Of a stretch of 64,000 bases of DNA, positions 1 through 64,000 are shown one piece after another (the first letter of the stretch is position 1; each line of letters opens with the position of its first letter). The notes below the pieces were generated by a model that worked only from the letters and a program-made list of their open reading frames with translations, searched no databases and had not been told where the DNA came from. The translations under genes and the position numbers were made by a program. Where the stretch lies: contig CAZOQP010000002.1 of assembly GCA_964582295.1 (NCBI GenBank), positions 8,563 through 72,562 on the forward strand, in the 5' to 3' direction. This DNA is from an uncultured Candidatus Saccharibacteria bacterium (GTDB lineage Bacteria; Patescibacteriota; Minisyncoccia; Phycocordibacterales; Zambryskibacteraceae).

Positions 1-152
1 AAGGCGGGCAGGCATCTGATGCGTGGTGGAGAATGGTCAATAACAAGATGACGGAAGAGGAGAAAAAACAAACTGCCGAAGATCTAAAAACTTATTGCGG
101 CTTGGATACCCTCGCCATGTACGCTGTGTGGAAACGCCTTTACAACCTGTAG
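1..152 (+). CDS. 3' end of an unidentified CDS entering from upstream of the window (last ~50 codons only)
   Basis: Frame is open from the window edge to TAG at 150-152. A short hairpin lies at 146-170. No family is recognisable from the fragment. Confidence 0.3.
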   Translation, partial: GGQASDAWWRMVNNKMTEEEKKQTAEDLKTYCGLDTLAMYAVWKRLYNL

Positions 153-163
153 ACACGGAGTGT

Positions 164-841
164 CTACAAGAGGGAGCGAAGTTGGACTTTGAGAGCTTCC
201 AAAGGAACTGCGCCGCTTAGCGGTATCTTCTGACCCTTTGGGCCGATAATTATAGAGTAGGGAGTGCCTGTACCACCTGCCGCAACTGCACTTTGGTAAT
301 CGCTCTCCACTCGCGCCGCTGTTCTGCCGCTTGTGGTGCATTCAATGAAATCTGTGCGGGAAATTCCGGCAGCTTCCGCCATTGAAGGAAGAAGTGTTAG
401 GTCTAAAGTATCATTTGATTTTGTAGTAGCGTAAAGATTATTGGTCATCTCCCAGAAAGCGTCGTTGCCGCCGAGAAGTGCCGCGCATTCAAGTGCCTCT
501 GCTTCAGTGCGGGCTTTTTTGTGGAGACTATCAAGAGGGAAATGGCGGTAAACCCACCTCACTTTACCGCTGAATTCTTTGTCTGCTGTAATACTTAAAA
601 GAGTGGAGTGAAAAACTTTGCAGAATGGGCATTCTGTATCTGAATATTCAATGATAGTAACGGCGGCATTGGCAGGCCCCACAGTGTGGTCGTTTTCATC
701 AACTGCTTTCACTGTTATCTCTTTAGGTACGGGTATTTTTTCGGCAGAGGTATTTACAGGTGTTTTAGAAAGATACAGGCCGCCTCCGATGAAAGCTCCC
801 GCAACGATTATAGACCCTGCAAGCACTAGTGTGTTTTTCAT
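164..841 (-). CDS. DsbA-like thiol:disulfide oxidoreductase (thioredoxin fold), N-terminal membrane anchor
   Basis: CPFC (CxxC) active-site motif in a thioredoxin-like context (..YSDTECPFCKVFH..). Hydrophobic N-terminus MKNTLVLAGSIIVAGAFIGGGLY. Confidence 0.75.
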   Translation of the reverse strand: MKNTLVLAGSIIVAGAFIGGGLYLSKTPVNTSAEKIPVPKEITVKAVDENDHTVGPANAAVTIIEYSDTECPFCKVFHSTLLSITADKEFSGKVRWVYRHFPLDSLHKKARTEAEALECAALLGGNDAFWEMTNNLYATTKSNDTLDLTLLPSMAEAAGISRTDFIECTTSGRTAARVESDYQSAVAAGGTGTPYSIIIGPKGQKIPLSGAVPLEALKVQLRSLL

Positions 842-893
842 CCCGTGATTATATCACTCTCGCAATATTACTCACAATCGGGATTTTAAAATC

Positions 894-1298
894 TTAAAAA
901 CGAAGACCCGTCACAGTGACGGGTCTTGGGGGAGCGGCTTTTACGGGCCGGAACTCAAAAATGAAGTTTGGTTCAGTGCCGTGGCGCACCAGGTCGTAGA
1001 GCTCGTTCGGCCTTAGGATTTCGGCAACGAAATTCGGAACAATAGCCCTGATGGGGTGTACACCGGCCGAATCACTTCCCAAGGCCTCCATCTTCACTTC
1101 GGTCATCAGACCATCCCAAGGACGGACAGAAATGATGCGATATTTTCCTGGTTCGAGGGTAAGGGTTGGGTATCTTGGTTGGCTCATGAACCATACCATA
1201 GAGATAAGCCACAAAAGACCGAAACCCCCAAGAAATCCAAGAGTCATACGCTTCTGAAAGCGAGTCCCTACAGGAAGAAGATACGGTGGAACGTGCAT
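894..1298 (-). CDS. hypothetical membrane-anchored protein
   Basis: 134-aa ORF with one N-terminal hydrophobic segment (GFLGGFGLLWLISMVWF). No recognisable motif. Confidence 0.4.
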   Translation of the reverse strand: MHVPPYLLPVGTRFQKRMTLGFLGGFGLLWLISMVWFMSQPRYPTLTLEPGKYRIISVRPWDGLMTEVKMEALGSDSAGVHPIRAIVPNFVAEILRPNELYDLVRHGTEPNFIFEFRPVKAAPPRPVTVTGLRF

Positions 1299-1360
1299 AA
1301 AGCTCCTCGTCTTATTTGTGTGAGAAGGGCCTTTCTGACGATACTATGCCACCAAATGCC

Positions 1361-1936
1361 CTAAAAAGGAAGTGAGTGAGTGAGAGCTGAAGCAGGGGCA
1401 TCTTCCCAACCTTCAGTGCTTACTACGAGCTCGCTTATTCCGTCGCCATGAGGTATTTTCACTTTTTTATGTTTTCGCATGTATTCAAAAAGGTCGCGTG
1501 TTATTTCCACATCCTTGAGGCAATATTCCGTTATAAGATCTATCCGGCCTTCCTTCCACCATTTGATAGCATCAAGACCTTGGCCGGATTTTGAAACGCC
1601 AAGAGTTGCAGAAGCCACATCCTGAAGTTTGATGCGTCTGCCGAGCGAGGCGCTTATGGATTTCATAAGGTCAATACTCCTTATTTTCGTGATGTCTCCA
1701 GGATAATATCTGTTCAAAAGCGGAATATCAAAGTGATCGGAATTGTAGCCCACCAAAGAATCCGCCTTTTCAAAATAGGGCCACATATCTTTGAACTGAT
1801 GCTCCTCAAACGCCCTAAGGGTTTTGGTGGCAGTGTCGTAAATACCTACTATGGAGATGTCTAAAAGAGCCGGGTCGTTTGAGCCGACATCAAAAAATGT
1901 GTTCTTGGTTTCTATATCAAAAATTAACGGAGCCAT
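1361..1936 (-). CDS. 3'-5' exonuclease, DEDD (DnaQ-like/RNase T-like) superfamily
   Basis: Exo I motif (F)DIET directly after MAPLIFDIETKN, plus a YNSDHFDIPLL Exo II-like motif. The ORF track extends to 2116, but that stretch overlaps the upstream gene and precedes the conserved N-terminus, so I place the start at the MAPLIF Met (1936). Confidence 0.6.
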   Translation of the reverse strand: MAPLIFDIETKNTFFDVGSNDPALLDISIVGIYDTATKTLRAFEEHQFKDMWPYFEKADSLVGYNSDHFDIPLLNRYYPGDITKIRSIDLMKSISASLGRRIKLQDVASATLGVSKSGQGLDAIKWWKEGRIDLITEYCLKDVEITRDLFEYMRKHKKVKIPHGDGISELVVSTEGWEDAPASALTHSLPF

Positions 1937-2042
1937 TGCGCAATATTGGTGGAGAGCTCTTTCATGGCTTTGTATTGTAGCAGAAAATGAAAAGGAGCCG
2001 AACGACAATTGTCGTTCGGCTCCCGGTTGAGCAAGAGCCTTT

Positions 2043-2669
2043 CTACAGAAGACCCTTTTTTCTGTTGAACTCCAGAACCCTCTGGAGTTCAACTTTTGGA
2101 GTGCGTGGGTCCTCATCCTGTGTAAACATATCCATGTAGCGCAAGGCGATGGCAGGGTTTCCGCACAAGGTACGGATAACCTGGCGCACAGTCACGTGGT
2201 GGTACCACGGACTTCTGACCTCTTCCATCTGTCGAAGGAGTTTTCCCGCGTCTGTCCAGCGCGGAATTCCCAGGATCTCATCTCCATCCGCTTGTTTCTC
2301 AACTTTAATACAGTCGCGAAGCTTTCCTTGGATCGATACCGACGATGCAAGGAAAGTTTCCTGGAGATGCAAACCTTCCGGATCGTCTTTATCCTTCTTA
2401 CCGACAGGATTGATTGGTGTGTCGAGGAAAAAAGAGATAGAGAACGGCTCCGACTCCTTTGCGAATTCCCCGATCAGGCGACGGATCGTAGCAGACATTT
2501 TTTCGTCTGACTCCCCAGTTTCCATCGGTAAACGCACTGTGGTCCTCTCGTTCTTCGTGTAGTCGAAATTGAGTATCTCGACTTCTCCATCACCTTGTAT
2601 CCGGAGCGGAGCTGCGCAAAGCGCAAAACTAACGAGGGGTTTGATGAGGGTTTGCACGGGAACCTCCAA
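2043..2669 (-). CDS. hypothetical protein (208 aa), co-transcribed with the downstream DEDD exonuclease
   Basis: Intact ORF lying between a consensus sigma70-like promoter and the exonuclease gene. Contains an HHVTV (HxTx-like) segment, but a 2H-phosphoesterase assignment is not supportable by eye. Confidence 0.45.
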   Translation of the reverse strand: MEVPVQTLIKPLVSFALCAAPLRIQGDGEVEILNFDYTKNERTTVRLPMETGESDEKMSATIRRLIGEFAKESEPFSISFFLDTPINPVGKKDKDDPEGLHLQETFLASSVSIQGKLRDCIKVEKQADGDEILGIPRWTDAGKLLRQMEEVRSPWYHHVTVRQVIRTLCGNPAIALRYMDMFTQDEDPRTPKVELQRVLEFNRKKGLL

Positions 2670-2719
2670 AATGTGAAAGAGCTAGAGGGTCGCGTGTTTG
2701 CGAAATCCCTTTGTTTTCT

Positions 2720-2747
2720 ATTATAGCATTTATAGTATAAAAGTCAA
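2720..2747 (-). promoter_or_regulatory. sigma70-type promoter for the 2669-1361 operon (TTGACT, 16-nt spacer, TATAAT)
   Basis: Minus-strand reading is gtacTTGACTtttatactataaatgcTATAATagaaa. The -35 is the reverse complement of agtcaa at 2742-2747 and the -10 is the reverse complement of attata at 2720-2725. Confidence 0.45.
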
Positions 2748-2799
2748 GTACTTTTTACATATCAAAAATAACGCCTAAACAGAGCCGTTTTTGGGTGCC

Positions 2800-4587
2800 T
2801 TATCTCTCGGCTTTTGAGCGGCCTTGCTGAGAGAGGATTTTTTTGCGAAGTCGCACGGATTTCGGAGTAACTTCCATATATTCGTCGTCCTGCATTATTT
2901 CCATCACGCGTTCTATTGAAAGTTTCCATGCTGGCGCTAAAAATATTCCTTCGTCGGAGCCCGAAGCGCGCATGTTGGTCAATTGTTTTCCTTTTGTCGG
3001 GTTCACATACAAGTCTTCGCCTTTTGAAGTGTTGCCGATAACCTGACCTTCATAAACTTCGTCCGATGGTTCCATATACAAAGTTCCTCTCTGCTGAAGA
3101 TTGTCCAAAGAGAAAGCCAAGCACTTGCCGGGCATCATGGATATCATGGCGCCGACCGCCTGACGCTTTATTTCTCCGGCGTAGGCGCGGAATTCAATGA
3201 AGCGGGATGAAAGAATACCGAGGCCTTTGGTGTCTATGATGAATTGGCCGCGAAAACCAAGAAGTCCGCGCGTAGGCATTTCAAATGTGAGGCGTTCCGT
3301 GGTGCCGCCGTGTTCACTTTTTACATTCATAAGAGAGCCGCGCCTTTCTGTCAGTTTGCCGATTATGGTTCCAGACATTTCTTTTGGCACATCTATAACT
3401 ACTTCTTCAAAAGGTTCGAATTTTACTCCGTCACGCTCCTCGGTGATAACTTCCGGTTCCGAGACCTGCAATTCAAAACCCTCGCGGCGCATATTTTCAA
3501 GAAGGATGCCGATGTGAAGTTCTCCGCGACCAGAAACTTTAAAACGGTCGTTCTCTGAAAAATCCACCTTGAGCCCCACGTTTACCTCTAGCTCTTTTTC
3601 AAGTCGATCGCGTATCTGGCGGGAGGTTACAAACTTTCCTTCACGGCCGCCGAAAGGGGAATCGTTCACCAAAAAGAAAAGGGAAATGGTCGGCTCATCT
3701 ATTTTAATGGCAGGCAATTGAGCCGCATTCTCATCAGTGGAAATGCTTTCGCCGATGAAGATGTCTGGAATGCCGGCTATCATCACGATGTCGCCTTCGC
3801 CTGCGTCATTTGTTTCCAGCCGAGAGATGCCTTCAAATGTGAAAAGCTTGGTAATCTTTCCTTTACGGGTAACACCTTCCGGGTTTTTCACGAAAACATC
3901 CTGACCGGTCCTGAATATTCCTTTATGAATGCGGCAGATGGCCATGCGCCCCAGGAAATTGTCATAAGCCAGGTTGAACGGCTGAGCAATGCCCGCTTCC
4001 GTATTTTCTTTTCCGCCAGAGGGTTTTACTTCTTCAATAATAGTATCTAAAAGGGGAGTGAGGTCGTTTGAAGTGTCTTCCATTTTTCTTTTTGCCCAAC
4101 CTTCGCGCCCAACTGCAAAAAGAGTAGTGAAATTGCACTGATCGTCTGTGGCTCCAAGTTCCAGGAAAAGCTCCAACACTTCGTTCTCCACATCTTTTAT
4201 GCGGGCCGCCGGCTTGTCTATTTTATTTATGATGACTATCGGCTTGAGGCCGAGCTCAAGGGATTTTTTCAGTACGAAGCGGGTTTGAGGCATGGGGCCT
4301 TCCTGTGCATCAACAACCAAAAGCACAGTGTCTACCGCACGAAGCACGCGTTCCACTTCAGATCCGAAATCCTGGTGGCCCGGAGTATCTACGATGTTTA
4401 TTTTCGTGTCTTTGTAGCGGATGGAGCAGTTTTTGGAATAAATAGTAATACCGCGCTCTTTTTCTAGGGCGTTTGAGTCCATGGATGTGCCCTCGGCGAC
4501 AGCCCCCGTTTGCTTCAAAATAGCATCGGTAAGGGTGGTCTTTCCGTGGTCCACGTGCGCGATAATTGCAATATTTCTTATTTCCAT
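2800..4587 (-). CDS. typA: translational GTPase TypA/BipA
   Basis: G1 motif [15 protein letters not shown] and NKID motifs; ~596 aa with EF-G-like domain order. Start placed at [18 protein letters not shown] rather than the upstream extension of the ORF track. Confidence 0.9.
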
Positions 4588-4640
4588 AAAAGCGGCGCGC
4601 CCTAAAGCGCGCGAGTCAAGCCGACATACTAACACAAAAA

Positions 4641-4669
4641 TTGTCACCAAGGCAAGTGTGCGGTAAAAT
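4641..4669 (+). promoter_or_regulatory. sigma70-type promoter (TTGTCA, 17-nt spacer, TAAAAT) with the -10 ending 6 nt before the ATG at 4676, implying a leaderless or near-leaderless mRNA
   Basis: ttgtca at 4641-4646 and taaaat at 4664-4669. No room for a Shine-Dalgarno between the -10 and the start codon. Confidence 0.35.
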
Positions 4670-4675
4670 GAATGT

Positions 4676-4906
4676 ATGCCAACAGGAGATATTCTCACCA
4701 TTCCCAATGTTCCAGCCGAGATTATATCTGGAGGGCTGACAGGTTTCTTTATTTTATTTCTGGTTGGATATGCCGTAGTGGCAGCGGTTCTGGTTTACCA
4801 CTGGCAAAAATATGGAGGTAGGACTAGGAGGATATTCATAGTGGAGACTTTATTCATTACCGTCTCCGTTCTTTTCTCCGCTATCGCATTTTTCGCCATA
4901 CCATAA
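4676..4906 (+). CDS. small membrane protein (76 aa, two predicted TM helices)
   Basis: Hydrophobic segments GGLTGFFILFLVGYAVVAAVLV and LFITVSVLFSAIAFFAI. Promoter directly upstream. Confidence 0.4.
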   Translation: MPTGDILTIPNVPAEIISGGLTGFFILFLVGYAVVAAVLVYHWQKYGGRTRRIFIVETLFITVSVLFSAIAFFAIP

Positions 4907-4916
4907 AAGCCAAAAC

Positions 4917-5456
4917 ATGCTCAATCTTGATCCAAATGAAACGATAGTTCTCGAGGTGCATAGGCACTGGTATGTCCTCATGCCGCGCATGTGCCTCGTA
5001 TTTTTCCTTGCTATCGCTCCGGCTATCTTTTCGTCCGTCCTATCCGCGACAACTCCCGTCCATATCTCGGAGCTTCTTTTCTCAAGCAGTACTTTCATTT
5101 ACATGCTCTGGCTGTTGCTTCTCTGGATATCATTCTTCATTACCTGGACCAACTATTATCTTGATGTCTGGTTCGTAACCGAAAAACGCATAATATCTAT
5201 TGATCAGGTTAGTATTTTTCACCGCAGGATCTCGAACTTGCGTTTCGACAAGATCCAGGACGTTTCCATAGAGATGAAGGGCGTCATGCAGACCATGCTC
5301 AAATTCGGAGATATTCACATCAGGACAGCGGGTGATGCCAGTGAGAATTTCTTTTTCAAAAACGCGGAAAATCCAGATGATGTGAGACGTATAATCTTTG
5401 AACATCATGCTGATGCTCTAGATAATACCCGCTCTTCAACCGTTCGCACAGAATAA
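4917..5456 (+). CDS. membrane protein with bacterial PH-like domain (YdbT/DUF304-like)
   Basis: N-terminal MLNLDPNETIVLEVHRHWYVL followed by two TM segments and a C-terminal soluble domain (...FGDIHIRTAG...); pattern typical of bPH_2 proteins. Confidence 0.5.
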   Translation: MLNLDPNETIVLEVHRHWYVLMPRMCLVFFLAIAPAIFSSVLSATTPVHISELLFSSSTFIYMLWLLLLWISFFITWTNYYLDVWFVTEKRIISIDQVSIFHRRISNLRFDKIQDVSIEMKGVMQTMLKFGDIHIRTAGDASENFFFKNAENPDDVRRIIFEHHADALDNTRSSTVRTE

Positions 5457-5474
5457 ACCTGTGCATTTTCCAAA

Positions 5475-6092
5475 ATGTTATTGATTGATAAACCAAAAGG
5501 CATGACGTCTTACGATGTCATACGTGTTCTCAAGAAAAAATATCCGGGACAAAAAATAGGCCACGCCGGAACTCTTGATCCGAACGCTACAGGGCTTCTC
5601 ATTGTTGCAGTGGGGAAGGAGACGAAAGAGCTTACGAAACTTTTGAAGCTTGATAAAGAATATGACGCGGTTATAGAACTGGGAGTAAAAACAGATACGG
5701 GGGACTGCGACGGAAAAATAATCGCCACTGCACCTGTTCCAAAATTAACAATGGATGTGGTGTTGGGGGCCGCGCAAGCTCTAGTGGGGTCTTATGAACA
5801 TGTTGTCCCCATCTTTTCCGCAATTAAGCAGGGAGGGGAGCCGCTGTACAAAAAAGCCAGAAGGGGAGATAATGTAGTGGCGCCGAGGCGAGTGATGAAA
5901 GTTTTCTCGGCAACGCCCGTCGTACTTGATACCCCATGTGTAACGATACGCTTCTCGGTTGCAAGCGGAACGTACATAAGGAGTCTCGCCGAAACATTCG
6001 GTGAGAAGCTCGGAACTTTAGCAACCGTACGAGATCTGCGACGCACCCAAATAGGGGGTTTTCGCGTCACAGAGGCTCAAAATATTCTTTGA
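5475..6092 (+). CDS. truB: tRNA pseudouridine(55) synthase TruB
   Basis: GLLLIDKPKGMTS...GHAGTLDPNATGLL catalytic-Asp motif (205 aa, minimal TruB). Confidence 0.85.
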   Translation: MLLIDKPKGMTSYDVIRVLKKKYPGQKIGHAGTLDPNATGLLIVAVGKETKELTKLLKLDKEYDAVIELGVKTDTGDCDGKIIATAPVPKLTMDVVLGAAQALVGSYEHVVPIFSAIKQGGEPLYKKARRGDNVVAPRRVMKVFSATPVVLDTPCVTIRFSVASGTYIRSLAETFGEKLGTLATVRDLRRTQIGGFRVTEAQNIL

Positions 6093-6214
6093 AAACCGTT
6101 CGATGGTGCTTAAGGCACACCTGACTCTCCGGAGGAAGGTGTGCTTCTGTGTCTCACAAGTTTCCCTGGTCATCTTAATTTTTAGTGTAAGAAAACCCCC
6201 TAACCCACGTCTAT

Positions 6215-6742
6215 ATGCCAAGAAGCAGCGAAGAAAATAACTTTTTAGCCTCCTACGACGCCTACTCGGACGCTATTTTCCGCTTTTGCTATTTCAAAAC
6301 CAGGGAGTATGAACTTGCGAGAGATTTGACCCAGGATACCTTTATGAAGGCCTGGGACTATATCTCCAAAGATAAGGTAGTGGCCAATATGCGGGCATTT
6401 CTTTACCGCATTGCCACCAACCTTGTGATCGACTGGTATCGCAAAGGCAAAACAGAATCTCTTGAGGATCTTGCCGAAACCGGCTTTGATCCGGCCGACC
6501 CGTGCATCAATCAAGCCGACCAGGCGGAAATATCCTGGGCAATGAAGCTTCTTCACAAGCTTCCAGAAGAAGAGCAGACCCTTATCACGCTTCGATACGT
6601 GGAGGGTCTTTCCCCGCGCGAGATCGCAGAGCAGATAGGTGACATCAAAGAAAACGTAGTTTCCGTGCGAATTCACCGTGCCATGAAAAAATTAAAAACC
6701 CTCATTAGCGAAGGAACAAACAACACGCAATATAGCCCATGA
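6215..6742 (+). CDS. RNA polymerase sigma factor, ECF (sigma-70 group 4) family
   Basis: Region 2 (..DTFMKAWDYI...FLYRIATNLVIDWYRK) and region 4 HTH (..LRYVEGLSPREIAEQIGDIKENVVSVRIHRAMKKLK). Confidence 0.8.
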   Translation: MPRSSEENNFLASYDAYSDAIFRFCYFKTREYELARDLTQDTFMKAWDYISKDKVVANMRAFLYRIATNLVIDWYRKGKTESLEDLAETGFDPADPCINQADQAEISWAMKLLHKLPEEEQTLITLRYVEGLSPREIAEQIGDIKENVVSVRIHRAMKKLKTLISEGTNNTQYSP

Positions 6743-6939
6743 ACATAAACACACAAACGCAAACAAACGAAAAAATAGACTCGTACTTTAGAACCCTTCA
6801 GGGGGTTTCTTTTTTATGTAACGATAAAGCGAATGTTCGCAATCGTCTTATCGCAGAGATGCAGATAAATGCACGTAGAGAAGAAGCTTCTTATTTTCCA
6901 GTGCTCAATTTCCTATTTAAGTTTCTTCATAACAAATAG
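6739..6939 (+). CDS. hypothetical small protein translationally coupled to the ECF sigma factor (possible cognate regulator)
   Basis: ATGA start/stop overlap with the sigma gene. 66 aa, not hydrophobic, no recognisable anti-sigma motif. Confidence 0.3.
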   Translation: MNINTQTQTNEKIDSYFRTLQGVSFLCNDKANVRNRLIAEMQINARREEASYFPVLNFLFKFLHNK

Positions 6940-6947
6940 TAAATAAC

Positions 6948-6976
6948 AAAACCCCCAGGATTATCCTGGGGGTTTT
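6948..6976. terminator. bidirectional intrinsic terminator hairpin between convergent genes
   Basis: aaaacccccagga-ttat-cctgggggtttt: perfect 13-bp stem flanked by an A-run and a T-run. Confidence 0.6.
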
Positions 6977-6981
6977 GTTAT

Positions 6982-7143
6982 TTATTCCTGCCGCGCTTCC
7001 TCCCTTGCGTGCTCCGTGTCATTCTTTGCGTCGTCGGCTTCTTTGCGTGCTGCCTCGGCCTCATCTTCTTTCTCGTCCGCTATCACTTCGCGCGCCGCTT
7101 GTATATCTTCTGTGGCCTCCTCTATATTATCTTTGTCTGCCAT
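6982..7143 (-). CDS. unannotated small highly acidic protein (53 aa, predicted helical)
   Basis: ATG at 7143 with GAGGAAG about 11 nt upstream; stop TAA at 6984-6982. Translation: MADKDNIEEATEDIQAAREVIADEKEDEAEAARKEADDAKNDTEHAREEARQE. Shorter than the 60-aa cutoff of the ORF track. The plus-strand ORFs listed here are antisense and low-complexity. Confidence 0.3.
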   Translation of the reverse strand: MADKDNIEEATEDIQAAREVIADEKEDEAEAARKEADDAKNDTEHAREEARQE

Positions 7144-7146
7144 TGT

Positions 7147-7323
7147 TACATTCTTCCTCTTGAGCGGCCGCTCATGCTGCTGTTGCGGCTTGAGCTTGCT
7201 CGTGAGGATGATGAAGAACCTTGACTGCGGGAGGAGCTTCGGCGCCCGTTCCTAGTTGAGGAGGCATTTTTCTTGTTAGTTTTTGAGCGGCTGTCATTGG
7301 AGCTGTTTCTGTTTGATGCCATG
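7147..7323 (-). CDS. unannotated small basic Ser/Arg-rich protein (58 aa), tandem with the acidic protein
   Basis: ATG at 7323, stop at 7149-7147. Translation: MASNRNSSNDSRSKTNKKNASSTRNGRRSSSRSQGSSSSSRASSSRNSSMSGRSRGRM. Weak ribosome-binding site; low-complexity, so a real gene is uncertain. Confidence 0.25.
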
Positions 7324-7410
7324 TGTATTTTTGTACTTTGTTAGCTTATAACTTTCCGCGAATATTGTTTGAGACGATTTCGTTATTTGTTTCTTACAGC
7401 TCTGCAACAC

Positions 7411-8043
7411 TTACACCTCTTCATCAACTCCTACGAATTCCGTAAACACCACTATTCTTTCGTCGTACATTCTTTGTGCCGGCATCCAGTCTCCGGTGCA
7501 AGTAATGAGATTCAGATGCGTTCCGTCTGACGAGAATACTTCTGCAGGTGCATCCTCGTAATCGTAACTTTTCTTTTTGGTTACCTTGAATTGAAAGACC
7601 GTGCCGTCTTCATCCACTATCTTCACAATGTCTCCCTCCACGAGTTTTTCCAGGTCATAGAAGACCGCCCGGGGTGTATTCCTGCCGTCCAGGTGCCCCG
7701 CTAAGACGGCGCTACCTTGTTCTCCGGGTCTCGGCCCCTCTTTGTACCAGGCGACATCCGTGTAGTTGGTTGGTATTCCCATATCTCCGTCCGCGGTGAG
7801 GCCCACATGCTGTACTTTTGTGTCCACTCCTATTTTAGGAATGATGAGCCGGGCGGGGAGGCCGGGCTTCTCTTCGGGATCTATATAACGAGAAGCGAGG
7901 GGCGCTTGAGGCCCCTCGCTTGTCGTTGTGATCTCGCTCCAGCGTGCCTGAAGGATTATGCTTCCTCCGACAGCTGCTACACCGATTACCCCAAGGATGA
8001 GAAGCCGCGCCCAGGATGACTTCACTCTTGAGTATTTTATCAT
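7411..8043 (-). CDS. sortase family transpeptidase
   Basis: N-terminal TM anchor and the catalytic LITCTG (TLxTC) motif near the C-terminus. His in the LAGH context. 210 aa. Confidence 0.8.
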   Translation of the reverse strand: MIKYSRVKSSWARLLILGVIGVAAVGGSIILQARWSEITTTSEGPQAPLASRYIDPEEKPGLPARLIIPKIGVDTKVQHVGLTADGDMGIPTNYTDVAWYKEGPRPGEQGSAVLAGHLDGRNTPRAVFYDLEKLVEGDIVKIVDEDGTVFQFKVTKKKSYDYEDAPAEVFSSDGTHLNLITCTGDWMPAQRMYDERIVVFTEFVGVDEEV

Positions 8044-8076
8044 CGGTTTAGGTCATTGATCGTTCTTTCAACTTTT

Positions 8077-8691
8077 CTATTGTGCTGATGCTCCGCCTCC
8101 AGTGTTTGGAAGACCTGGGATATTTACTACGTTGCCGACGACATTAATCGTACAGCTTGCCGATTCAGAGCCGCTCGTAACTGTGATCATACGGGTTCCT
8201 CCTGACGGGTAGCTTACATTGAAGCTTGTGCCTGTCGGGTTGATGACGACCAAGTTCTGGCCGGACCATGTGTAGAAGCCGTTACCGCCTGATGCGGAGA
8301 AGGTCACTGACTGACCAGCGTTGGCTGTCTGAACAGAAGGGCTGCAGGCTAGAGTGCCTGTGTTGGTGCCTGTGCCTGTCACCACGATGTTACAGGTGGC
8401 TGATTGGGTGCCACTAGCTACAGTGATGGTGTAGTTGCCGGCAGTGGAGTAGCTTACGTTAAGCACTCCGCCGCTAACACTCGACACATTGCCGCCGGGA
8501 GCTGCAAATGTGAATGAGCCGGTGCCGCCTGTGGCGACGATAGTTGCCGTCTGGCCGACGCTCACGGACTGGCCGGGATTACACGAGAGAACAGGTACTG
8601 TCTGCGCGAAGCTGACCGTTCCCACGCTCAACAGAAGTGCGATGGCAATCATCGCCGCTCCGGTCGTAAGGAATCTCTTTTGAGTTATCAT
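8077..8691 (-). CDS. secreted surface protein with two ~70-aa Cys-containing tandem repeat domains and C-terminal LPNTG sortase motif
   Basis: Signal peptide MITQKRFLTTGAAMIAIALLLSVGTVSFAQ. Two internally homologous Ser/Thr/Gly-rich domains, each with two Cys. C-terminus ...NIPGLPNTGGGASAQ then stop, with no hydrophobic tail. Confidence 0.6.
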   Translation of the reverse strand: MITQKRFLTTGAAMIAIALLLSVGTVSFAQTVPVLSCNPGQSVSVGQTATIVATGGTGSFTFAAPGGNVSSVSGGVLNVSYSTAGNYTITVASGTQSATCNIVVTGTGTNTGTLACSPSVQTANAGQSVTFSASGGNGFYTWSGQNLVVINPTGTSFNVSYPSGGTRMITVTSGSESASCTINVVGNVVNIPGLPNTGGGASAQ

Positions 8692-8815
8692 GATTTTCTT
8701 CTTTAATTTACTTGTAATGATTACGGGTATTGCAGAGTTTACCTCTGTATAACGTATGACGAGGTAACAATTTAAAAATTACGGATGAGAGCATGGGGGA
8801 ACACATTAAAAAAGC

Positions 8816-8852
8816 CCCGTACCAGAGCAAAGCTCGGTACGGGGCTTTTTTA
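8816..8852. terminator. bidirectional intrinsic terminator
   Basis: aaaaaagccccgtacc-agagcaaagctc-ggtacggggctttttt. Confidence 0.55.
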
Positions 8853-8862
8853 ATTCTGTTTA

Positions 8863-9048
8863 TTACCTCTTTCTCAAGCCCTGAAATGAAAGGTAGGCAC
8901 CCAGGACTACTGCTACCCAGCTCGCTCCCATCGGGACAAGGGTGTCACCTAAAGCTAAAGGTACGCTTTGCACTATCCTCCACAGGTGGACAAGCGTCAC
9001 CAGAAGAAAAATAACGCCCGCAATCTTTACGAATGTTCTTTGTTCCAT
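8863..9048 (-). CDS. small membrane protein (61 aa)
   Basis: Two hydrophobic helices. A terminator immediately downstream on the minus strand. Confidence 0.35.
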   Translation of the reverse strand: MEQRTFVKIAGVIFLLVTLVHLWRIVQSVPLALGDTLVPMGASWVAVVLGAYLSFQGLRKR

Positions 9049-9063
9049 GATATTTATTTACTT

Positions 9064-9441
9064 CTATGAAAATATTATAGCAAGACAAAGGAGGACTCCT
9101 CCTGCAAAACCAGTGAATATGTCCAGGAGGGAATCGGGGAGTGTCGGGGCGTATATCATTATTTCCGGTATGAGCCGGTTCCAGCCGAATTCCCAAACTT
9201 CCCACAGAAAGCTTCCGAAAGTTGCGGCCGCCACGACGGAGAAATATTTTAAAGCAGCAGAGGAATATTCTGTGCGCCGTGTGAACCACAGAAAAAAACA
9301 TCCGAGCATTACACCGCTTATGATGTGAAGGATGATATCTGTGTACCAGAATGTGTAATAAAGCCCGAGATTTCTCGCCGCGAGGTGCCCCGCGGCGACC
9401 ACTATTGCGAGAATTATGCCTATATACAGATATCGGCGCAT
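9064..9441 (-). CDS. integral membrane protein, unknown function
   Basis: 4 predicted TM segments. Start moved to MRRYLYIG because the longer ORF (to 9501) would run through the terminator of the upstream gene. Confidence 0.4.
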   Translation of the reverse strand: MRRYLYIGIILAIVVAAGHLAARNLGLYYTFWYTDIILHIISGVMLGCFFLWFTRRTEYSSAALKYFSVVAAATFGSFLWEVWEFGWNRLIPEIMIYAPTLPDSLLDIFTGFAGGVLLCLAIIFS

Positions 9442-9481
9442 ATATAAAATGGAGACGAGCTCCGAATACTTTTTTATCTTT

Positions 9482-9516
9482 AAAAAAATCAAACCCGCCA
9501 CTGGGGTGGCGGGTTT
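9482..9516 (-). terminator. intrinsic terminator for the 10336-9530 gene
   Basis: Minus-strand cccgccaccccagtggcggg followed by tttgattttttt. Nearly the same hairpin recurs at 11244-11276. Confidence 0.5.
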
Positions 9517-9529
9517 ATGTACAGAGCTT

Positions 9530-10336
9530 TCACTTTAGATATTGCAGTGCTTCCAAAAAGTAAGCACCTGCAAGGCTCCAGTCAACCGGGTCAAGTGAGT
9601 TTCCGCTCGGCCGGAGTTTGCCTTGAGCGTCAATGCTTATATCGGGAAACTCTTTCGCAAGAGGTCCGACCAAGTCCACCTTACCTGGTCCGAGTCCACC
9701 AGCTGCAACGAGGCCGATACCTGGGAACCTCTCTTGGATAGCTTGTGCGAATGGGAGAAGGAAGGGGGCATCCATACCTTTTCCTTTTCCTCCACTTTTA
9801 TCCAGAAGAACCCGATGAATTATTCCTTCGTAATCTTCCAGTTTCCTGACAACCAAGTCTCTGTCATTTCCTGCCGCATCAAGGGCCTTTTCTCCGACCT
9901 GGAGTATCACTTCTACCTTTTTACGGGATGTATGAACTCCATGTGCGACCTGGCCTGGATCAGGCCACGGCATGTCTAGTTGGATCGCATGGATATTGGT
10001 CCCGCCAAAGGTAATCGCCCTGGCAAGACTTCTCCACACTTCCGGGTCGCAACGGTCGTAATCTGCATAGTGGAGACAGTTGTAAACATTCTTTGAAGCG
10101 AAGATGCTGGCGATATGTTCCTTTGCCGGAAAAGCTTTTGACCACTTCGTATCCAGGCCATGAAGCGTTTTGTAGCTCATCATGACCCCGACATGAAGTA
10201 ATCTTTTGGAGCGATACGTGCGATGCATCTGGAAAATCTTGAGCATGGCCTGCACCTGCTCAAAACTTGTGAAATCGGTGATGCCGATATACGGTCGAAG
10301 GACCATCTTGCTCTCCTTGTTGAGTTCTGAATTCAA
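9530..10336 (-). CDS. TIM-barrel protein of the phosphoribosylanthranilate isomerase (TrpF/PRAI) family
   Basis: C-terminal half aligns by eye to TrpF: VLLDKSGGKGKGMD vs VLDNGQGGSGQRFDW, and LVAAGGLGPGKV vs LLAGGLGADNCV. No other trp genes are in the window. Confidence 0.45.
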   Translation of the reverse strand: MNSELNKESKMVLRPYIGITDFTSFEQVQAMLKIFQMHRTYRSKRLLHVGVMMSYKTLHGLDTKWSKAFPAKEHIASIFASKNVYNCLHYADYDRCDPEVWRSLARAITFGGTNIHAIQLDMPWPDPGQVAHGVHTSRKKVEVILQVGEKALDAAGNDRDLVVRKLEDYEGIIHRVLLDKSGGKGKGMDAPFLLPFAQAIQERFPGIGLVAAGGLGPGKVDLVGPLAKEFPDISIDAQGKLRPSGNSLDPVDWSLAGAYFLEALQYLK

Positions 10337-10397
10337 TACTACCTATTTATATAAACATGTACAATGACCGAAGAGTTTTGTACAAAAGCATTCATCT

Positions 10398-10622
10398 ATG
10401 GGAGGCACCATGTTCGCATTCTTTCGCCGATTGTTCGGCAGGGCTCCGCGCAAACCGGAAACTGATACTGAAAGATTAAAAAGAATTGTGAAGGAATTCA
10501 TTCGCAGACAGCGAAGAGATAGAGACTCGCTTGAGCCGGCTTACAGAGTGGACGGTTGTCAGGTGGTAGTGGGGGAAGCGAGGCCTTTGGCAGACAACTT
10601 CAAAGGAAGTAACGAGATCTGA
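10398..10622 (+). CDS. hypothetical small basic protein
   Basis: ORF with an internal alternative start at 10410 preceded by GGGAGG. Terminator immediately downstream. Confidence 0.3.
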   Translation: MGGTMFAFFRRLFGRAPRKPETDTERLKRIVKEFIRRQRRDRDSLEPAYRVDGCQVVVGEARPLADNFKGSNEI

Positions 10623-10631
10623 AGTAAAGAG

Positions 10632-10669
10632 ACCCGACGAAACTTTAAGTTTCGTCGGGTTGTTTGTTT
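10632..10669 (+). terminator. intrinsic terminator
   Basis: acccgacgaaac-ttta-agtttcgtcgggt followed by tgtttgttt. Confidence 0.6.
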
Positions 10670-10721
10670 ATAAAAAGAAAACCCGCCTCCGCAAGGATTT
10701 GGGTTTCCTTCGCGGGGCGGG

Positions 10722-10961
10722 CTATGAATGGCCATCCCCTTTGAAAATGCGAAGACAGAGGACCAACCTTTCCATGTCCGTTCTCGAGATGAATGGAGGG
10801 AGCACTATGCTAAAGGTGTCTGGTATCGGGCCCCTCTGCACTACGATCCACTCCTTGAGCTCGGTGCTTCGGAAACAGACACCATGTCCATCCTCCATTG
10901 AACGTCTTACCTGGCTTTCGAAAAGTACAGGCTCTCTTTCCTCGAAATCGATATATCCCAT
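10722..10961 (-). CDS. hypothetical protein (79 aa)
   Basis: ORF followed on the minus strand by an imperfect GC hairpin and T-run (10676-10721). Confidence 0.35.
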   Translation of the reverse strand: MGYIDFEEREPVLFESQVRRSMEDGHGVCFRSTELKEWIVVQRGPIPDTFSIVLPPFISRTDMERLVLCLRIFKGDGHS

Positions 10962-10982
10962 ACATGCCTCGGCGAGTTAGAG

Positions 10983-11198
10983 TCATTGGGCGTCGTCAGC
11001 AGCGCATTCATTCGAGCAATAAATCGCTAACTGCGAAGGGGGTATGGGATTCATACACACTTCATTCTCACACAATCTGCCGTGCGGATGTCCATCAGGT
11101 AACCACCCATTGTCGCCACAAATTGAGCAACCATGCCCACCGCAACCGCCACACTGGACCGCATTGCTAGGGAAGTCCTTATTCCTTGGGATATCCAT
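10983..11198 (-). CDS. small Cys-rich (zinc-finger-like) protein
   Basis: 10 Cys in 71 aa, including CGGCGGHGCSICG and CENEVC...CSNEC. Confidence 0.35.
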   Translation of the reverse strand: MDIPRNKDFPSNAVQCGGCGGHGCSICGDNGWLPDGHPHGRLCENEVCMNPIPPSQLAIYCSNECAADDAQ

Positions 11199-11243
11199 CG
11201 TGTCTCCATGTTCGGGTCCACGGTTATCTTACATATTTATCCA

Positions 11244-11276
11244 AAAAACTAAACCCGCCAACTGGATGGCGGGTTC
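11244..11276 (-). terminator. intrinsic terminator for the 11531-11283 gene
   Basis: Minus-strand cccgccatccagttggcggg followed by tttagtttttt. Confidence 0.5.
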
Positions 11277-11282
11277 GTTGGG

Positions 11283-11531
11283 TCAGTCTTGAGCTCTTTT
11301 TCTCTGCCAATTTTGCCATGCAAGAATCCACCAGCCGGAGGAAATAAGTATAAGACTTGCGAAGGTGAAATAGAGCCCGAGTGTCCAAATCACGAATACG
11401 TTGATGGTGAGAATAATCGCCGTCATAAGGCATGTTGCGAGGGCGGGCTTCTCACTACTTGTCATTGAGGGAATCAGGGCGACAAAAAACATTACCTGCC
11501 CAATCCCGAGTATCACATCTTGCCAAGTCAT
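11283..11531 (-). CDS. small membrane protein (82 aa, 3 TM)
   Basis: Hydrophobic throughout. No motif. Confidence 0.4.
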   Translation of the reverse strand: MTWQDVILGIGQVMFFVALIPSMTSSEKPALATCLMTAIILTINVFVIWTLGLYFTFASLILISSGWWILAWQNWQRKRAQD

Positions 11532-11652
11532 GTCGCGCTCCGCTGATAGAGTTTAGAGAACGTCTGTTTTCAGAATGCTCTAATGACCGTTTATTGTCAA
11601 TTACTGGAAGCTAAAAATTGGAAACCGAGTCTCCAATTTTTGGCTGTTTTTC

Positions 11653-14295
11653 CTATGCGGGGCGGATCATGTGCTTGATCTGTGCCTTATCCGAATTACC
11701 TTGTCTGCTCCTAAAGAACCACTTTGCTATCTCTATCAGCCCAATGTTTAAGAGGCCGATCAATGCAACGCCGATCACCCAGATGACAGGTAACGCCACT
11801 GTGTTGAAAACCGTTTGCAGTCCGGGTAAATAGATGGCCAGGGCCATAAGAATAATCCCGACGAGGATACCGCCGTTAAGGTATTTGTTTGAGAACAGCG
11901 GATACGAAAAAATACTTCTGTCCAAACTTCGCACTGAAAGAGCAACCAGCAATGTGTATGTTCCGAACGCCGCAAAGATAAATGTGCGCACGATGGTCTC
12001 GTCGTAGCCGAGTCGCATCAGGGCGTAATAAACAACAAAGAGCAGGGCACTTGTGGAAATGCCAATAACAAGGATAAGGAATTTCATGACCGGATCGAAG
12101 AGTTTTATCTTGCCCCTGTTGAGTGGCTTGTGCGCGAGGCCGTCCGGTTCTTTCTCGAACGCATAAGACATGGCCGGAAAACTATCGGTAAAGAAATTCA
12201 CCCAAAGGATTTGCAGTGCATTAAGTGGTAATGGCAGTCCGGTCAAAAGTGATCCGCCAATAAGAATAAGGCCGTCGGTAACATTAGAGAGCAGGTATAC
12301 GAGCACCTTGCGGATGTTTCCGAGTATCTGCCTACCTTCCTCAATAGCCGCGACAATGGTCTCAAAATTATCATCCAGAAGCACCAAGTCAGCAACACTT
12401 TGTGCCACTTCCGTGCCTGAACCCATAGCTATGCCTACGTCGGCTTGTTTGATGCTTGGTGCGTCGTTTACTCCGTCGCCTGTCATAGCCACTACTTCTC
12501 CCATCTCTTGGTAAAGTTTGGCGATGCGAAGTTTGTCGAACGGCGTGACACGGGAAATAACAGAGAGTTCCGGCAGTCTTTCTCGCAGGGCTTCTTCGGA
12601 CATTTTTGCGAGTTCAGATGCATCTAGTACTGAATGATCACCAAGCTTCATGCCTATTTCTCGGGCAACAGCGAGAGCTGTTCCCCGATGGTCGCCGGTT
12701 AGGATAACTGTTTTAATTCCAGCGTAGCCAACTCTCTCTATGGCGTGCTTGATACCCGGCCGAATAGGATCACGGAATGTAATAAGTCCGTTCCATGATA
12801 GGTGAGATGGTGACAGGTCTTTTGAAAATGAAAAACTCTCTGTGTTAGTAATCTCTTTAGATGCAACGCCGAGGACTCTTTCTCCGGAGAGTGCCAGAGA
12901 ATCAATTTGCAGAAGCATCGCTTCTTTTTCTTTTGCGCCAAGCGATGAATGACCGAGCAGAATATCGGGCGCCCCAAAAAAGACGAGAAGATGTTTGCCC
13001 GATTCCTTGACTAAGGATGCAGAGAATTTTTGTACCGCATTAAACGGCATGCTTTGAAGAACGTGCTCTTTGGCAGTGATATCGGCAAACGTCATTCCTC
13101 TAAGGCCGGCCGAACGAACGAGAGCGGTCTCCATGATCCTGCCATTCATGTGCCACGATTCCGGATCGTCATGCGGATTTTCAATGAGGACATTTGCGTT
13201 CGTCAAAGCTCTATCGAAAAGCTTTTGCTCACTCAACTCAAAAGGGATGATCTTTGACAGCACCATCTTAGCCATCGTCAAGGTTCCGGTTTTATCGGTG
13301 AGTATGATAGTGGCACTACCGAGAGCTTCGGCCGCAACGAGTTTGCGTACTACACCTTTTCGCTTCGCCATTCTCTCCACGCCGACAGCAAGGATAACCG
13401 TCATGGAGATTGGCAGTCCTTCAGGAATAGCAGATACAGCAATAGCAACGGAAGTGAGAAACATCTCAAAACCGGAGTATCCAGCAAGGATACCGATGCC
13501 AAATACAATAAAGGTCAAAACACCGAGTGCGATACTTGAATAGATACTGAAGTTTATGATGGCCTTCTGAAGCGGAGTTTTTTCGTTCTCGGAGATAGCG
13601 ATGAGCGAAGCGATCTTGCCGAGCTCGGTGTTTGAATCTGTACGGCAGACTATGGCGGCACACACTCCTTGGGTGACAAGAGTTCCGGCAAAGATCATGG
13701 AATTCTGATCCGAGAGCCCGGCTGATTCAGGCGATTTATCTGTTGATTTTGATACAGGTAAAGATTCACCGGTAAGCACCGCTTCGTCTACCTGGAAGTC
13801 GTTAATAAACATAACCCGAGCATCCGCTGGTACACGGTCGCCTTGTGCTAGTCGGATGATGTCGCCGGGAACAAGCTCTTCCGCATCAATTTCCCGTTCT
13901 TTGCCATCCCGAATAACTCGTGCTCTTTGTTTGAGGTAGGTTTTAAGTTCCGAAAGCGCACGTTCCGCTTTATTCTCCTGATAGAAGCCCAAGAGGGAAT
14001 TGACGATAACTGCAATGAAAATAAAGGTTGCATCACGGTAGTGCGAAATAGAGAGTGTAATGATACCGGCAACAATAAGAACAAGGATGAGAGGGCTTTT
14101 TAACTGATTTAGAAATATTTTTAATCCAACCGCTTTTTTGGAAGTACTGATAGTATTTTTCCCAAAAACAGAAAGGCGATCCTTAACCTCTTGTGAGGAT
14201 AATCCTTTTTCTGCATCTGTTTCAAATAACCGTGCAGTTTCTTCGGATGATAGATGCCAGAAGTTTTTGTTTTGTATTTGCGTATTTATAAGCAT
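11653..14295 (-). CDS. P-type cation-transporting ATPase (P2-type, Ca2+/Mg2+-like)
   Basis: DKTGTLT phosphorylation motif, the TGDGVNDAPSIKQADVGIAMG hinge motif, ~10 TM segments, 880 aa. Confidence 0.9.
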   Translation of the reverse strand: MLINTQIQNKNFWHLSSEETARLFETDAEKGLSSQEVKDRLSVFGKNTISTSKKAVGLKIFLNQLKSPLILVLIVAGIITLSISHYRDATFIFIAVIVNSLLGFYQENKAERALSELKTYLKQRARVIRDGKEREIDAEELVPGDIIRLAQGDRVPADARVMFINDFQVDEAVLTGESLPVSKSTDKSPESAGLSDQNSMIFAGTLVTQGVCAAIVCRTDSNTELGKIASLIAISENEKTPLQKAIINFSIYSSIALGVLTFIVFGIGILAGYSGFEMFLTSVAIAVSAIPEGLPISMTVILAVGVERMAKRKGVVRKLVAAEALGSATIILTDKTGTLTMAKMVLSKIIPFELSEQKLFDRALTNANVLIENPHDDPESWHMNGRIMETALVRSAGLRGMTFADITAKEHVLQSMPFNAVQKFSASLVKESGKHLLVFFGAPDILLGHSSLGAKEKEAMLLQIDSLALSGERVLGVASKEITNTESFSFSKDLSPSHLSWNGLITFRDPIRPGIKHAIERVGYAGIKTVILTGDHRGTALAVAREIGMKLGDHSVLDASELAKMSEEALRERLPELSVISRVTPFDKLRIAKLYQEMGEVVAMTGDGVNDAPSIKQADVGIAMGSGTEVAQSVADLVLLDDNFETIVAAIEEGRQILGNIRKVLVYLLSNVTDGLILIGGSLLTGLPLPLNALQILWVNFFTDSFPAMSYAFEKEPDGLAHKPLNRGKIKLFDPVMKFLILVIGISTSALLFVVYYALMRLGYDETIVRTFIFAAFGTYTLLVALSVRSLDRSIFSYPLFSNKYLNGGILVGIILMALAIYLPGLQTVFNTVALPVIWVIGVALIGLLNIGLIEIAKWFFRSRQGNSDKAQIKHMIRPA

Positions 14296-14367
14296 TTTTT
14301 ATTTTTCTTGATGCGCTAAGAGCTTTAAGTGCCAGCTCCATGTTATGGATGATGATTAGAACCTGCT

Positions 14368-14535
14368 TTAGTCAGAATTTTTCTTCCTGCTCTTTACTAC
14401 ACCTACAATACCGAGAATAACTATGAAGAGTCCGAGCAATTGCCCTCCGGGGCTATCGTCAATTTCACCATATATAAATAGAAACACACCGAGCGGTATT
14501 GCCATAAAAAAGGACAGCAATCTAATCTTATTCAT
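14368..14535 (-). CDS. unannotated small membrane protein (55 aa)
   Basis: ATG at 14535, stop at 14370-14368. Translation: MNKIRLLSFFMAIPLGVFLFIYGEIDDSPGGQLLGLFIVILGIVGVVKSRKKNSD. Below the ORF-track cutoff. Confidence 0.25.
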   Translation of the reverse strand: MNKIRLLSFFMAIPLGVFLFIYGEIDDSPGGQLLGLFIVILGIVGVVKSRKKNSD

Positions 14536-14601
14536 ACAAAAATATTACCACGACTGTGTGATTAATTAACGGAAATTTGCTCCGACTGACTGCAATAGTA
14601 T

Positions 14602-14650
14602 AAAAAGAAACCGCCCGACCCAGAGAGCCAAGCGGCTTCTGGTCGGGCGG
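14602..14650 (-). terminator. intrinsic terminator of the LysM/M15 gene
   Basis: ccgcccgaccag...ctggtcgggcgg long hairpin, followed on the minus strand by tttcttttt. Confidence 0.5.
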
Positions 14651-14668
14651 TGATATTACTCAAGAACT

Positions 14669-15748
14669 TTAGTTGTCGGCCCCTAGCGGAATCAACAATT
14701 TTTGACCAATCAGGATACGGTATGGCTTGGAGAGGCCATTGACTGCCGCGAGTCGCGCGACGGTGGTCCCGTACGCGTCAGCAAGTGTGGATAAATTATC
14801 ACCCCCAACCACAGCATGTTCTGCCACGGCAGAGATGAACAATCTGTCTCCTTCCCGGATTTCGTTCGGAGAGGAGAGGTTGTTTGCACTTTGAAGCTTG
14901 CGTGTGCTTACTCCATAGCGCTCGGCAATGAGGCTGAGCACCTCGCCGCGCTCCACTCGATGTACCAGCGCCGGAATTCGAAGCTCCTGACCAATGCGAA
15001 TCTGGTCTGAGCGCAGGCTGTTGACGCGTCGAATTGCTGCAACCGAGACGCCGTAGCGTTCGGCAATGAGCGAGAGTGCTTCGCCAGACCGAACGCGATG
15101 CGTAGTCCCAGCCGCCGACACAGGCACTGGCGTCCTAGCCGACGCGCGTACTGTTCCGGCTCGATCAGTTACCACCAATGGCCGACCGTTGAGCCGATTC
15201 ACATAGGCGGCGTACTGCTGCGGGTAAAGTGCCACGTGGTAATGTGGTGGTCTACGCTCGCGCGTCGCATTCAACACTCTTGCACCGTCAAGCGCGAGAA
15301 GTGTTCTCTCAAACCATGTCCTGCACTTGCCGGCTGGGGACAGTCGGAAGTCGACCGCCATTCCGGCCGGATGCACCGAGAGCGGGGAAGCATTGCCGGG
15401 CTGGCGACTGCGCGGCCTTGTGCCGCTGGTGACTACGAGCTTCTGCCTGCATACACTGCGATACTGCTTTGCCAACCGCTCGACAAAAAGCTTGACCTCC
15501 GGGCGTACATAGGGGAATGACACCCTGCCAATAGCGTAGTCTGCATTCCCTGGAAGCCGAACGAGAAGGCCGAGGCGCACAAACCTTGTCACTTCTGCCG
15601 TTGTTTCAAGCAGAGTGAAATCGTGCTCTATCGCGACACGGTGCTGCTCTAGCATTGCCGCGCGCGACCCAATTAAGGTCGCCTGCGCGGGAAGATTGCC
15701 AGCCCAGAAAAGGCAGAGCATGGCAACTGCAATAATGCGGTACAGCAT
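14669..15748 (-). CDS. secreted peptidoglycan hydrolase: M15-type (VanY/LAS-like) zinc peptidase domain fused to three LysM repeats
   Basis: N-terminal signal peptide. SGTRP...VHPAGMAVDF and HYHV (LAS metallopeptidase His ligands). Three LysM units (LSLIAERYGVS twice, STLADAYGTT once). Visibly more GC-rich than its neighbours. Confidence 0.75.
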   Translation of the reverse strand: MLYRIIAVAMLCLFWAGNLPAQATLIGSRAAMLEQHRVAIEHDFTLLETTAEVTRFVRLGLLVRLPGNADYAIGRVSFPYVRPEVKLFVERLAKQYRSVCRQKLVVTSGTRPRSRQPGNASPLSVHPAGMAVDFRLSPAGKCRTWFERTLLALDGARVLNATRERRPPHYHVALYPQQYAAYVNRLNGRPLVVTDRAGTVRASARTPVPVSAAGTTHRVRSGEALSLIAERYGVSVAAIRRVNSLRSDQIRIGQELRIPALVHRVERGEVLSLIAERYGVSTRKLQSANNLSSPNEIREGDRLFISAVAEHAVVGGDNLSTLADAYGTTVARLAAVNGLSKPYRILIGQKLLIPLGADN

Positions 15749-15823
15749 GTTCCACCTCCTAGGCGGTAAACGGTTAGTCAGCGTTTTTAGTTCCTAAATA
15801 ATCAAGGAACAGTACTTTTTTAA

Positions 15824-15852
15824 GTATAGCACCTTTTGATTAAAAAGTCAAG
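15824..15852 (-). promoter_or_regulatory. sigma70-type promoter for the LysM/M15 gene (TTGACT, 17-nt spacer, TATACT)
   Basis: Minus-strand gcTTGACTttttaatcaaaaggtgcTATACTtaaaaa, about 75 nt upstream of the ATG at 15748. Confidence 0.4.
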
Positions 15853-15960
15853 CACCTGTAATGGCTCCGATGATTGGACGAGTTCAGAACTCTCTAGTTG
15901 AGCAGTTCAGGACTCTTAATTGGGTAAATATAGCACAAGAGCTAGAGTTCAGCGGTCTCT

Positions 15961-16302
15961 CTAACCTAGTTTTAAGTAGGTAGTTAGGAAGTCTTTTTCT
16001 TCAACAGGATAGATTGTCAGCTCTGGTATCTTGCTAACTTCAACCCACTCAGGACTATAAGATTGCTTTTCATCCTTGTTATTCGCTTCTACGCTATCTT
16101 TATGAAGCTGTGCTTCGCCTGAGACATATTCACATAGAAATAATGAGTGCTTATCTCCTCTAGGGTCTATAAATTCAAGAAGGTTGTCTTTGAGGTTCGC
16201 TTCTACTGAAGTCTCTTCCTGCAATTCTCTAAGAACCGCTTGATTTAACTCTTCTCCTTCTTCTACTCCGCCACCAGGCAAATACCCAATACTCCTCTCC
16301 AT
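15961..16302 (-). pseudogene. N-terminally truncated NUDIX hydrolase paralogue (113 aa)
   Basis: The Nudix box GGGVEEGEELNQAVLRELQEETS starts at residue 10. The N-terminal beta-strands of the fold are absent, and an in-frame stop lies 6 codons upstream of the ATG. An intact NUDIX gene lies immediately upstream. Confidence 0.4.
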
Positions 16303-16365
16303 TATTGAAACGGTGCATCATCAAAAGTTTACCCTCTCTCAATACGACTGCAGTTGCCCGTGTCC

Positions 16366-16788
16366 TCATTGGAAGTACTTTTCAAGCACATCAAAATAAT
16401 CACTTCCATCATCCACCTCTTTATAATCGTTTTTATCAACCCATCTAAAGTTGTTGTGTTCTTCACTTAAAGAAACTTCACCAGAAAGATATTTAGTCTT
16501 AAAAGCAACCAAATAAACGACCTTTGGATAATTTCGGTGGCTTTTAGGGAACTCGTGATACCAAACAGCAAAGGGATTGAAAACTTCTATCTCAAGACCT
16601 GTTTCTTCTCTAACCTCTCTTTGAAGAGCGGTAATTAGACTAGAAGCATCAGCATCCTTTGCCTCATCTTCTTGAATTTTCCCTCCAGGGAAATCTAGTC
16701 CTTCTACTGGGTCAAACAACACTAGGACCTTTCCGTCTTTTTCAATGAAAGCTTTTTGACCAACACAGAACAAGGCATCATTTTTCAT
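16366..16788 (-). CDS. NUDIX hydrolase
   Basis: Nudix box GGKIQEDEAKDADASSLITALQREVREETGLE. 140 aa. Confidence 0.8.
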   Translation of the reverse strand: MKNDALFCVGQKAFIEKDGKVLVLFDPVEGLDFPGGKIQEDEAKDADASSLITALQREVREETGLEIEVFNPFAVWYHEFPKSHRNYPKVVYLVAFKTKYLSGEVSLSEEHNNFRWVDKNDYKEVDDGSDYFDVLEKYFQ

Positions 16789-17108
16789 ATAAGTTTAAAA
16801 TCTATCATCTTAATAGGCGTATCTAATGAGACCTTATCTCCATAATAACCCCTGTAGTGGTTAAGCATATCTTCTTGGTCCTTATATCCTTCGTGCCCAA
16901 CAAAATCGCTGTCTTCCAGCTCTCCAAGCTTCTTTTCCTTGACCTCAGTTATCTTTCCCTTAGCGAACTCTTCTCCTGTTTCCTTATTAAGCATTAGGAA
17001 GTCATCTCCAACACCAAGACCCTTATCGTCGAACAGTCTCCATGTCGAGGTCTTTTCCCCCGACAGTATCTTTGGAATTAGATGTGGCTTAAACTTCAGA
17101 GTTTTCAT
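16785..17108 (-). CDS. ASCH (PUA-like) domain protein
   Basis: N-terminal ...KPHLIPKILSGEKTSTWR typical of ASCH. ATGA overlap with the NUDIX gene downstream. Confidence 0.55.
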   Translation of the reverse strand: MKTLKFKPHLIPKILSGEKTSTWRLFDDKGLGVGDDFLMLNKETGEEFAKGKITEVKEKKLGELEDSDFVGHEGYKDQEDMLNHYRGYYGDKVSLDTPIKMIDFKLI

Positions 17109-17112
17109 TAAT

Positions 17113-17463
17113 TCAACGCTTAATACCTAGCCTTACTATGGACTTGAAAGAATCAAGTATTTTTCGGTAGATATCCAAAATAAAATTAAAAACAATAATA
17201 AAAAAATAAAAACACATTGATAGTATATAGAATTTGCCTATTGGAGATTTAATTGTTAAATAAATTATACCCGCAATCGGAAATCCATATTTTAGAATGA
17301 AAAGCACTACTACTTTTAGTCTAGAAACTATCTTTTTTGGGTCTGGGTTGTATGTCGTAAAAATTCTGTCAAAAAATGATTTACTAAAGGGCGCAACTAT
17401 CCCGCTGACTATAAAAGTAAAAACTAGAAATATAATTGTTTGTTTATCCATAATAATATACAA
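17113..17463 (-). CDS. integral membrane protein, AT-rich gene of unknown function
   Basis: 3 hydrophobic segments. First gene of the membrane-ASCH-NUDIX operon next to tRNA-Asn. Confidence 0.4.
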   Translation of the reverse strand: MYIIMDKQTIIFLVFTFIVSGIVAPFSKSFFDRIFTTYNPDPKKIVSRLKVVVLFILKYGFPIAGIIYLTIKSPIGKFYILSMCFYFFIIVFNFILDIYRKILDSFKSIVRLGIKR

Positions 17464-17502
17464 ATTTTAATCTAATTTTTAACAGGGTTAAAAAATTAAT
17501 AG

Positions 17503-17574
17503 CTCCCCGGGTAGGATTCGAACCTACGACCAATCGCTTAACAGGCGACTGCGCTACCGCTGCGCCACCGGGGA
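17503..17574 (-). tRNA. tRNA-Asn (anticodon GTT)
   Basis: Cloverleaf folds by hand. Acceptor stem TCCCCGG/CCGGGGA, D-arm GCGC-AGCGGTA-GCGC, anticodon loop CTGTTAA, T-arm GTAGG-TTCGAAT-CCTAC, discriminator G. Confidence 0.85.
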
Positions 17575-17810
17575 ATATTTTTTATGAACTGTCTTCCGCG
17601 ATAACTTTTTAGAGATTTTTCCCTCTTTAATGCGGAAGCTCTGTCGCTATAAACTTCTGAATATATGACTATCCATAAACCGTCATATTGGGAAGTGTAG
17701 CCCTTAAACTTATGTTCGTTATGAAGATCTAATCTTTGGTCTAAATCCTTTGTTTGGCCAATGTAGATCTTATTGTGTTTAGCGTTATGGATTGCGTAAA
17801 CAGTAAACAT
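17538..17810 (-). CDS. GIY-YIG nuclease-superfamily protein (small stand-alone YhbQ/COG2827-like)
   Basis: VYAIHNAKHNKIYIGQTKDLDQRLDLHN... (GIY...YIG motif plus conserved Arg/Glu region). Its 3' end overlaps the first 37 nt of tRNA-Asn. Confidence 0.7.
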   Translation of the reverse strand: MFTVYAIHNAKHNKIYIGQTKDLDQRLDLHNEHKFKGYTSQYDGLWIVIYSEVYSDRASALKREKSLKSYRGRQFIKNIPRWRSGSAVAC

Positions 17811-17825
17811 TTCAATTTACTTATG

Positions 17826-17869
17826 GAACTGCGCTACCTCCGCCAGCTGGCGGAGCGCCACCGGGGGAA
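17826..17869 (-). repeat. partial direct duplicate of the tRNA-Asn 5' end plus ~6 nt of its upstream flank; the D-loop is replaced by a 16-nt perfect palindrome
   Basis: actgcgctacc + [TCCGCCAGCTGGCGGA in place of GCT] + gcgccaccgggg + aatat matches 17547-17580. Cannot form an anticodon arm, so it is not a second tRNA. Confidence 0.6.
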
Positions 17870-17943
17870 TATGTTCTCTTGTGGAGAACAGGGGAAATGA
17901 TAGCAAAAAGGGTAGTTTTTTCACAGCGCGCTAAAATGGAAAG

Positions 17944-18168
17944 ATGCTTATACATGTGAAGGTTTCAGCAGGTGAGAAAAGGGAAAAATTTGAAGAAATT
18001 TCGGATACTCGTTTTGTGATATCTGTGAAGGAAAAAGCGGAAAGGAACATGGCCAACAGGCGCGTGATGGCCATACTGGCCGGACATTTCAAGGTTCCTG
18101 AAAGATCCGTAAGGGTAATAAGTGGTCACCATTCACCGTCTAAAATTATTGAAATAATAGGCAAATGA
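17944..18168 (+). CDS. DUF167 (YggU-like) protein
   Basis: 74 aa; ...VKVSAGEKREKFEEI...FVISVKEKAERNMANRRVMAILAGHFKV pattern characteristic of the YggU family. Confidence 0.55.
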   Translation: MLIHVKVSAGEKREKFEEISDTRFVISVKEKAERNMANRRVMAILAGHFKVPERSVRVISGHHSPSKIIEIIGK

Positions 18169-18180
18169 TATAATCGGGGT

Positions 18181-18591
18181 ATGAAATATTCATCATATGT
18201 GAAGGGGATGGAGAATACGCCGGCCATAGAAGCTTATTTAGATAAACGTTTGAAAGCGCTCCGGAAAGTGGTGAAGGATCCGGCGGCGCATGCGCAGGTG
18301 GAGATAGGGAAGACTACAAATCATCACAAGTCGGGAGACATTTTCCGGGCGGAAATAAAATTGATGATGTCCGGCAAGGAATTTTATGCGGCAGTGGAAA
18401 AGGATGACCTTTACGCGGCCATAGATGAAATGAGGGACGAGATAATCGCGGAGGTTAAAAAATTCAAAGGAAAATCTGAAACAGCTTTTCGTCGCGGCGC
18501 ACGAAGAATGAAAAGTATTTTGAAAGGGCTTGATCCTCGAGATTACAACTACAAGGATTGGAAGTTTTGGGAGAAGTGGCGGAGGAAATAA
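18181..18591 (+). CDS. hpf: ribosome hibernation promoting factor (HPF/RaiA family, long form)
   Basis: ...AIEAYLDKRLKALRKVV...DIFRAEIKLMMSGKEFYAAVEKDDLYAAIDEMRDEI... matches the sigma-54-modulation/S30AE fold signature. Confidence 0.8.
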   Translation: MKYSSYVKGMENTPAIEAYLDKRLKALRKVVKDPAAHAQVEIGKTTNHHKSGDIFRAEIKLMMSGKEFYAAVEKDDLYAAIDEMRDEIIAEVKKFKGKSETAFRRGARRMKSILKGLDPRDYNYKDWKFWEKWRRK

Positions 18592-18595
18592 AAAG

Positions 18596-18737
18596 TCGCT
18601 CGGGGTGTTTCTTGAAAATGAAAAGTACGCACTCGAACACGAAAAGAGACCACTCCGGGGCGTTTGCCCAAGTCTTAGTCTCTTTTCGTGTTCGAGTGCT
18701 TTACTCAAAAAACATTTTCAGGAAACACCCCTCGCTC
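18596..18737. repeat. intergenic palindromic repeat element, family member A (142 bp, bounded by TCGCTC hexamers)
   Basis: Starts 5 nt after the hpf stop. Outer arms gggtgtttcttgaaaatg / cattttcaggaaacaccc; inner perfect 22-bp arms gcactcgaacacgaaaagagac / gtctcttttcgtgttcgagtgc. Shares GAAAAG..GTACGCA with members B and D. Confidence 0.7.
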
Positions 18738-18764
18738 CTAAGTTGAGAAAAAATATAAACAAAG

Positions 18765-18806
18765 AGGCCGCGCGACGGATGTCGCGCGGCCTTACTGTTT
18801 TTTTTA
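18765..18806. terminator. intrinsic terminator (bidirectional)
   Basis: aggccgcgcgac-ggat-gtcgcgcggcct followed by tactgtttttttt. Confidence 0.6.
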
Positions 18807-19274
18807 TCCTATTTTCAATTGAACTCTCTCCTCTTTGCTCAATCTACTCTCCATTAGCTCGGCCGCAGTTTGAGCGAGCTCCGGGTTCCTTGCAATGACA
18901 GCTGCAAAGCGGATTTCAGCCCAACCTCTTTGGAGTTTGCACGTGAAGTAAAAGATGAGGGTTTCTTTATGCTCTGAAGGCAGTACTTCCTCAGGCAACC
19001 GCCCGACTTCCTCCATGAGAATATGTACACCCTCGAGAGCAGTTGCAAGTAGTGGTGGATGCATATTCGCAATTACTTGCTCAAACACGAGGTTGAGACT
19101 GAGCAGGTGTTTCCGATGACGCGGATCTGCCAGGTTCTTCCAAGCTTCAAGCGCTCTGATCAGATCTTCTGAGTCGCGGTTTACCACTCCATGCCTCCGT
19201 CGGCAAAAAGTGAATGTTCGGTTCCTTGAATGTTGTAGCACCCTTTCTCTCAAATCACAACTACATAACTCCAC
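18804..19274 (-). CDS. hypothetical protein (156 aa)
   Basis: Intact ORF starting 14 nt inside the 3' end of fmt. No recognisable motif. Confidence 0.35.
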   Translation of the reverse strand: MELCSCDLRERVLQHSRNRTFTFCRRRHGVVNRDSEDLIRALEAWKNLADPRHRKHLLSLNLVFEQVIANMHPPLLATALEGVHILMEEVGRLPEEVLPSEHKETLIFYFTCKLQRGWAEIRFAAVIARNPELAQTAAELMESRLSKEERVQLKIG

Positions 19275-20109
19275 GCAAAAAGTCCTGCCACGACATTTCT
19301 TTGCGCCCTTCGGGTGTTACGCGGTCTAAAACCAGCACCCCTTCTTTTATATGGGCTTCTTTTATTTTCACCCGCACCTTGCCGTTCTTGGTGCTGTGGA
19401 AAAAATATGCCCCAGGCCATTTTTCAAAGGCGTGTATCTTTCGCAGATTTTTTATCGGCCCGTCATTCATATCCATCTCCGCATCTTCCTTTGATATTTT
19501 TTTTGTGAAAGTGGCGAGGGTGTGATCCTGCGTTTGGGCTTTGATATTTTCATCCATCCAATCGGGAATAACGGATGCGAGAAGTTTTCCGCCTTCACTC
19601 CCTAAAATTTTCTCTGCCTCCGTGTATGCGGGCGGCTCGTCTCCAAAAACAACCGCCTTTTGAGCAAGAATGGGGCCATGATCCATTTCCTCGTCTATCA
19701 AAATTATACTAACCCCCGGTTTTTCTCCGGAAAGGATAGTGCATTGTATAGGGGCCGGCCCGCGCAGTTTCGGTAAAAGAGACGGATGCACGTTCAGGGT
19801 GCCTCGGGTGGGAATATCAAATACTTCCCTGGGAATTATTTTTCCGTATGAAGCTACAACGCCAAGTTGTGGGTTATAAGCTTTAAGTTGCAATACAAAA
19901 TCCGTATCCAATTTCTGCGGCTGAAGCACCGGGATATTGTGTTTGCCAGCCCACACTTTTGCAGGCGGGGGAGTGATGGTGAGGCCGCGCCCCTGCGGAT
20001 TATCCTCGGCACAAACTATCACCACAGGAACGAAGCCCCCTTTTTCAAGTTCATTCAAAACAGGAATAGCTATTGCATCCGATCCAAAAAAAGCAAAACG
20101 TACACTCAT
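19261..20109 (-). CDS. fmt: methionyl-tRNA formyltransferase
   Basis: N-terminal MSVRFAFFGSDAIAIPVLNEL and the GTLNVHPSLLPKLRG formyltransferase motif. Start at MSVRF, which overlaps the def stop by ATGA. Confidence 0.85.
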   Translation of the reverse strand: MSVRFAFFGSDAIAIPVLNELEKGGFVPVVIVCAEDNPQGRGLTITPPPAKVWAGKHNIPVLQPQKLDTDFVLQLKAYNPQLGVVASYGKIIPREVFDIPTRGTLNVHPSLLPKLRGPAPIQCTILSGEKPGVSIILIDEEMDHGPILAQKAVVFGDEPPAYTEAEKILGSEGGKLLASVIPDWMDENIKAQTQDHTLATFTKKISKEDAEMDMNDGPIKNLRKIHAFEKWPGAYFFHSTKNGKVRVKIKEAHIKEGVLVLDRVTPEGRKEMSWQDFLRGVM

Positions 20110-20645
20110 CGCTTTTTGCTTTTTACCGGAACGGGTTTCCACTCATGAAGGTCCGAGGCCTTGTCGGTGAAAAGCACTCCGTCCAAATGGTCACTCTCAT
20201 GCTGAAATATTTGTGCCACCAGGCCGGAAGCCCCGCGGCTGAATTTTTTACCTTTTTCGTCATATGCTTCCAGTTCCACTTTGTCCGAGCGTTTCACTTT
20301 TCCGTAAAGCCAGCGCACCGAAAGACACCCCTCTTCCATGGCTTTTTTAATACGTGAGCTTCTTAGGATCTTGGGATTTATGAAAACTTCGTCCGGATAT
20401 TGCGATTTCGCTTCATCTTCATTCGCAAGAATAGCCCTTACCCGTCCGGAAACCACGAAGATACGCAGAGGCACACCTATTTGGGGCGCGGCAATGGCTA
20501 CTCCGTCGCTTTCACCCTCCAGTGCTTTTTTCATATCTTTAAGTATCTTTTGTATGCGAGAAGAGGGAATTTCCTTCACGGAAACAGGCTCCGCCTTCTG
20601 GCGGAGTACGAGGGTCTCTTCCTCCTGAAAAATCCTGGCAGGCAT
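20106..20645 (-). CDS. def: peptide deformylase
   Basis: PDF motifs GVAIAAPQIG, EGCLSV and HESDHLDG. def-fmt gene order. Confidence 0.85.
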   Translation of the reverse strand: MPARIFQEEETLVLRQKAEPVSVKEIPSSRIQKILKDMKKALEGESDGVAIAAPQIGVPLRIFVVSGRVRAILANEDEAKSQYPDEVFINPKILRSSRIKKAMEEGCLSVRWLYGKVKRSDKVELEAYDEKGKKFSRGASGLVAQIFQHESDHLDGVLFTDKASDLHEWKPVPVKSKKR

Positions 20646-20685
20646 ATATTTAAGCTTACAGGTTCTCTTCTTAAGCTGCTAGTAT

Positions 20686-22566
20686 TTACAAAAGATCTTC
20701 AGGATCCACGGAAACGGCGAATTGCGGAGGCAGGGACATGAGGCGCATTACTGTGGTTTTGTCCGGCCATTCATTTGGCACTTCTATTTTTATAAGCCCG
20801 TGAAAACGATGCAAGCGCCCGCCTGCTCTCACTTTCACAATGTGCACCGTTTCGCCGAAAAGTTCCCGCACCAGTTCACTGTCTTTGGCGGCACGCGAAG
20901 GGCTGCCTTCCCATGCAATTTTTATGAAAAGGGAAAAAGGCGGGAATGCGAATTTTCTTCTTTCATCTATCTCACGCTCAAAGAATGGCAGAAAATTCCC
21001 TTCGGCCGCTGCAGAGAAAACAGGGTTCTCCGGACTCCTTGTTTGGAATATCACTTTCTCTCTACCCAGTGCACGAATGCTTGTAAGGATTGAAAGCAGT
21101 CTTTCATTCACACGAAAATCAGGCATTCCGATAAGCGAATCTGCAGAAACGACCGCCGCTACTTCAACAGGGCTTCTCACATAACGCAAAGCCATCTCGG
21201 TGCCGATAAGGATACCTCCGCGAGTATGTAAAAAATCATCTGCTGTGCGCATGGCTTTTGCTGGTGTAGGGGCGGCATCTTTATTCAGGTGGAAAATGAA
21301 AGGGTGGGGAATAATACGGCGGAGCTCCTTTTCAATAGTTTCAACTCCAATTCCCAAAGTGGCAAGCCGCCAGCCACCGCAATGCGAACACTCGTCTTTT
21401 GCTGGGCGTTTTTCACCGCACTTGTGGCAAAGAAAAAAATGATTGGCGCTCTCGTGAAGCACTAGTGGAGCTCCGCATACCGGGCAGGAGACGACCATTT
21501 CGCAATCACTGCACACAGTGAGAGGTGCCAAGCCTTTGCGGGCGCCAAAAAGGAAAACCCTTTTCCCGGCTTCAACTGCAGAAATAATAGTGCGCTCCAA
21601 ACGGTTAGAGAATATTTTGAAGCCCTCCTCGTCACCCTCTTGCCTTACCATGGAAGAAATGGAAACATCGGCGGTAGTGGGGGAGCGCATGTTCATGTGG
21701 CCCCATTCGTTGTATTCGTTCTCTTTTACTTTGTACAAAGTCTCAACACGCAGTATCTCGCTTCCGTAAATGATGCGGGCGCAATATTCATGTGCGAGCA
21801 TTTTTGCGAATGCCCGAAAATCTAAGAAAGGACGCGAAAGAGTGTTGTATGCGCGTGAGTTCTCTCTTTCGCAGAGAACTGTTTCGGTGTCCTCGCGCAT
21901 AAGGCAAAGGTAGGGAGGAGTGGCGATGATGAGGGCGGGGTGAGTTGGGTCATCCACTATCTTCAGGCGTTTGGTGAGTTCCTTTGCATTGCGAGGCGCT
22001 GGGAAAACAACAGTGAATTCCTCAATGCCGCGCGAAAGCTCTTTGTATGCGTATTCCGCATCCTCGGCCGTCGGTACCAGAAAAAAGAATGAGCGCTTGC
22101 GGGCGAAAGTTTCGCGTATAAGAGAGCGGTATTCAGCAAAGCGCTCCTCCGAGCCTGCCTGGAATGCGCTTACGTCTGCAACAAGCGTGCATTTGGGTTC
22201 AATGGGAACGACATTTCTTTTTGCTTCAAGGACTGCTTGAGGCAAAAGAACACTCAAGATGCTTGCAGTGCTTTGAGCGGAGTATTCCGAAAATGCGTCA
22301 GCCGCACGCAGGAAGGCGCGGCTGACGCACATCTTTCCTGCTGCTCCCGTGATTTTTTTAAGTGCAAAAGGGCCGGAGCGTATTTCCATGCGGGCTTTTT
22401 CCGCAGGATGGGTTTCCACTACCAGAGCCCTTACTGTTCTTGCGCGCAGAGGCACCTTCACGATAGTACCCGGCTCTATATCCGTGCCTGAAAAATAAGT
22501 AAGGGTTTCCGCGCCGGCACCTTTGGCGAAAGTTCTTGTGAGTGGTAATACGGAGACTGTGAACAT
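20686..22566 (-). CDS. priA: primosomal protein N' (PriA) homologue with degenerate helicase ATPase motifs
   Basis: PriA-type N-terminus (VSVLPL...LTYFSGTDIEPGTIVKVPLRARTVRALVVE) and the Cys-rich zinc region CSDCEMVVSCPVCG...CHKCGEKRP...CSHCGG. The positions where GxGKT and DExH are expected read GSEERFAEY and LMREDTE instead. Confidence 0.7.
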   Translation of the reverse strand: MFTVSVLPLTRTFAKGAGAETLTYFSGTDIEPGTIVKVPLRARTVRALVVETHPAEKARMEIRSGPFALKKITGAAGKMCVSRAFLRAADAFSEYSAQSTASILSVLLPQAVLEAKRNVVPIEPKCTLVADVSAFQAGSEERFAEYRSLIRETFARKRSFFFLVPTAEDAEYAYKELSRGIEEFTVVFPAPRNAKELTKRLKIVDDPTHPALIIATPPYLCLMREDTETVLCERENSRAYNTLSRPFLDFRAFAKMLAHEYCARIIYGSEILRVETLYKVKENEYNEWGHMNMRSPTTADVSISSMVRQEGDEEGFKIFSNRLERTIISAVEAGKRVFLFGARKGLAPLTVCSDCEMVVSCPVCGAPLVLHESANHFFLCHKCGEKRPAKDECSHCGGWRLATLGIGVETIEKELRRIIPHPFIFHLNKDAAPTPAKAMRTADDFLHTRGGILIGTEMALRYVRSPVEVAAVVSADSLIGMPDFRVNERLLSILTSIRALGREKVIFQTRSPENPVFSAAAEGNFLPFFEREIDERRKFAFPPFSLFIKIAWEGSPSRAAKDSELVRELFGETVHIVKVRAGGRLHRFHGLIKIEVPNEWPDKTTVMRLMSLPPQFAVSVDPEDLL

Positions 22567-22668
22567 GGTGATAGCTTATAGCTTTTAGCTACTAGCTTCC
22601 AGCTTATTCGGGGTAAAAGAAGGATAACTGGCGGATTATTACAAAAAAGCTTAAGCTGTAGGCCACAA

Positions 22669-23682
22669 ATGGCCTTTTTTACCAAAAAACTAGGTATTGA
22701 TCTCGGCACTACGAGCGTTCTTGTGTATGTGCCGGGAAAGGGGATTATCTTGAATGAACCGTCTGTTGTGGCCGTGTCTGAAGAGGACAGGAAAATTTTG
22801 GCGATAGGTGCGGAGGCAAAAAAAATGATAGGCAAGACGCCTGAAAACATCATTGCTTATCGCCCGATGAAAGACGGAGTCATTGCGGATTATCGTGTGA
22901 CGGAAGCCATGCTCCGATATTTTATCGGCAAAGCTCTCGGTAAATTTTCATTCATAAAGCCGGATGTTTTGATATCCGTTCCCGCTGGTGTTACCTCAAC
23001 TGAAAGGCGGGCTGTCATTGAAGCGGCTGTGAAAGCGGGGGCAAAGAACGCATATGTTGTGAAAGAGCCGATCCTTGCGGCTATCGGCGCAGGTATTCCC
23101 ATTCAGGAGCCGTCGGGCCAAATGATAGTTGATATTGGCGGAGGGACGACCGACGTGGCGGTTATTTCGCTCGGCGGCATCGTGGCTTCTACGTCGGTTA
23201 AGTGTGCTGGCAATAAGATAGATGCAGCTATCACCGACCATATGAAGAAAACTTATAATCTGGCGATTGGTGATCGCACGGCGGAAAATATAAAAATAAA
23301 TATCGGCTCTGCTGTGCCGGTGGAGGAGGAACTTTCAATGCAGGTGAAAGGAAGGGATTACGTTTCGGGTTTGCCCCGCTCGGTTGAAGTGAAAACAAAT
23401 GAGGTGGTGAAGGCCATTGGGAAAGAGCTTCGCGATATGGTGAAAGCTATAAAGGATGTGCTGCAGGAAACTCCGCCAGAACTCGCTTCAGACATTATTG
23501 ATAAAGGAATAGTTATGACAGGCGGCACTTCCCAGCTTCGCCATTTGCCCGAACTCGTTTTTCGCCGCACCGGAGTGAAAGCGGTGATGGCAAAGGATGC
23601 TTTGTATTGTGTGGTGAATGGGACGGGTATAGCACTAGAGCATTTGGATGCTTATAAGAAGGCGGTGATTTCTAAAAGATAA
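22669..23682 (+). CDS. actin-like rod-shape protein, MreB family (paralogue 1, 337 aa)
   Basis: LGIDLGTTSVLVYV, NEPSVVAV, DIGGGTTDVAVISLGGIV motifs. Confidence 0.8.
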   Translation: MAFFTKKLGIDLGTTSVLVYVPGKGIILNEPSVVAVSEEDRKILAIGAEAKKMIGKTPENIIAYRPMKDGVIADYRVTEAMLRYFIGKALGKFSFIKPDVLISVPAGVTSTERRAVIEAAVKAGAKNAYVVKEPILAAIGAGIPIQEPSGQMIVDIGGGTTDVAVISLGGIVASTSVKCAGNKIDAAITDHMKKTYNLAIGDRTAENIKINIGSAVPVEEELSMQVKGRDYVSGLPRSVEVKTNEVVKAIGKELRDMVKAIKDVLQETPPELASDIIDKGIVMTGGTSQLRHLPELVFRRTGVKAVMAKDALYCVVNGTGIALEHLDAYKKAVISKR

Positions 23683-23685
23683 TTT

Positions 23686-23791
23686 TCGCTCGGGGTGATG
23701 ACGAAAAGAGTACGCATAAAAATCTGCTGATTTTTTGCTCACCCTCGCGCCGTCGCGCTGCACAGCCTCTTTTCGTCATCACTCCTCGCTC
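23686..23791. repeat. intergenic palindromic repeat element, family member B (106 bp, TCGCTC-bounded)
   Basis: Starts 4 nt after the mreB-like stop. 19-bp arms gggtgatgacgaaaagag / ctcttttcgtcatcactcc. 105/106 identical to the reverse complement of member C at 32213-32318. Confidence 0.75.
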
Positions 23792-23856
23792 TGAAGTAAA
23801 AGTCGGCTCGCTTCAAAGAAAAAACAATCAATTTGTAAAAAGGGTAAAATGGGGGA

Positions 23857-24558
23857 GTGGGTGAGAACTTAAAAATATTAGAGGTGTTAAATGCTGGGCT
23901 TCATTCGCCACGCTCTTATTTGGTAAGGGGAGAAGAGGGGGTGGCTTTGGCAGTGCTTGCGGATGCCATACAGAATTCTTGGGGGATAACTTTTGCGGGG
24001 AACCCAAACATTTCTTTTTTCCGCGGAGTGGTTGGGGTAGATGAAGCGCGGGAACTTACAGATATCGCCGGCCGCTCCGCTTTTGGTGAAGATAGTCTGA
24101 GTATCATTTTTCTTGCTGCATCGCGGCTCACACATGAAGCCCAGAATGCTCTTTTGAAGATAACAGAGGAACCTAAATCATCACTTCGTATGTTTGTGGT
24201 GGTTGATAACGATGTAGAGCTTTTGCCGACACTTCTTTCGCGCCTTGAAGATATTACAGACGCGTTTGGACACCGGGTGTCCAAAACGGGAAATGCAGAG
24301 GCGGAGAAATTTGTTTCTTCAGGACTCAAGGAGCGTTTGAAAGTGGCAGAAAAAATAGCTAAAGATGAGGAGACTCATGTGTTTGAAGAATTCTTAAGGA
24401 ATATTGAAAAATTTGTGTGGCACTCCAAGTTTAAACACGAAGGGGAGCGGAAAACTGCCTTGAATGCCGTTGCCTTTGCAAAAAAACAGGCATCCTTTCA
24501 AAGTCGTCCCAAAAGGATGGTTCTTGAGGCCCTCGCCATTTCCTTGCCAGTGTTGTAA
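23857..24558 (+). CDS. DNA polymerase III clamp-loader delta-prime-like subunit (HolB-like, no Walker A)
   Basis: ALLKITEEP sensor motif typical of clamp-loader subunits, 233 aa, no P-loop. Confidence 0.5.
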   Translation: MGENLKILEVLNAGLHSPRSYLVRGEEGVALAVLADAIQNSWGITFAGNPNISFFRGVVGVDEARELTDIAGRSAFGEDSLSIIFLAASRLTHEAQNALLKITEEPKSSLRMFVVVDNDVELLPTLLSRLEDITDAFGHRVSKTGNAEAEKFVSSGLKERLKVAEKIAKDEETHVFEEFLRNIEKFVWHSKFKHEGERKTALNAVAFAKKQASFQSRPKRMVLEALAISLPVL

Positions 24559-24571
24559 TCTTTGAATATAT

Positions 24572-25087
24572 ATGGTGCTTTCAGTACATACGCTTGTGGG
24601 GGGAGCTCTAGGCGCAGCGATGAATGTTTCGCCGGCGCTCTCTTTGTTTGTGGGAATTATCTCGCACTTTGCTTTGGATGCTATACCTCATGCGGATTAT
24701 CCTCTGCATTCAATAGAAAAAGACGGCAACGGAAAAGGTACTCTTGTGAAAGACAGGCGCTTTGTACGGGATTTGGCAGTGTACGGTTTGGATCTGATAG
24801 TCGGCTTTACAGTACTTTTCCTTTTTACGCATGGCTCGCCAAATTTTTGGGCGGTTTTGGCGGGAGCTGTCGGCGGATGCATTCCCGACGGCCTGCAATT
24901 CCTGCATCTTCTTTTTCCTAAAATAAAAGGTCTTGGTGCTTTTCAAAAACTTCATGATTCAATTCACACCCCCAGGCGCATCTCTCTATATGTAGAAAAA
25001 CATGCCGCTCTGGCTTTTCTCACTCAGGCCTCTATCGTCGTTTTCGCTCTGTATTCACTTTCACATGTAGTACGAGCCTCATCTTAA
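24572..25087 (+). CDS. membrane-bound metal-dependent hydrolase-like protein (DUF457/YdjM-like)
   Basis: 4 TM segments with conserved His pattern (..HTLVGG...HFALDAIPH..) reminiscent of the YdjM family. Confidence 0.4.
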   Translation: MVLSVHTLVGGALGAAMNVSPALSLFVGIISHFALDAIPHADYPLHSIEKDGNGKGTLVKDRRFVRDLAVYGLDLIVGFTVLFLFTHGSPNFWAVLAGAVGGCIPDGLQFLHLLFPKIKGLGAFQKLHDSIHTPRRISLYVEKHAALAFLTQASIVVFALYSLSHVVRASS

Positions 25088-25106
25088 GATTTTATAAATA
25101 GCCATT

Positions 25107-25175
25107 ACAAAGGTTTATCCTTTGGCAAAGGATAAACCTTTGTACGTAGGACAGTCCTACGTAGATTTTGATTTT
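25107..25175 (+). promoter_or_regulatory. two consecutive perfect palindromes between the DUF457 gene and frr (candidate operator and/or terminator)
   Basis: acaaaggtttatcctttg-g-caaaggataaacctttgt (18-bp perfect arms), then acgtaggac-a-gtcctacgt, then gattttgattttt. Confidence 0.3.
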
Positions 25176-25202
25176 TGGTCATAAGTCGTTTATTCTTCTC
25201 CT

Positions 25203-25751
25203 ATGTACGATTTTTCTCACTTTAAAAAACAGGCGAAGGAGACGGTTGAATGGTTCAAGCGCGAGCTTTCAACCATCCGCACAGGCCGTGCCGCACCGGC
25301 CATTTTGGATGGGGTAACCGCTGAATGCTACGGCTCAAAGATGACACTTAAGGAAGTGGCGTCCGTCAACATTGAAGATGCCCGGTCTCTCCGGGTAGCC
25401 CCGTGGGATATGTCCCAGGCGAAGAATATTGAGAAAGGTATCGTTCTTGCAGACCTTGGTGTGTCGGTAACCGTTGATGACAAGGGGCTTCGTGTGATCT
25501 TTCCGGAGCTTTCTTCAGAAAGGCGGGTATCACTTATGAAAGTGGCGCGCCAGAAGCTTGAGGATGCACGTGTTGCTATTCGCGGTGAACGCGAAAAAGT
25601 GAAGGAAGATATTGACGCGAAAAAGAAAGCCGGCACTGTCGGAGAAGATGACAAATTCCGCTTTATGGATGAATTGCAGAAACAAGTGGAGACGTTCAAT
25701 AAGGAACTTGAAGCGGCTTTTGAGAGGAAAGAAAAAGAAATAGGAGAATAA
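25203..25751 (+). CDS. frr: ribosome recycling factor
   Basis: ...LSTIRTGRAAPAILDGVTAECYGSKMTLKEVASVNIEDARSLRVAPWD... canonical RRF. Confidence 0.9.
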   Translation: MYDFSHFKKQAKETVEWFKRELSTIRTGRAAPAILDGVTAECYGSKMTLKEVASVNIEDARSLRVAPWDMSQAKNIEKGIVLADLGVSVTVDDKGLRVIFPELSSERRVSLMKVARQKLEDARVAIRGEREKVKEDIDAKKKAGTVGEDDKFRFMDELQKQVETFNKELEAAFERKEKEIGE

Positions 25752-26851
25752 TGCTTACAGTAATAATATTTTTGGTCATATTGAGCGTGCTCGTGGCAGT
25801 GCACGAGGGTGGCCACTTCGCGGCCGCGAAGTGGGCCGGCGCGCGCGTCAAAGAATACGCTATCGGTTTTCCGCCGCGTATTTTTTCCCGTCGCAAGGGA
25901 CACACTCTTTATAGTTTAGGCGCGGTGCCATTCGGAGGTTTTGTGGCTATTGCCGGGGAAGAGGGTGAGGATGAGGAAGGTGAAGAGAAGATACCTATTG
26001 AAGAAAAACTTTCGGCCAAGCATCCTTTCAAAAAAATACTGGTTCTTGCGGCGGGTGTAACGGCCAATGTGGTTTTTGCTTGGTTCCTCCTTTCTATTAC
26101 TCTTGCGATGGGAACTTACGAGCCGGTGGCTGCCGGAGCGCCAGTACCCGAGAATGCAGAAGTGCTTTTGGTTTCCATCACTCCGCAGTCGCCCGCATCT
26201 GAAGCTGGCCTTTCCGCGGGAGACAGAGTTCTCAAACTCACATCTCTCAACGATACAGTGATCCCGAAAACTGCCGAGGATATGGTGGATTTTCTTTCAC
26301 GTCATCAGAACGACAAGATATCTCTTAATGTCTTGAGTGCCGGAGTAGAAAAAAATATTTCCGGAATATCCGCGGTAGAAGGAATAGCTGAAGGTAAAAA
26401 AGCGCTTGGTGTGGGAGTGAGTACTGCTGTAAAACGCTCATATTCTCTGCCTGTGGCTTTTGTGAAAGGAGTGAGTGTAACAGGGCAAACCCTTGAAATG
26501 ATCACTGTCGGTACCGGGCATGCATTGTGGGAAATAATCCATGGTCGCGGAGGGTTCCAGGATATTTCAGGACCTGTCGGTATCGGGAAAATAGTGGGGG
26601 AGGCGAGAACTCTTGGGCTGGTTTCTGTCATAACTTTTGCGGCGTTCATTTCTTTAAACCTTGCCATCATAAATATATTGCCGTTCCCTGCGCTTGATGG
26701 CGGACGTATTCTTTTCACGATATTTGAATGGATAACGGGCAAGCCAGTGTCCACCAAGATCTCGCGCGCTGTGCATGGTGCGGGCTTCGCATTTTTGATA
26801 TTTCTTATGCTCATCGTGACAGTTCACGACATCTCCCGTCTGTTTTCTTGA
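25751..26851 (+). CDS. rseP: RIP zinc metalloprotease RseP (site-2 protease, M50 family, with PDZ domain)
   Basis: HEGGH zinc motif in the first TM, a PDZ segment, and the C-terminal LNLAIINILPFPALDGG motif. Confidence 0.85.
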   Translation: MLTVIIFLVILSVLVAVHEGGHFAAAKWAGARVKEYAIGFPPRIFSRRKGHTLYSLGAVPFGGFVAIAGEEGEDEEGEEKIPIEEKLSAKHPFKKILVLAAGVTANVVFAWFLLSITLAMGTYEPVAAGAPVPENAEVLLVSITPQSPASEAGLSAGDRVLKLTSLNDTVIPKTAEDMVDFLSRHQNDKISLNVLSAGVEKNISGISAVEGIAEGKKALGVGVSTAVKRSYSLPVAFVKGVSVTGQTLEMITVGTGHALWEIIHGRGGFQDISGPVGIGKIVGEARTLGLVSVITFAAFISLNLAIINILPFPALDGGRILFTIFEWITGKPVSTKISRAVHGAGFAFLIFLMLIVTVHDISRLFS

Positions 26852-26923
26852 CCAAACTAAACCTCTGTTTCAGGCCTTTTGTTTTAGCCCTCTTTTTGGA
26901 GTACAATTCGGGGACTTATATTT

Positions 26924-28174
26924 ATGAAGCAGTCCCGGCTTTTTAGTAAAACCCGTCGCGAGGGTCCAAAAGATGAGGTATCAAAAAACGCCCTGCTTTT
27001 GACCCGTGCCGGATATGTCCATAAAGAAATGGCGGGGGTGTATTCTTTCCTGCCGCTTGGCCTTCGTGTGATAGAGAATATAAAAAAAGTGGTGCGAGAG
27101 GAGATGGATGCTATTGGCGGGGAAGAGCTTCACTTGTCGGCCCTTCAGGATCCGGAGGTTTGGATGAAGAGCGAACGCTGGAATGATTCCGTTCTTGATG
27201 TGTGGTTCAAAACGAAACTCAAGAACGACTCCGAGCTCGGTTTTGCGACCACTCATGAGGAGCCGCTGACGCGCATCATGCTTCAGAACATCCGCTCCTA
27301 CAAAGACCTCCCTGTTTATACATACCAATTCCAGACAAAGTTCAGGAATGAACTGCGCGCAAAATCGGGTATCCTCCGCGGACGCGAATTCCTGATGAAA
27401 GACCTGTATTCGTTCAACCGCTCACAGGAGGATCTAGATGCTTTTTATGAAAAAACAGCGGTTGCATACGAAAAAATCTGGGAGCGATTGGGGATAGGCG
27501 AGCGCACCTACAAAACTTTCTCGTCAGGAGGCGCCTTTTCAAAATGGAGCCATGAATATCAGACGATATGCGATTCCGGCGAAGACACCATTTATGTTGA
27601 TGAGAAAAAGCGCATAGCTGTCAACAGGGAAGTGAACACCCCTGAAATTCTGGAAGAGCTTGGTCTCAAGCAAACTGATCTGACGGAGAAGAAAGCGATA
27701 GAGGTCGGTAATATTTTCAAGCTAGGCACACGTTTTTCAGTACCTTTGGAGCTCAATTATCAGGATGAGGATGGTGTGATGAAGCCGGTCGTAATGGGCT
27801 CATATGGCATCGGTATTACCCGGCTCATGGGGGCATTGGTTGAAGTATTTGCAGATGAGAAAGGTATCGTATGGCCGAAAGAAGCAGCCCCTTATGAAGT
27901 ACATCTTGTATATATCCCGACAGATGATGCATCTGTAAAGCAAAAAGCCGACGATATGTATGAAAAACTTACCGCACGCGGCGTTCAGGTGCTTTATGAT
28001 GATCGAGATATCCGTGCAGGGGAGAAATTCGCCGAAAGCGATCTCTTAGGTATCCCGACAAGGGTCATCGTGAGTGAACGCTCTCTTAAGGAAGGCGAAG
28101 TTGAAGTGGTGGACAGGCAGACTGGAGAAACCAAAAAGATGCCTCTTGAAAAAGTGGCAGAAAAAATCTCGTAA
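26924..28174 (+). CDS. proS: prolyl-tRNA synthetase (short form lacking the editing insertion)
   Basis: Class II motifs (..FRNELRAKSGILRGREFLMKD.., ..GSYGIGITR..) and a C-terminal anticodon-binding domain. 416 aa. Confidence 0.8.
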   Translation: MKQSRLFSKTRREGPKDEVSKNALLLTRAGYVHKEMAGVYSFLPLGLRVIENIKKVVREEMDAIGGEELHLSALQDPEVWMKSERWNDSVLDVWFKTKLKNDSELGFATTHEEPLTRIMLQNIRSYKDLPVYTYQFQTKFRNELRAKSGILRGREFLMKDLYSFNRSQEDLDAFYEKTAVAYEKIWERLGIGERTYKTFSSGGAFSKWSHEYQTICDSGEDTIYVDEKKRIAVNREVNTPEILEELGLKQTDLTEKKAIEVGNIFKLGTRFSVPLELNYQDEDGVMKPVVMGSYGIGITRLMGALVEVFADEKGIVWPKEAAPYEVHLVYIPTDDASVKQKADDMYEKLTARGVQVLYDDRDIRAGEKFAESDLLGIPTRVIVSERSLKEGEVEVVDRQTGETKKMPLEKVAEKIS

Positions 28175-28185
28175 AAAATTCTTAT

Positions 28186-29259
28186 ATGGCAGAACGGAAG
28201 AAATTGACGCTTAGGGAAAGAATAAGGCGGTCGCTCTCAAACGACATCGGTATTGACCTTGGGACAGCGAACACGCTGGTCTTCGTGAAAGGTCGCGGAG
28301 TCGTTATCAACGAGCCGTCGGTGGTTGCTATCAACCAGAAAACCGGAGCGGTGGTGGCGGTAGGGAAGGAAGCACGTGACATGCTTGGCCGCACGCCCGG
28401 ACACATTATCGCTGTAAGGCCGGTCGTTGATGGTGTGATATCGGACTTTGAAGTAACAGAGGAAATGATCTCCTATCTTCTTTCGCGGGCGCAGGAAGGA
28501 CACAGGAAAATGCTCGGGCCGCGCGTGGTAGTTGGGGTGCCGTCGGGTATTACGAATGTGGAGATAAGGGCCGTTCGCGATGCTTGCCAGAACGCAGGGG
28601 CTAGCGAAGTGCATATCGTGGAAGAACCAATGGCGGCGGCTATCGGCATGCGCTTACCAGTGAAAGAGCCGGTCGGAAGCATGGTGATAGATATAGGCGG
28701 AGGTACTACGGACATCGCCGTCATTTCTCTTTCAGGTATCGTGCGTGCAAAAAATATACGTCTTGCGGGAGATGCTTTCAATGAGAACATCGCATCTTAT
28801 GTGCGGAATGAATTCAAAATATTAGTAGGAGAAAAAACGGCGGAGGAAGTGAAAATGTCTATCGGCTCGGTGCTTCCGGATGGGGAGTCGGCTGAAGCAG
28901 TGGTAAGAGGGAGGGATTTGGTGACCGGTTTACCGAGAGAGGTTGCTGTGACGGATGCGGATATCCGCGAGGCCATCGGTATTTCAGTCGGCAGCATAAT
29001 AGAAGGTGCGCGGGAAGTTTTGGAAACCACTCCGCCTGAAATTCTTTCGGACATCATGCACAGGGGAGTGTATCTTGCGGGCGGCGGTGCTATCTTCAAA
29101 GGATTGCCGGAACTTTTAGAGCATGAATTGAAGATACCGGTTCATGTGCCGCCTGACCCTCTGCTTGCAGTAGTTCGTGGCACCGCCGCCATCCTTGACG
29201 ATATTGATTACTGGAAAGATATTTTAATCGTCAACGAAGATGATATATCGGCCTCATAA
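28186..29259 (+). CDS. mreB: rod shape-determining protein MreB (paralogue 2, heads the mreBCD-mrdA operon)
   Basis: IGIDLGTANTLVFV, NEPSVVAI, DIGGGTTDIAVISLSGIV motifs. Followed by mreC. Confidence 0.9.
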   Translation: MAERKKLTLRERIRRSLSNDIGIDLGTANTLVFVKGRGVVINEPSVVAINQKTGAVVAVGKEARDMLGRTPGHIIAVRPVVDGVISDFEVTEEMISYLLSRAQEGHRKMLGPRVVVGVPSGITNVEIRAVRDACQNAGASEVHIVEEPMAAAIGMRLPVKEPVGSMVIDIGGGTTDIAVISLSGIVRAKNIRLAGDAFNENIASYVRNEFKILVGEKTAEEVKMSIGSVLPDGESAEAVVRGRDLVTGLPREVAVTDADIREAIGISVGSIIEGAREVLETTPPEILSDIMHRGVYLAGGGAIFKGLPELLEHELKIPVHVPPDPLLAVVRGTAAILDDIDYWKDILIVNEDDISAS

Positions 29260-30001
29260 AAACAGAAAAAATACTCCGAACTTCAGAGTGGTAATCGTTC
29301 TGGTGGTTGCTCTTTGCTTGGGGTTTATTCCGTTCATCCGCAATTTAGTTATAACAGCTTACGCACATAGCGCCTGGTTCGTGCGGGAATTCACGGTCCA
29401 TACTTTAGAAAAAGTCGCTTATCCGTGGAGGGAGGACAAGTCAAATACAGAGGATGAACCCCGTCAGGAAGTGGAGAGCGCGGAGCTCTCCTTGCTTAGA
29501 AAAGAGAATGAAGACCTGAAGGAGCTTCTTGGCCGCAAACCGACAGGGGCGGCTGTCCTCAGCCGTGTGCTCCTGAAGCCGCCCCAGGCCCCCTACGATG
29601 AGCTAGTGCTTGATGTGGGGCAGGATGAGGGGGTGGCCGATGGTGCGGAGCTTTACGACAAAAGCGGGGCTATCGTCGGAGTTGTTACATCAGCTGCGGA
29701 TTCCTTTTCTAGGGCACGCCTTTTCACCTCTCCCGGCGAAACTATAGAGGCAGAGCTTCTCTCAAGCGGCATCGTACTTCCTCTTTTAGGGTATGGCGAC
29801 GGAACATTCAAAGTGGAAGTGCCACGCGGGTTCGCAGTATCCGTCGGAGATGTGTTTGTGCTCCCCGGTCTCAAGAGCCATCCGCTCGCAAGTGTTGCAA
29901 GTATTGAAGAAGAGACTGGCGGCTCTTTCAAAACAATTTTTGCTCGTGGTGTTTTTGAACCCCGCCGCCTCACTTGGGTTTTTGTAGAGACGAAAAAATA
30001 A
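29240..30001 (+). CDS. mreC: rod shape-determining protein MreC
   Basis: N-terminal TM, coiled-coil LLRKENEDLKELL, then the PYDELVLDVG beta domain. Operon position after mreB. Confidence 0.75.
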   Translation: MIYRPHKNRKNTPNFRVVIVLVVALCLGFIPFIRNLVITAYAHSAWFVREFTVHTLEKVAYPWREDKSNTEDEPRQEVESAELSLLRKENEDLKELLGRKPTGAAVLSRVLLKPPQAPYDELVLDVGQDEGVADGAELYDKSGAIVGVVTSAADSFSRARLFTSPGETIEAELLSSGIVLPLLGYGDGTFKVEVPRGFAVSVGDVFVLPGLKSHPLASVASIEEETGGSFKTIFARGVFEPRRLTWVFVETKK

Positions 30002-30005
30002 AGAT

Positions 30006-30257
30006 ATGAGAAAAAATTATTGGTTGCGGGGTATTATTTTTGCGGGAGTTTTAATACTTTCTTTTTTCGTACCGTGGCAGCTGACGGCTCTTTTAGTAAT
30101 TCTCGCTTCTCTTGCTGTGCCATACCCACTAGAATACGCGATTATCACTATAGGGGTGTTTGGCATCGGCTTGTTATTCTATTTATTCTTGACGACGGCT
30201 CTTTTGGGCGGCTTCGTGAGGTCTCGTACTCGTATCGGAAGTCTCTTGCCGCTATAA
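30006..30257 (+). CDS. mreD: putative MreD (small polytopic membrane protein)
   Basis: 83 aa, fully hydrophobic, sitting between mreC and mrdA. Confidence 0.45.
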   Translation: MRKNYWLRGIIFAGVLILSFFVPWQLTALLVILASLAVPYPLEYAIITIGVFGIGLLFYLFLTTALLGGFVRSRTRIGSLLPL

Positions 30258-30265
30258 TTGCGGGC

Positions 30266-32002
30266 ATGAGGTTTTCCTTCAAAAATTTATTCAAAAAGCG
30301 TGGTCCCGGCCACGAAATTGCTCCGGAAGAAATATTGGCGGACGCTTCAAACCTCATCCATACAGACACCGGTAACATGGAGGGACACCTTATTCTTCCT
30401 ATAGAAAGGTCCTCATACGTTCTCCTTGTTGCTGTTCTTGTGTTTTTGACCCTCTTTGCGACAGTGCGCCTTTTTAATCTTCAGGTAGTGCGCGGGCAGG
30501 AGCTCGCTAAAAGGAGCGCCACCAACTCTTTGGATAAAACGATTGTCTTTGCGAACCGCGGGCTTATTTTTGACAGAACAGGTGAAGTGGTGGCAGGAAA
30601 TGCACCAGCTCAAAGATGGAGTGAAAGAAAATATTTGCCTCTCCCCGGTCTTTCGGTTATGGTCGGATATGTGGGATATCCGAAATCAGATTCAAGCGGC
30701 AATTTATACGACACAGCACTTGCCGGACGCGATGGGCTTGAAGAATATTTTGATGATGTACTTGCCGGAAGGAACGGCACTCTCATACGCGAAACAAATG
30801 CTTTGGGGGAGCTTGTTTCTGAAAGCACTGTGGAGAATCCGCGTGATGGGGTGAACATTACTCTCTCAATAGATGCGAAAGTTACCAGCCAGCTTTTCAC
30901 AGAACTCAAGGCACTTGCGGAGGAAAGAGGGTACGCGGGCGGAGCTGGTATTGTGATTGATATAGAGACCGGAGAAGTACTCGCTCTCACTTCATATCCT
31001 GAATACGACCACCAGGTGATGGTAGATGGAAAAGATAACAATGCCATTTCGGCATTTCTCGGGAATAAGAATAATCCTTTCCTTGACCGTGCATCCCAGG
31101 GTCTTTACATCCCGGGTTCTATCATGAAGCCCTACATGGCAGTAGGTGCGCTTGAGGAGAATATTGTTGATCCGCTTAAAAATTTCATGGCGAACGGAGA
31201 GATACGTGTTCCTAATCCTTATGATCCTAAGAACCCGACTATTTTCAAAGACTGGAAAGTGCACGGAATGGTTGATATGCGGAGGGCGCTTGCTGTTTCT
31301 TCAAACGTTTATTTTTTCACAATTGGTGCCGGCTATGAGGGGCAGAGGGGATTAGGTATTTCCAAGATAGAAGAATATATGCGCATGTTCGGATTCGGAG
31401 AAAAAACTGGTATTGAAATAGATGGAGAGGAAGAGGGTAACGTGCCGAGCCCCGAATGGAAGGAGGAAACTTTTCCGGATGATACTACCTGGCGCCTCGG
31501 AGATACTTACAATAGTTCTATCGGGCAATACGGATTTTCGATAACACCCATTCAGGCCGTACGGGCGACAGCGGCCCTCGCGAACGGCGGGTTTTTAGTG
31601 ACACCTACTCTTATAAAAGATGACGAGCAAAATCAGGATCTCCAAAAAGTGCTTTCCCAAAAAGGGGTGGAGTTAAAAAGAGAAAAAGAAACTGTTCCTG
31701 TGGCCCGTGAAAATATTCGCATAGTGCAGGAGGGAATGAGAAAGGCCGTGCTTGAGGGAACCGCTTCCGGATTGAATATTCCTGCCGTCGCCGTGGCCGC
31801 CAAGACGGGTACTGCAGAGCTTGGTGTTACCAAGCAGGCCGTCAACTCATGGGTTATGGGATATTTCCCTTATCAAAATCCGCGTTATGCATTTGCTATT
31901 GCCATGGAAAAGGGGAGCCGCTCAAACACTGTGGGTGCCACTTATGCCATGCGCCGCCTTCTTGAATGGATGGCTATTTATGCGCCGGAATATTTAAAAT
32001 AA
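30266..32002 (+). CDS. mrdA: penicillin-binding protein 2 (class B transpeptidase)
   Basis: SxxK (GSIMKP), SxN (SSNVYF) and KTGTA motifs. Start at MRFSF (30266); the longer ORF from 30020 overlaps mreD out of frame. Confidence 0.85.
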   Translation: MRFSFKNLFKKRGPGHEIAPEEILADASNLIHTDTGNMEGHLILPIERSSYVLLVAVLVFLTLFATVRLFNLQVVRGQELAKRSATNSLDKTIVFANRGLIFDRTGEVVAGNAPAQRWSERKYLPLPGLSVMVGYVGYPKSDSSGNLYDTALAGRDGLEEYFDDVLAGRNGTLIRETNALGELVSESTVENPRDGVNITLSIDAKVTSQLFTELKALAEERGYAGGAGIVIDIETGEVLALTSYPEYDHQVMVDGKDNNAISAFLGNKNNPFLDRASQGLYIPGSIMKPYMAVGALEENIVDPLKNFMANGEIRVPNPYDPKNPTIFKDWKVHGMVDMRRALAVSSNVYFFTIGAGYEGQRGLGISKIEEYMRMFGFGEKTGIEIDGEEEGNVPSPEWKEETFPDDTTWRLGDTYNSSIGQYGFSITPIQAVRATAALANGGFLVTPTLIKDDEQNQDLQKVLSQKGVELKREKETVPVARENIRIVQEGMRKAVLEGTASGLNIPAVAVAAKTGTAELGVTKQAVNSWVMGYFPYQNPRYAFAIAMEKGSRSNTVGATYAMRRLLEWMAIYAPEYLK

Positions 32003-32006
32003 AAAG

Positions 32007-32194
32007 TCGCTCAGATAACACCCTTTTTCAAACAGCTGCCGCTCCGGCGGTTACGAAATCATAGTCGTCTCATAACGTAAAATGGGCAACTCGTCGGCAC
32101 AATCCGCCTCCTCAAACACTCCCATTTTCCTACTCAACTCCTTGATTTCTAAAACCACCTCCCGCTTGTGTGAAAAAGGGTATTATCTTCGCTC
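32007..32194. repeat. intergenic palindromic repeat element, family member C1 (188 bp, TCGCTC-bounded)
   Basis: Starts 4 nt after the mrdA stop. Terminal arms agataacaccctttttcaaacag / ctt(g)tgtgaaaaagggtattatct. Starts aaaagtcgctc like member A. Confidence 0.6.
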
Positions 32195-32212
32195 CTTAAG
32201 GATTATAACTTA

Positions 32213-32318
32213 GAGCGAGGGGTGATGACGAAAAGAGGCTGTGCAGCGCGACGGCGCGAGGGTGAGCAAAAAATCAGCAGATTTTTATGCGTACTCTTTT
32301 CGTCATCACCCCGAGCGA
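32213..32318. repeat. intergenic palindromic repeat element, family member C (inverted copy of B; GAGCGA-bounded)
   Basis: 105/106 identical to the reverse complement of 23686-23791. Flanks outside the hexamers are unrelated between the two copies. Lies 18 nt after member C1. Confidence 0.75.
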
Positions 32319-32399
32319 CTACTGTTTGAAAAATGCTGCATTTTGAGCGGTCTTCATTGACAGGACGCCCCTTTACTCTATAATGCCGAGGAATTAAAT

Positions 32400-32867
32400 A
32401 TGAAGGAAGAAGGCACATACCTCACCAAAGAAAAATTTGATGAGTTCAAGACGGAACTCGATCACCTTACTCATGTAAGGCGCAAAGAAGTTGCTGAAAG
32501 TTTGGAATACGCAAAAGCTTTGGGAGATCTTTCGGAGAATGCAGAGTATCACGAAGCCCGCGATATGCAGGCGTCAATTGAAGACAGGATAGCCAAACTG
32601 GAGCAGATATTGAAATCCGCCGTCATTATAAAAGACCACGATACTGCCAAGGCATCTATTGGCTCACAGGTCACCATCCGCAAGGAAGGCGAAAAAGAAA
32701 AGAAGGTCTTCACTTTGGTGAGCCCGGAAGAAGCCGATCCGCGCGAAGGCAAGATCTCTATAAAATCTCCATTAGGCGGGGCAATGTTTGAAAAGAAGAA
32801 AGGGGAATCTTTTTCCTTCAAAACTCCGTCAGGCATCATGACCTACGAAATTCTTGGTATAGAATAG
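32400..32867 (+). CDS. greA: transcription elongation factor GreA
   Basis: N-terminal coiled coil (...LTHVRRKEVAESLEYAKALGDLSENAEYHEARD...) and C-terminal FKBP-like domain. 155 aa. Confidence 0.9.
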   Translation: MKEEGTYLTKEKFDEFKTELDHLTHVRRKEVAESLEYAKALGDLSENAEYHEARDMQASIEDRIAKLEQILKSAVIIKDHDTAKASIGSQVTIRKEGEKEKKVFTLVSPEEADPREGKISIKSPLGGAMFEKKKGESFSFKTPSGIMTYEILGIE

Positions 32868-32874
32868 AGAGAGT

Positions 32875-34368
32875 ATGGCTTCCATAGAAGAGATAAGAGA
32901 AGGGAGACTGGAGAAATTAAAACATCTCAACTCCAAGGGTATGAATCCGTACCCTATTTCTTCGCGCCAGGAATACACCTGCGTGCAGGCGGTAGAGAAT
33001 TTTGAAAAATTATCTCAGTCCGGAAAATCAATAAGTATGGTGGGTAGAATAATGTCTATCCGCGCCCAAGGGAAAATAACTTTCTTCCACTTTGATGATG
33101 GTACAGGGCGTTTTCAGGCACTCCTTAAATCAGGAGAGGGAATAGATGAGGAAGGTTTTGAACTTTTTGAAAGAGCTTTTGATATCGGTGATTTCATAGA
33201 GGTTAAAGGCACTTTGTTCCTTACAAAAAAAGGGGAACAAACCATTCTTGGAGAATCCGTGAAAATGCTTTCTAAATCTTTGCGTCCACTGCCTGAAAAA
33301 TGGCACGGCCTTCAGGATGTAGAAGAGCGTTTCAGAAAAAGATATCTGGATCTTGTGTCCAACCCGGAGGTCAAAGCAAGGTTCACTATGCGTTCAAAGA
33401 TCATTTCAAACATCAGGTTATTCCTAGACGAGGCGGGGTATTTAGAGGTGGAAACACCCGTTCTTCAACCTCAATACGGAGGAGCTACAGCCGAGCCATT
33501 CATTACCCACCACAACGCCATGGATATTGACCTGTTTTTGCGGATATCGGATGAGCTATATCTCAAAAGACTTCTCATTGGCGGATTTCCGAAAATATAT
33601 GAGATATCAAAAGATTTCAGGAATGAAGGCATTGATATGACCCACTGGCCGGAATTCACAATGCTTGAATATTACGAAGCGTATTCTGATGCGGAGAAGC
33701 AGAGGGATTTCGTGGAAAAAATGATGAAGTCTTTGTCAAAGATTACATCCGAAAGCGGAGTTATTAATTTTGAAGGAAAGGAAATAGATTTCAATAAAAA
33801 GTTTGAGGTCAAGAAATATTCAGACGCTATTTCTGAATTCACTGAATTAAAGGATCCTCTAAATACTCCTCATGGAGATCTTTTGAAGGAGGCCGAAAGG
33901 GTGGGGGCAAAAGTGAACCCTTCCGACAGCCCTGTAAAGATCATAGATGGAATATTCAAAAAAGCTGTCAGGCCGAATCTGTGGAGCCCTGTTTTTCTTG
34001 TTGATTACCCGATAGACTATCTGCCTCTTACCAAAAAGAAAGAAGACAATCCGAAGCTCGTAGACGCTTTCCAATTTTATGCAGGAGGGATAGAGCTTGT
34101 GAAAGCATTTTCTGAATTGAATGACCCGATAGATCAGAGGGAAAGATTCATGGGCCAGGAAAAAGTTTTAGAAAAAGGCGAGAAAGATGCTCAGCGCCTG
34201 GATGAAGAATTCCTTGAAGCTATGGAATACGGAATGCCACCGGCGGGTGGAGTGGGTATAGGCATTGATCGTCTAGCAATGTTAATGACCGACGTAAGGA
34301 ATATAAAAGAAGTCATTCTTTTCCCCACGATGAGACCTCGTTCGAAGGATCAAAACCAAGACTTGTAA
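32875..34368 (+). CDS. lysS: lysyl-tRNA synthetase (class II)
   Basis: OB anticodon-binding domain then the class II core (..FRNEGIDMTHWPEFTMLEYYEAY.., ..GGVGIGIDRLAMLM..). Confidence 0.9.
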   Translation: MASIEEIREGRLEKLKHLNSKGMNPYPISSRQEYTCVQAVENFEKLSQSGKSISMVGRIMSIRAQGKITFFHFDDGTGRFQALLKSGEGIDEEGFELFERAFDIGDFIEVKGTLFLTKKGEQTILGESVKMLSKSLRPLPEKWHGLQDVEERFRKRYLDLVSNPEVKARFTMRSKIISNIRLFLDEAGYLEVETPVLQPQYGGATAEPFITHHNAMDIDLFLRISDELYLKRLLIGGFPKIYEISKDFRNEGIDMTHWPEFTMLEYYEAYSDAEKQRDFVEKMMKSLSKITSESGVINFEGKEIDFNKKFEVKKYSDAISEFTELKDPLNTPHGDLLKEAERVGAKVNPSDSPVKIIDGIFKKAVRPNLWSPVFLVDYPIDYLPLTKKKEDNPKLVDAFQFYAGGIELVKAFSELNDPIDQRERFMGQEKVLEKGEKDAQRLDEEFLEAMEYGMPPAGGVGIGIDRLAMLMTDVRNIKEVILFPTMRPRSKDQNQDL

Positions 34369-34425
34369 TAATCCTAGCTTTATTGTATGGTATGAAAGGA
34401 ACCTTTTCTCTTACGGGAGGAGGGA

Positions 34426-34515
34426 ATGAAAAACACTTGGACTGTTTTGGTCGCCATCGGGACATTCCTGAATACATTCGTTGAAGTAGTTGTGCTCGGA
34501 AAAAGAACCCAGTAG
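34426..34515 (+). CDS. unannotated 29-aa hydrophobic peptide with strong SD
   Basis: GGAGGAGGG sits 5 nt upstream of the ATG. Translation: MKNTWTVLVAIGTFLNTFVEVVVLGKRTQ, one TM-length helix. Confidence 0.3.
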   Translation: MKNTWTVLVAIGTFLNTFVEVVVLGKRTQ

Positions 34516-34545
34516 TAAAAAGTATTCAACCCGACGGAGGAGCGA

Positions 34546-34713
34546 ATGCAAACATGCGCGAAGTGTGGCCGGAAAGCACGAGGGTTTGAGGAAGCTTGTT
34601 CCGGGTGTGGTTCGGCACTGATGGCGGCCACGGTGTCTGACCAAGGGGAACTACCCCCAACAAGGGAATCGGATTTGCAGCACCGGTCCGACCCGGATCA
34701 CCTATCAATTTGA
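34546..34713 (+). CDS. unannotated 55-aa zinc-ribbon protein with strong SD
   Basis: GGAGGAG sits 5 nt upstream of the ATG. Translation: MQTCAKCGRKARGFEEACSGCGSALMAATVSDQGELPPTRESDLQHRSDPDHLSI (CxxC-x11-CxxC). Terminator follows. Confidence 0.35.
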   Translation: MQTCAKCGRKARGFEEACSGCGSALMAATVSDQGELPPTRESDLQHRSDPDHLSI

Positions 34714-34736
34714 CATCCGTACAGGATGAAGAAAAT

Positions 34737-34770
34737 ACCGCCCCGACATCGTGTCTGGGCGGTTTTTTTA
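34737..34770 (+). terminator. intrinsic terminator after the small-ORF pair
   Basis: accgccc-cgacatcgtgtct-gggcggt then ttttttt. Confidence 0.5.
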
Positions 34771-34785
34771 TTTATAAACCATAAA

Positions 34786-34862
34786 GTGGGAGGGTGTGGA
34801 TAACTCTGGGGTGTAGTGGGATAAAGTGGCATATACTTATATACAAGTGGGAAAAAGTGGGA
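34786..34862 (+). promoter_or_regulatory. array of six GTGGN direct repeats with 10-bp phasing upstream of mraZ (putative MraZ operator in the dcw promoter)
   Basis: GTGGG 34786, GTGGA 34796, GTGGG 34816, GTGGC 34826, GTGGG 34847, GTGGG 34857. Three pairs spaced 10 bp, pairs about 30 bp apart. Confidence 0.5.
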
Positions 34863-34882
34863 CACCCACCAAAAAGAGAAGA

Positions 34883-35317
34883 ATGCTTATCGGAGAATTC
34901 ACTCATGCTCTCGACGACAAAAAAAGAATCTCGCTGCCATCAAGATTCCGAAAAGAAGTCGGGGCAAAAATCGTTGTCACGTACGGGCTAGATAAGTGCC
35001 TTTGGCTTTTTCCGATGAAAGCCTGGGAAAAGATTTCCGACAAGCTCGCGAATTTGGGACTGGGGCAGGGCGGTAATCGCCAATTCACCAGAGCCATGTT
35101 CGGAGGAGCGGGGGAAATAGAAGTGGATTCCGCAGGAAGGATCCTACTGCCTGAATATCTCTGCGATCATGCAGATCTCAAAAGCAAGGTGGTCTTCGTA
35201 GGAATTCACGACAGGGTGGAGTTGTGGAATGAAAGACAGTGGCTCATGCACAAGAAGGGAGCCCTCAAGCAGGCCGAAGCGTTAGCGGAAAAACTCGGCG
35301 GCTTGGGCATCCTCTAA
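34883..35317 (+). CDS. mraZ: transcriptional regulator MraZ
   Basis: Two MraZ repeats (...LDDKKRISLP... and ...VDSAGRILLP...). Start at MLIGEF rather than the longer ORF, which would overlap the repeat array. Confidence 0.85.
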   Translation: MLIGEFTHALDDKKRISLPSRFRKEVGAKIVVTYGLDKCLWLFPMKAWEKISDKLANLGLGQGGNRQFTRAMFGGAGEIEVDSAGRILLPEYLCDHADLKSKVVFVGIHDRVELWNERQWLMHKKGALKQAEALAEKLGGLGIL

Positions 35318-35326
35318 ACCGCATGT

Positions 35327-36229
35327 ATGTCAGCTGAACTTGAAACCACACACATATCAGTTCTTTTACAGGAAACCATAGAACTTTTAGCGCTCGCGCC
35401 GGGCCAGACAGTGCTAGACGGCACAGCTGGGGGAGGAGGGCATGCGGAGGCCATTGCGAAAGCAATTTCACCCTCAGGCACCCTTATTGCGCTTGATGTT
35501 GATCCATATGCGCTCGAGAGAGCTGAAGCACGTCTGAAAGGTACGGGAGTAAAGCTTCTCACGGAGAATACGAATTTTCGTGAGACATCCCGAGCGCTCT
35601 CTCGTCTCGGTATCTCTCATGTGGATCGCATTCTTCTTGATCTCGGCTTCTCAAGCGATCAGATGGATTCATCCGGCAGGGGATTCTCATTCAAGGGGGA
35701 TGAACCACTCTTCATGACATTGAAGCCCAATGCGCAAACGACCGCCATGGATTTCGTGAATACAGAAAGCGAAGAGGAGATAAGGCGGGCGTTAAAAGAA
35801 TATGGGGAAGAATCTTTTGCTAGGGCTATTGCAGAGGAGATAGTGAAAACACGGAAGAACGGCATCATAAGCCGCACAGGAGAGCTTGTAGATGTGGTTA
35901 TGCGGGCGACGCCAAGCTGGTATCACAAAAAGAAGATACATCCGGCCACCAAAACCTTCCAAGCCATCCGCATTGCTGTGAACGATGAGCTAGGGGCGCT
36001 TGAAAGCTTTCTTTCTTCGGCGCCCGCACTCCTTTCGTCTCACGGGCGGCTCGCTATCATCACCTTCCATTCGCTTGAAGACAGGATAGTCAAAAAAGAA
36101 TTCGCTAAGTGGGAAGAAGAGGGCAAGGTAAAGCTCATAAATAAGAAAGTGGTAACGCCTAGTCGCGAGGAGATCCTTAAAAACCGACGGTCGAGAAGTG
36201 CGAAGCTCCGAGTGTGCGAGTTCATTTAA
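35327..36229 (+). CDS. rsmH: 16S rRNA (cytosine1402-N4)-methyltransferase RsmH (MraW)
   Basis: HISVLLQE...VLDGTAGGGGHA SAM-binding motif. dcw position after mraZ. Confidence 0.9.
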   Translation: MSAELETTHISVLLQETIELLALAPGQTVLDGTAGGGGHAEAIAKAISPSGTLIALDVDPYALERAEARLKGTGVKLLTENTNFRETSRALSRLGISHVDRILLDLGFSSDQMDSSGRGFSFKGDEPLFMTLKPNAQTTAMDFVNTESEEEIRRALKEYGEESFARAIAEEIVKTRKNGIISRTGELVDVVMRATPSWYHKKKIHPATKTFQAIRIAVNDELGALESFLSSAPALLSSHGRLAIITFHSLEDRIVKKEFAKWEEEGKVKLINKKVVTPSREEILKNRRSRSAKLRVCEFI

Positions 36230-36233
36230 AACA

Positions 36234-36569
36234 ATGACAAAAGCAATTGTAGCTATACAACATTCAGTCAGGCATTCAAGAGCGTTTGGAAGCTATATGC
36301 TTGTTTTTGCGGCGGCTTTTTTGATGCTTTATGTCTCCTCCATCTTTTCCATAGTCAAGAACACAGCTATCCGCCAGCAGGCAGAGGCCGAGAGCACCCG
36401 GCTTTCAAGTGTGGTAGGGGATCTTGAATTTTCATACATCGCTCTTAAGGGAAGTATTAGCCCCGAGAGTGTTTCTGTGGCTGGCCTCTCTCCGGTTACA
36501 GAACTTTCATATGTATCACGCGCATCCCTTCAAACAGCTCTCGCCATCCCTACTTCTCGCGCGCAATAA
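36234..36569 (+). CDS. ftsL: putative cell division protein FtsL-like (single TM plus coiled coil)
   Basis: Position between rsmH and ftsI. One TM (LVFAAAFLMLYVSSIF) followed by a short helical region. Start chosen at MTKAIV downstream of the rsmH stop. Confidence 0.4.
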   Translation: MTKAIVAIQHSVRHSRAFGSYMLVFAAAFLMLYVSSIFSIVKNTAIRQQAEAESTRLSSVVGDLEFSYIALKGSISPESVSVAGLSPVTELSYVSRASLQTALAIPTSRAQ

Positions 36570-36584
36570 TGAGATAATAGGAAA

Positions 36585-38297
36585 ATGCTTTCGTACAAAG
36601 GAAGGATAAGACTCTTTTCTATCCTAATTTTCTGCTTCGCTCTGCTTTTGATAGGCCGTCTTTACATCGTCCAGATCGTGAACGGAAGTGATTTTCTATC
36701 GCAGGCGGACAGGCAGTATGTGCGCTCCACTTACGATTATTATGATCGCGGTTCCATATTTTTTGAGACCAAGGATGGCGATATTGTTTCTGCCGCCACT
36801 CTCAAGAGCGGTTTTATTTTGACCGTTCACCCCGATGAAGCGGGAGATGCCACTGCGACATGCCTGGTTTTGGAAGGTATTGTTTCCTTGGATCGTACGG
36901 AATGCATTTCAAAAGTTTCTAAAAAAGGCGACCCGGAGGAACGCCTGGCGAACCGTCTTAACAAAGATACCGCAGATAAAATAAGCGCTTTAGGTCTGCC
37001 TGGCATTCACTTGGTTCAGGAGCGCTGGCGCTTTTACCCGGGAGGGGAAGCTGCAGCCCATGCCGTGGGCTTCATCGGCTACGACAAGAACGATGATGTA
37101 TCAGGACGCTACGGCCTTGAGCGCTTTTATGAAGATACTCTCGGCCGAAACAACAAAGAGGTTTATGCGAATTTTTTCGTGGAAGTTTTCAGCGGCATTA
37201 AAAAAGTGCTTTCAAGCGAAGAAGAACTTGAGGGAGATATCGTGACGACTATAGAGCCGTCGGTTGAATCTTTCCTGGAGAAAAAACTTGGAGAAGTGCA
37301 GGCCGCATATTCATCCGATTACTCGGGCGGGATAATTATGGATCCTTATACGGGTGAGATATATGCAATGGCTATCGTCCCTACATTTGACCCGAACGAC
37401 CTGAAGAAAGAAAAGTCAGTTGATGTTTTTCAGAACAAGTTGGTGGAGAACGTTTTTGAAATGGGCTCTATCATAAAACCGCTCACCATGGCCGCGGCCC
37501 TTGATGTTGGGGCGATAACTCCTAAAACCACTTATTACGATGCCGGCTCTGTTGTTTTGGACGGTAAAAAAATATCCAACTTTGACGGCAGGGGCCGCGG
37601 CACCGCAACAATGCAGGATGTTCTCAATAATTCATTGAACACAGGGATGGTTTTTGTGATGCAGAAGATGGGCTCTAAAACATTTGCTGAATATATGAAA
37701 AATTATGGCCTGGGACAGGAAACGGGAATTGACCTGCCCAATGAAATTCACGGCCTCATTGATAACCTCAACAGCCCCCGGGAAGTTGAATATGCCACAG
37801 CCGCTTTCGGCCAAGGTATTGCCCTTACTCCTTTTGCAACTATCCGCGCCTTAGCTGCACTCGGCAATGGCGGTGTATTACCCGACCCTCATTTGGTGAA
37901 GAAAATAAATTACCGCCTGGGAGGGGGTAAAAGTGTCACTCCTAATCCGGAGAACCGGGTGTTGAAAACAGAAACATCTGAAACCATCACCGGCATGCTC
38001 GTGAAAGTGGTGGACGAAGCGCTTTTAGGAGGAAGCGTGAAGATACCAGATCATTCGGTGGCAGCAAAAACAGGTACTGCCCAAGTGGTGAAAGACGGCT
38101 CGTATTCCGAAGATCGCTATCTCCACTCTTTTTTCGGATATTTTCCGGCGTATCATCCGCGTTTTATAGTTTTTCTTTTCACTATGCATCCGAAAGGAGT
38201 TAAATATGCTTCGGAAACCCTCACTCATCCGTTTATGGATATAACCAAATTCCTGATAAACTACTACGAAATACCTCCCGATCGTGGAACCATATAA
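36585..38297 (+). CDS. ftsI: penicillin-binding protein, class B transpeptidase (FtsI/PBP3-like)
   Basis: N-terminal TM, SxxK (GSIIKP), SxN (SLNTG), KTGTAQ. dcw position. Confidence 0.85.
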   Translation: MLSYKGRIRLFSILIFCFALLLIGRLYIVQIVNGSDFLSQADRQYVRSTYDYYDRGSIFFETKDGDIVSAATLKSGFILTVHPDEAGDATATCLVLEGIVSLDRTECISKVSKKGDPEERLANRLNKDTADKISALGLPGIHLVQERWRFYPGGEAAAHAVGFIGYDKNDDVSGRYGLERFYEDTLGRNNKEVYANFFVEVFSGIKKVLSSEEELEGDIVTTIEPSVESFLEKKLGEVQAAYSSDYSGGIIMDPYTGEIYAMAIVPTFDPNDLKKEKSVDVFQNKLVENVFEMGSIIKPLTMAAALDVGAITPKTTYYDAGSVVLDGKKISNFDGRGRGTATMQDVLNNSLNTGMVFVMQKMGSKTFAEYMKNYGLGQETGIDLPNEIHGLIDNLNSPREVEYATAAFGQGIALTPFATIRALAALGNGGVLPDPHLVKKINYRLGGGKSVTPNPENRVLKTETSETITGMLVKVVDEALLGGSVKIPDHSVAAKTGTAQVVKDGSYSEDRYLHSFFGYFPAYHPRFIVFLFTMHPKGVKYASETLTHPFMDITKFLINYYEIPPDRGTI

Positions 38298-38302
38298 AGA
38301 AA

Positions 38303-39607
38303 ATGCTGAAAGATATATTTAAGAGGATAGTGGTGTGGAAGCTCACATGGCTTGCAAAAAAAGTCCTTGCAAAATACAACCCCAGGATAATTGCCGTTAC
38401 CGGCTCGGTGGGAAAGACGGGGACCAAGGACGCTATTTTCGCAGCTATTGCGCCGCGTTTTAATGTGCGGAAGAGCGAAAAAAGCTTCAACAGTGAGATA
38501 GGTATTCCTCTGACTATTCTCGGATGCGGCAATGCCTGGGCCAATCCGATATTGTGGATAGATAATTTTTTGCACGGCCTGCATCTTCTTCTTGTGCGAG
38601 CCGATTACCCGGACTGGCTGGTACTTGAAGTGGGGGCAGACAGGCCAGGTGATATTCAAAGTGTTTCCGAATGGCTTGCTCCGGATATAGTGGTCATTAC
38701 CCGTATTCCCAAAGTGCCTGTGCATGTGGAATATTTTTCATCACCCTTTGATGTTTCTCGCGAGAAAATGTTCCTTGCGAAAGCCTTGAAGCAAGACGGT
38801 GTTTTAATACTTAATGCGGATGACGAAGATGTGATGCTTCTGGGTGCGGAAATTGAAAGAAAAAAAGTAACGTACGGGGTTTTTAAAGACGCGGATGTTG
38901 AAGCGGGGGATATTCTGGTGAGATCTGAAGTAATAAATAAAGCGGACCTACCTACTGGTATTACCTTTGAAATAAGAACTGGCGGGGGAAGGGCCGATGT
39001 TTCCGTGAACGGCGTGGTAGGGGCTCAAACACCCCTTTCCGCGGCCGCGGCGGCTGCTGTAGGCATAGAGATGGGGCTTTCTCTTGGAGAGGTAGCAGAC
39101 AATTTGAAAGGACTTGAAACTCCTACAGGAAGAATGCGGATTATACGGGGCGTAAAAGACACTACGATAATAGATGATACGTATAATTCCTCTCCTTCGG
39201 CAGTTGAAGCAGCACTTGAAGCTTTAAATGCTATAACTGTGAGCGGTAGAAAAATAGCGGTGCTCGGGGATATGCTTGAGCTCGGAAGATTTTCCATAGA
39301 TGAGCATAAACGCATCGGTGCGGAGGTTGCGAAAATAGCGGACATCCTTGTAACGATCGGCGTACGTGCGCGCGGTATGGCAGAGGGGGCTCTTCAGTCC
39401 CGCAGAGCCGGGAAAAAAATATTTCAATATGAAGATCCGAGGGCGGCAGGAAGGGAGATTGAGCAGATGCTCAAAGCCGGTGACATCATTTTAGTGAAAG
39501 GTTCCCAAGGTGCCCGCACGGAAAAATTTGTTGAAGAGATAATGGCAGAACCCGAGCGAAAAGGAGAACTCTTGGTCCGTCAATCTAAAGAGTGGGTTTA
39601 TCGCTAG
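38303..39607 (+). CDS. murF: Mur ligase family protein, most likely UDP-MurNAc-tripeptide--D-Ala-D-Ala ligase MurF
   Basis: P-loop IIAVTGSVGKTGTKDAI and the DDTYNSSPSAVEAAL C-terminal domain motif. I cannot exclude murE by eye. Confidence 0.7.
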   Translation: MLKDIFKRIVVWKLTWLAKKVLAKYNPRIIAVTGSVGKTGTKDAIFAAIAPRFNVRKSEKSFNSEIGIPLTILGCGNAWANPILWIDNFLHGLHLLLVRADYPDWLVLEVGADRPGDIQSVSEWLAPDIVVITRIPKVPVHVEYFSSPFDVSREKMFLAKALKQDGVLILNADDEDVMLLGAEIERKKVTYGVFKDADVEAGDILVRSEVINKADLPTGITFEIRTGGGRADVSVNGVVGAQTPLSAAAAAAVGIEMGLSLGEVADNLKGLETPTGRMRIIRGVKDTTIIDDTYNSSPSAVEAALEALNAITVSGRKIAVLGDMLELGRFSIDEHKRIGAEVAKIADILVTIGVRARGMAEGALQSRRAGKKIFQYEDPRAAGREIEQMLKAGDIILVKGSQGARTEKFVEEIMAEPERKGELLVRQSKEWVYR

Positions 39608-39665
39608 GTGGGTTTTACAGGCCCGAGGGAGAGTGATAGGGTGATGCCAGAACACCCTATTTAGG

Positions 39666-42600
39666 GTGATGGTTATTTGTAAACCACTTAAGAAAACACA
39701 CAAAAAGGAGCTTCACGTGCTTACTCGTTTGTATCGTCAGATGAAGGATGGCCTGGAGTACTGTTTCTATATTGAGACAGAGGAAGGGTTGTCTGCAGAA
39801 ATGTTGGAAAAGATCACCTGGCTTATCCAGGAGACGTTCGAACCATTGTCAGCTAGACCGCTATCATTTTTTGCTTCAGAAGAAAAAGTGGTGGAAATAG
39901 GTCCTCGGATTTCGATCGAAACGCCTCTCTCTTCTAACGCAGTTTCGATCTGCCGTGCAATGGGAATCCCGCAGATAACTCGTATTGAGCGTTCTCGCCG
40001 CCATGCTGTTCGTAAAAATGGGGTTGAGCCCGTTATGGACCGCATGACAGAAGAAATATACACGTGCGGGCTCGAGAACTTTGATACCGGTATTACGCCG
40101 GAAGGTGTTAGGACGATCAATGTCATGAGGCGTGGAAAAACCGCTCTTGAAGAGATCAACACTGCCCTTGGGCTCGGGATGGATGCTCACGACATTGAGT
40201 ATTACTATCGTCTCTTTTCAGAAGTTCTGAAAAGAGATCCGACCGATGTTGAACTGTTCCAACTCGGCAATGCTAACAGCGAGCACAGCCGGCACTGGTA
40301 TTTCAAGGGACAAATTGTCATTGATGGAGTAGAGATGGATCGGACTCTCATGGATATAGTCCAAAGTCCGCTCCAGAGTATGGAAAATCTAGGATGTAGT
40401 CTGGTTGCCTTCCGAGACAATGCGGGGGTCATTATTGGCCCCACACCCGTGGTGACTGTTCTTGTACCGGAAATACCCGGCAAATGTTCGGAGCTTGTAC
40501 TCCACAGGAGGATCGTGGATATCACCTGTACTGCAGAGACGCATAACCATCCGACGTTCGTTGCACCTTTTCCAGGCGCCCAAACGGGTTCCGGTGGAAG
40601 GATACGCGACAACACTGCGGTTGGTCGCGGCGGCATTACAGGGATAGGTGCTGCCGGATATTTTGTAGGCAATCTTTTCATTCCTGGATATGAAATTCCG
40701 GGAGAAGTTGTCGGCAAAGACAAGCCATCTAGATACGCTTCGCCCCTCTCTATTCTCATTGAGGGTTCAAACGGCGTATCAAGCTACGGCAACCAGTTCG
40801 GAGAACCGCTTACTTTGGGGTTCACCAGAACTTTCGGGCAGATGGTGGATGGTGAGTGGCGCGAACCACGCAAACCCATCCTCTATAGTGGCGGTGTCGG
40901 TCATTTGTTTGGCGAACACGTCACGAAGGAGGCACCTGAAGTCGGAATGCTTATCGTACGTATTGGTGGCCCCGCATATCCTATTGGGGTAGGCGGAGGC
41001 AGCGCATCAAGCATGATGCAAGGTCAAAATACCGAAGCGCTTGATTTCAATTCCGTTCAGCGTGGAAATGCTGAGATGGAAAATCGAGCTAATCGGGTTA
41101 TTCGGGCCTGTGCGGAAATGGGAAATGAAAATCCTATTTCAAGCATTCACGATCAAGGTGCGGGTGGTCCAAGCAATGTTTTGACGGAACTCATGGAGCC
41201 GCTTGGCGGTACCATAGATATCTGGAAAATCGTTCTTGGCGACAAAACGATGTCGGTACTGCAGATATGGAGTGCTGAATTCCAGGAAGGATACGGACTG
41301 CTGGTGAGGCCGGAAAATATCGGACTCTTTCAGTCAGTCTGTAAGAGAGAACGTGTCAATTGCGAAGTTCTGGGAGTCATAGATGGCGGCGGAAAAGTTG
41401 TCGTTGAAGACTCTCAAAATGGAACAAAGCCCGTCGATCTCAATCTGGAGCAAATTCTCACGAATATGCCCCGGAAAACATTCAAGACAAACTGGCGTCT
41501 GAGAGATCTCAAACCTCTGGCTCTGCCGGAAATGGGTGTGGGGGAAGCGATAGAAAAAGTTTTCAAACTCCCCTCGGTAGGTTCAAAAGGATTCCTTGTC
41601 CATAAAGTGGACAGGAGCGTGACTGGTCTTGTCGCACAGCAGCAATGCTGCGGTATTGCTCAGATCCCGATATCGAATGTGAGCATCAATGCGCAGAGTC
41701 ATTTCGATATGACTGGAGCGGCAAGTGCACTCGGCGAGCAGCCAATCAAGATGCTCATTGATCCGAAAGCTGGAGCCAGAATGGCGGTAGGAGAAATGCT
41801 TACCAATATGGCTTCCGCTAGGATAACGGATATCGTTGATATCCGTTGCCGTGCGAACTGGATGTGGCCCGCGAAGCTTCCTCACGAAGGCGCCCTCCTC
41901 TATGATGCCGCAGTTGCGATGTCCGATCTTATGATCGAACTTGGTATTGCGGTTGACGGAGGAAAGGACAGTCTTTCAATGGCCGCGGATGTATCGGGAG
42001 AAATTGTAAAAGCTCCTGGCAGTCTTGTGGTCAAGGGATACGCGCCTGTTGCTGATATCATAAAAAAGCTTACACCCGACATTAAAAAAGCGGGGCAGAG
42101 CTTGCTTGTACTGTTAGATCTCGGGCAGGGTAAAAATCGCCTTGGCGGTTCAGCCCTCGCCCAAGCATTTGATCAGCTTGGCAACGAAACACCCGATGTT
42201 GATACTCCAAGGCTCCTCAAGAATGCATTTCTTGCGGTGCAAAGGATGATAGACGAAGGATTAGTACTTGCTTTGCATGACAGAAGCGACGGGGGTCTCA
42301 TAACTGCCGTTGCCGAGATGTGTATGGCGAGCCGGTGCGGGTTTTCTCTCCGGGTATCAACTCGTGAAAATGTGCTAACGGAGTTGTTTTCCGAGGAACT
42401 GGGTTTTGTCATGGAGGTGGAGAAAGGATGTTATTCGCAACTTGAAAATGTTGCGGATGCTTTCGATCTCCAAATGACAATAATCGGCCAGACTGTGAGT
42501 AATTCGCTTTGCACTATCAGCACAGAGAAAGAATCGTTGTTCCAGAGTGTTATAACGGAACTGCGATATTGGTGGGAATCCACAAGTGCAAAAATTGAAG

Positions 42601-43547
42601 AACTCCAGATGGATCCCGGATGTGCGAAGGCAGAGTATTGCCGGCATCAAAGTCAGCTTTATCGGGATGGTAATACTGCTCCATCGTACAAGCTCACCTT
42701 TGAGCCGATATGGACTTCCCCGGAAATTCTGAATGCTTCGGATAACCCACGCGTGGCAATTGTGCGCGAGGAAGGAACGAACGGAGATAGGGAAATGTCG
42801 TCTGCTTTCAAGGCGGCAGGACTTCGTCCTTACGACATCAATATGGAAGATCTCCTGTCGGGCGACGCGAATCTGGATACATTCCAGGGCATCGTTTTTC
42901 CCGGAGGGTTCTCCTATATGGATGTATGTGACAGCGCCAAAGGCTGGGCCGGAGCCATCCGCTTCAATGACAAGCTCCGTCGAATGTTCGACCGTTTCTG
43001 TGCAAGAGAGGATACTTTCTCGCTCGGTGTGTGCAATGGTGCACAGCTCATGGCGTTACTCGGATGGGTTCCGCAGAAGGGGATTGAGGAGGAAAAACAA
43101 CCGAGATTCATTCATAATGTTTCCGGCAGGTTTGAATCCCGGTGGGCACAGGTAGAAATCCTGCCGAGCCCAGCCATCCTTTTTTCTGGGATGGAAGGGT
43201 CACGGCTCGGTGTGTGGGTGGCACATGGTGAAGGTCAACTAGTCTATCCTGATCAGTTGATCGGGGAAGAGGTGATGAAGAATAACCTTGCACCACTCGC
43301 CTACATAGACCCGCATGGTAATCCGACAGGGGAGTATCCGTACAACCCGAACGGTTCACCAGGAGGGATAACGGCACTCTGTTCGCCGGACGGCCGTCAT
43401 CTTGCGATGATGCCCCATCCGGAAAGATGTTTTCTCAAGTGGCAGTGGCCGTATATGCCACAAGAGTGGAATGATCGCCTGGAGACTTCTCCATGGCTCA
43501 AGATGTTTCAGAATGCCCGAAGTTGGGCACTGGCGCATCGGGGCTAA
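39666..43547 (+). CDS. purL: phosphoribosylformylglycinamidine synthase, single-chain large form (PurL with C-terminal glutaminase domain)
   Basis: 1293 aa. Duplicated PurM-like AIRS domains and a C-terminal class I glutamine amidotransferase region (..GVCNGAQLM.., ..HPER). Confidence 0.9.
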   Translation: MMVICKPLKKTHKKELHVLTRLYRQMKDGLEYCFYIETEEGLSAEMLEKITWLIQETFEPLSARPLSFFASEEKVVEIGPRISIETPLSSNAVSICRAMGIPQITRIERSRRHAVRKNGVEPVMDRMTEEIYTCGLENFDTGITPEGVRTINVMRRGKTALEEINTALGLGMDAHDIEYYYRLFSEVLKRDPTDVELFQLGNANSEHSRHWYFKGQIVIDGVEMDRTLMDIVQSPLQSMENLGCSLVAFRDNAGVIIGPTPVVTVLVPEIPGKCSELVLHRRIVDITCTAETHNHPTFVAPFPGAQTGSGGRIRDNTAVGRGGITGIGAAGYFVGNLFIPGYEIPGEVVGKDKPSRYASPLSILIEGSNGVSSYGNQFGEPLTLGFTRTFGQMVDGEWREPRKPILYSGGVGHLFGEHVTKEAPEVGMLIVRIGGPAYPIGVGGGSASSMMQGQNTEALDFNSVQRGNAEMENRANRVIRACAEMGNENPISSIHDQGAGGPSNVLTELMEPLGGTIDIWKIVLGDKTMSVLQIWSAEFQEGYGLLVRPENIGLFQSVCKRERVNCEVLGVIDGGGKVVVEDSQNGTKPVDLNLEQILTNMPRKTFKTNWRLRDLKPLALPEMGVGEAIEKVFKLPSVGSKGFLVHKVDRSVTGLVAQQQCCGIAQIPISNVSINAQSHFDMTGAASALGEQPIKMLIDPKAGARMAVGEMLTNMASARITDIVDIRCRANWMWPAKLPHEGALLYDAAVAMSDLMIELGIAVDGGKDSLSMAADVSGEIVKAPGSLVVKGYAPVADIIKKLTPDIKKAGQSLLVLLDLGQGKNRLGGSALAQAFDQLGNETPDVDTPRLLKNAFLAVQRMIDEGLVLALHDRSDGGLITAVAEMCMASRCGFSLRVSTRENVLTELFSEELGFVMEVEKGCYSQLENVADAFDLQMTIIGQTVSNSLCTISTEKESLFQSVITELRYWWESTSAKIEELQMDPGCAKAEYCRHQSQLYRDGNTAPSYKLTFEPIWTSPEILNASDNPRVAIVREEGTNGDREMSSAFKAAGLRPYDINMEDLLSGDANLDTFQGIVFPGGFSYMDVCDSAKGWAGAIRFNDKLRRMFDRFCAREDTFSLGVCNGAQLMALLGWVPQKGIEEEKQPRFIHNVSGRFESRWAQVEILPSPAILFSGMEGSRLGVWVAHGEGQLVYPDQLIGEEVMKNNLAPLAYIDPHGNPTGEYPYNPNGSPGGITALCSPDGRHLAMMPHPERCFLKWQWPYMPQEWNDRLETSPWLKMFQNARSWALAHRG

Positions 43548-43563
43548 AGGCGATGCTTTACTA

Positions 43564-43596
43564 AAAGCTCCCGTTCTAGTGAACGGGAGCTTTTTC
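43564..43596 (+). terminator. intrinsic terminator of purL
   Basis: aaagctcccgttc-tagtg-aacgggagcttt then ttcg. Confidence 0.6.
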
Positions 43597-43599
43597 GTG

Positions 43600-43635
43600 C
43601 AACAAAACAGCTCGTCGCGAGTAGCGACGAGCTGT
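43600..43635 (-). terminator. intrinsic terminator of purM (convergent)
   Basis: cagctcgtcgc-gagta-gcgacgagctg, followed on the minus strand by ttttgttg. Confidence 0.5.
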
Positions 43636-43650
43636 GAACAATACGAACGT

Positions 43651-44784
43651 TTAACGCACGGCGAGTGTTTCGGCGGAGAATTCCAGATTTTCCGGTCGAA
43701 TGACAACTTTCTTCACTTTACTCTTCTCAATGTAGCCAGCATGTGTAACGGCATACTCAAATCCGGCAGTCTCACGGGCAACCCTCAATACTTTTTTGAC
43801 GTCTCGTGCGGGAACATAAAGTGCAAAACCTGCTCCCATATTGAAGTTCCCGTACATCTCCCTGTTACTGATCCGCCCGCTCTTTTGAATGAATCGAAAA
43901 ATATGCAGATCTGGTGGCATCTTTTCGATTACATAAGAGAAACTCCCGGGAGCTCGCATGAGCTTTCGCCATCCGTGACCAGTTATATTCACGGCATAGT
44001 GTATGTTCACCCCTGCTGTCAGACAATTTTCAACAAGAGGAACATAGATGCGAGTGGGTTTCAGAAGCACTTCCCCGTAGGTACCCCCGTCGCTGAATGG
44101 GGTCAGATATTTCTTGGGAAGTTTTTCCGCGATCTCTCGTGCGAGAGTCAGGCCATTTGCATGAATGCCCGAACTTTCTACAAGAAGGATCGCATCACCG
44201 TCCCGAATATTTGCAGGGTTGATTAGCCGCTTTTTATCAGTGATGATCCCAACAGTTGCGCCTGCAAGGTCTGCTGTTCCGGGAACGATGATGCCCTTGA
44301 GTGTGGGTGTTTCTCCACCACCCCACACTGCGCCAGCTATATCACATGCGTTTCGAGTGCCATTGATCAGACTCTGCCCCCGGCCTTTATCATCGAACCA
44401 TTCTGATTCTCCGACGGCCAGATACTGGCCGTATATGAGTGGAGAGGCGCCAACAGTGATGAGATCGTTGAAGGCCATAGCGGCATTACATTGCGCCACA
44501 TTGTAGTAAAGAGATCTACCATGGCTTCCTTTCATCTGCATTGCCAGTTGGTAGGCATCGGCAACCAAGTTTTTGGTACCCAATCCTTCAGTGACAAAGG
44601 CAAGGTAGCCGAGCGGTGTCTCCACAACAAAGGCACTTTCTCCTCTGCTCCAAGGAAGGACAGAGCATCCAAACCGGTGTGCATGGTGATTGGTCTCAGT
44701 GGCGGCTTGTTGCGCGTCTGTTTTGAAAGGGTCCATAGAGTTGTAGTCAACTCCAGCTCCTGCATACGTCATCCTTTTTGTCAT
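43651..44784 (-). CDS. purM: phosphoribosylformylglycinamidine cyclo-ligase (AIR synthetase) PurM-like
   Basis: AIRS/PurM-family signatures (..AGAGVDY.., GGGETPTLKG, NITGHGW, EMYGNFNMGAGF). Other AIRS-family members (HypE, SelD, ThiL) are not fully excluded. Confidence 0.7.
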   Translation of the reverse strand: MTKRMTYAGAGVDYNSMDPFKTDAQQAATETNHHAHRFGCSVLPWSRGESAFVVETPLGYLAFVTEGLGTKNLVADAYQLAMQMKGSHGRSLYYNVAQCNAAMAFNDLITVGASPLIYGQYLAVGESEWFDDKGRGQSLINGTRNACDIAGAVWGGGETPTLKGIIVPGTADLAGATVGIITDKKRLINPANIRDGDAILLVESSGIHANGLTLAREIAEKLPKKYLTPFSDGGTYGEVLLKPTRIYVPLVENCLTAGVNIHYAVNITGHGWRKLMRAPGSFSYVIEKMPPDLHIFRFIQKSGRISNREMYGNFNMGAGFALYVPARDVKKVLRVARETAGFEYAVTHAGYIEKSKVKKVVIRPENLEFSAETLAVR

Positions 44785-44876
44785 TTCCGTTGCCTCTGCT
44801 TAGTATTGTGAGAAGTGCTGTTCCAGCGCCGATACTAAAGAAAAATCCCTAAAAAGCAAATTATTAAAAACAACAA

Positions 44877-44906
44877 CGCCTCGTGACCATAAGTGGTCAC
44901 GAGGCG
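44877..44906 (-). terminator. perfect 12-bp-stem hairpin overlapping the stop of the 45289-44897 gene, upstream of purM
   Basis: cgcctcgtgacc-ataagt-ggtcacgaggcg, with ttgttgttttt on the minus strand after it. Confidence 0.4.
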
Positions 44907-45289
44907 TACAAATATGGCTTGAGCGAGTACAGACCTCTTTGAAATCGTGCGGTTGAGAGGAATCGTTCATAGTACCTCTCCCATTCCGGATCGAACTCCC
45001 GGACACAGACGATGAGACCCATGGATTTTCTGATTCTCCGGAGCTCCAGATAATACTGAAGGTCAAGGAGGGTTCTTTTGGATATTCCGAAGATCCCGAA
45101 GTCGTCACATACCTCTATGAGCTTGTGTCGAACCTGCTCTGTTCTTTCTTTTCCCATACACCCTTTTTCGTAGAACTCATAGGGGAGTGCCCGAAACGGA
45201 TTGATGGGGGCATTTCCCTGCGAGGCCACGAACTTCATGATGTCGTCGGTTCGATTAGCCAGGCGCGAAGGAGTGGATGTATAAACCAC
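44897..45289 (-). CDS. hypothetical protein (130 aa)
   Basis: Intact ORF. No recognisable motif. Confidence 0.35.
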   Translation of the reverse strand: MVYTSTPSRLANRTDDIMKFVASQGNAPINPFRALPYEFYEKGCMGKERTEQVRHKLIEVCDDFGIFGISKRTLLDLQYYLELRRIRKSMGLIVCVREFDPEWERYYERFLSTARFQRGLYSLKPYLYAS

Positions 45290-45372
45290 TCTAGGCTCGT
45301 GTACTACTGATTGAAGCGTTCAGGCTCCGGTTAAAGTCCGCGGCTCATCTTATAGAAATTATGAAAAAGTGT

Positions 45373-45699
45373 CTATTTTCGTACCACGAATGAATCCACC
45401 TTTACTGCTCCGTTATCATCTGTTGAGTAGGTAAAATCTGCCACATAAGCTACATGGCCATCTTCATATGCGACGGTACCCGTGCCTGCGTTCGCTTCCA
45501 CTTCCGTTACATAGAATTTGCCCCCGAGCACTTCTTTTTCGGGAGATAATTCTGAAATATTTTGCTTCACATACTCTTCAATGCTTACTCCCTGCAAGGC
45601 CGACTTTGCTTCTCCAGTAAAATTATTCGAAAGAGAAAGGGCATACCCGACAATTCCCGCTATCAGAAGAATCACAGCAATTAAAATAACTTTTTTCAT
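45373..45699 (-). CDS. secreted or membrane-anchored hypothetical protein (108 aa)
   Basis: N-terminal signal/anchor MKKVILIAVILLIAGIVGYA. Confidence 0.4.
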   Translation of the reverse strand: MKKVILIAVILLIAGIVGYALSLSNNFTGEAKSALQGVSIEEYVKQNISELSPEKEVLGGKFYVTEVEANAGTGTVAYEDGHVAYVADFTYSTDDNGAVKVDSFVVRK

Positions 45700-45839
45700 A
45701 TATTCATTATAAACAACGGCGAAAGAAGGTTTGTCTTACTTATACATTAATAGAAAGGGAGTAAATTGAGAAAGACAACAGAAAACCCGCTGCCGATACA
45801 GCCGACAGAAAGTTTCTGTTAGTGGCTCGGGAGCGGGCG

Positions 45840-46163
45840 TTACTTTGATTCGAGAATTTTTCGAAGCGCTTTCCAGGTACGATCAATCCGGTTGACCAGT
45901 CTGTAGATTTGCTGACCTTTGTCAGAAAGATTGAATTGTCGGTTGTCCCAGAGAGTGCTAGTCCGCGGCTGCGTTTCGACGATCAAACTCTTCTCTTTGA
46001 GCTTGTTAATCAAATTGAACCGCGTCTTACCACCGCCAGCCTTGAAGATGGACGACGGCCCGATGAGATCTCCAATTTGAGAGGTATCGAGAGTGCCATG
46101 CTTTCCAAGCACTTCAATCACTCGAAGCTCACCTGTGGAGAGCAATTTTCCTTCAGATTCCAT
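45840..46163 (-). CDS. putative winged-helix DNA-binding protein
   Basis: 107 aa; the ...ELRVIEVLGKHGTLDTSQIGDLIG... segment resembles an HTH recognition region. Family not assignable. Confidence 0.35.
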   Translation of the reverse strand: MESEGKLLSTGELRVIEVLGKHGTLDTSQIGDLIGPSSIFKAGGGKTRFNLINKLKEKSLIVETQPRTSTLWDNRQFNLSDKGQQIYRLVNRIDRTWKALRKILESK

Positions 46164-46225
46164 TTAAAATCCTCCTTGAAGTTCTTAGGGTTTAATATCA
46201 TGTTATATAGACTGTGTCAATGGTG

Positions 46226-46297
46226 TGACCCTACCGGGAATCGAACCCGGGTTTGAAGCTTGAGAAGCTTCCGTCCTAGCCGCTAGACGATAGGGCC
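46226..46297 (-). tRNA. tRNA-Glu (anticodon CTC)
   Basis: Hand-folded cloverleaf. Acceptor GGCCCTA/TAGGGTC with one G-U pair, 3-bp D-stem typical of tRNA-Glu, anticodon loop TTCTCAA, T-arm CCGGG-TTCGATT-CCCGG. Confidence 0.8.
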
Positions 46298-46324
46298 GTG
46301 CTTTGGCAGAATAACGAATAAAGA

Positions 46325-46597
46325 ATGACGAATCAAGAAACATTTTTCACTCGCTCGGTTATAAAAGTCGTAAAATCGATTCCTAAAGGCAAAACACTTT
46401 CATATGGAGAGGTCGCTCGTCGCGCGGGTAATCCAGGTGCGGCGAGAGCCGTGGGAAGCATTATGAAAAATAATCACGATAAAAAAGTTCCGTGTCATCG
46501 TGTGATACATTCAGACGGCAGGGTGGGGGATTACAACGGTGGCGGAGAAAAACAAAAGCGCGCACTTCTCGTGAAAGAAGGCGCGCTTACCGGTTGA
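46325..46597 (+). CDS. methylated-DNA--protein-cysteine methyltransferase, stand-alone C-terminal (catalytic, DNA-binding) domain
   Basis: PCHRV active-site motif (..KKVPCHRVIHSDGRVGDY..) in a 90-aa protein. Confidence 0.7.
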   Translation: MTNQETFFTRSVIKVVKSIPKGKTLSYGEVARRAGNPGAARAVGSIMKNNHDKKVPCHRVIHSDGRVGDYNGGGEKQKRALLVKEGALTG

Positions 46598-46607
46598 TCC
46601 CGGCGGG

Positions 46608-46964
46608 TTAGCAGTTTATGTACGGGCTGCCATCGTAGCGGCGGCCGACAAAGAGGTCGTTCTGCCGCTCGCCATAAAAGGAGCATTGCTGCTGAGTTCG
46701 TCCATATCGCGTAGTGGCGACAACCAGTCCCTGCCAGTATGCCGGGCAAGAGCTCGTAGAATACGAGCAGTCCTCGCTCGGCAGGTTGAGAGGATCCATC
46801 TCAGCTTTGGCGTAGGGCGGCATCAGGACCCGCTTGGGTCCGATGTCGATCGTGACACTGTCGGCATCACTGTACGCGATGATGAAGAACGAACGATCGG
46901 TGAGCATGGTGTCGCCGCACCCGATAAGGGAAATTGCGATGAGCACTTTGATGAACTTTTTCAA
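46608..46964 (-). CDS. putative lipoprotein
   Basis: Signal peptide ending in the lipobox-like LIGC. 7 Cys in the mature part. Confidence 0.45.
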   Translation of the reverse strand: MKKFIKVLIAISLIGCGDTMLTDRSFFIIAYSDADSVTIDIGPKRVLMPPYAKAEMDPLNLPSEDCSYSTSSCPAYWQGLVVATTRYGRTQQQCSFYGERQNDLFVGRRYDGSPYINC

Positions 46965-47041
46965 TGGCGTCTCCGGTTGAGGTTGGCTGTGTCTATATAC
47001 AGTATAGCATATACTAGTATTTTGTCAAGGGGATAAAAAGC

Positions 47042-47323
47042 TTGATTTTGAGGCCTATAAAAGCGACGATAAGGAAGCAGGATTTAACCGATAATAATAA
47101 AAAATTCATGGCTCTAGATATGCCGCAGGATATGCCTGAACAGACACCTCAACAGGCAGAAGTTACGATGACAGCCGAGGAACTGGAATTACTAAGACGA
47201 GACATGCAGCCCGGGGCTGAGCCTTACAGGGTAGAAGTTAGGGAAGATAATCAATATCGTGTGTTCCGTACAAAGGACGAGTACGACGCGTATCTCGAAG
47301 GCAAACGCGAAAATTCTAGATAA
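47042..47323 (+). CDS. hypothetical small acidic protein upstream of the large ATPase
   Basis: 93 aa. Ends 37 nt before the ATPase start codon; likely co-transcribed. Confidence 0.35.
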   Translation: MILRPIKATIRKQDLTDNNKKFMALDMPQDMPEQTPQQAEVTMTAEELELLRRDMQPGAEPYRVEVREDNQYRVFRTKDEYDAYLEGKRENSR

Positions 47324-47359
47324 ATTAATATCAAAAGCTTTAACTGCTTTTGATATACT

Positions 47360-50107
47360 GTGAGAATGGAAACAGCTCCTACAAAAGAGCGGATGCTCGT
47401 GGCTGAAGAAGAGCTTGCGTATTTGCGCGGGCAATTTGAAAAGCAAAAACAAGAGAATATTTCTTCCGCAAAAATGGGAGACGAAAAAACTCTCTCTCAT
47501 GCAGTAGTGCGTTCCTATGCGGAAGCTCACCCGAGAGAACTTTGGGGTGCTGGGCACACTGCGGCTGAAACAGTAATTGCGGGGCTAGCTTTAAAGATCG
47601 CGCCTGAACCTCATGATGTTCGCATGGAAGAGCTTTACAGGGTTATTCAGACGAAAGGAATATACACAGCTCTTAAGGTGGTAGAGAAAATGAATGACCC
47701 TCATTTGGAGGACGATTTCCACCGCTTCGTGGCTGAGCTTGTGCGTGGAGCACATGGCGTAAAGGGACTAAAGGAAAAAACAGAGCTTTCCCGTTCTGTA
47801 TCGCGAGTACTTTTTGAGATATCCCTTTCACGGAATAAAGATGAAGGAGATAAGGGGGGCTCTGGGCAGGGGCTTCGCGAGCTTGTCTCAAAAATGGAGA
47901 GCATTTATGCCATTCTTCAGGGTCATGAGAAAGACAGGGAAACTATAGTTTTGGAACTTGCAAATTCTGCGGGAAATTCGGAACTGGTTTTTTATGCGGC
48001 GGTTCCCGGAACATGGGCAAACCGTTTTGAAAATGAGATACGTACTGTATATCCGGAAGCGCGGGTGAACGAACGACCGGATGATTACAATGTTTTTGCT
48101 CAAGGCGGCCACATCGCGCTTTCATCTGCAAAGCTCTCTCGTTCTGCAGCTTTGCCGCTTAAAACATTTGAGACTTTTGAGCACGACCCCATGAATCTCC
48201 TAATTGGTGCTTTCGGAAAACTTCATCATGAAAATGAAGGGGCATTAGTTCAGATAGTGGTGGGCGCAGCTTCATCTTCTTTTGAAAAAACAGTGCGAGG
48301 TAAAAAAAGTGCCATAGAAAAAGGTGCTGACCCGAAGGAAGTGCTTGCCGAAAGGGGAGTATTAAGTGAGATATTCGGCATGTTCGGAGATATGTTCAAA
48401 AATTCGGGTGGAAAAAAGAAAGAGGAGAAAGAAAGTTCACTTCAAAAACATGCAGCAGTTCTACAAAAACTTGAGAGTAAATTGGCAAGGCCTATAAGCA
48501 CTGTGTGGATGCGCGTCGCGGCATCCGCCGCGACGCGCGAGCGCGCGGAAGCCATTGGACGCGACATTGAATCCTCTTTCAGACAATTCAGCGAACCCAC
48601 AGGCAATGAAATAATTTTCAAAAAAGTGCGCCCAAGGGAAATGCGCCGCGCCGTGAGGGCCATTTCCTTTCGGTTGCCGTCTTTTGGCGACGCTTTGTAT
48701 TTGAACACTGCTGAACTTGCAACCATTTTCCATTTTGAAAGCGCCGGCCTTACAGCATCCCCAACCCTCAAAACAGCGCAGTCTGTTTCCCATGCCGCAC
48801 CCCTTGATGTTCCAAAAGAGGGAATACTTATGGGGGTGAACGGAACGGCCCCCGATCAGAAAGAAATTTTCCTTGCAGACACAGATCGCCTGCGCCATTT
48901 GTATGTCATAGGCCAGACAGGAACCGGAAAATCAACGCTTCTTAAAAACATAGTTATTCAGGATGTGGAGCGCGGTCATGGCGTGTGCTTCATAGACCCG
49001 CATGGTTCGGATATTGAAGAAATACTTTCCCGTATTCCGCCTGAACGCCAAAAAGATGTCATTTATTTTGACCCAGCCAATCTTGAATATCCGATAGCCC
49101 TCAACATGCTTGAATACGATGCACGTTTTCCTGAACAAAAAACTTTCGTAGTGAACGAGCTCTTCGCAATATTCCAGAAATTGTACGGAGCTGTCCCTGA
49201 ATCAATGGGGCCCATGTTTGAGCAGTATTTCAGGAATGCTACTCTGCTTACTATTGAAGATCCTGAATCCGGCTCAACACTTCTTCATGTGTCACGAGTG
49301 CTTGCAGACAAGGCGTATCGCGAACATAAACTATCCAGATGCAAAAACCCAGTAGTGGTTTCTTTCTGGAAGGAAATAGCTGCAAAAGCGGGAGGGGAGG
49401 CCTCACTTGCGAATATCGTTCCCTATATCACTTCTAAATTTGATGTCTTCCTTGCGAACGACTATATGCGCCCTATCATCTCTCAAGAAAAGTCGTCTCT
49501 TCGTTTCCGCGAGATAATAGATGAAAAGAAAATTCTTTTAGTGAACCTTTCCAAGGGCCGCCTGGGCGAGATAAATAGCAATCTTCTTGGTCTTATTATC
49601 GTTGGCAAACTTCTGATGGCCGCTCTTTCACGTGTTGACGTTTCAGCAGATACGCGAAATCCTTTCCATTTGGTGATAGATGAATTCCAGAATGTTACGA
49701 CAGATTCCCTAGCGACTATTTTTTCCGAGGCCAGGAAATACGCGCTGTCTCTTACAGTCGCACATCAATACATCGCCCAACTGACGGAAAATATCAGCAA
49801 AGCGGTTTTTGGCAACGTGGGAACACTGGCGATCTTCCGAGTAGGCACGGATGATGCAGAGTATTTGGAAAAACAATTATCTCCGGCTTTTGGGGCGGCA
49901 GACCTGGCGAATCTTCCGAACGGCATGGCGGCATTGAAAATATTAGCGAACGGCATACCCCTTCCGCCTTTTGATATTCATACCTTCGGATTTGCGAAAG
50001 GGAATAGCGACGGGCAGGCGCTCAAAGAAGCATCTGCACATAAATATGGCACTCCACGAGAGGAGGTTGATAAGATCATAAACTCGTCTTTCACCCCTGC
50101 TTCTTAA
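47360..50107 (+). CDS. large soluble P-loop NTPase of the FtsK/HerA/TraG-VirD4-VirB4 superfamily with an unrecognised ~500-aa N-terminal region
   Basis: Walker A YVIGQTGTGKSTLL at about residue 520, CFIDPHG, Walker B HLVIDEFQNV, then ...SLTVAHQYIAQL... No TM segments. N-terminal half has no motif I can assign. Confidence 0.6.
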   Translation: MRMETAPTKERMLVAEEELAYLRGQFEKQKQENISSAKMGDEKTLSHAVVRSYAEAHPRELWGAGHTAAETVIAGLALKIAPEPHDVRMEELYRVIQTKGIYTALKVVEKMNDPHLEDDFHRFVAELVRGAHGVKGLKEKTELSRSVSRVLFEISLSRNKDEGDKGGSGQGLRELVSKMESIYAILQGHEKDRETIVLELANSAGNSELVFYAAVPGTWANRFENEIRTVYPEARVNERPDDYNVFAQGGHIALSSAKLSRSAALPLKTFETFEHDPMNLLIGAFGKLHHENEGALVQIVVGAASSSFEKTVRGKKSAIEKGADPKEVLAERGVLSEIFGMFGDMFKNSGGKKKEEKESSLQKHAAVLQKLESKLARPISTVWMRVAASAATRERAEAIGRDIESSFRQFSEPTGNEIIFKKVRPREMRRAVRAISFRLPSFGDALYLNTAELATIFHFESAGLTASPTLKTAQSVSHAAPLDVPKEGILMGVNGTAPDQKEIFLADTDRLRHLYVIGQTGTGKSTLLKNIVIQDVERGHGVCFIDPHGSDIEEILSRIPPERQKDVIYFDPANLEYPIALNMLEYDARFPEQKTFVVNELFAIFQKLYGAVPESMGPMFEQYFRNATLLTIEDPESGSTLLHVSRVLADKAYREHKLSRCKNPVVVSFWKEIAAKAGGEASLANIVPYITSKFDVFLANDYMRPIISQEKSSLRFREIIDEKKILLVNLSKGRLGEINSNLLGLIIVGKLLMAALSRVDVSADTRNPFHLVIDEFQNVTTDSLATIFSEARKYALSLTVAHQYIAQLTENISKAVFGNVGTLAIFRVGTDDAEYLEKQLSPAFGAADLANLPNGMAALKILANGIPLPPFDIHTFGFAKGNSDGQALKEASAHKYGTPREEVDKIINSSFTPAS

Positions 50108-50112
50108 AGAAT

Positions 50113-50150
50113 TGTGTCATTCCAACATTCTCAAGAATGTTGGAATGACA
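50113..50150. repeat. perfect 18-bp-arm palindrome immediately after the ATPase stop codon
   Basis: gtgtcattccaacattct-ca-agaatgttggaatgacac. No T-run on the plus strand. Confidence 0.5.
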
Positions 50151-50160
50151 CTTGTATACA

Positions 50161-50204
50161 ATAAAAACAGGCAAAACAAAACGGAGGGGTTGTTTTCCCT
50201 CCGT
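50161..50204 (-). terminator. intrinsic terminator for the 50505-50215 gene
   Basis: acggaggg-gttgtttt-ccctccgt, followed on the minus strand by tttgttttgcctgttttt. Confidence 0.5.
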
Positions 50205-50214
50205 CTCTGTTCCT

Positions 50215-50505
50215 TCATCTGTTGCAGAGGGCGATTGCCTCCTGCACGTACTTCTCGCGGCGAGCCGGAACAACTTCCTTCTCCGCCCTTCGCATATTCT
50301 CATCAAACATCTGAAGCATTGCACCTGTGACAATCTCGTCGTGAGTGTCGCTTCCATCAGGGAAACCCATGAGCTCCTCTACCGCGCGCGGTAGAGCAGT
50401 GATTTCCTCATGCGAGCTTCTTGCGCTGGCGAGTTTTTCCCGTGCCAGCTTCTTCACCCTTTCTTTCGTAACCTCGTCGAGGGCAGTCCACGCCGTCGTG
50501 GTCAT
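50215..50505 (-). CDS. hypothetical protein (96 aa)
   Basis: Intact ORF with a terminator downstream. No motif. Confidence 0.35.
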   Translation of the reverse strand: MTTTAWTALDEVTKERVKKLAREKLASARSSHEEITALPRAVEELMGFPDGSDTHDEIVTGAMLQMFDENMRRAEKEVVPARREKYVQEAIALCNR

Positions 50506-50619
50506 ATTCTCCTCCGGTTCAGGTGTAATGTCGTGCGGGAGCTTTCTAGATGAGTACTATACACCCCTAGCATGTATTTGTCAAGTGAAAAATAGGAATT
50601 TTATAAAAAATAGCTTACT

Positions 50620-51078
50620 TTAGCTCTGAAATAGGGACTCCACTACCACTTTTACGTCTGAACCGTCCGCACTACCCTTAGTTTCTTTCATTACTGCACC
50701 CATAAGTATCCCCATTTTTGTTTTGTCTGTAATACCAAGCTCTTGTTTCTTCGCTTCGGCTATTTTAATGATCTCTTCGCGGCTCATTTGAGCTGGAAGA
50801 TAGGAAGAAATTATATCCAATTCCTTTTTCTCGGCGTCGGCTAGATCGGCTCGGCCGGCTTTGGAGAATTGCTCTAAGGAATCTTTTCGCTGATTTGCAA
50901 GGCGCTTCATCACTGTGAGAGCGATGTCGTCTGGCACAGCTTCATTTGGCTTCTTTCCTTTTGACACTAGTTCGTTAGTGAACCCCGCAATGAGACTGCG
51001 AAGAGTGGTGGTTCGCATGGAATCTTTGGAGCGCATGGCCTCCAAAAGGTCACTTTTTATCCTTTCTTCAAATGTCAT
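50620..51078 (-). CDS. GatB/YqeY domain protein
   Basis: ...IKSDLLEAMRSKDS...LRSLIAGF... N-terminus and overall 150-aa helical pattern of the YqeY family. Confidence 0.65.
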   Translation of the reverse strand: MTFEERIKSDLLEAMRSKDSMRTTTLRSLIAGFTNELVSKGKKPNEAVPDDIALTVMKRLANQRKDSLEQFSKAGRADLADAEKKELDIISSYLPAQMSREEIIKIAEAKKQELGITDKTKMGILMGAVMKETKGSADGSDVKVVVESLFQS

Positions 51079-51112
51079 ATGGGCATTTTAGCATATTTGA
51101 TATAATGACCGT

Positions 51113-52156
51113 ATGACGACGCTTCTTATTACGCTCGTGGGACTAATGCTTCTCATTCAGCTCGCGGTTTTTTGGCGAATGTCGCAAGGAAAAAAAGATG
51201 CGGGGCCGGAGGGGTTGATGCTTCTTCAAAACCAGCTTTCCCATCTCACTAAATCTATAGATGAACGCCTTTCCGATTCTGCCCGCACGATGTTTGACAC
51301 AGTGGAAAAGCAGACCGACCAATCCATGAAAATAATCCGTGATGTAACGGAGCGCTTGACGAAGATAGATGAGACAAGTAAGCAGTTCACATCTTTTGCC
51401 GCGCAACTTCAGGACCTGCAGGATGTTCTGAAGAACCCGAAGCAGAGGGGGATTTTAGGGGAATATTATCTGGAAACTCTTTTGAAAAATGTTCTGCCAC
51501 CAGATGGATATGCCATGCAGTACGCTTTCAAGGACGGCACGGTGGTTGATGCGGCGGTTTTCGTGAAGGAAAGGATAATTCCTGTTGACTCAAAATTTTC
51601 GCTCGACAACTACCGCAGGGTGCTTGAGGAAAAGGACGAAAACCGCCGCAAGGAGCTTGAAAAACTTTTTGTGAACGATCTCAAGCTTCGCATCAGCGAA
51701 ACTGCAAAATACATAAAGCCGGCCGAAGGCACCATGGATTTTGCTTTCATGTTTATTCCACATGAAGCTATTTATTACGATCTCCTGGTGAATAAAGTGG
51801 GGGAGATAACAGAAGAAACAGAAAATCTCATAGAACGGGCAGCGCGCAAATATCACGTTATCATCGTCTCGCCGACATCATTCCTTGCATACCTTCAGAC
51901 CGTTCTTCAGGGATTACGCTCGCTTCAGGTGGAGGAGACGGCGAAAGAGATAATAAAAAATGTGGACGATTTGCGGAAGCACCTTGCGGCTTATTCCGAA
52001 TATCACAACAAGCTCGGAGTAGCTTTGGGAACTGTGGTGAACCACTACGGAAAATCCTCAAGCGAGTTCAAAAAGATAGACAAGGACGTTTTGCGTATTA
52101 CCGAAGAGCGTATAGGTATTACTTTGCCTGAAATAGAAAGGCCGGAAGTGGAGTAA
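51113..52156 (+). CDS. rmuC: DNA recombination protein RmuC
   Basis: N-terminal TM, long coiled coil, and the C-terminal RmuC nuclease-like domain (..FMFIPHEAIYYDLL..). Confidence 0.75.
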   Translation: MTTLLITLVGLMLLIQLAVFWRMSQGKKDAGPEGLMLLQNQLSHLTKSIDERLSDSARTMFDTVEKQTDQSMKIIRDVTERLTKIDETSKQFTSFAAQLQDLQDVLKNPKQRGILGEYYLETLLKNVLPPDGYAMQYAFKDGTVVDAAVFVKERIIPVDSKFSLDNYRRVLEEKDENRRKELEKLFVNDLKLRISETAKYIKPAEGTMDFAFMFIPHEAIYYDLLVNKVGEITEETENLIERAARKYHVIIVSPTSFLAYLQTVLQGLRSLQVEETAKEIIKNVDDLRKHLAAYSEYHNKLGVALGTVVNHYGKSSSEFKKIDKDVLRITEERIGITLPEIERPEVE

Positions 52157-52160
52157 GAAG

Positions 52161-52267
52161 GCGCTCGGCGTGTTGCCGAAAAGGGTACGCATAAAAATCT
52201 GCTGATTTTTTGCTCACTCTCAAACCGTCGTTTTCCGAGAGCCCCTTTTCGGCAGCACCCCTCGCTT
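52161..52267. repeat. intergenic palindromic repeat element, family member D (about 107 bp, CGCTC/TCGCT-bounded)
   Basis: Starts 5 nt after the rmuC stop. The central 35 nt (gtacgcataaaaatctgctgattttttgctcac) are identical to member B. The arms differ from B but remain mutually complementary (ggcgtgttgccgaaaaggg / cccttttcggcagcacccc). Confidence 0.7.
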
Positions 52268-52359
52268 CAAATCAAAGATACGTACAGTACCCTAAATCTG
52301 CCATAAGTGGCGGATTGAGGGGTTGTTTTTATGGGGGATTTGTGTAGAATAATCGTCCT

Positions 52360-52731
52360 ATGTCAGAGATTAAAAAGACAGCTAAAAAGACCCCAAAAGC
52401 AGCCCGTAAGCCGGTAGGTGTGGGTGCATTTGCTGTTGTGGAGACGGGAGGGAAGCAGTATATCGTCCGTTCCGGGCAGACTCTAAAGATAGAGAAACTT
52501 GAAGCGAAGGAAGGGGATAAAGTCACTTTTGATAATGTACTTCTCCATTCCGATGGCGCTGCTGTTTCCGTGGGTGCTCCTCATGTAACGGGTGTGAAAG
52601 TGGAAGCTACTGTGCTCGGTCAGGGGCGTGCAAAGAAAATTTTGGTAATGAAATACAGACCGAAGTCTCGCTATATGAAAAGGAATGGGCATCGTCAACC
52701 TTTCACTGAAGTAGAGATCACTACTGTTTAA
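52360..52731 (+). CDS. rplU: 50S ribosomal protein L21 (bL21) with a basic N-terminal extension
   Basis: ...FAVVETGGKQYIVRSGQTLKIEKLEAKEGDKVTFDNVLL...KKILVMKYRPKS... Confidence 0.9.
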   Translation: MSEIKKTAKKTPKAARKPVGVGAFAVVETGGKQYIVRSGQTLKIEKLEAKEGDKVTFDNVLLHSDGAAVSVGAPHVTGVKVEATVLGQGRAKKILVMKYRPKSRYMKRNGHRQPFTEVEITTV

Positions 52732-52816
52732 TAGTCTCCATAAATGCATAATCCCCAACCGAAGTAGGGGATTATGCATTTATATTAACGACAGAACTCT
52801 CTTTTTCTTACAATCA

Positions 52817-53032
52817 CTATGCGGCTCTCTGCTGGTCAGGATTTTCGTCAAGATTTGCAGTGATTCTGTTCGCTATTATGTCTTCCTCTATTCTTATTTG
52901 ATCCTCACTTACTCCTCTCTTTTGCATTTCGGCCCTTTTTTGTTCATCAAAGCGAAAACGCCTTTTGTTGGGCTGTTCACTAAATGGAATATTGTCCGGA
53001 GGCAAGCCTTCAAATGGTTGTTCTATAGCCAT
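52817..53032 (-). CDS. hypothetical small acidic protein downstream of recR
   Basis: 71 aa. Starts 10 nt after the recR stop. Confidence 0.35.
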   Translation of the reverse strand: MAIEQPFEGLPPDNIPFSEQPNKRRFRFDEQKRAEMQKRGVSEDQIRIEEDIIANRITANLDENPDQQRAA

Positions 53033-53041
53033 GCCTTTATT

Positions 53042-53662
53042 TTACCTCACTGATCTTCGCCCTGCAATTGCATTTTTCAGGGTCTCCGGATCAGCATATT
53101 CAAGCTCTGTACCTGTGGAAAGTCCTCGGCCGAGGGAGGTCATCTTGAGGTCGGGGAATTCGGCCTTCAGGCGGCCTGCGAGCCATCCTATAGTGAAGTC
53201 ACCATCTGGTGTGAGGTCTGAAGCCAGGATGATCTCTAAAAGGCCGGGACCAAGGCCTTTTACACGCTCTATAAGCTCCCGCAGGCGCACTTTTCTCTCC
53301 GGGGTGTCATCGAGCACAGAAAGAGTGTTGCCGAGTATGAAATAAAGACCTTTATATGCGCCACTTCCTTCTAAGTGCAAAAAGTCGCTGTCGCGTGGGA
53401 CCACGAGAAGGGAAGTCTTATCGCGTGAATCGTCGGCACAGGTGCGGCATATGATTTTTTCCCGGGTACCGGAAATAGGGAAGATCCGAAAACACTGACT
53501 ACAGGTTCCGAGTCCTGCTTTAAGGTCGTTTATATGAGATGCGAGGCGGGAAAGAAATTGAGGAGATTCATGTGCCAGGAAATATGCGAAGCGCTTGGCC
53601 TGCTTGGGGCCTATGCCGGGGAATTTGCGAAACATTTCTTCCAGGTCTTCAAAGGGGCTCAT
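53042..53662 (-). CDS. recR: recombination protein RecR
   Basis: HhH N-terminus, C4 zinc finger (CSQC...CRTC), and a Toprim domain. Confidence 0.9.
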   Translation of the reverse strand: MSPFEDLEEMFRKFPGIGPKQAKRFAYFLAHESPQFLSRLASHINDLKAGLGTCSQCFRIFPISGTREKIICRTCADDSRDKTSLLVVPRDSDFLHLEGSGAYKGLYFILGNTLSVLDDTPERKVRLRELIERVKGLGPGLLEIILASDLTPDGDFTIGWLAGRLKAEFPDLKMTSLGRGLSTGTELEYADPETLKNAIAGRRSVR

Positions 53663-53673
53663 AAGGAGCTATT

Positions 53674-55062
53674 TTACATTGTTTCGAACTCTTCTTCCGC
53701 CCCTCCGTAATTAGCGCGGTCTATTTCCACAAAAGATGTTTTCTGGTTATCAAACTGCATAAGCACAGAACCCACAGGACCGTTTCGGTGCTTGGCGATA
53801 ATTATTTTCTTTTCTGTCATTTGCTCGCGTCGGTTGTGCTCATCTTTCTTATCATCTCCGTGAATGAACATCACCACGTCAGCATCTTGTTCAATGGAAC
53901 CTGAATCGCGGAGGTCTGAAAGGCGCGGCTCGCCGCCTCTTTTTTCCACATCACGGGAAAGCTGGGAAAGGGCAAGGATGGGAATGTGCAATTCACGTGC
54001 CAAATGTTTGAGTGAGCGGGATATTTCCGTTACCTGTTGAACAAGTGAATCATGAGCGCGTGCATTGCCGGGCACCATAAGTTGAAGGTAATCAACAATG
54101 AGGAGCTTCAGGTCTTTTTCCATTTTCAATTTTCGAGCGGCCGAGCGCATACGCATTATGGTGTTGCCCGGCTGATCATCTATGTAAATGGGGGCATTGG
54201 AGAGTTCGCCGAGAGCATTTCGGAGGGCCACGAACTGGTCTCCTTTTATGCGCCCACGGCGAAGCATCCATGAATCCAGGCGAGATTGGGCGGCCATGAT
54301 GCGGTCCACAAGCTGATGTGAGCTCATTTCAAGAGAGAATATGCCGACAGATGTGCCGTGCTCCACGGCGGTGCGACGGGCGATATCCAAAGCAAGTGAT
54401 GTTTTACCGACCGATGGTCTTGCGGCGAGTATTATGAGGTCTGAAGGCTGGAAGCCGGCCAGGAGATTATCAAGACCTTTGAAGCCGGTTGGAACACCGC
54501 GCAATTCCTGGGGCGAATTAGATAGATGTTCAAGGCGTTCATATGCCTGATGAAGGAGGGGGCGGAGTTCTTTGAAATTTTGATTTAGGGAATATTTTTG
54601 AGTAACATCAAAAACTCTTTTCTCTGCTTCGTCCAAGAGACTTTCAAGCTCCGCCGCTTCGTCAAAGCCAAGACGCGTCACATGGTCGGCGGCTTCTATG
54701 AGAAGGCGCATCAAATGTTTCTTCTGGATTATCTCCGCATAGTGACGCGCATTCGCGGCAGTGGGAACACCTTGGGATATTTCACCGAGATAATGCCTGC
54801 CGCCTATGGCTTCCAGAAATCCTTTACTCTCAAGCCGTTCGGAAAGGGAAATGAGGTCAATAGGTTCGCGCTTGTTCATTAGTTCAAGCATCATTTCAAA
54901 AATGCGCGCGTGCTTATCGGCATAAAAAGAAGCAGGAGTAACAAGATCTATTATTTCGTAAAGAGCTTCAGGCCGCAGGAACACCGAACCGATAAGGGCT
55001 CTTTCCGCATCAAGAGATTGAGGGGGCACTCGCACGAATTGAGGACTATCTGCCATGTGCAA
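53674..55062 (-). CDS. dnaB: replicative DNA helicase DnaB
   Basis: N-terminal DnaB domain. Walker A ARPSVGKTSLALDIA, Walker B LLIVDYLQLM, and the arginine finger region. Confidence 0.9.
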   Translation of the reverse strand: MHMADSPQFVRVPPQSLDAERALIGSVFLRPEALYEIIDLVTPASFYADKHARIFEMMLELMNKREPIDLISLSERLESKGFLEAIGGRHYLGEISQGVPTAANARHYAEIIQKKHLMRLLIEAADHVTRLGFDEAAELESLLDEAEKRVFDVTQKYSLNQNFKELRPLLHQAYERLEHLSNSPQELRGVPTGFKGLDNLLAGFQPSDLIILAARPSVGKTSLALDIARRTAVEHGTSVGIFSLEMSSHQLVDRIMAAQSRLDSWMLRRGRIKGDQFVALRNALGELSNAPIYIDDQPGNTIMRMRSAARKLKMEKDLKLLIVDYLQLMVPGNARAHDSLVQQVTEISRSLKHLARELHIPILALSQLSRDVEKRGGEPRLSDLRDSGSIEQDADVVMFIHGDDKKDEHNRREQMTEKKIIIAKHRNGPVGSVLMQFDNQKTSFVEIDRANYGGAEEEFETM

Positions 55063-55138
55063 ACTATAAATGAAGGTAAGACCCTAGCAAAGCCGTTAAA
55101 AGTGGGGAAGGTGTGCGTAGGATGGGGAAAGCCCGGCT

Positions 55139-56494
55139 TTAAAGATTTTTTAGAGCTTTCGTTCCTGTGGGGGTGTCAAAAATGGAGTATTGAGCGGAAA
55201 TAATCTCGTCGCGGAGACGGTCGGAGGCGGAGTAATCACTCTTTTCACGTGCAGCGTTTCTTTCGGAGATCTTAGCTTCAATTTCAGGTGAAATGTTCTT
55301 AGCTTCTTCCGCGAGTTTCGTGATGGGCAACCCGAGGACTTTTTCCGCAAATTCAACATCTATATTTTCCATGGCCGCAATTGCTTGGGGAGTGTTCAGG
55401 TCATCCGCTATGTATTTCAAAAGTTCAGGATCCGCTTTTGTTTCTCCTGTTAGCGCATATTGATGTACTACTCTCTGGAGTGCAGCTTGAGCGGCTTCTA
55501 ATGCTTCCCAGGTGAAATCTACCGGAGTTTTGTAATGAGCAGTGAGAAAAAGATAACGAAGTGATAGGGGATTAAACCCTCGTTCCAAAACATCTCGCAT
55601 ACGCACGATATCGCCCTCAGATTTGGCCATTTTATCGCCGCCGAAATTCAAAAATGCCGAGTGCATGAAAAATCGCGCAAAAGGCTTGCCGGTAGCACCT
55701 TCGGATTGTGCTATCTCGTTGTTGTGATGAATAGGCGCGAGATCAATGCCTCCGGTGTGGATGTCTAAAGTCTCTGTCTGAAGAGTTCGCATAGACATAG
55801 CCGAGCATTCAATGTGCCAGCCAGGAAAACCTTTGCCATACGGACTTTCAAAACCGATCTCTGAATTCTTTTTCCAAAGGGCGAAATCACGCGAATTCTT
55901 TTTATTGGTGTTAGATGTACTTAAAAGTTCCTCTGGTTTTGGCAAGCCCGGTAATTTTCCGTAATCAGGGAATTGCTCGGTATCAAAATAGATACCATCT
56001 GCCGTTTCATAGGCAAGGCCTTTCGCCAAAAGTTTTTGGATAATATTCAGATCCTCACTTATATACACAGAATCAGATGCACGGGGCATGTGGTGAGGTT
56101 TCAAGATATTCAAGGTTGCAAGATCTTCTTTGAAAGCATTCATATATCTGGTGGCGAGGTCGTGCATCGCGGAAAGTGTCAAGGGTTGGTTCTCCCGCAC
56201 CAGAGCTTTTGTCATCTTGTCTTCACCCTCTGCATTGTCCCCTGAAAGGTGCCCTACATCTGTGATATTCATGCTTTGTTCCACTTGGAAACCCGTTGCC
56301 TCAAGTGCGCGGCGCAAGGTGTCTGCAAAAACGAAAGAGCGAAGGTTACCCACATGCACATAGTCGTAAACGGTAGGGCCACAATGGTAAAGAGTGACGC
56401 GGGGAGGCCCGCCTGATGACGAGGCAGGGGTCAATGGCTCAAAGGTTTCTTTCCGCCCTGTCAGGGAGTTGAAGAATTTCAGAGTATTGGGCAT
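55139..56494 (-). CDS. cysS: cysteinyl-tRNA synthetase
   Basis: HIGH-class motifs (..CGPTVYDYVHVGN..) and KMSKS-like KMAKSEG. 451 aa. Confidence 0.9.
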   Translation of the reverse strand: MPNTLKFFNSLTGRKETFEPLTPASSSGGPPRVTLYHCGPTVYDYVHVGNLRSFVFADTLRRALEATGFQVEQSMNITDVGHLSGDNAEGEDKMTKALVRENQPLTLSAMHDLATRYMNAFKEDLATLNILKPHHMPRASDSVYISEDLNIIQKLLAKGLAYETADGIYFDTEQFPDYGKLPGLPKPEELLSTSNTNKKNSRDFALWKKNSEIGFESPYGKGFPGWHIECSAMSMRTLQTETLDIHTGGIDLAPIHHNNEIAQSEGATGKPFARFFMHSAFLNFGGDKMAKSEGDIVRMRDVLERGFNPLSLRYLFLTAHYKTPVDFTWEALEAAQAALQRVVHQYALTGETKADPELLKYIADDLNTPQAIAAMENIDVEFAEKVLGLPITKLAEEAKNISPEIEAKISERNAAREKSDYSASDRLRDEIISAQYSIFDTPTGTKALKNL

Positions 56495-56554
56495 TTATGG
56501 CGCGATTATATCATGAGCTATTCAGATGGATTTGATGCGGTGCGTATGAGATAA

Positions 56555-57802
56555 TTGGCACTTATGAATGGATTTGACGGAACGAAAGCAAAGCGCATTG
56601 CCGTTGGCGTGCTCCTTGTCTTCATTGGTTTTTATATTGGGCTCAATGCCGGAGAAAGAAAATCTGGCCAGGCCGCTATTGATCTTATAAATACCGAGGT
56701 GGGGAAACCTGCAGGTGTTGATTTTGCTCCTTTCTGGCAGGCCTGGAAGCTTCTTGAAGAGAAATTCGTTCCCACAAGCTCTACCACTGTTGCTAAGAAC
56801 GAAGATAAGGTTTGGGGAGCCATAAAAGGTCTCGCAGATTCATACGGCGATCCGTACACAGTTTTTCTGCCGCCAGTTGAATCGGAGATATTTGAAGCCG
56901 ATGTCCGAGGTAATTTTGAAGGAGTTGGAATGGAAGTGGGGATGAGAGATAACACCCTCACGGTTATAGCGCCGTTAAAAGATACGCCCGCTTATCGAGC
57001 AGGAATAAAAGCGGGGGACATGATAATCCGCATTGACGGAGATTCCATCTCCGGATTTTCGACAGAGCAGTCCATTGCCATTATTCGGGGGGAGAAAGGC
57101 ACGCCTGTCACATTTACCATTGCCCGCGAGGGTGTGGCCGAACCTCTTGAAATAACCGTATATCGCGACACTATTTCCATTCCAACCATAAACACAGAAC
57201 GTCTTTCAAATGGGGTATTTGTGATAAGTCTTTACAATTTCTCATCTGTTTCGCCGGAGCTTTTCCGCCAGGCCCTACGTGAATTCATAGAATCCCGCAC
57301 CGATAAGCTCATTTTGGATTTACGCGGAAATCCGGGTGGATATTTGGAAGCATCTATTGATATGGCAAGCTGGTTCCTGCCTTTGGGGAGGCCTATAGTG
57401 ACAGAAGACTTTGCCGGAAAGGAAGAAAATATTGTGTACAGAAGCCGGGGCTATGATGTTTTCAACGACAAACTGAAAATGGTTATATTGGTTGACGGAG
57501 GTTCGGCGAGCGCATCGGAAATTCTAGCAGGAGCACTGCATGAGCACGGCATCGCGGTACTTGTGGGCGAAAAAACTTACGGCAAGGGATCCGTTCAGGA
57601 ATTAATGCATATCACTGCAGATACCTCGCTAAAGGTGACGGTGGCGCGCTGGCTGACACCAAAAGGGCTTTCAATATCTTTGAACGGTATTGCTCCAGAT
57701 TTTGCGGTAGTGAATGACAAAAAGGGGATAGACAGCCAGCGCGCCAAAGCCGAATCTCTGCTTCTGGATAACGATTATTGGGAGACTAGAAAATCACAAT
57801 GA
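56555..57802 (+). CDS. carboxyl-terminal processing protease (S41 family) with PDZ domain
   Basis: PDZ segment and S41 catalytic region (..DLRGNPGGYLEASIDMASWF.., ..VDGGSASASEILAGAL.., ..KTYGKGSVQ..). Confidence 0.8.
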   Translation: MALMNGFDGTKAKRIAVGVLLVFIGFYIGLNAGERKSGQAAIDLINTEVGKPAGVDFAPFWQAWKLLEEKFVPTSSTTVAKNEDKVWGAIKGLADSYGDPYTVFLPPVESEIFEADVRGNFEGVGMEVGMRDNTLTVIAPLKDTPAYRAGIKAGDMIIRIDGDSISGFSTEQSIAIIRGEKGTPVTFTIAREGVAEPLEITVYRDTISIPTINTERLSNGVFVISLYNFSSVSPELFRQALREFIESRTDKLILDLRGNPGGYLEASIDMASWFLPLGRPIVTEDFAGKEENIVYRSRGYDVFNDKLKMVILVDGGSASASEILAGALHEHGIAVLVGEKTYGKGSVQELMHITADTSLKVTVARWLTPKGLSISLNGIAPDFAVVNDKKGIDSQRAKAESLLLDNDYWETRKSQ

Positions 57803-58242
57803 AAGTCATACTTCTAAAAGATGTTCCGAAAGTAGGGAGGAGGTACGAGCTTAAAGAAGTCTCAGACGGTTTTGCAGCCAATTTTCTTTTCCCGCGCGGG
57901 CTTGCGGAAAAGGCCACTCCCACTGGTATTTCAGAACTTCAGAAAAAAATGGAGGCAGAAAAAGCATCTACAGAAGTTCAGGAAGAATTATTGAAAAAGA
58001 ATTTTGCAACGCTCAAGACATCGTCAATTGAATTAGCGAGACCTGCAGATGAAAAGGGGCACCTTTTCGCAGGTGTGCGAACGGCCGATATTTCAAAGGT
58101 CATAAATGAAAAACTCGGGATGAGTGTTCCCGAACATATGATAATACTTGAACACCCATTGAAAACGGTAGGGGAGCATGATGTAAAAATAGAATCCGGA
58201 GAGAACAAAACGAATTTGAAAGTAAGTATTGTGGGGCAATAA
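57799..58242 (+). CDS. rplI: 50S ribosomal protein L9 (bL9)
   Basis: MKVILLKDVPKVGRRYELKEVSDGFAANFLFPRGLA... ATGA overlap with the upstream protease gene. Confidence 0.85.
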   Translation: MKVILLKDVPKVGRRYELKEVSDGFAANFLFPRGLAEKATPTGISELQKKMEAEKASTEVQEELLKKNFATLKTSSIELARPADEKGHLFAGVRTADISKVINEKLGMSVPEHMIILEHPLKTVGEHDVKIESGENKTNLKVSIVGQ

Positions 58243-58260
58243 AAAGATAACCGCCACTCC

Positions 58261-58476
58261 CTAGTCGGGAAATGGCGGTTCACCTTTGTCTGGAATTATA
58301 GAGTTTTTTTGTTCCTGTGTCGGCTTGCGAGTGCATTTTGCTACGTGCTCGTCGTAAAAAGCTATCACTATGTTACCTCCACAGTGAGGACACTTTTCGC
58401 AACACGGCATTATGTGTACGACTGACGGATCTGTATGGCACTCGCAGTCACAGATTTCAAAATCACGAGCAGACAT
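58261..58476 (-). CDS. small Cys-rich (zinc-finger-like) protein
   Basis: 9 Cys in 71 aa (CDCEC, PCCEKCPHCGG). Confidence 0.3.
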   Translation of the reverse strand: MSARDFEICDCECHTDPSVVHIMPCCEKCPHCGGNIVIAFYDEHVAKCTRKPTQEQKNSIIPDKGEPPFPD

Positions 58477-58521
58477 TTTTATTCCTCCCGAGGATGGAAT
58501 TCTATTCAGAGAGTACCACAG

Positions 58522-58800
58522 TTACTGTGGGATGACATCAAAAACTTTCTTGGATTTGGAGACGCCGTTGAAGTGAGTTTTCCTTTTGGAACGCACATGG
58601 AGAGTACCGGCAACGAGGGCAAAAAGAGTGCGATCGGAGCCCATGCCTACATTGTGGCCGGGAATGATAAGGGTGCCACGCTGACGCACCAAAACAGCTC
58701 CTGGAAGCACTTTGGCTCCCGGATTGACCTTGACCCCAAGATATTGAGGACCCGAATCTCTGCCGTTTTTACTTTGGCCGGCTGCCTTCTTATGTGCCAT
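58522..58800 (-). CDS. rpmA: 50S ribosomal protein L27 (bL27)
   Basis: [16 protein letters not shown]...VRQRGT...[14 protein letters not shown]... Confidence 0.9.
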
Positions 58801-59206
58801 ATCGGTATAATGTTACAGCCAATGAGTATAATCAAAAACCTGACCGAGCGCAAGGAGTTGCGGGCGATAACGGAGAAAGACTGGAGATATTCTATATCTG
58901 TGGTTATTTTGGCATTTTCACTCGTTTTAGGGCTTATTTTCCTTATGAAAGGGCTGTCATCTCGGCCGGATGTGAAGATTTACACCGATCTTTCAGTCTA
59001 GGCAGGGCAGGGGACCACCAGCTTGCTAAAAGGCCAAAAAGTGGCCTGATGAATTTATGAAATATACGGCTACATAAAGCCATTTAATATGCTGTTTTCA
59101 GCGTAAAACACTTGACACAGCTATTCAAGTATGATATCATATACATAGCTCAGGAAACCCCTGAGTTTTTCGTTTGGCGTCGTTTCCGATCTAACGACAG
59201 TAGTGA

Positions 59207-59701
59207 TTGAAACCACTCGACGCTAATTACAAACTAACAAAAAGGCTTATCTTATCTTTGACAACCCTTGGTTTACTTGCGACAGCGGGCATGGGTATGA
59301 ATCCCTCCGTTCTCTCTGTGGACGCAAGCTCCGTTCCGGAGCATCCGGCCATAGTGATGCCAAAAGCAGGAAACAAGACTAAGACCGTTCGTGAACAGGT
59401 AGAGGAGTATTTTAAAGATATCCCTATCATGGTAAAGGTGGCACAGTGCGAATCCCGCATTCGCCACTTCCACAAGGACGGTTCTGTAATTCGCGGTGAG
59501 CTCACCCCAGCAGACGTTGGAGTGATGCAGGTGAATGAGGGTTACCATTTGGAAACCTCTCGTAAGCTTGGGATAAATATCCACACCCTGGAGGGAAACT
59601 TGGCATATGCCCGTTACCTCTATGAACGCGAAGGTCTTCGCCCGTGGATGTCGTCCTCTCATTGTTGGGCGAAAAACTCGGAACTTGCTCGCGCTAAGTA
59701 A
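59207..59701 (+). CDS. secreted protein with lysozyme-like (lytic transglycosylase/GH23-like) catalytic motif
   Basis: Signal peptide. ..VAQCESRIRHF..(n)..ADVGVMQVN.. resembles the E-S...GLMQ motif of SLT domains. Confidence 0.4.
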   Translation: MKPLDANYKLTKRLILSLTTLGLLATAGMGMNPSVLSVDASSVPEHPAIVMPKAGNKTKTVREQVEEYFKDIPIMVKVAQCESRIRHFHKDGSVIRGELTPADVGVMQVNEGYHLETSRKLGINIHTLEGNLAYARYLYEREGLRPWMSSSHCWAKNSELARAK

Positions 59702-59712
59702 AACTAATTAAC

Positions 59713-59750
59713 AAAAAACCGCCCCCGTAAAAAGGGGCGGTTTTTTGTTT
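59713..59750. terminator. bidirectional intrinsic terminator between convergent genes
   Basis: aaaaaa-ccgcccc-gtaaaaa-ggggcgg-tttttt. Confidence 0.6.
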
Positions 59751-60178
59751 TATACGCTCATTATTCTTTTTTGTTTTTTACGATGAAAAAGAGCGGTCCC
59801 GAAGAATAGGGTAGTGATGAGCGCGGAAAAGATGCAATAGAGGCACCAAGCGTAGAGCACGAATGCCTGTATGTATGTGAAATAAAGAGAAGCATGGAAG
59901 CCGATGCCAGACACAACGGTGATAGCCAAAATAATTTTCTGTGATTGCGGTTTTTCTAAAAACATCAATGAGCCGACAAAAAGAAAGAGGTAATAAGCCA
60001 GACCGAGATAGGGAAGGGGAATGCCGAAAATAACGGAGTAGGAACTTGTGGTCACTACATCGCACTGGAAGCCTTCCGTGCAGGGCGGAATAACACCTCT
60101 AAAATGCTCAACGGATAGAAAAAGAGTATCAAGGAACCCAAGGCCTGAAAGAATGACGAGAAGAATACGTGCGCGCAT
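59750..60178 (-). CDS. vitamin K epoxide reductase (VKOR) family membrane protein
   Basis: 4-5 TM segments. A loop Cys pair (PPCTEGFQCD) and a CLYC (CxxC) in the last TM region. Confidence 0.65.
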   Translation of the reverse strand: MRARILLVILSGLGFLDTLFLSVEHFRGVIPPCTEGFQCDVVTTSSYSVIFGIPLPYLGLAYYLFLFVGSLMFLEKPQSQKIILAITVVSGIGFHASLYFTYIQAFVLYAWCLYCIFSALITTLFFGTALFHRKKQKRIMSV

Positions 60179-60181
60179 GAT

Positions 60182-60856
60182 CTATTGAGACGTACCAGCT
60201 TCTACAGCTTGCAATGTATCGTCAATGACTTTTTGGAATTCTCCACCTGTCTGGGGTAGGGGAATGAGCTTGCCGTTCACGAAAAGGGAAGGCGTACCGG
60301 AGAGGTTGAGGGCCTTGGCATTCTCCCTGTCGGTCCTTATGACATTCTCTGCGGCCTGGGAACTTAGGTCTGTGTTGAATTTTTCCACATCAAGACCCAG
60401 GGTTCTTGCATAAGATGCAAACAATATTTCAGGAGTTGCCGATGTGGCCCACTCTTCCTGATTCAGATAAAGGAGGTCGTGCATCTCAAAGAATTTATCC
60501 TGTGCACCGGCAGCTTCCGCCGCTTTTGAAGAAATGAGTGCGTGAGGATGGATTTCTATAAGAGGGTAGTGCCTGAAGACCACAGCAAGTTCTTCTCCGT
60601 AAATCGCCTCGGCTTGCGTGAGAAGTGATGCGTATGATTTGCAAGCGGGGCACTGGAAGTCGCCATACTCAACAACTACTACTTTGGCCTTTGAAAGGTC
60701 TCCTCTTATATGGTCATTTTCTGTTACCGGATATGAGGAAAGGTCGCCTTCAATATTTAATGCACCCGGCCCTTTTTGAGAGGTGAGGCCTATTACCACG
60801 AGCGACCCAACCAGGAGCACTACTATCCAAATCCACATTTTTTTCATATTCCGCAT
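60182..60856 (-). CDS. DsbA-like thiol:disulfide oxidoreductase (periplasmic partner of VKOR)
   Basis: N-terminal anchor. CPAC active site in a thioredoxin fold. Stop 4 nt upstream of the VKOR start. Confidence 0.8.
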   Translation of the reverse strand: MRNMKKMWIWIVVLLVGSLVVIGLTSQKGPGALNIEGDLSSYPVTENDHIRGDLSKAKVVVVEYGDFQCPACKSYASLLTQAEAIYGEELAVVFRHYPLIEIHPHALISSKAAEAAGAQDKFFEMHDLLYLNQEEWATSATPEILFASYARTLGLDVEKFNTDLSSQAAENVIRTDRENAKALNLSGTPSLFVNGKLIPLPQTGGEFQKVIDDTLQAVEAGTSQ

Positions 60857-61154
60857 TATACGCTTTTTGCTGCTTTATTGAATAGGGAAGGGCTTCTGTA
60901 TCTTTAGGAGTACGTCGCACAATATATCTTTCGGTAAGTAACCTAGGGCAGACCTGTCCCCCTCCGTTAAAAATAATTTTTAGACCAATCATTAAATAAA
61001 TGGATTAAATTAATCTGCGAGGGTTTAATCCAGAAGTTTTTCCCACCACTCACCCGTCAAATTAAGCAGCACATATGCTGAACCGTAAATTGGCAACAAT
61101 ATTAGAAATAGGATTTTCTTTACCATTTTGGATTTCTTACGAACTAGTACTTAT

Positions 61155-61400
61155 TCACTGATTAGGCCCCGGTGATACAGCCCCGCCTATCTGCCTAAAG
61201 GCCTCAAGAAGGAATGGCTTCACGTGCTCGCTCCAGATGTCTCCCAGGATGGAGAAGAAGCGGATAACAGTGTCTTTAAGGCCGTCTTCCTTAACGCTTT
61301 GTATGACGTCAAAATCGAAAACGTATTTTAAAAGAAGCCAGGCCACCACAAGAAGGAGTAAGAACGGGATGAATCCCCTCTGATGAGAATTTTCTTTCAT
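61155..61400 (-). CDS. small membrane protein (81 aa)
   Basis: One N-terminal TM (FIPFLLLLVVAWLLL). Confidence 0.35.
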   Translation of the reverse strand: MKENSHQRGFIPFLLLLVVAWLLLKYVFDFDVIQSVKEDGLKDTVIRFFSILGDIWSEHVKPFLLEAFRQIGGAVSPGPNQ

Positions 61401-61445
61401 CGGGCTCTATTATATCAAATGAAGCTCTTGCGGGCGAGCGAATAA

Positions 61446-62732
61446 TTATATGGACGGCAAGTATACGAGCGGATCAAGATAAGCTGCTGGAGGCGCTATG
61501 GGTATTGAGATGTTCTGGCAAAAGCGGCTGGAGAGATATCTTTCAACTTTCACGCCGTCTGATGCAAAGATGCCGAGATGGAGGTGTGGGCCTGTGGAAA
61601 ACCCTGAGCCAGATGCTCCCGGCTGGCCGCCTGTGAAGCCGATAGTTTCTCCTGTGGCAACGGTAGCACCCTGCCCCACCTTGAGGCCTGAAAGATGGGC
61701 GTAGAGGGAAGAAAGGCCGTTATTGTGCCTTATGAGAGCCCAGCGGCCGTAAGAGTAGCATCCCCTCTGATCATCTGTGTTCCCCACCGCCACCACGACG
61801 CCTGCAAGTACGGCCTTTACTGGCGTTCCCACAGCCGCCCGGAAATCAATGCCGTTGTGGGTTCCGGAAACATAAAGACGTTTTGCAGATACGGTTGCTC
61901 CGAAGCGCTGGGTGAGAAATACAGATGCAAGAGGCCACTGTAAAATGCCTGGTCTTTGAGACGGGAGTTTACTCGGGTCAATAGTCCTTTCAAGTTGTGC
62001 TTCGTATTCAAAAATCTCTTTTTCAAATTGTTTGCCGAGTTCAATATTTGCCTTTAATTGTTTCTGATATTCGGATTCCTGGCTTTTAGTTTCCACTAAA
62101 AGTTTAGTTTTGGCGGCTTGGTTCTCTAAAACTATTTTTTGTTGAGTATTCAAAGTGCTCTGAAGATTTTGTAGCTCGCCTTTCTTTTGGCGAGATTCCT
62201 CCTGCTCCTTAGTGAATTCTTCCTTGGCTTCGCTTAATATCGTTATGTGGCCTCTCAGGGTTTCATTGAGCTGTTTCATTTCCTCAACTTCATTCCATGC
62301 GTCAGCCAGGGTTTTTTCCGCAAGAATGCTCGTCATCAGACTTTCCCGGTCTGAGGCGGCTATGTTCCGGAGAGACTCGGCAAGTGCTTCTCTACCATGA
62401 ACTATTTTCTGGCCGGCATCCCGTATGTTGAGACCTAATTTTTCTATTTCATATTGAGTGGCGCTTATATTGGTTTTGGTTGAATTGAGGTCATTCCCCA
62501 GTTTCTTAGCATTCTGATCAAGAGATTTTACGGCCGTTTGAAGAGTGGCTGCCTGCATTTGAGTTCTTCCTATCTCTTCCGTAAGGCGTTTATTTTCCTC
62601 TTCTATCCTTTGTTGTTCCGCCCTTTTTTGGTCTATAAGTTTTTGAAGTTCAGCTGGTGTCAGAGCAAAGGAAAACACAGGAGTGAGGATAAAAATACAC
62701 AATATAGATGCAAAAAAGTTTTTCAGGTTCAT
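61446..62732 (-). CDS. M23 (LytM) family peptidase with long N-terminal coiled coil (EnvC-like)
   Basis: Signal peptide MNLKNFFASILCIFILTPVFSFA, roughly 250-aa coiled coil, and the C-terminal M23 domain (HNGIDF, ...YAHL). The ATG overlaps the gltX stop (TAATG). The longer ORF-track start is a GTG inside gltX. Confidence 0.75.
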   Translation of the reverse strand: MNLKNFFASILCIFILTPVFSFALTPAELQKLIDQKRAEQQRIEEENKRLTEEIGRTQMQAATLQTAVKSLDQNAKKLGNDLNSTKTNISATQYEIEKLGLNIRDAGQKIVHGREALAESLRNIAASDRESLMTSILAEKTLADAWNEVEEMKQLNETLRGHITILSEAKEEFTKEQEESRQKKGELQNLQSTLNTQQKIVLENQAAKTKLLVETKSQESEYQKQLKANIELGKQFEKEIFEYEAQLERTIDPSKLPSQRPGILQWPLASVFLTQRFGATVSAKRLYVSGTHNGIDFRAAVGTPVKAVLAGVVVAVGNTDDQRGCYSYGRWALIRHNNGLSSLYAHLSGLKVGQGATVATGETIGFTGGQPGASGSGFSTGPHLHLGIFASDGVKVERYLSSRFCQNISIPIAPPAAYLDPLVYLPSI

Positions 62733-64000
62733 TATTTTTGTAAAAGTGAAAGTGCTTCTTTGAGGCGTGTGAGAGTTTCTTGTTTTCCGAAATAAATCAT
62801 GAGGGAAACAGGGTCTGGCGACCTTTCTTTCCCGGATAAAGCGACCCGAAGCGGCCAGAAGAAGCTTCCGGGGCCAATTTTTTGTGCTTCTGTGTCTAGT
62901 GCGGTTTTTAGAGAAGTTTTTTCCCACACGGATGCATCCAAATTTTCTATCACAGAAATTATAGTATTCATATTTTCAACAGTCTTTGCAGTATCGTCCC
63001 CGCCCGACTGAACGGTGTCAGTCGTTCGGGCGGGTTTTTTCCATATAAGCATTGATGGCTCACATATCGGCTTTTGGAAAAGGTAATCCCACTCCCCTCT
63101 TTCAAATTCATCCCGCAGTTCCTGGGCTAGTGAAATACGTTCCGAAAATAAAAACCCGGTCTTTCGTAGATCTTCTTCTTTGACATCTAATTCTTTTGCG
63201 TGTGAAGAAGAAAGAATGGCATTTGCTATGTATTCATTGGTGAATTCCTCACCTTTTATTTTGAGATATTCCTTGTTCATCCAGGAAAGTTTTTTCTCGT
63301 CAAAAATAGCACCTCCTTTTTGCACTCTGGAAATATCAAATATCTTCACAAGTTCATCAAGGGTAAAAATTTCCTGGTCTGTGCCGGGATTAAACCCTAA
63401 AAGTGCCAGAAAATTAAGCATGGCTTCGGGCAGAAAACCACGCTCTTTGTATTCGGTGAGGGAGACAGTTCCGTGGCGCTTTGAAAGTTTGGAGCGGTCG
63501 GGTCCGAGGATAAGCGGCAAATGGGCATAAACGGGCCTGGGTGCGCCCATTGCTTCCTGAATAAGTATCTGGCGGGGAGTGTTTGAAATATGATCCTCCC
63601 CTCTAATGACGTGCGTGACTCCGGACAGAAAATCGTCAACTACCACAGCAAAATGGTAAAGAGGTTCTGTTTTACTCTTGGCTATCACGAAATCACCAAG
63701 CTCTGTAGTATCAAATGAAACCTCCCCGCGTATTTCGTCGTGGAAAGTTACTCTTTTATTCGGATTTTTGAAACGAATAACCTCCGCTCTGTCCCCTTCT
63801 TTTTCTTGTTTTTCCTGGGATACGTAAACAGAACCGTTCTCAATAAGTTTGTTGAGCTCGCCTTCATAAATACTCGTTCTCTCTGACTGGCGATACATCT
63901 CATCCCACGAAAGCCCGAGCCATGAAAGCCCATCCAGGATATTTTTTTCAAATTCTTGAGTACTTCTTTCCTTGTCTGTATCCTCTATACGCAGAAGAAA
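62732..64000 (-). CDS. gltX: glutamyl-tRNA synthetase, 5' end beyond the window
   Basis: Catalytic-core and anticodon-binding regions. The frame stays open upstream of the listed Met through ...LRIEDTDKERS... to the window edge, so the N-terminus is missing. Confidence 0.8.
   Translation of the reverse strand, partial: FLLRIEDTDKERSTQEFEKNILDGLSWLGLSWDEMYRQSERTSIYEGELNKLIENGSVYVSQEKQEKEGDRAEVIRFKNPNKRVTFHDEIRGEVSFDTTELGDFVIAKSKTEPLYHFAVVVDDFLSGVTHVIRGEDHISNTPRQILIQEAMGAPRPVYAHLPLILGPDRSKLSKRHGTVSLTEYKERGFLPEAMLNFLALLGFNPGTDQEIFTLDELVKIFDISRVQKGGAIFDEKKLSWMNKEYLKIKGEEFTNEYIANAILSSSHAKELDVKEEDLRKTGFLFSERISLAQELRDEFERGEWDYLFQKPICEPSMLIWKKPARTTDTVQSGGDDTAKTVENMNTIISVIENLDASVWEKTSLKTALDTEAQKIGPGSFFWPLRVALSGKERSPDPVSLMIYFGKQETLTRLKEALSLLQK

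Follow-up and report, generated by a model that had tools for sequence, protein, structure and literature searches.

Between the stop codon of rmuC (52156) and rplU (52360) lies a short element, here called member D, that shares an identical interior with a second element, member B, while the stems enclosing that interior differ between the two. The question raised by this locus is what kind of element D is, and why its stems should change on both sides together. It is addressed here within the window, meaning the whole 64,000-nt stretch of DNA that was analyzed, and by comparison with copies in metagenome contigs and other genomes. By virtue of its protein matches, the organism falls among the Paceibacterota/Minisyncoccia of the Patescibacteria.

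Member D and its comparison with member B

Member D is the top covariance-model match in the window (80.8 bits, E 1.5e-21). Its parts are listed below, with strand given for the whole element.

52161 to 52267, written on the + strand, probable folded strand -: member D, whole element
52162 to 52166: left flanking direct repeat CGCTC
52167 to 52185: 5' arm of the outer stem P1, GGCGTGTTGCCGAAAAGGG, pairing with 52243-52261 and carrying three both-side changes relative to B
52189 to 52213: hairpin P2, GCA-T-AAAAATC / TGCT / GATTTTT-TGC, with a bulged T and the loop CTGCTG that is conserved family-wide
52217 to 52241: hairpin P3, CTCTC-AAAC-CGTC-GTTT-TCC-GAGAG, with AAAC/GTTT in D for the GCGC/GCGC of B
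52243 to 52261: 3' arm of P1, CCCTTTTCGGCAGCACCCC, from the fold and the comparison of B with D
52262 to 52266: right flanking direct repeat TCGCT, from flank composition

The window contains the core common to B and D, GTACGCATAAAAATCTGCTGATTTTTTGCTCAC, at exactly three places (23710-23742 on +, 32262-32294 on - and 52185-52217 on +), and shuffled sequence would be expected to give 0. The original prediction had given B and D an identical core of 35 nt; the identity holds, and the length is 33 nt. The stems that it had quoted for the two members are present in the window as written, differ from one another and are self-complementary. Compared base by base over 106 aligned positions, B and D are separated by 19 substitutions and one indel. 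Of the 19, 12 combine into six both-side changes that leave pairing intact. Three of these fall in the outer stem, as had been proposed, and three more, which had been missed, fall in P3. In the outer stem, an A-T pair of B corresponds in D to a T.G wobble at 52173/52255, to C-G at 52176/52252 and to G-C at 52184/52244; one further position, 52169/52259, is uncompensated, D having C.C there, B having G.T and C having G-C. The double changes of P3 join 52222-52224 with 52231-52233 and distinguish the GCGC-CGTC-GCGC of B from the AAAC-CGTC-GTTT of D. By a rough estimate, chance would give about one doubly changed pair between B and D and fewer than one that still pairs. On either strand, both members fold far better than their shuffles, with z between -5.8 and -7.0 and none of 200 shuffles as good.

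Other members in the window

Four further members, some of them composite or degenerate, are found in the window.

18596 to 18737: member A, composite, with a TCGCTC-GGGGTG...CACCCC-TCGCTC shell as in B and D
23686 to 23791, written on the + strand, probable folded strand -: member B (76.3 bits), between mreB (stop 23682) and a DNA polymerase III delta'-like gene (23857)
32004 to 32197: member E, a 22-bp hairpin between TCGCTC flanks, enclosing a degenerate nested CGCTCCGGCGG... unit
32213 to 32318, written on the - strand, probable folded strand +: member C, a covariance-model match, 96% identical to B over 116 nt including flanks

In an unfiltered covariance-model run, only B, C and D were recovered as full members (76-81 bits), and the next match reached 11 bits. 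All five members are intergenic and begin a few bases past a stop codon, A coming after a ribosome hibernation factor gene, B after mreB, and both E and C sitting between PBP2 and greA. On both sides, the repeat (T)CGCTC borders each of these five members and about ten metagenome copies. The interior of A retains GTACGCA...TGCT remains of the P2 base, and a 70-nt hairpin stands in place of the top of P2. On the - strand this hairpin looks like an inverted copy without P2, and there is a weak model match (18637-18692 on -, 9.9 bits). Next to C, at 32310-32349, lies a half copy of the arm of member E.

Two other features of the window were observed in passing. A perfect 22-bp palindrome, TAAATAACAAAACCCCCAGGAT / ATCCTGGGGGTTTTGTTATTTA, at 6940-6984 resembles a two-way terminator and is unrelated to the repeat family. 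The region 16001-18000, around a tRNA-Asn gene (17502-17574), has a G+C content of 0.378 against about 0.47 elsewhere and a negative GC skew.

Distribution and anatomy of the family

The repeat family to which member D belongs is dispersed, non-coding, widespread in Patescibacteria and absent from Rfam. When metagenome contigs were scanned with the pattern CGCATAA-N4-CTGCTG-N4-TTTGCTC, at least 120 loci were found among CPR-rich metagenomes from groundwater, aquifer and wastewater samples; the viral contigs scanned for the family core held no copy. A genome scan with the end motifs CGCTCGGNGTG...CACNCCTCGCT gave 117 matches, most of them in other, mainly high-G+C phyla. Keeping loci below 55% G+C left two matches, one in a Minisyncoccia and one in a Paceibacterota genome, and both have the family core. 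Searched with Rfam 15 at gathering thresholds, the whole window returned only two tRNAs and no match to the repeat family, and the member B region at E up to 10 returned only sub-threshold microRNA and snoRNA hairpin models of at most 19 bits. Literature searches on candidate-phyla structured RNAs and repeats, covering also two preprints on genome language models and one on Patescibacteria tRNA introns, turned up no account of the element. Several known motifs were compared with the core by eye, namely the hammerhead, group II domain V, SRP domain IV, tmRNA and the ACGR loops of guanidine-II, and none fits. An IHF site was likewise set aside, an IHF-like match being seen by eye only in the P2 variant of the window.

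The median length of the family is 114 nt, and all copies share a three-way junction that is closed by P1 and holds the hairpins P2 and P3. P1, the closing helix, spans 15-40 bp almost without sequence conservation and is followed by a short joiner. P2 takes the form GCA-T-AA-NNNN-C / TGCT / G-NNNN-TT-TGC, in which the loop CTGCTG and the bulged T are invariant. A motif TC-NNN-CTCG then separates P2 from P3, which is G+C-rich (GCGC-CGTC-GCGC, GGCC-CGTC-GGCC or GGC-TACCC-GCC, for example), and a motif CT(G/C)CG-NNN stands between P3 and the return strand of P1.

Covariation of the three helices

The covariance model was built from a seed of 49 trimmed copies aligned with MAFFT, an alignment that was not fitted to structure. 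RNAalifold recovered P1, P2 and P3 from this seed, in which 81.1% of cells pair compared with 63.7% after shuffling, and none of 500 shuffles reached the observed value. A search with the model found 114 copies in 100 of the loci listed, about a dozen of them without the exact scan pattern. In the resulting alignment of 108 distinct copies, 89.7% of cells pair; shuffling lowers this to 65.2%, with none of 500 shuffles reaching the observed value, and sliding the partners lowers it to 35-53%. Both-side changes were found in all 24 modelled pairs, so that the compensation first noticed between B and D became stronger as copies were added. Within P2, the four variable pairs covary across the family (UA/AU/GC/CG) and are almost never broken, and the upper 4 bp of P3 covary as well, with 91.9% paired. 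Even the P2 base covaries in copies outside the scan pattern (GCA/TGC, GGA/TCC, GCG/CGC, GGG/CCC and AGA/TCT), and in those copies the CTGCTG loop and the bulged T are unchanged.

The three helices of the family are kept paired by matched changes, both between copies and between orthologs. Constraint on the element in its folded single-stranded form, either RNA or ssDNA, is thereby shown. Selection on structure, as originally proposed, is supported by covariation, with the qualification that primary sequence is under constraint too, namely in the junction motifs, the bulged T and the CTGCTG loop of P2.

Which strand folds

To assign the folded strand, the 5' arm of P1 was aligned to the reverse complement of the 3' arm, an arrangement in which both kinds of transition mismatch are scored alike, using one representative for each of 68 clusters. 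On the written strand, A.C mismatches outnumber G.T by 67 to 24 and pyrimidine-pyrimidine mismatches outnumber purine-purine by 59 to 4, an asymmetry that is significant in the inner part of P1 and in the outer part. In P2, C.A is the only recurrent non-Watson-Crick pair of the written strand. On the complement, the A.C and pyrimidine pairs become G.U and purine-purine pairs, which are the tolerated kinds, and this points to the complement as the strand that folds. Such sequence comparison makes it likely that B and D fold on the - strand and C on the + strand, in each case opposite to the strand on which the member is written. The covariance-model alignment leans the opposite way (G.T 65, A.C 49), as expected of an alignment fitted to the written strand, so the strand call is drawn solely from the symmetric mismatch census. 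The window copies B, C and D also have G.T rather than A.C on the written strand.

The mismatch bias is alike in every class of flanking-gene orientation. The orientation of the element itself shows no bias with respect to flanking genes (33 same/same, 22 opposite/opposite and 34 mixed), and its relation to replication as judged by GC skew, 50 against 34, is not significant. Since the bias is independent of neighboring genes and orientation is unbiased, the constraint goes with the strand of the element itself rather than with transcription by the host.

The asymmetry bears directly on whether the element might be a palindromic protein-binding site in double-stranded DNA or the plain transcription terminator of the upstream gene. 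Copies do abut gene 3' ends, and the typical distance from stop codon to core equals the length of an arm. However, the mismatch asymmetry implies a single-stranded form, and the half-sites of a DNA-binding palindrome would not covary freely. As for termination, the 10 nt after P1 have a mean of 3.5 and 2.8 T on the two strands, amounting to a T-run on neither; neither a sigma-70-like promoter nor a T-run terminator was called at B or D; and member A, read by eye, already has a separate canonical terminator downstream. Both forms of this explanation are scarcely credible.

Probable insertion, descent and neighbors

Loci orthologous to that of D were located through RmuC homologs in conserved synteny. 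In L239/L240, whose RmuC is 82% identical, an element occupies the site of D and its junctions can be aligned. In L241/L242 and L243 (RmuC 72-73%) the site is empty, with 40-41 nt from the rmuC stop to rplU, and this spacer contains a TTGCAA...TAGAAT-type promoter without any hairpin. Comparison of filled and empty sites gave no clean target-site duplication at the D site, and the TCGCTC flank, being identical in many copies, may be the element's own rather than a duplication. Two short-read contigs of the Logan assembly of run SRR6868922 start or end within D (near window positions 52188 and 52214), reflecting an assembly break such as a repeat would give. Taken with the site that is filled in two lineages and empty in two, the near identity of B and C, and nested and tandem copies (the latter in L129 and L225), these breaks make it likely that copies arise by insertion.

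Two other relatives, L244 and L245, have no copy at the sites of B and C. Several differences were noted at these places. Right after the mreB stop of L244, which is the site of B, a perfect 21-bp hairpin with a 26-nt loop and unrelated sequence occupies 3272-3350. Between PBP2 and greA both relatives have doxX, and the window has E and C there instead (32003-32399); tblastn found no doxX remnant in the window at member E. In L245, a Minisyncoccia relative, an extra ORF of 353 amino acids (2099-3160) without a Pfam match lies between mreB and the DNA polymerase III delta'-like gene and is absent in the window and in L244.

No neighbor protein recurs across the at least 120 loci, the largest cluster being present in 8 of the 120 loci listed. 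The ten most recurrent neighbor families are all housekeeping and none is of a mobile element, and no transposase, RAYT, reverse transcriptase or integrase was identified near the loci listed. Because the element is too short for a gene and has no recurrent neighbor protein, it is probably non-autonomous. Long target duplications were rejected for the main family, since of 109 copies only 7, including tRNA-linked ones, have an additional P1 arm close by.

The ortholog in L239 shows how a single copy can change in place. Its P1 has GT changed to TA in both arms together with a mirrored CT/AG insertion of 2 nt, and 15 perfect pairs remain; in P2, the second pair has gone from C-G to A-T within a perfect helix of 10 bp. 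Decay has reached P3 and the junction letters (CGCATAA/TTTGCTC), and the ortholog scores 44.6 bits compared with 80.8 for D. This shows in part that single copies can decay in the junction and P3 while P1 and P2 stay paired.

The same ortholog invites a purely mutational account of the matched stem changes, in which one arm is rewritten from the other, by template switching within a strand or by repair templated on the hairpin, so that a single event mirrors a substitution or an indel. The mirrored insertion and the adjacent double change of GT to TA are of this kind, as are the three adjacent P3 pairs that changed together between B and D. In the tRNA-linked copy L213, 17 nt of the copied tRNA end recur, in exact reverse complement, as the 5' arm, and this looks like outward growth of a palindrome from the flanking tRNA. 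Strand-neutral copying, however, does not predict the excess of A.C over G.T and of pyrimidine over purine mismatches. Nor would it keep short helices (the variable 4 bp of P2 and the 4 bp of P3), loops and junction letters in more than 100 copies. Hairpin extrusion would be needed in any case, which makes arm-copying more a complement to structural constraint than a replacement for it. As a full explanation it is improbable; as a contributor, template switching in quasi-palindromes may have helped to shape the long stem.

Termini and modularity

The conserved termini TGAATTRCRAAAC...GTTTYGYAATTCA surround core-bearing elements and also elements with unrelated interiors. Examples of the latter, some of which directly adjoin a core-bearing copy, have the termini TGAATTACAAAAC...GTTTCGTAATTCA.

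L204, 6529 to 6633: conserved termini with an unrelated interior
L154, 2773 to 2909: conserved termini with an unrelated interior
L188, 3746 to 3848: conserved termini with an unrelated interior

One subfamily has the terminal inverted repeats GAATTGCGAAAC/GTTTCGCAATTC about 100 nt apart, a feature that is not common to the whole family. In the loci listed, all pairs of conserved termini are about 90-125 nt apart and none surrounds a gene. The TCGCTC-GGGGTG shell, too, is found without the standard core, in members A and E. When the composition of 92 flanks was examined position by position, no conserved motif emerged, and TCGCTC was confined to one subfamily.

Termini and shells with other interiors make it conceivable that the core enters existing hairpins. 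Under such a scheme, only the core of about 70 nt (P2 and P3) would be mobile, landing in the loops of host hairpins such as terminators, palindromic repeats and tRNA T-arms, and differences in P1 between copies would reflect where each hairpin came from rather than compensatory change. In support of it, L204 and L154 have the termini around unrelated interiors, A and E have the shell without the core, the P1 of tRNA-linked copies is built from T-arm-like sequence, and the unrelated hairpin of L244 stands exactly at the site of B. Against it, the empty D sites of L241 and L243 lack any hairpin, so that the core must have come in along with P1; the P1 of B, like its flanks, recurs in C, which argues that P1 was copied with the core; and the P1 of D is a close variant of that of B and, in the ortholog of D, changed in place. 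At least in this lineage, then, P1 travels with the core, and we give little credence to movement of the core by itself.

The tRNA-linked branch

One subfamily adjoins tRNA genes. Read on the tRNA strand, an intact tRNA comes first (for Ser, Arg, Tyr or Trp) and, after 23-60 nt of spacer, a GGGATTCGAA-like arm, followed by P3, P2, TGAC and a copy of the tRNA end. This last part is a direct duplicate of the same tRNA from T-loop position 56-58 through CCA, 11-29 nt in length. The copies with an exact duplicate of the tRNA 3' end are as follows.

L225, 6359 to 6760: two tandem units, with a tRNA-end copy that includes 13 nt of 3' flank
L221, 3600 to 3400, - strand: tRNA-linked copy
L202, 1424 to 1180, - strand: tRNA-linked copy
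L213, about 9527 to 9720: tRNA-linked copy whose fold is an acceptor/T-arm minihelix with the three-way junction replacing the T-loop
L169: tRNA-linked copy
L190: tRNA-linked copy

The possibility that the GGGATTCGGTCA subfamily consists of tRNAs or tmRNAs was rejected, since ARAGORN made no call at any element and the resemblance is one of copied T-arm sequence. The tRNA-end copy may have originated as a long target duplication, as a chimeric copy made with a precursor tRNA, or as a recombinase site.

In 8 of 8 tRNA-adjacent copies, the probable folded strand is co-directional with the tRNA. This brings forward the idea that the family consists of host RNAs, either small RNA genes or cis modules, transcribed from the probable folded strand or co-transcribed with tRNAs and mRNAs. 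The junction would bind a cellular protein or ligand, P1 would confer stability or serve as a processing site, and copies would arise by duplication and be retained because they are useful. Since the tRNA-adjacent copies end in a tRNA 3' end with CCA, RNase P and tRNA-end processing could release them. The independence of the strand bias from neighboring genes agrees with a host RNA, and so does the old L239 ortholog, whose perfect pairs in P1 and P2 persist despite diverged flanks. Conservation of the core with covariation over many lineages is also in its favor, and both this and the pairing retained in the old ortholog suit a useful host RNA as well as they suit a mobile element. On the other hand, neither a promoter nor a terminator was called at B or D, P1 is followed by a T-run on neither strand, and the orientation and gene neighborhood of copies are random. 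That same L239 ortholog has lost P3 and the junction letters, with the drop in score that this brings, presence among close relatives is patchy, and nested and tandem copies resemble insertion debris. On balance, we consider a host RNA somewhat unlikely, and the chief alternative to a mobile element.

Comparison with known systems

The REP and REPIN sequences of bacteria are short, intergenic, multi-copy and non-autonomous, occur in either orientation and form a hairpin of about 100 nt whose pairing is preserved through matched changes. They presumably act as folded ssDNA and are mobilized by RAYT (TnpA-REP) proteins. The present element is likewise short, non-coding, intergenic, dispersed in either orientation and built on a hairpin kept by matched changes. 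In a REPIN, however, two REP units stand inverted to each other, the stems being conserved and the loop free; here it is the closing stem that is free and the interior that is conserved, and the P1 arms differ almost completely between copies, so that there is no inverted conserved unit. The 92 flanks show no conserved GTAG-like tetranucleotide at the hairpin's foot, and a RAYT gene was not seen near any of the 120 loci listed. REP sequences are, moreover, usually species-specific, whereas the core of this family is common to many lineages.

Bacterial MITEs, such as Correia of Neisseria, RPE of Rickettsia and ERIC/IRU, are defined by transposase-binding terminal repeats and target duplication. 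The family resembles them in being about 100-150 nt long, dispersed and non-coding, in its nested and tandem copies and in its insertion polymorphism. One subfamily has conserved inverted termini, TGAATTGCGAAAC..., and another has the identical short end repeats TCGCTC. In contrast to MITEs, most copies share no termini, and the constant part is internal and structural. There is no target duplication that varies by site; the same TCGCTC stands in many copies and none in most. Strand asymmetry is also not predicted by double-stranded cut-and-paste transposition.

The attC sites of integrons are imperfect palindromes of 57-141 nt, right after gene stops, that are read as one folded single strand. 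Placement after stops, a strand-specific folded single strand, and structure conserved far more than sequence are shared with the present family. Unlike attC sites, its members lack RYYYAAC/GTTRRRY (R''/R') ends, no integrase (intI) was seen, and the neighbors mreB, PBP2, greA, rmuC and rplU are syntenic housekeeping genes and not cassettes.

A last comparison is with TwoAYGGAY, an Rfam entry for a multi-copy structured RNA motif of unknown function with repeat associations (bioRxiv 10.64898/2026.09.22.753630). In both, hairpins rise from a stem at the base, letters of the loop are conserved, a genome has tens of copies, and there is an association with repeats. They differ in that there is no sequence or model similarity, that TwoAYGGAY belongs to another phylum, and that it lacks tRNA 3'-end duplication.

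Proposed function and significance

We tentatively prefer the reading that D is a copy of a dispersed, non-coding, probably mobile and non-autonomous element that is constrained as a folded single strand, and regard it as having nearly an even chance of being right. By analogy with known systems, a factor encoded elsewhere would recognize the invariant P2 loop and the junction on the folded strand, whether as ssDNA or as a transcript. P1 would serve to present the P2-P3 core to this trans-acting factor, which in turn would copy or move the element, much as RAYT may be taken to do with REPINs. A bolder and quite unlikely extension is that the family constitutes an undescribed strand-specific structured RNA or ssDNA module of Patescibacteria that is both self-propagating and tRNA-mimicking. 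In one branch, such a module would take its closing helix from a duplicated tRNA 3' end and ride on tRNA transcription and processing, with its three-way-junction head recruiting an enzyme.

Whichever of these applies, the family is a structured dispersed repeat that is linked in one branch to tRNA 3' ends. Its design is unusual in that the core is conserved and the stem is free, the reverse of the arrangement in classical REP and MITE repeats. The family can enter RNA and repeat catalogues at once and can be used to mask assembly breaks. The clear strand bias makes the strand, the choice between RNA and ssDNA, and the protein that reads the element directly testable. The exact duplication of tRNA 3' ends hints at a mechanism of insertion or processing tied to tRNA genes, one that is not known from bacterial repeats so far. 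Finally, since the genomes of Patescibacteria are tiny and streamlined, an element of about 110 nt present at about one copy per 20-50 kb would not be expected to be idle.
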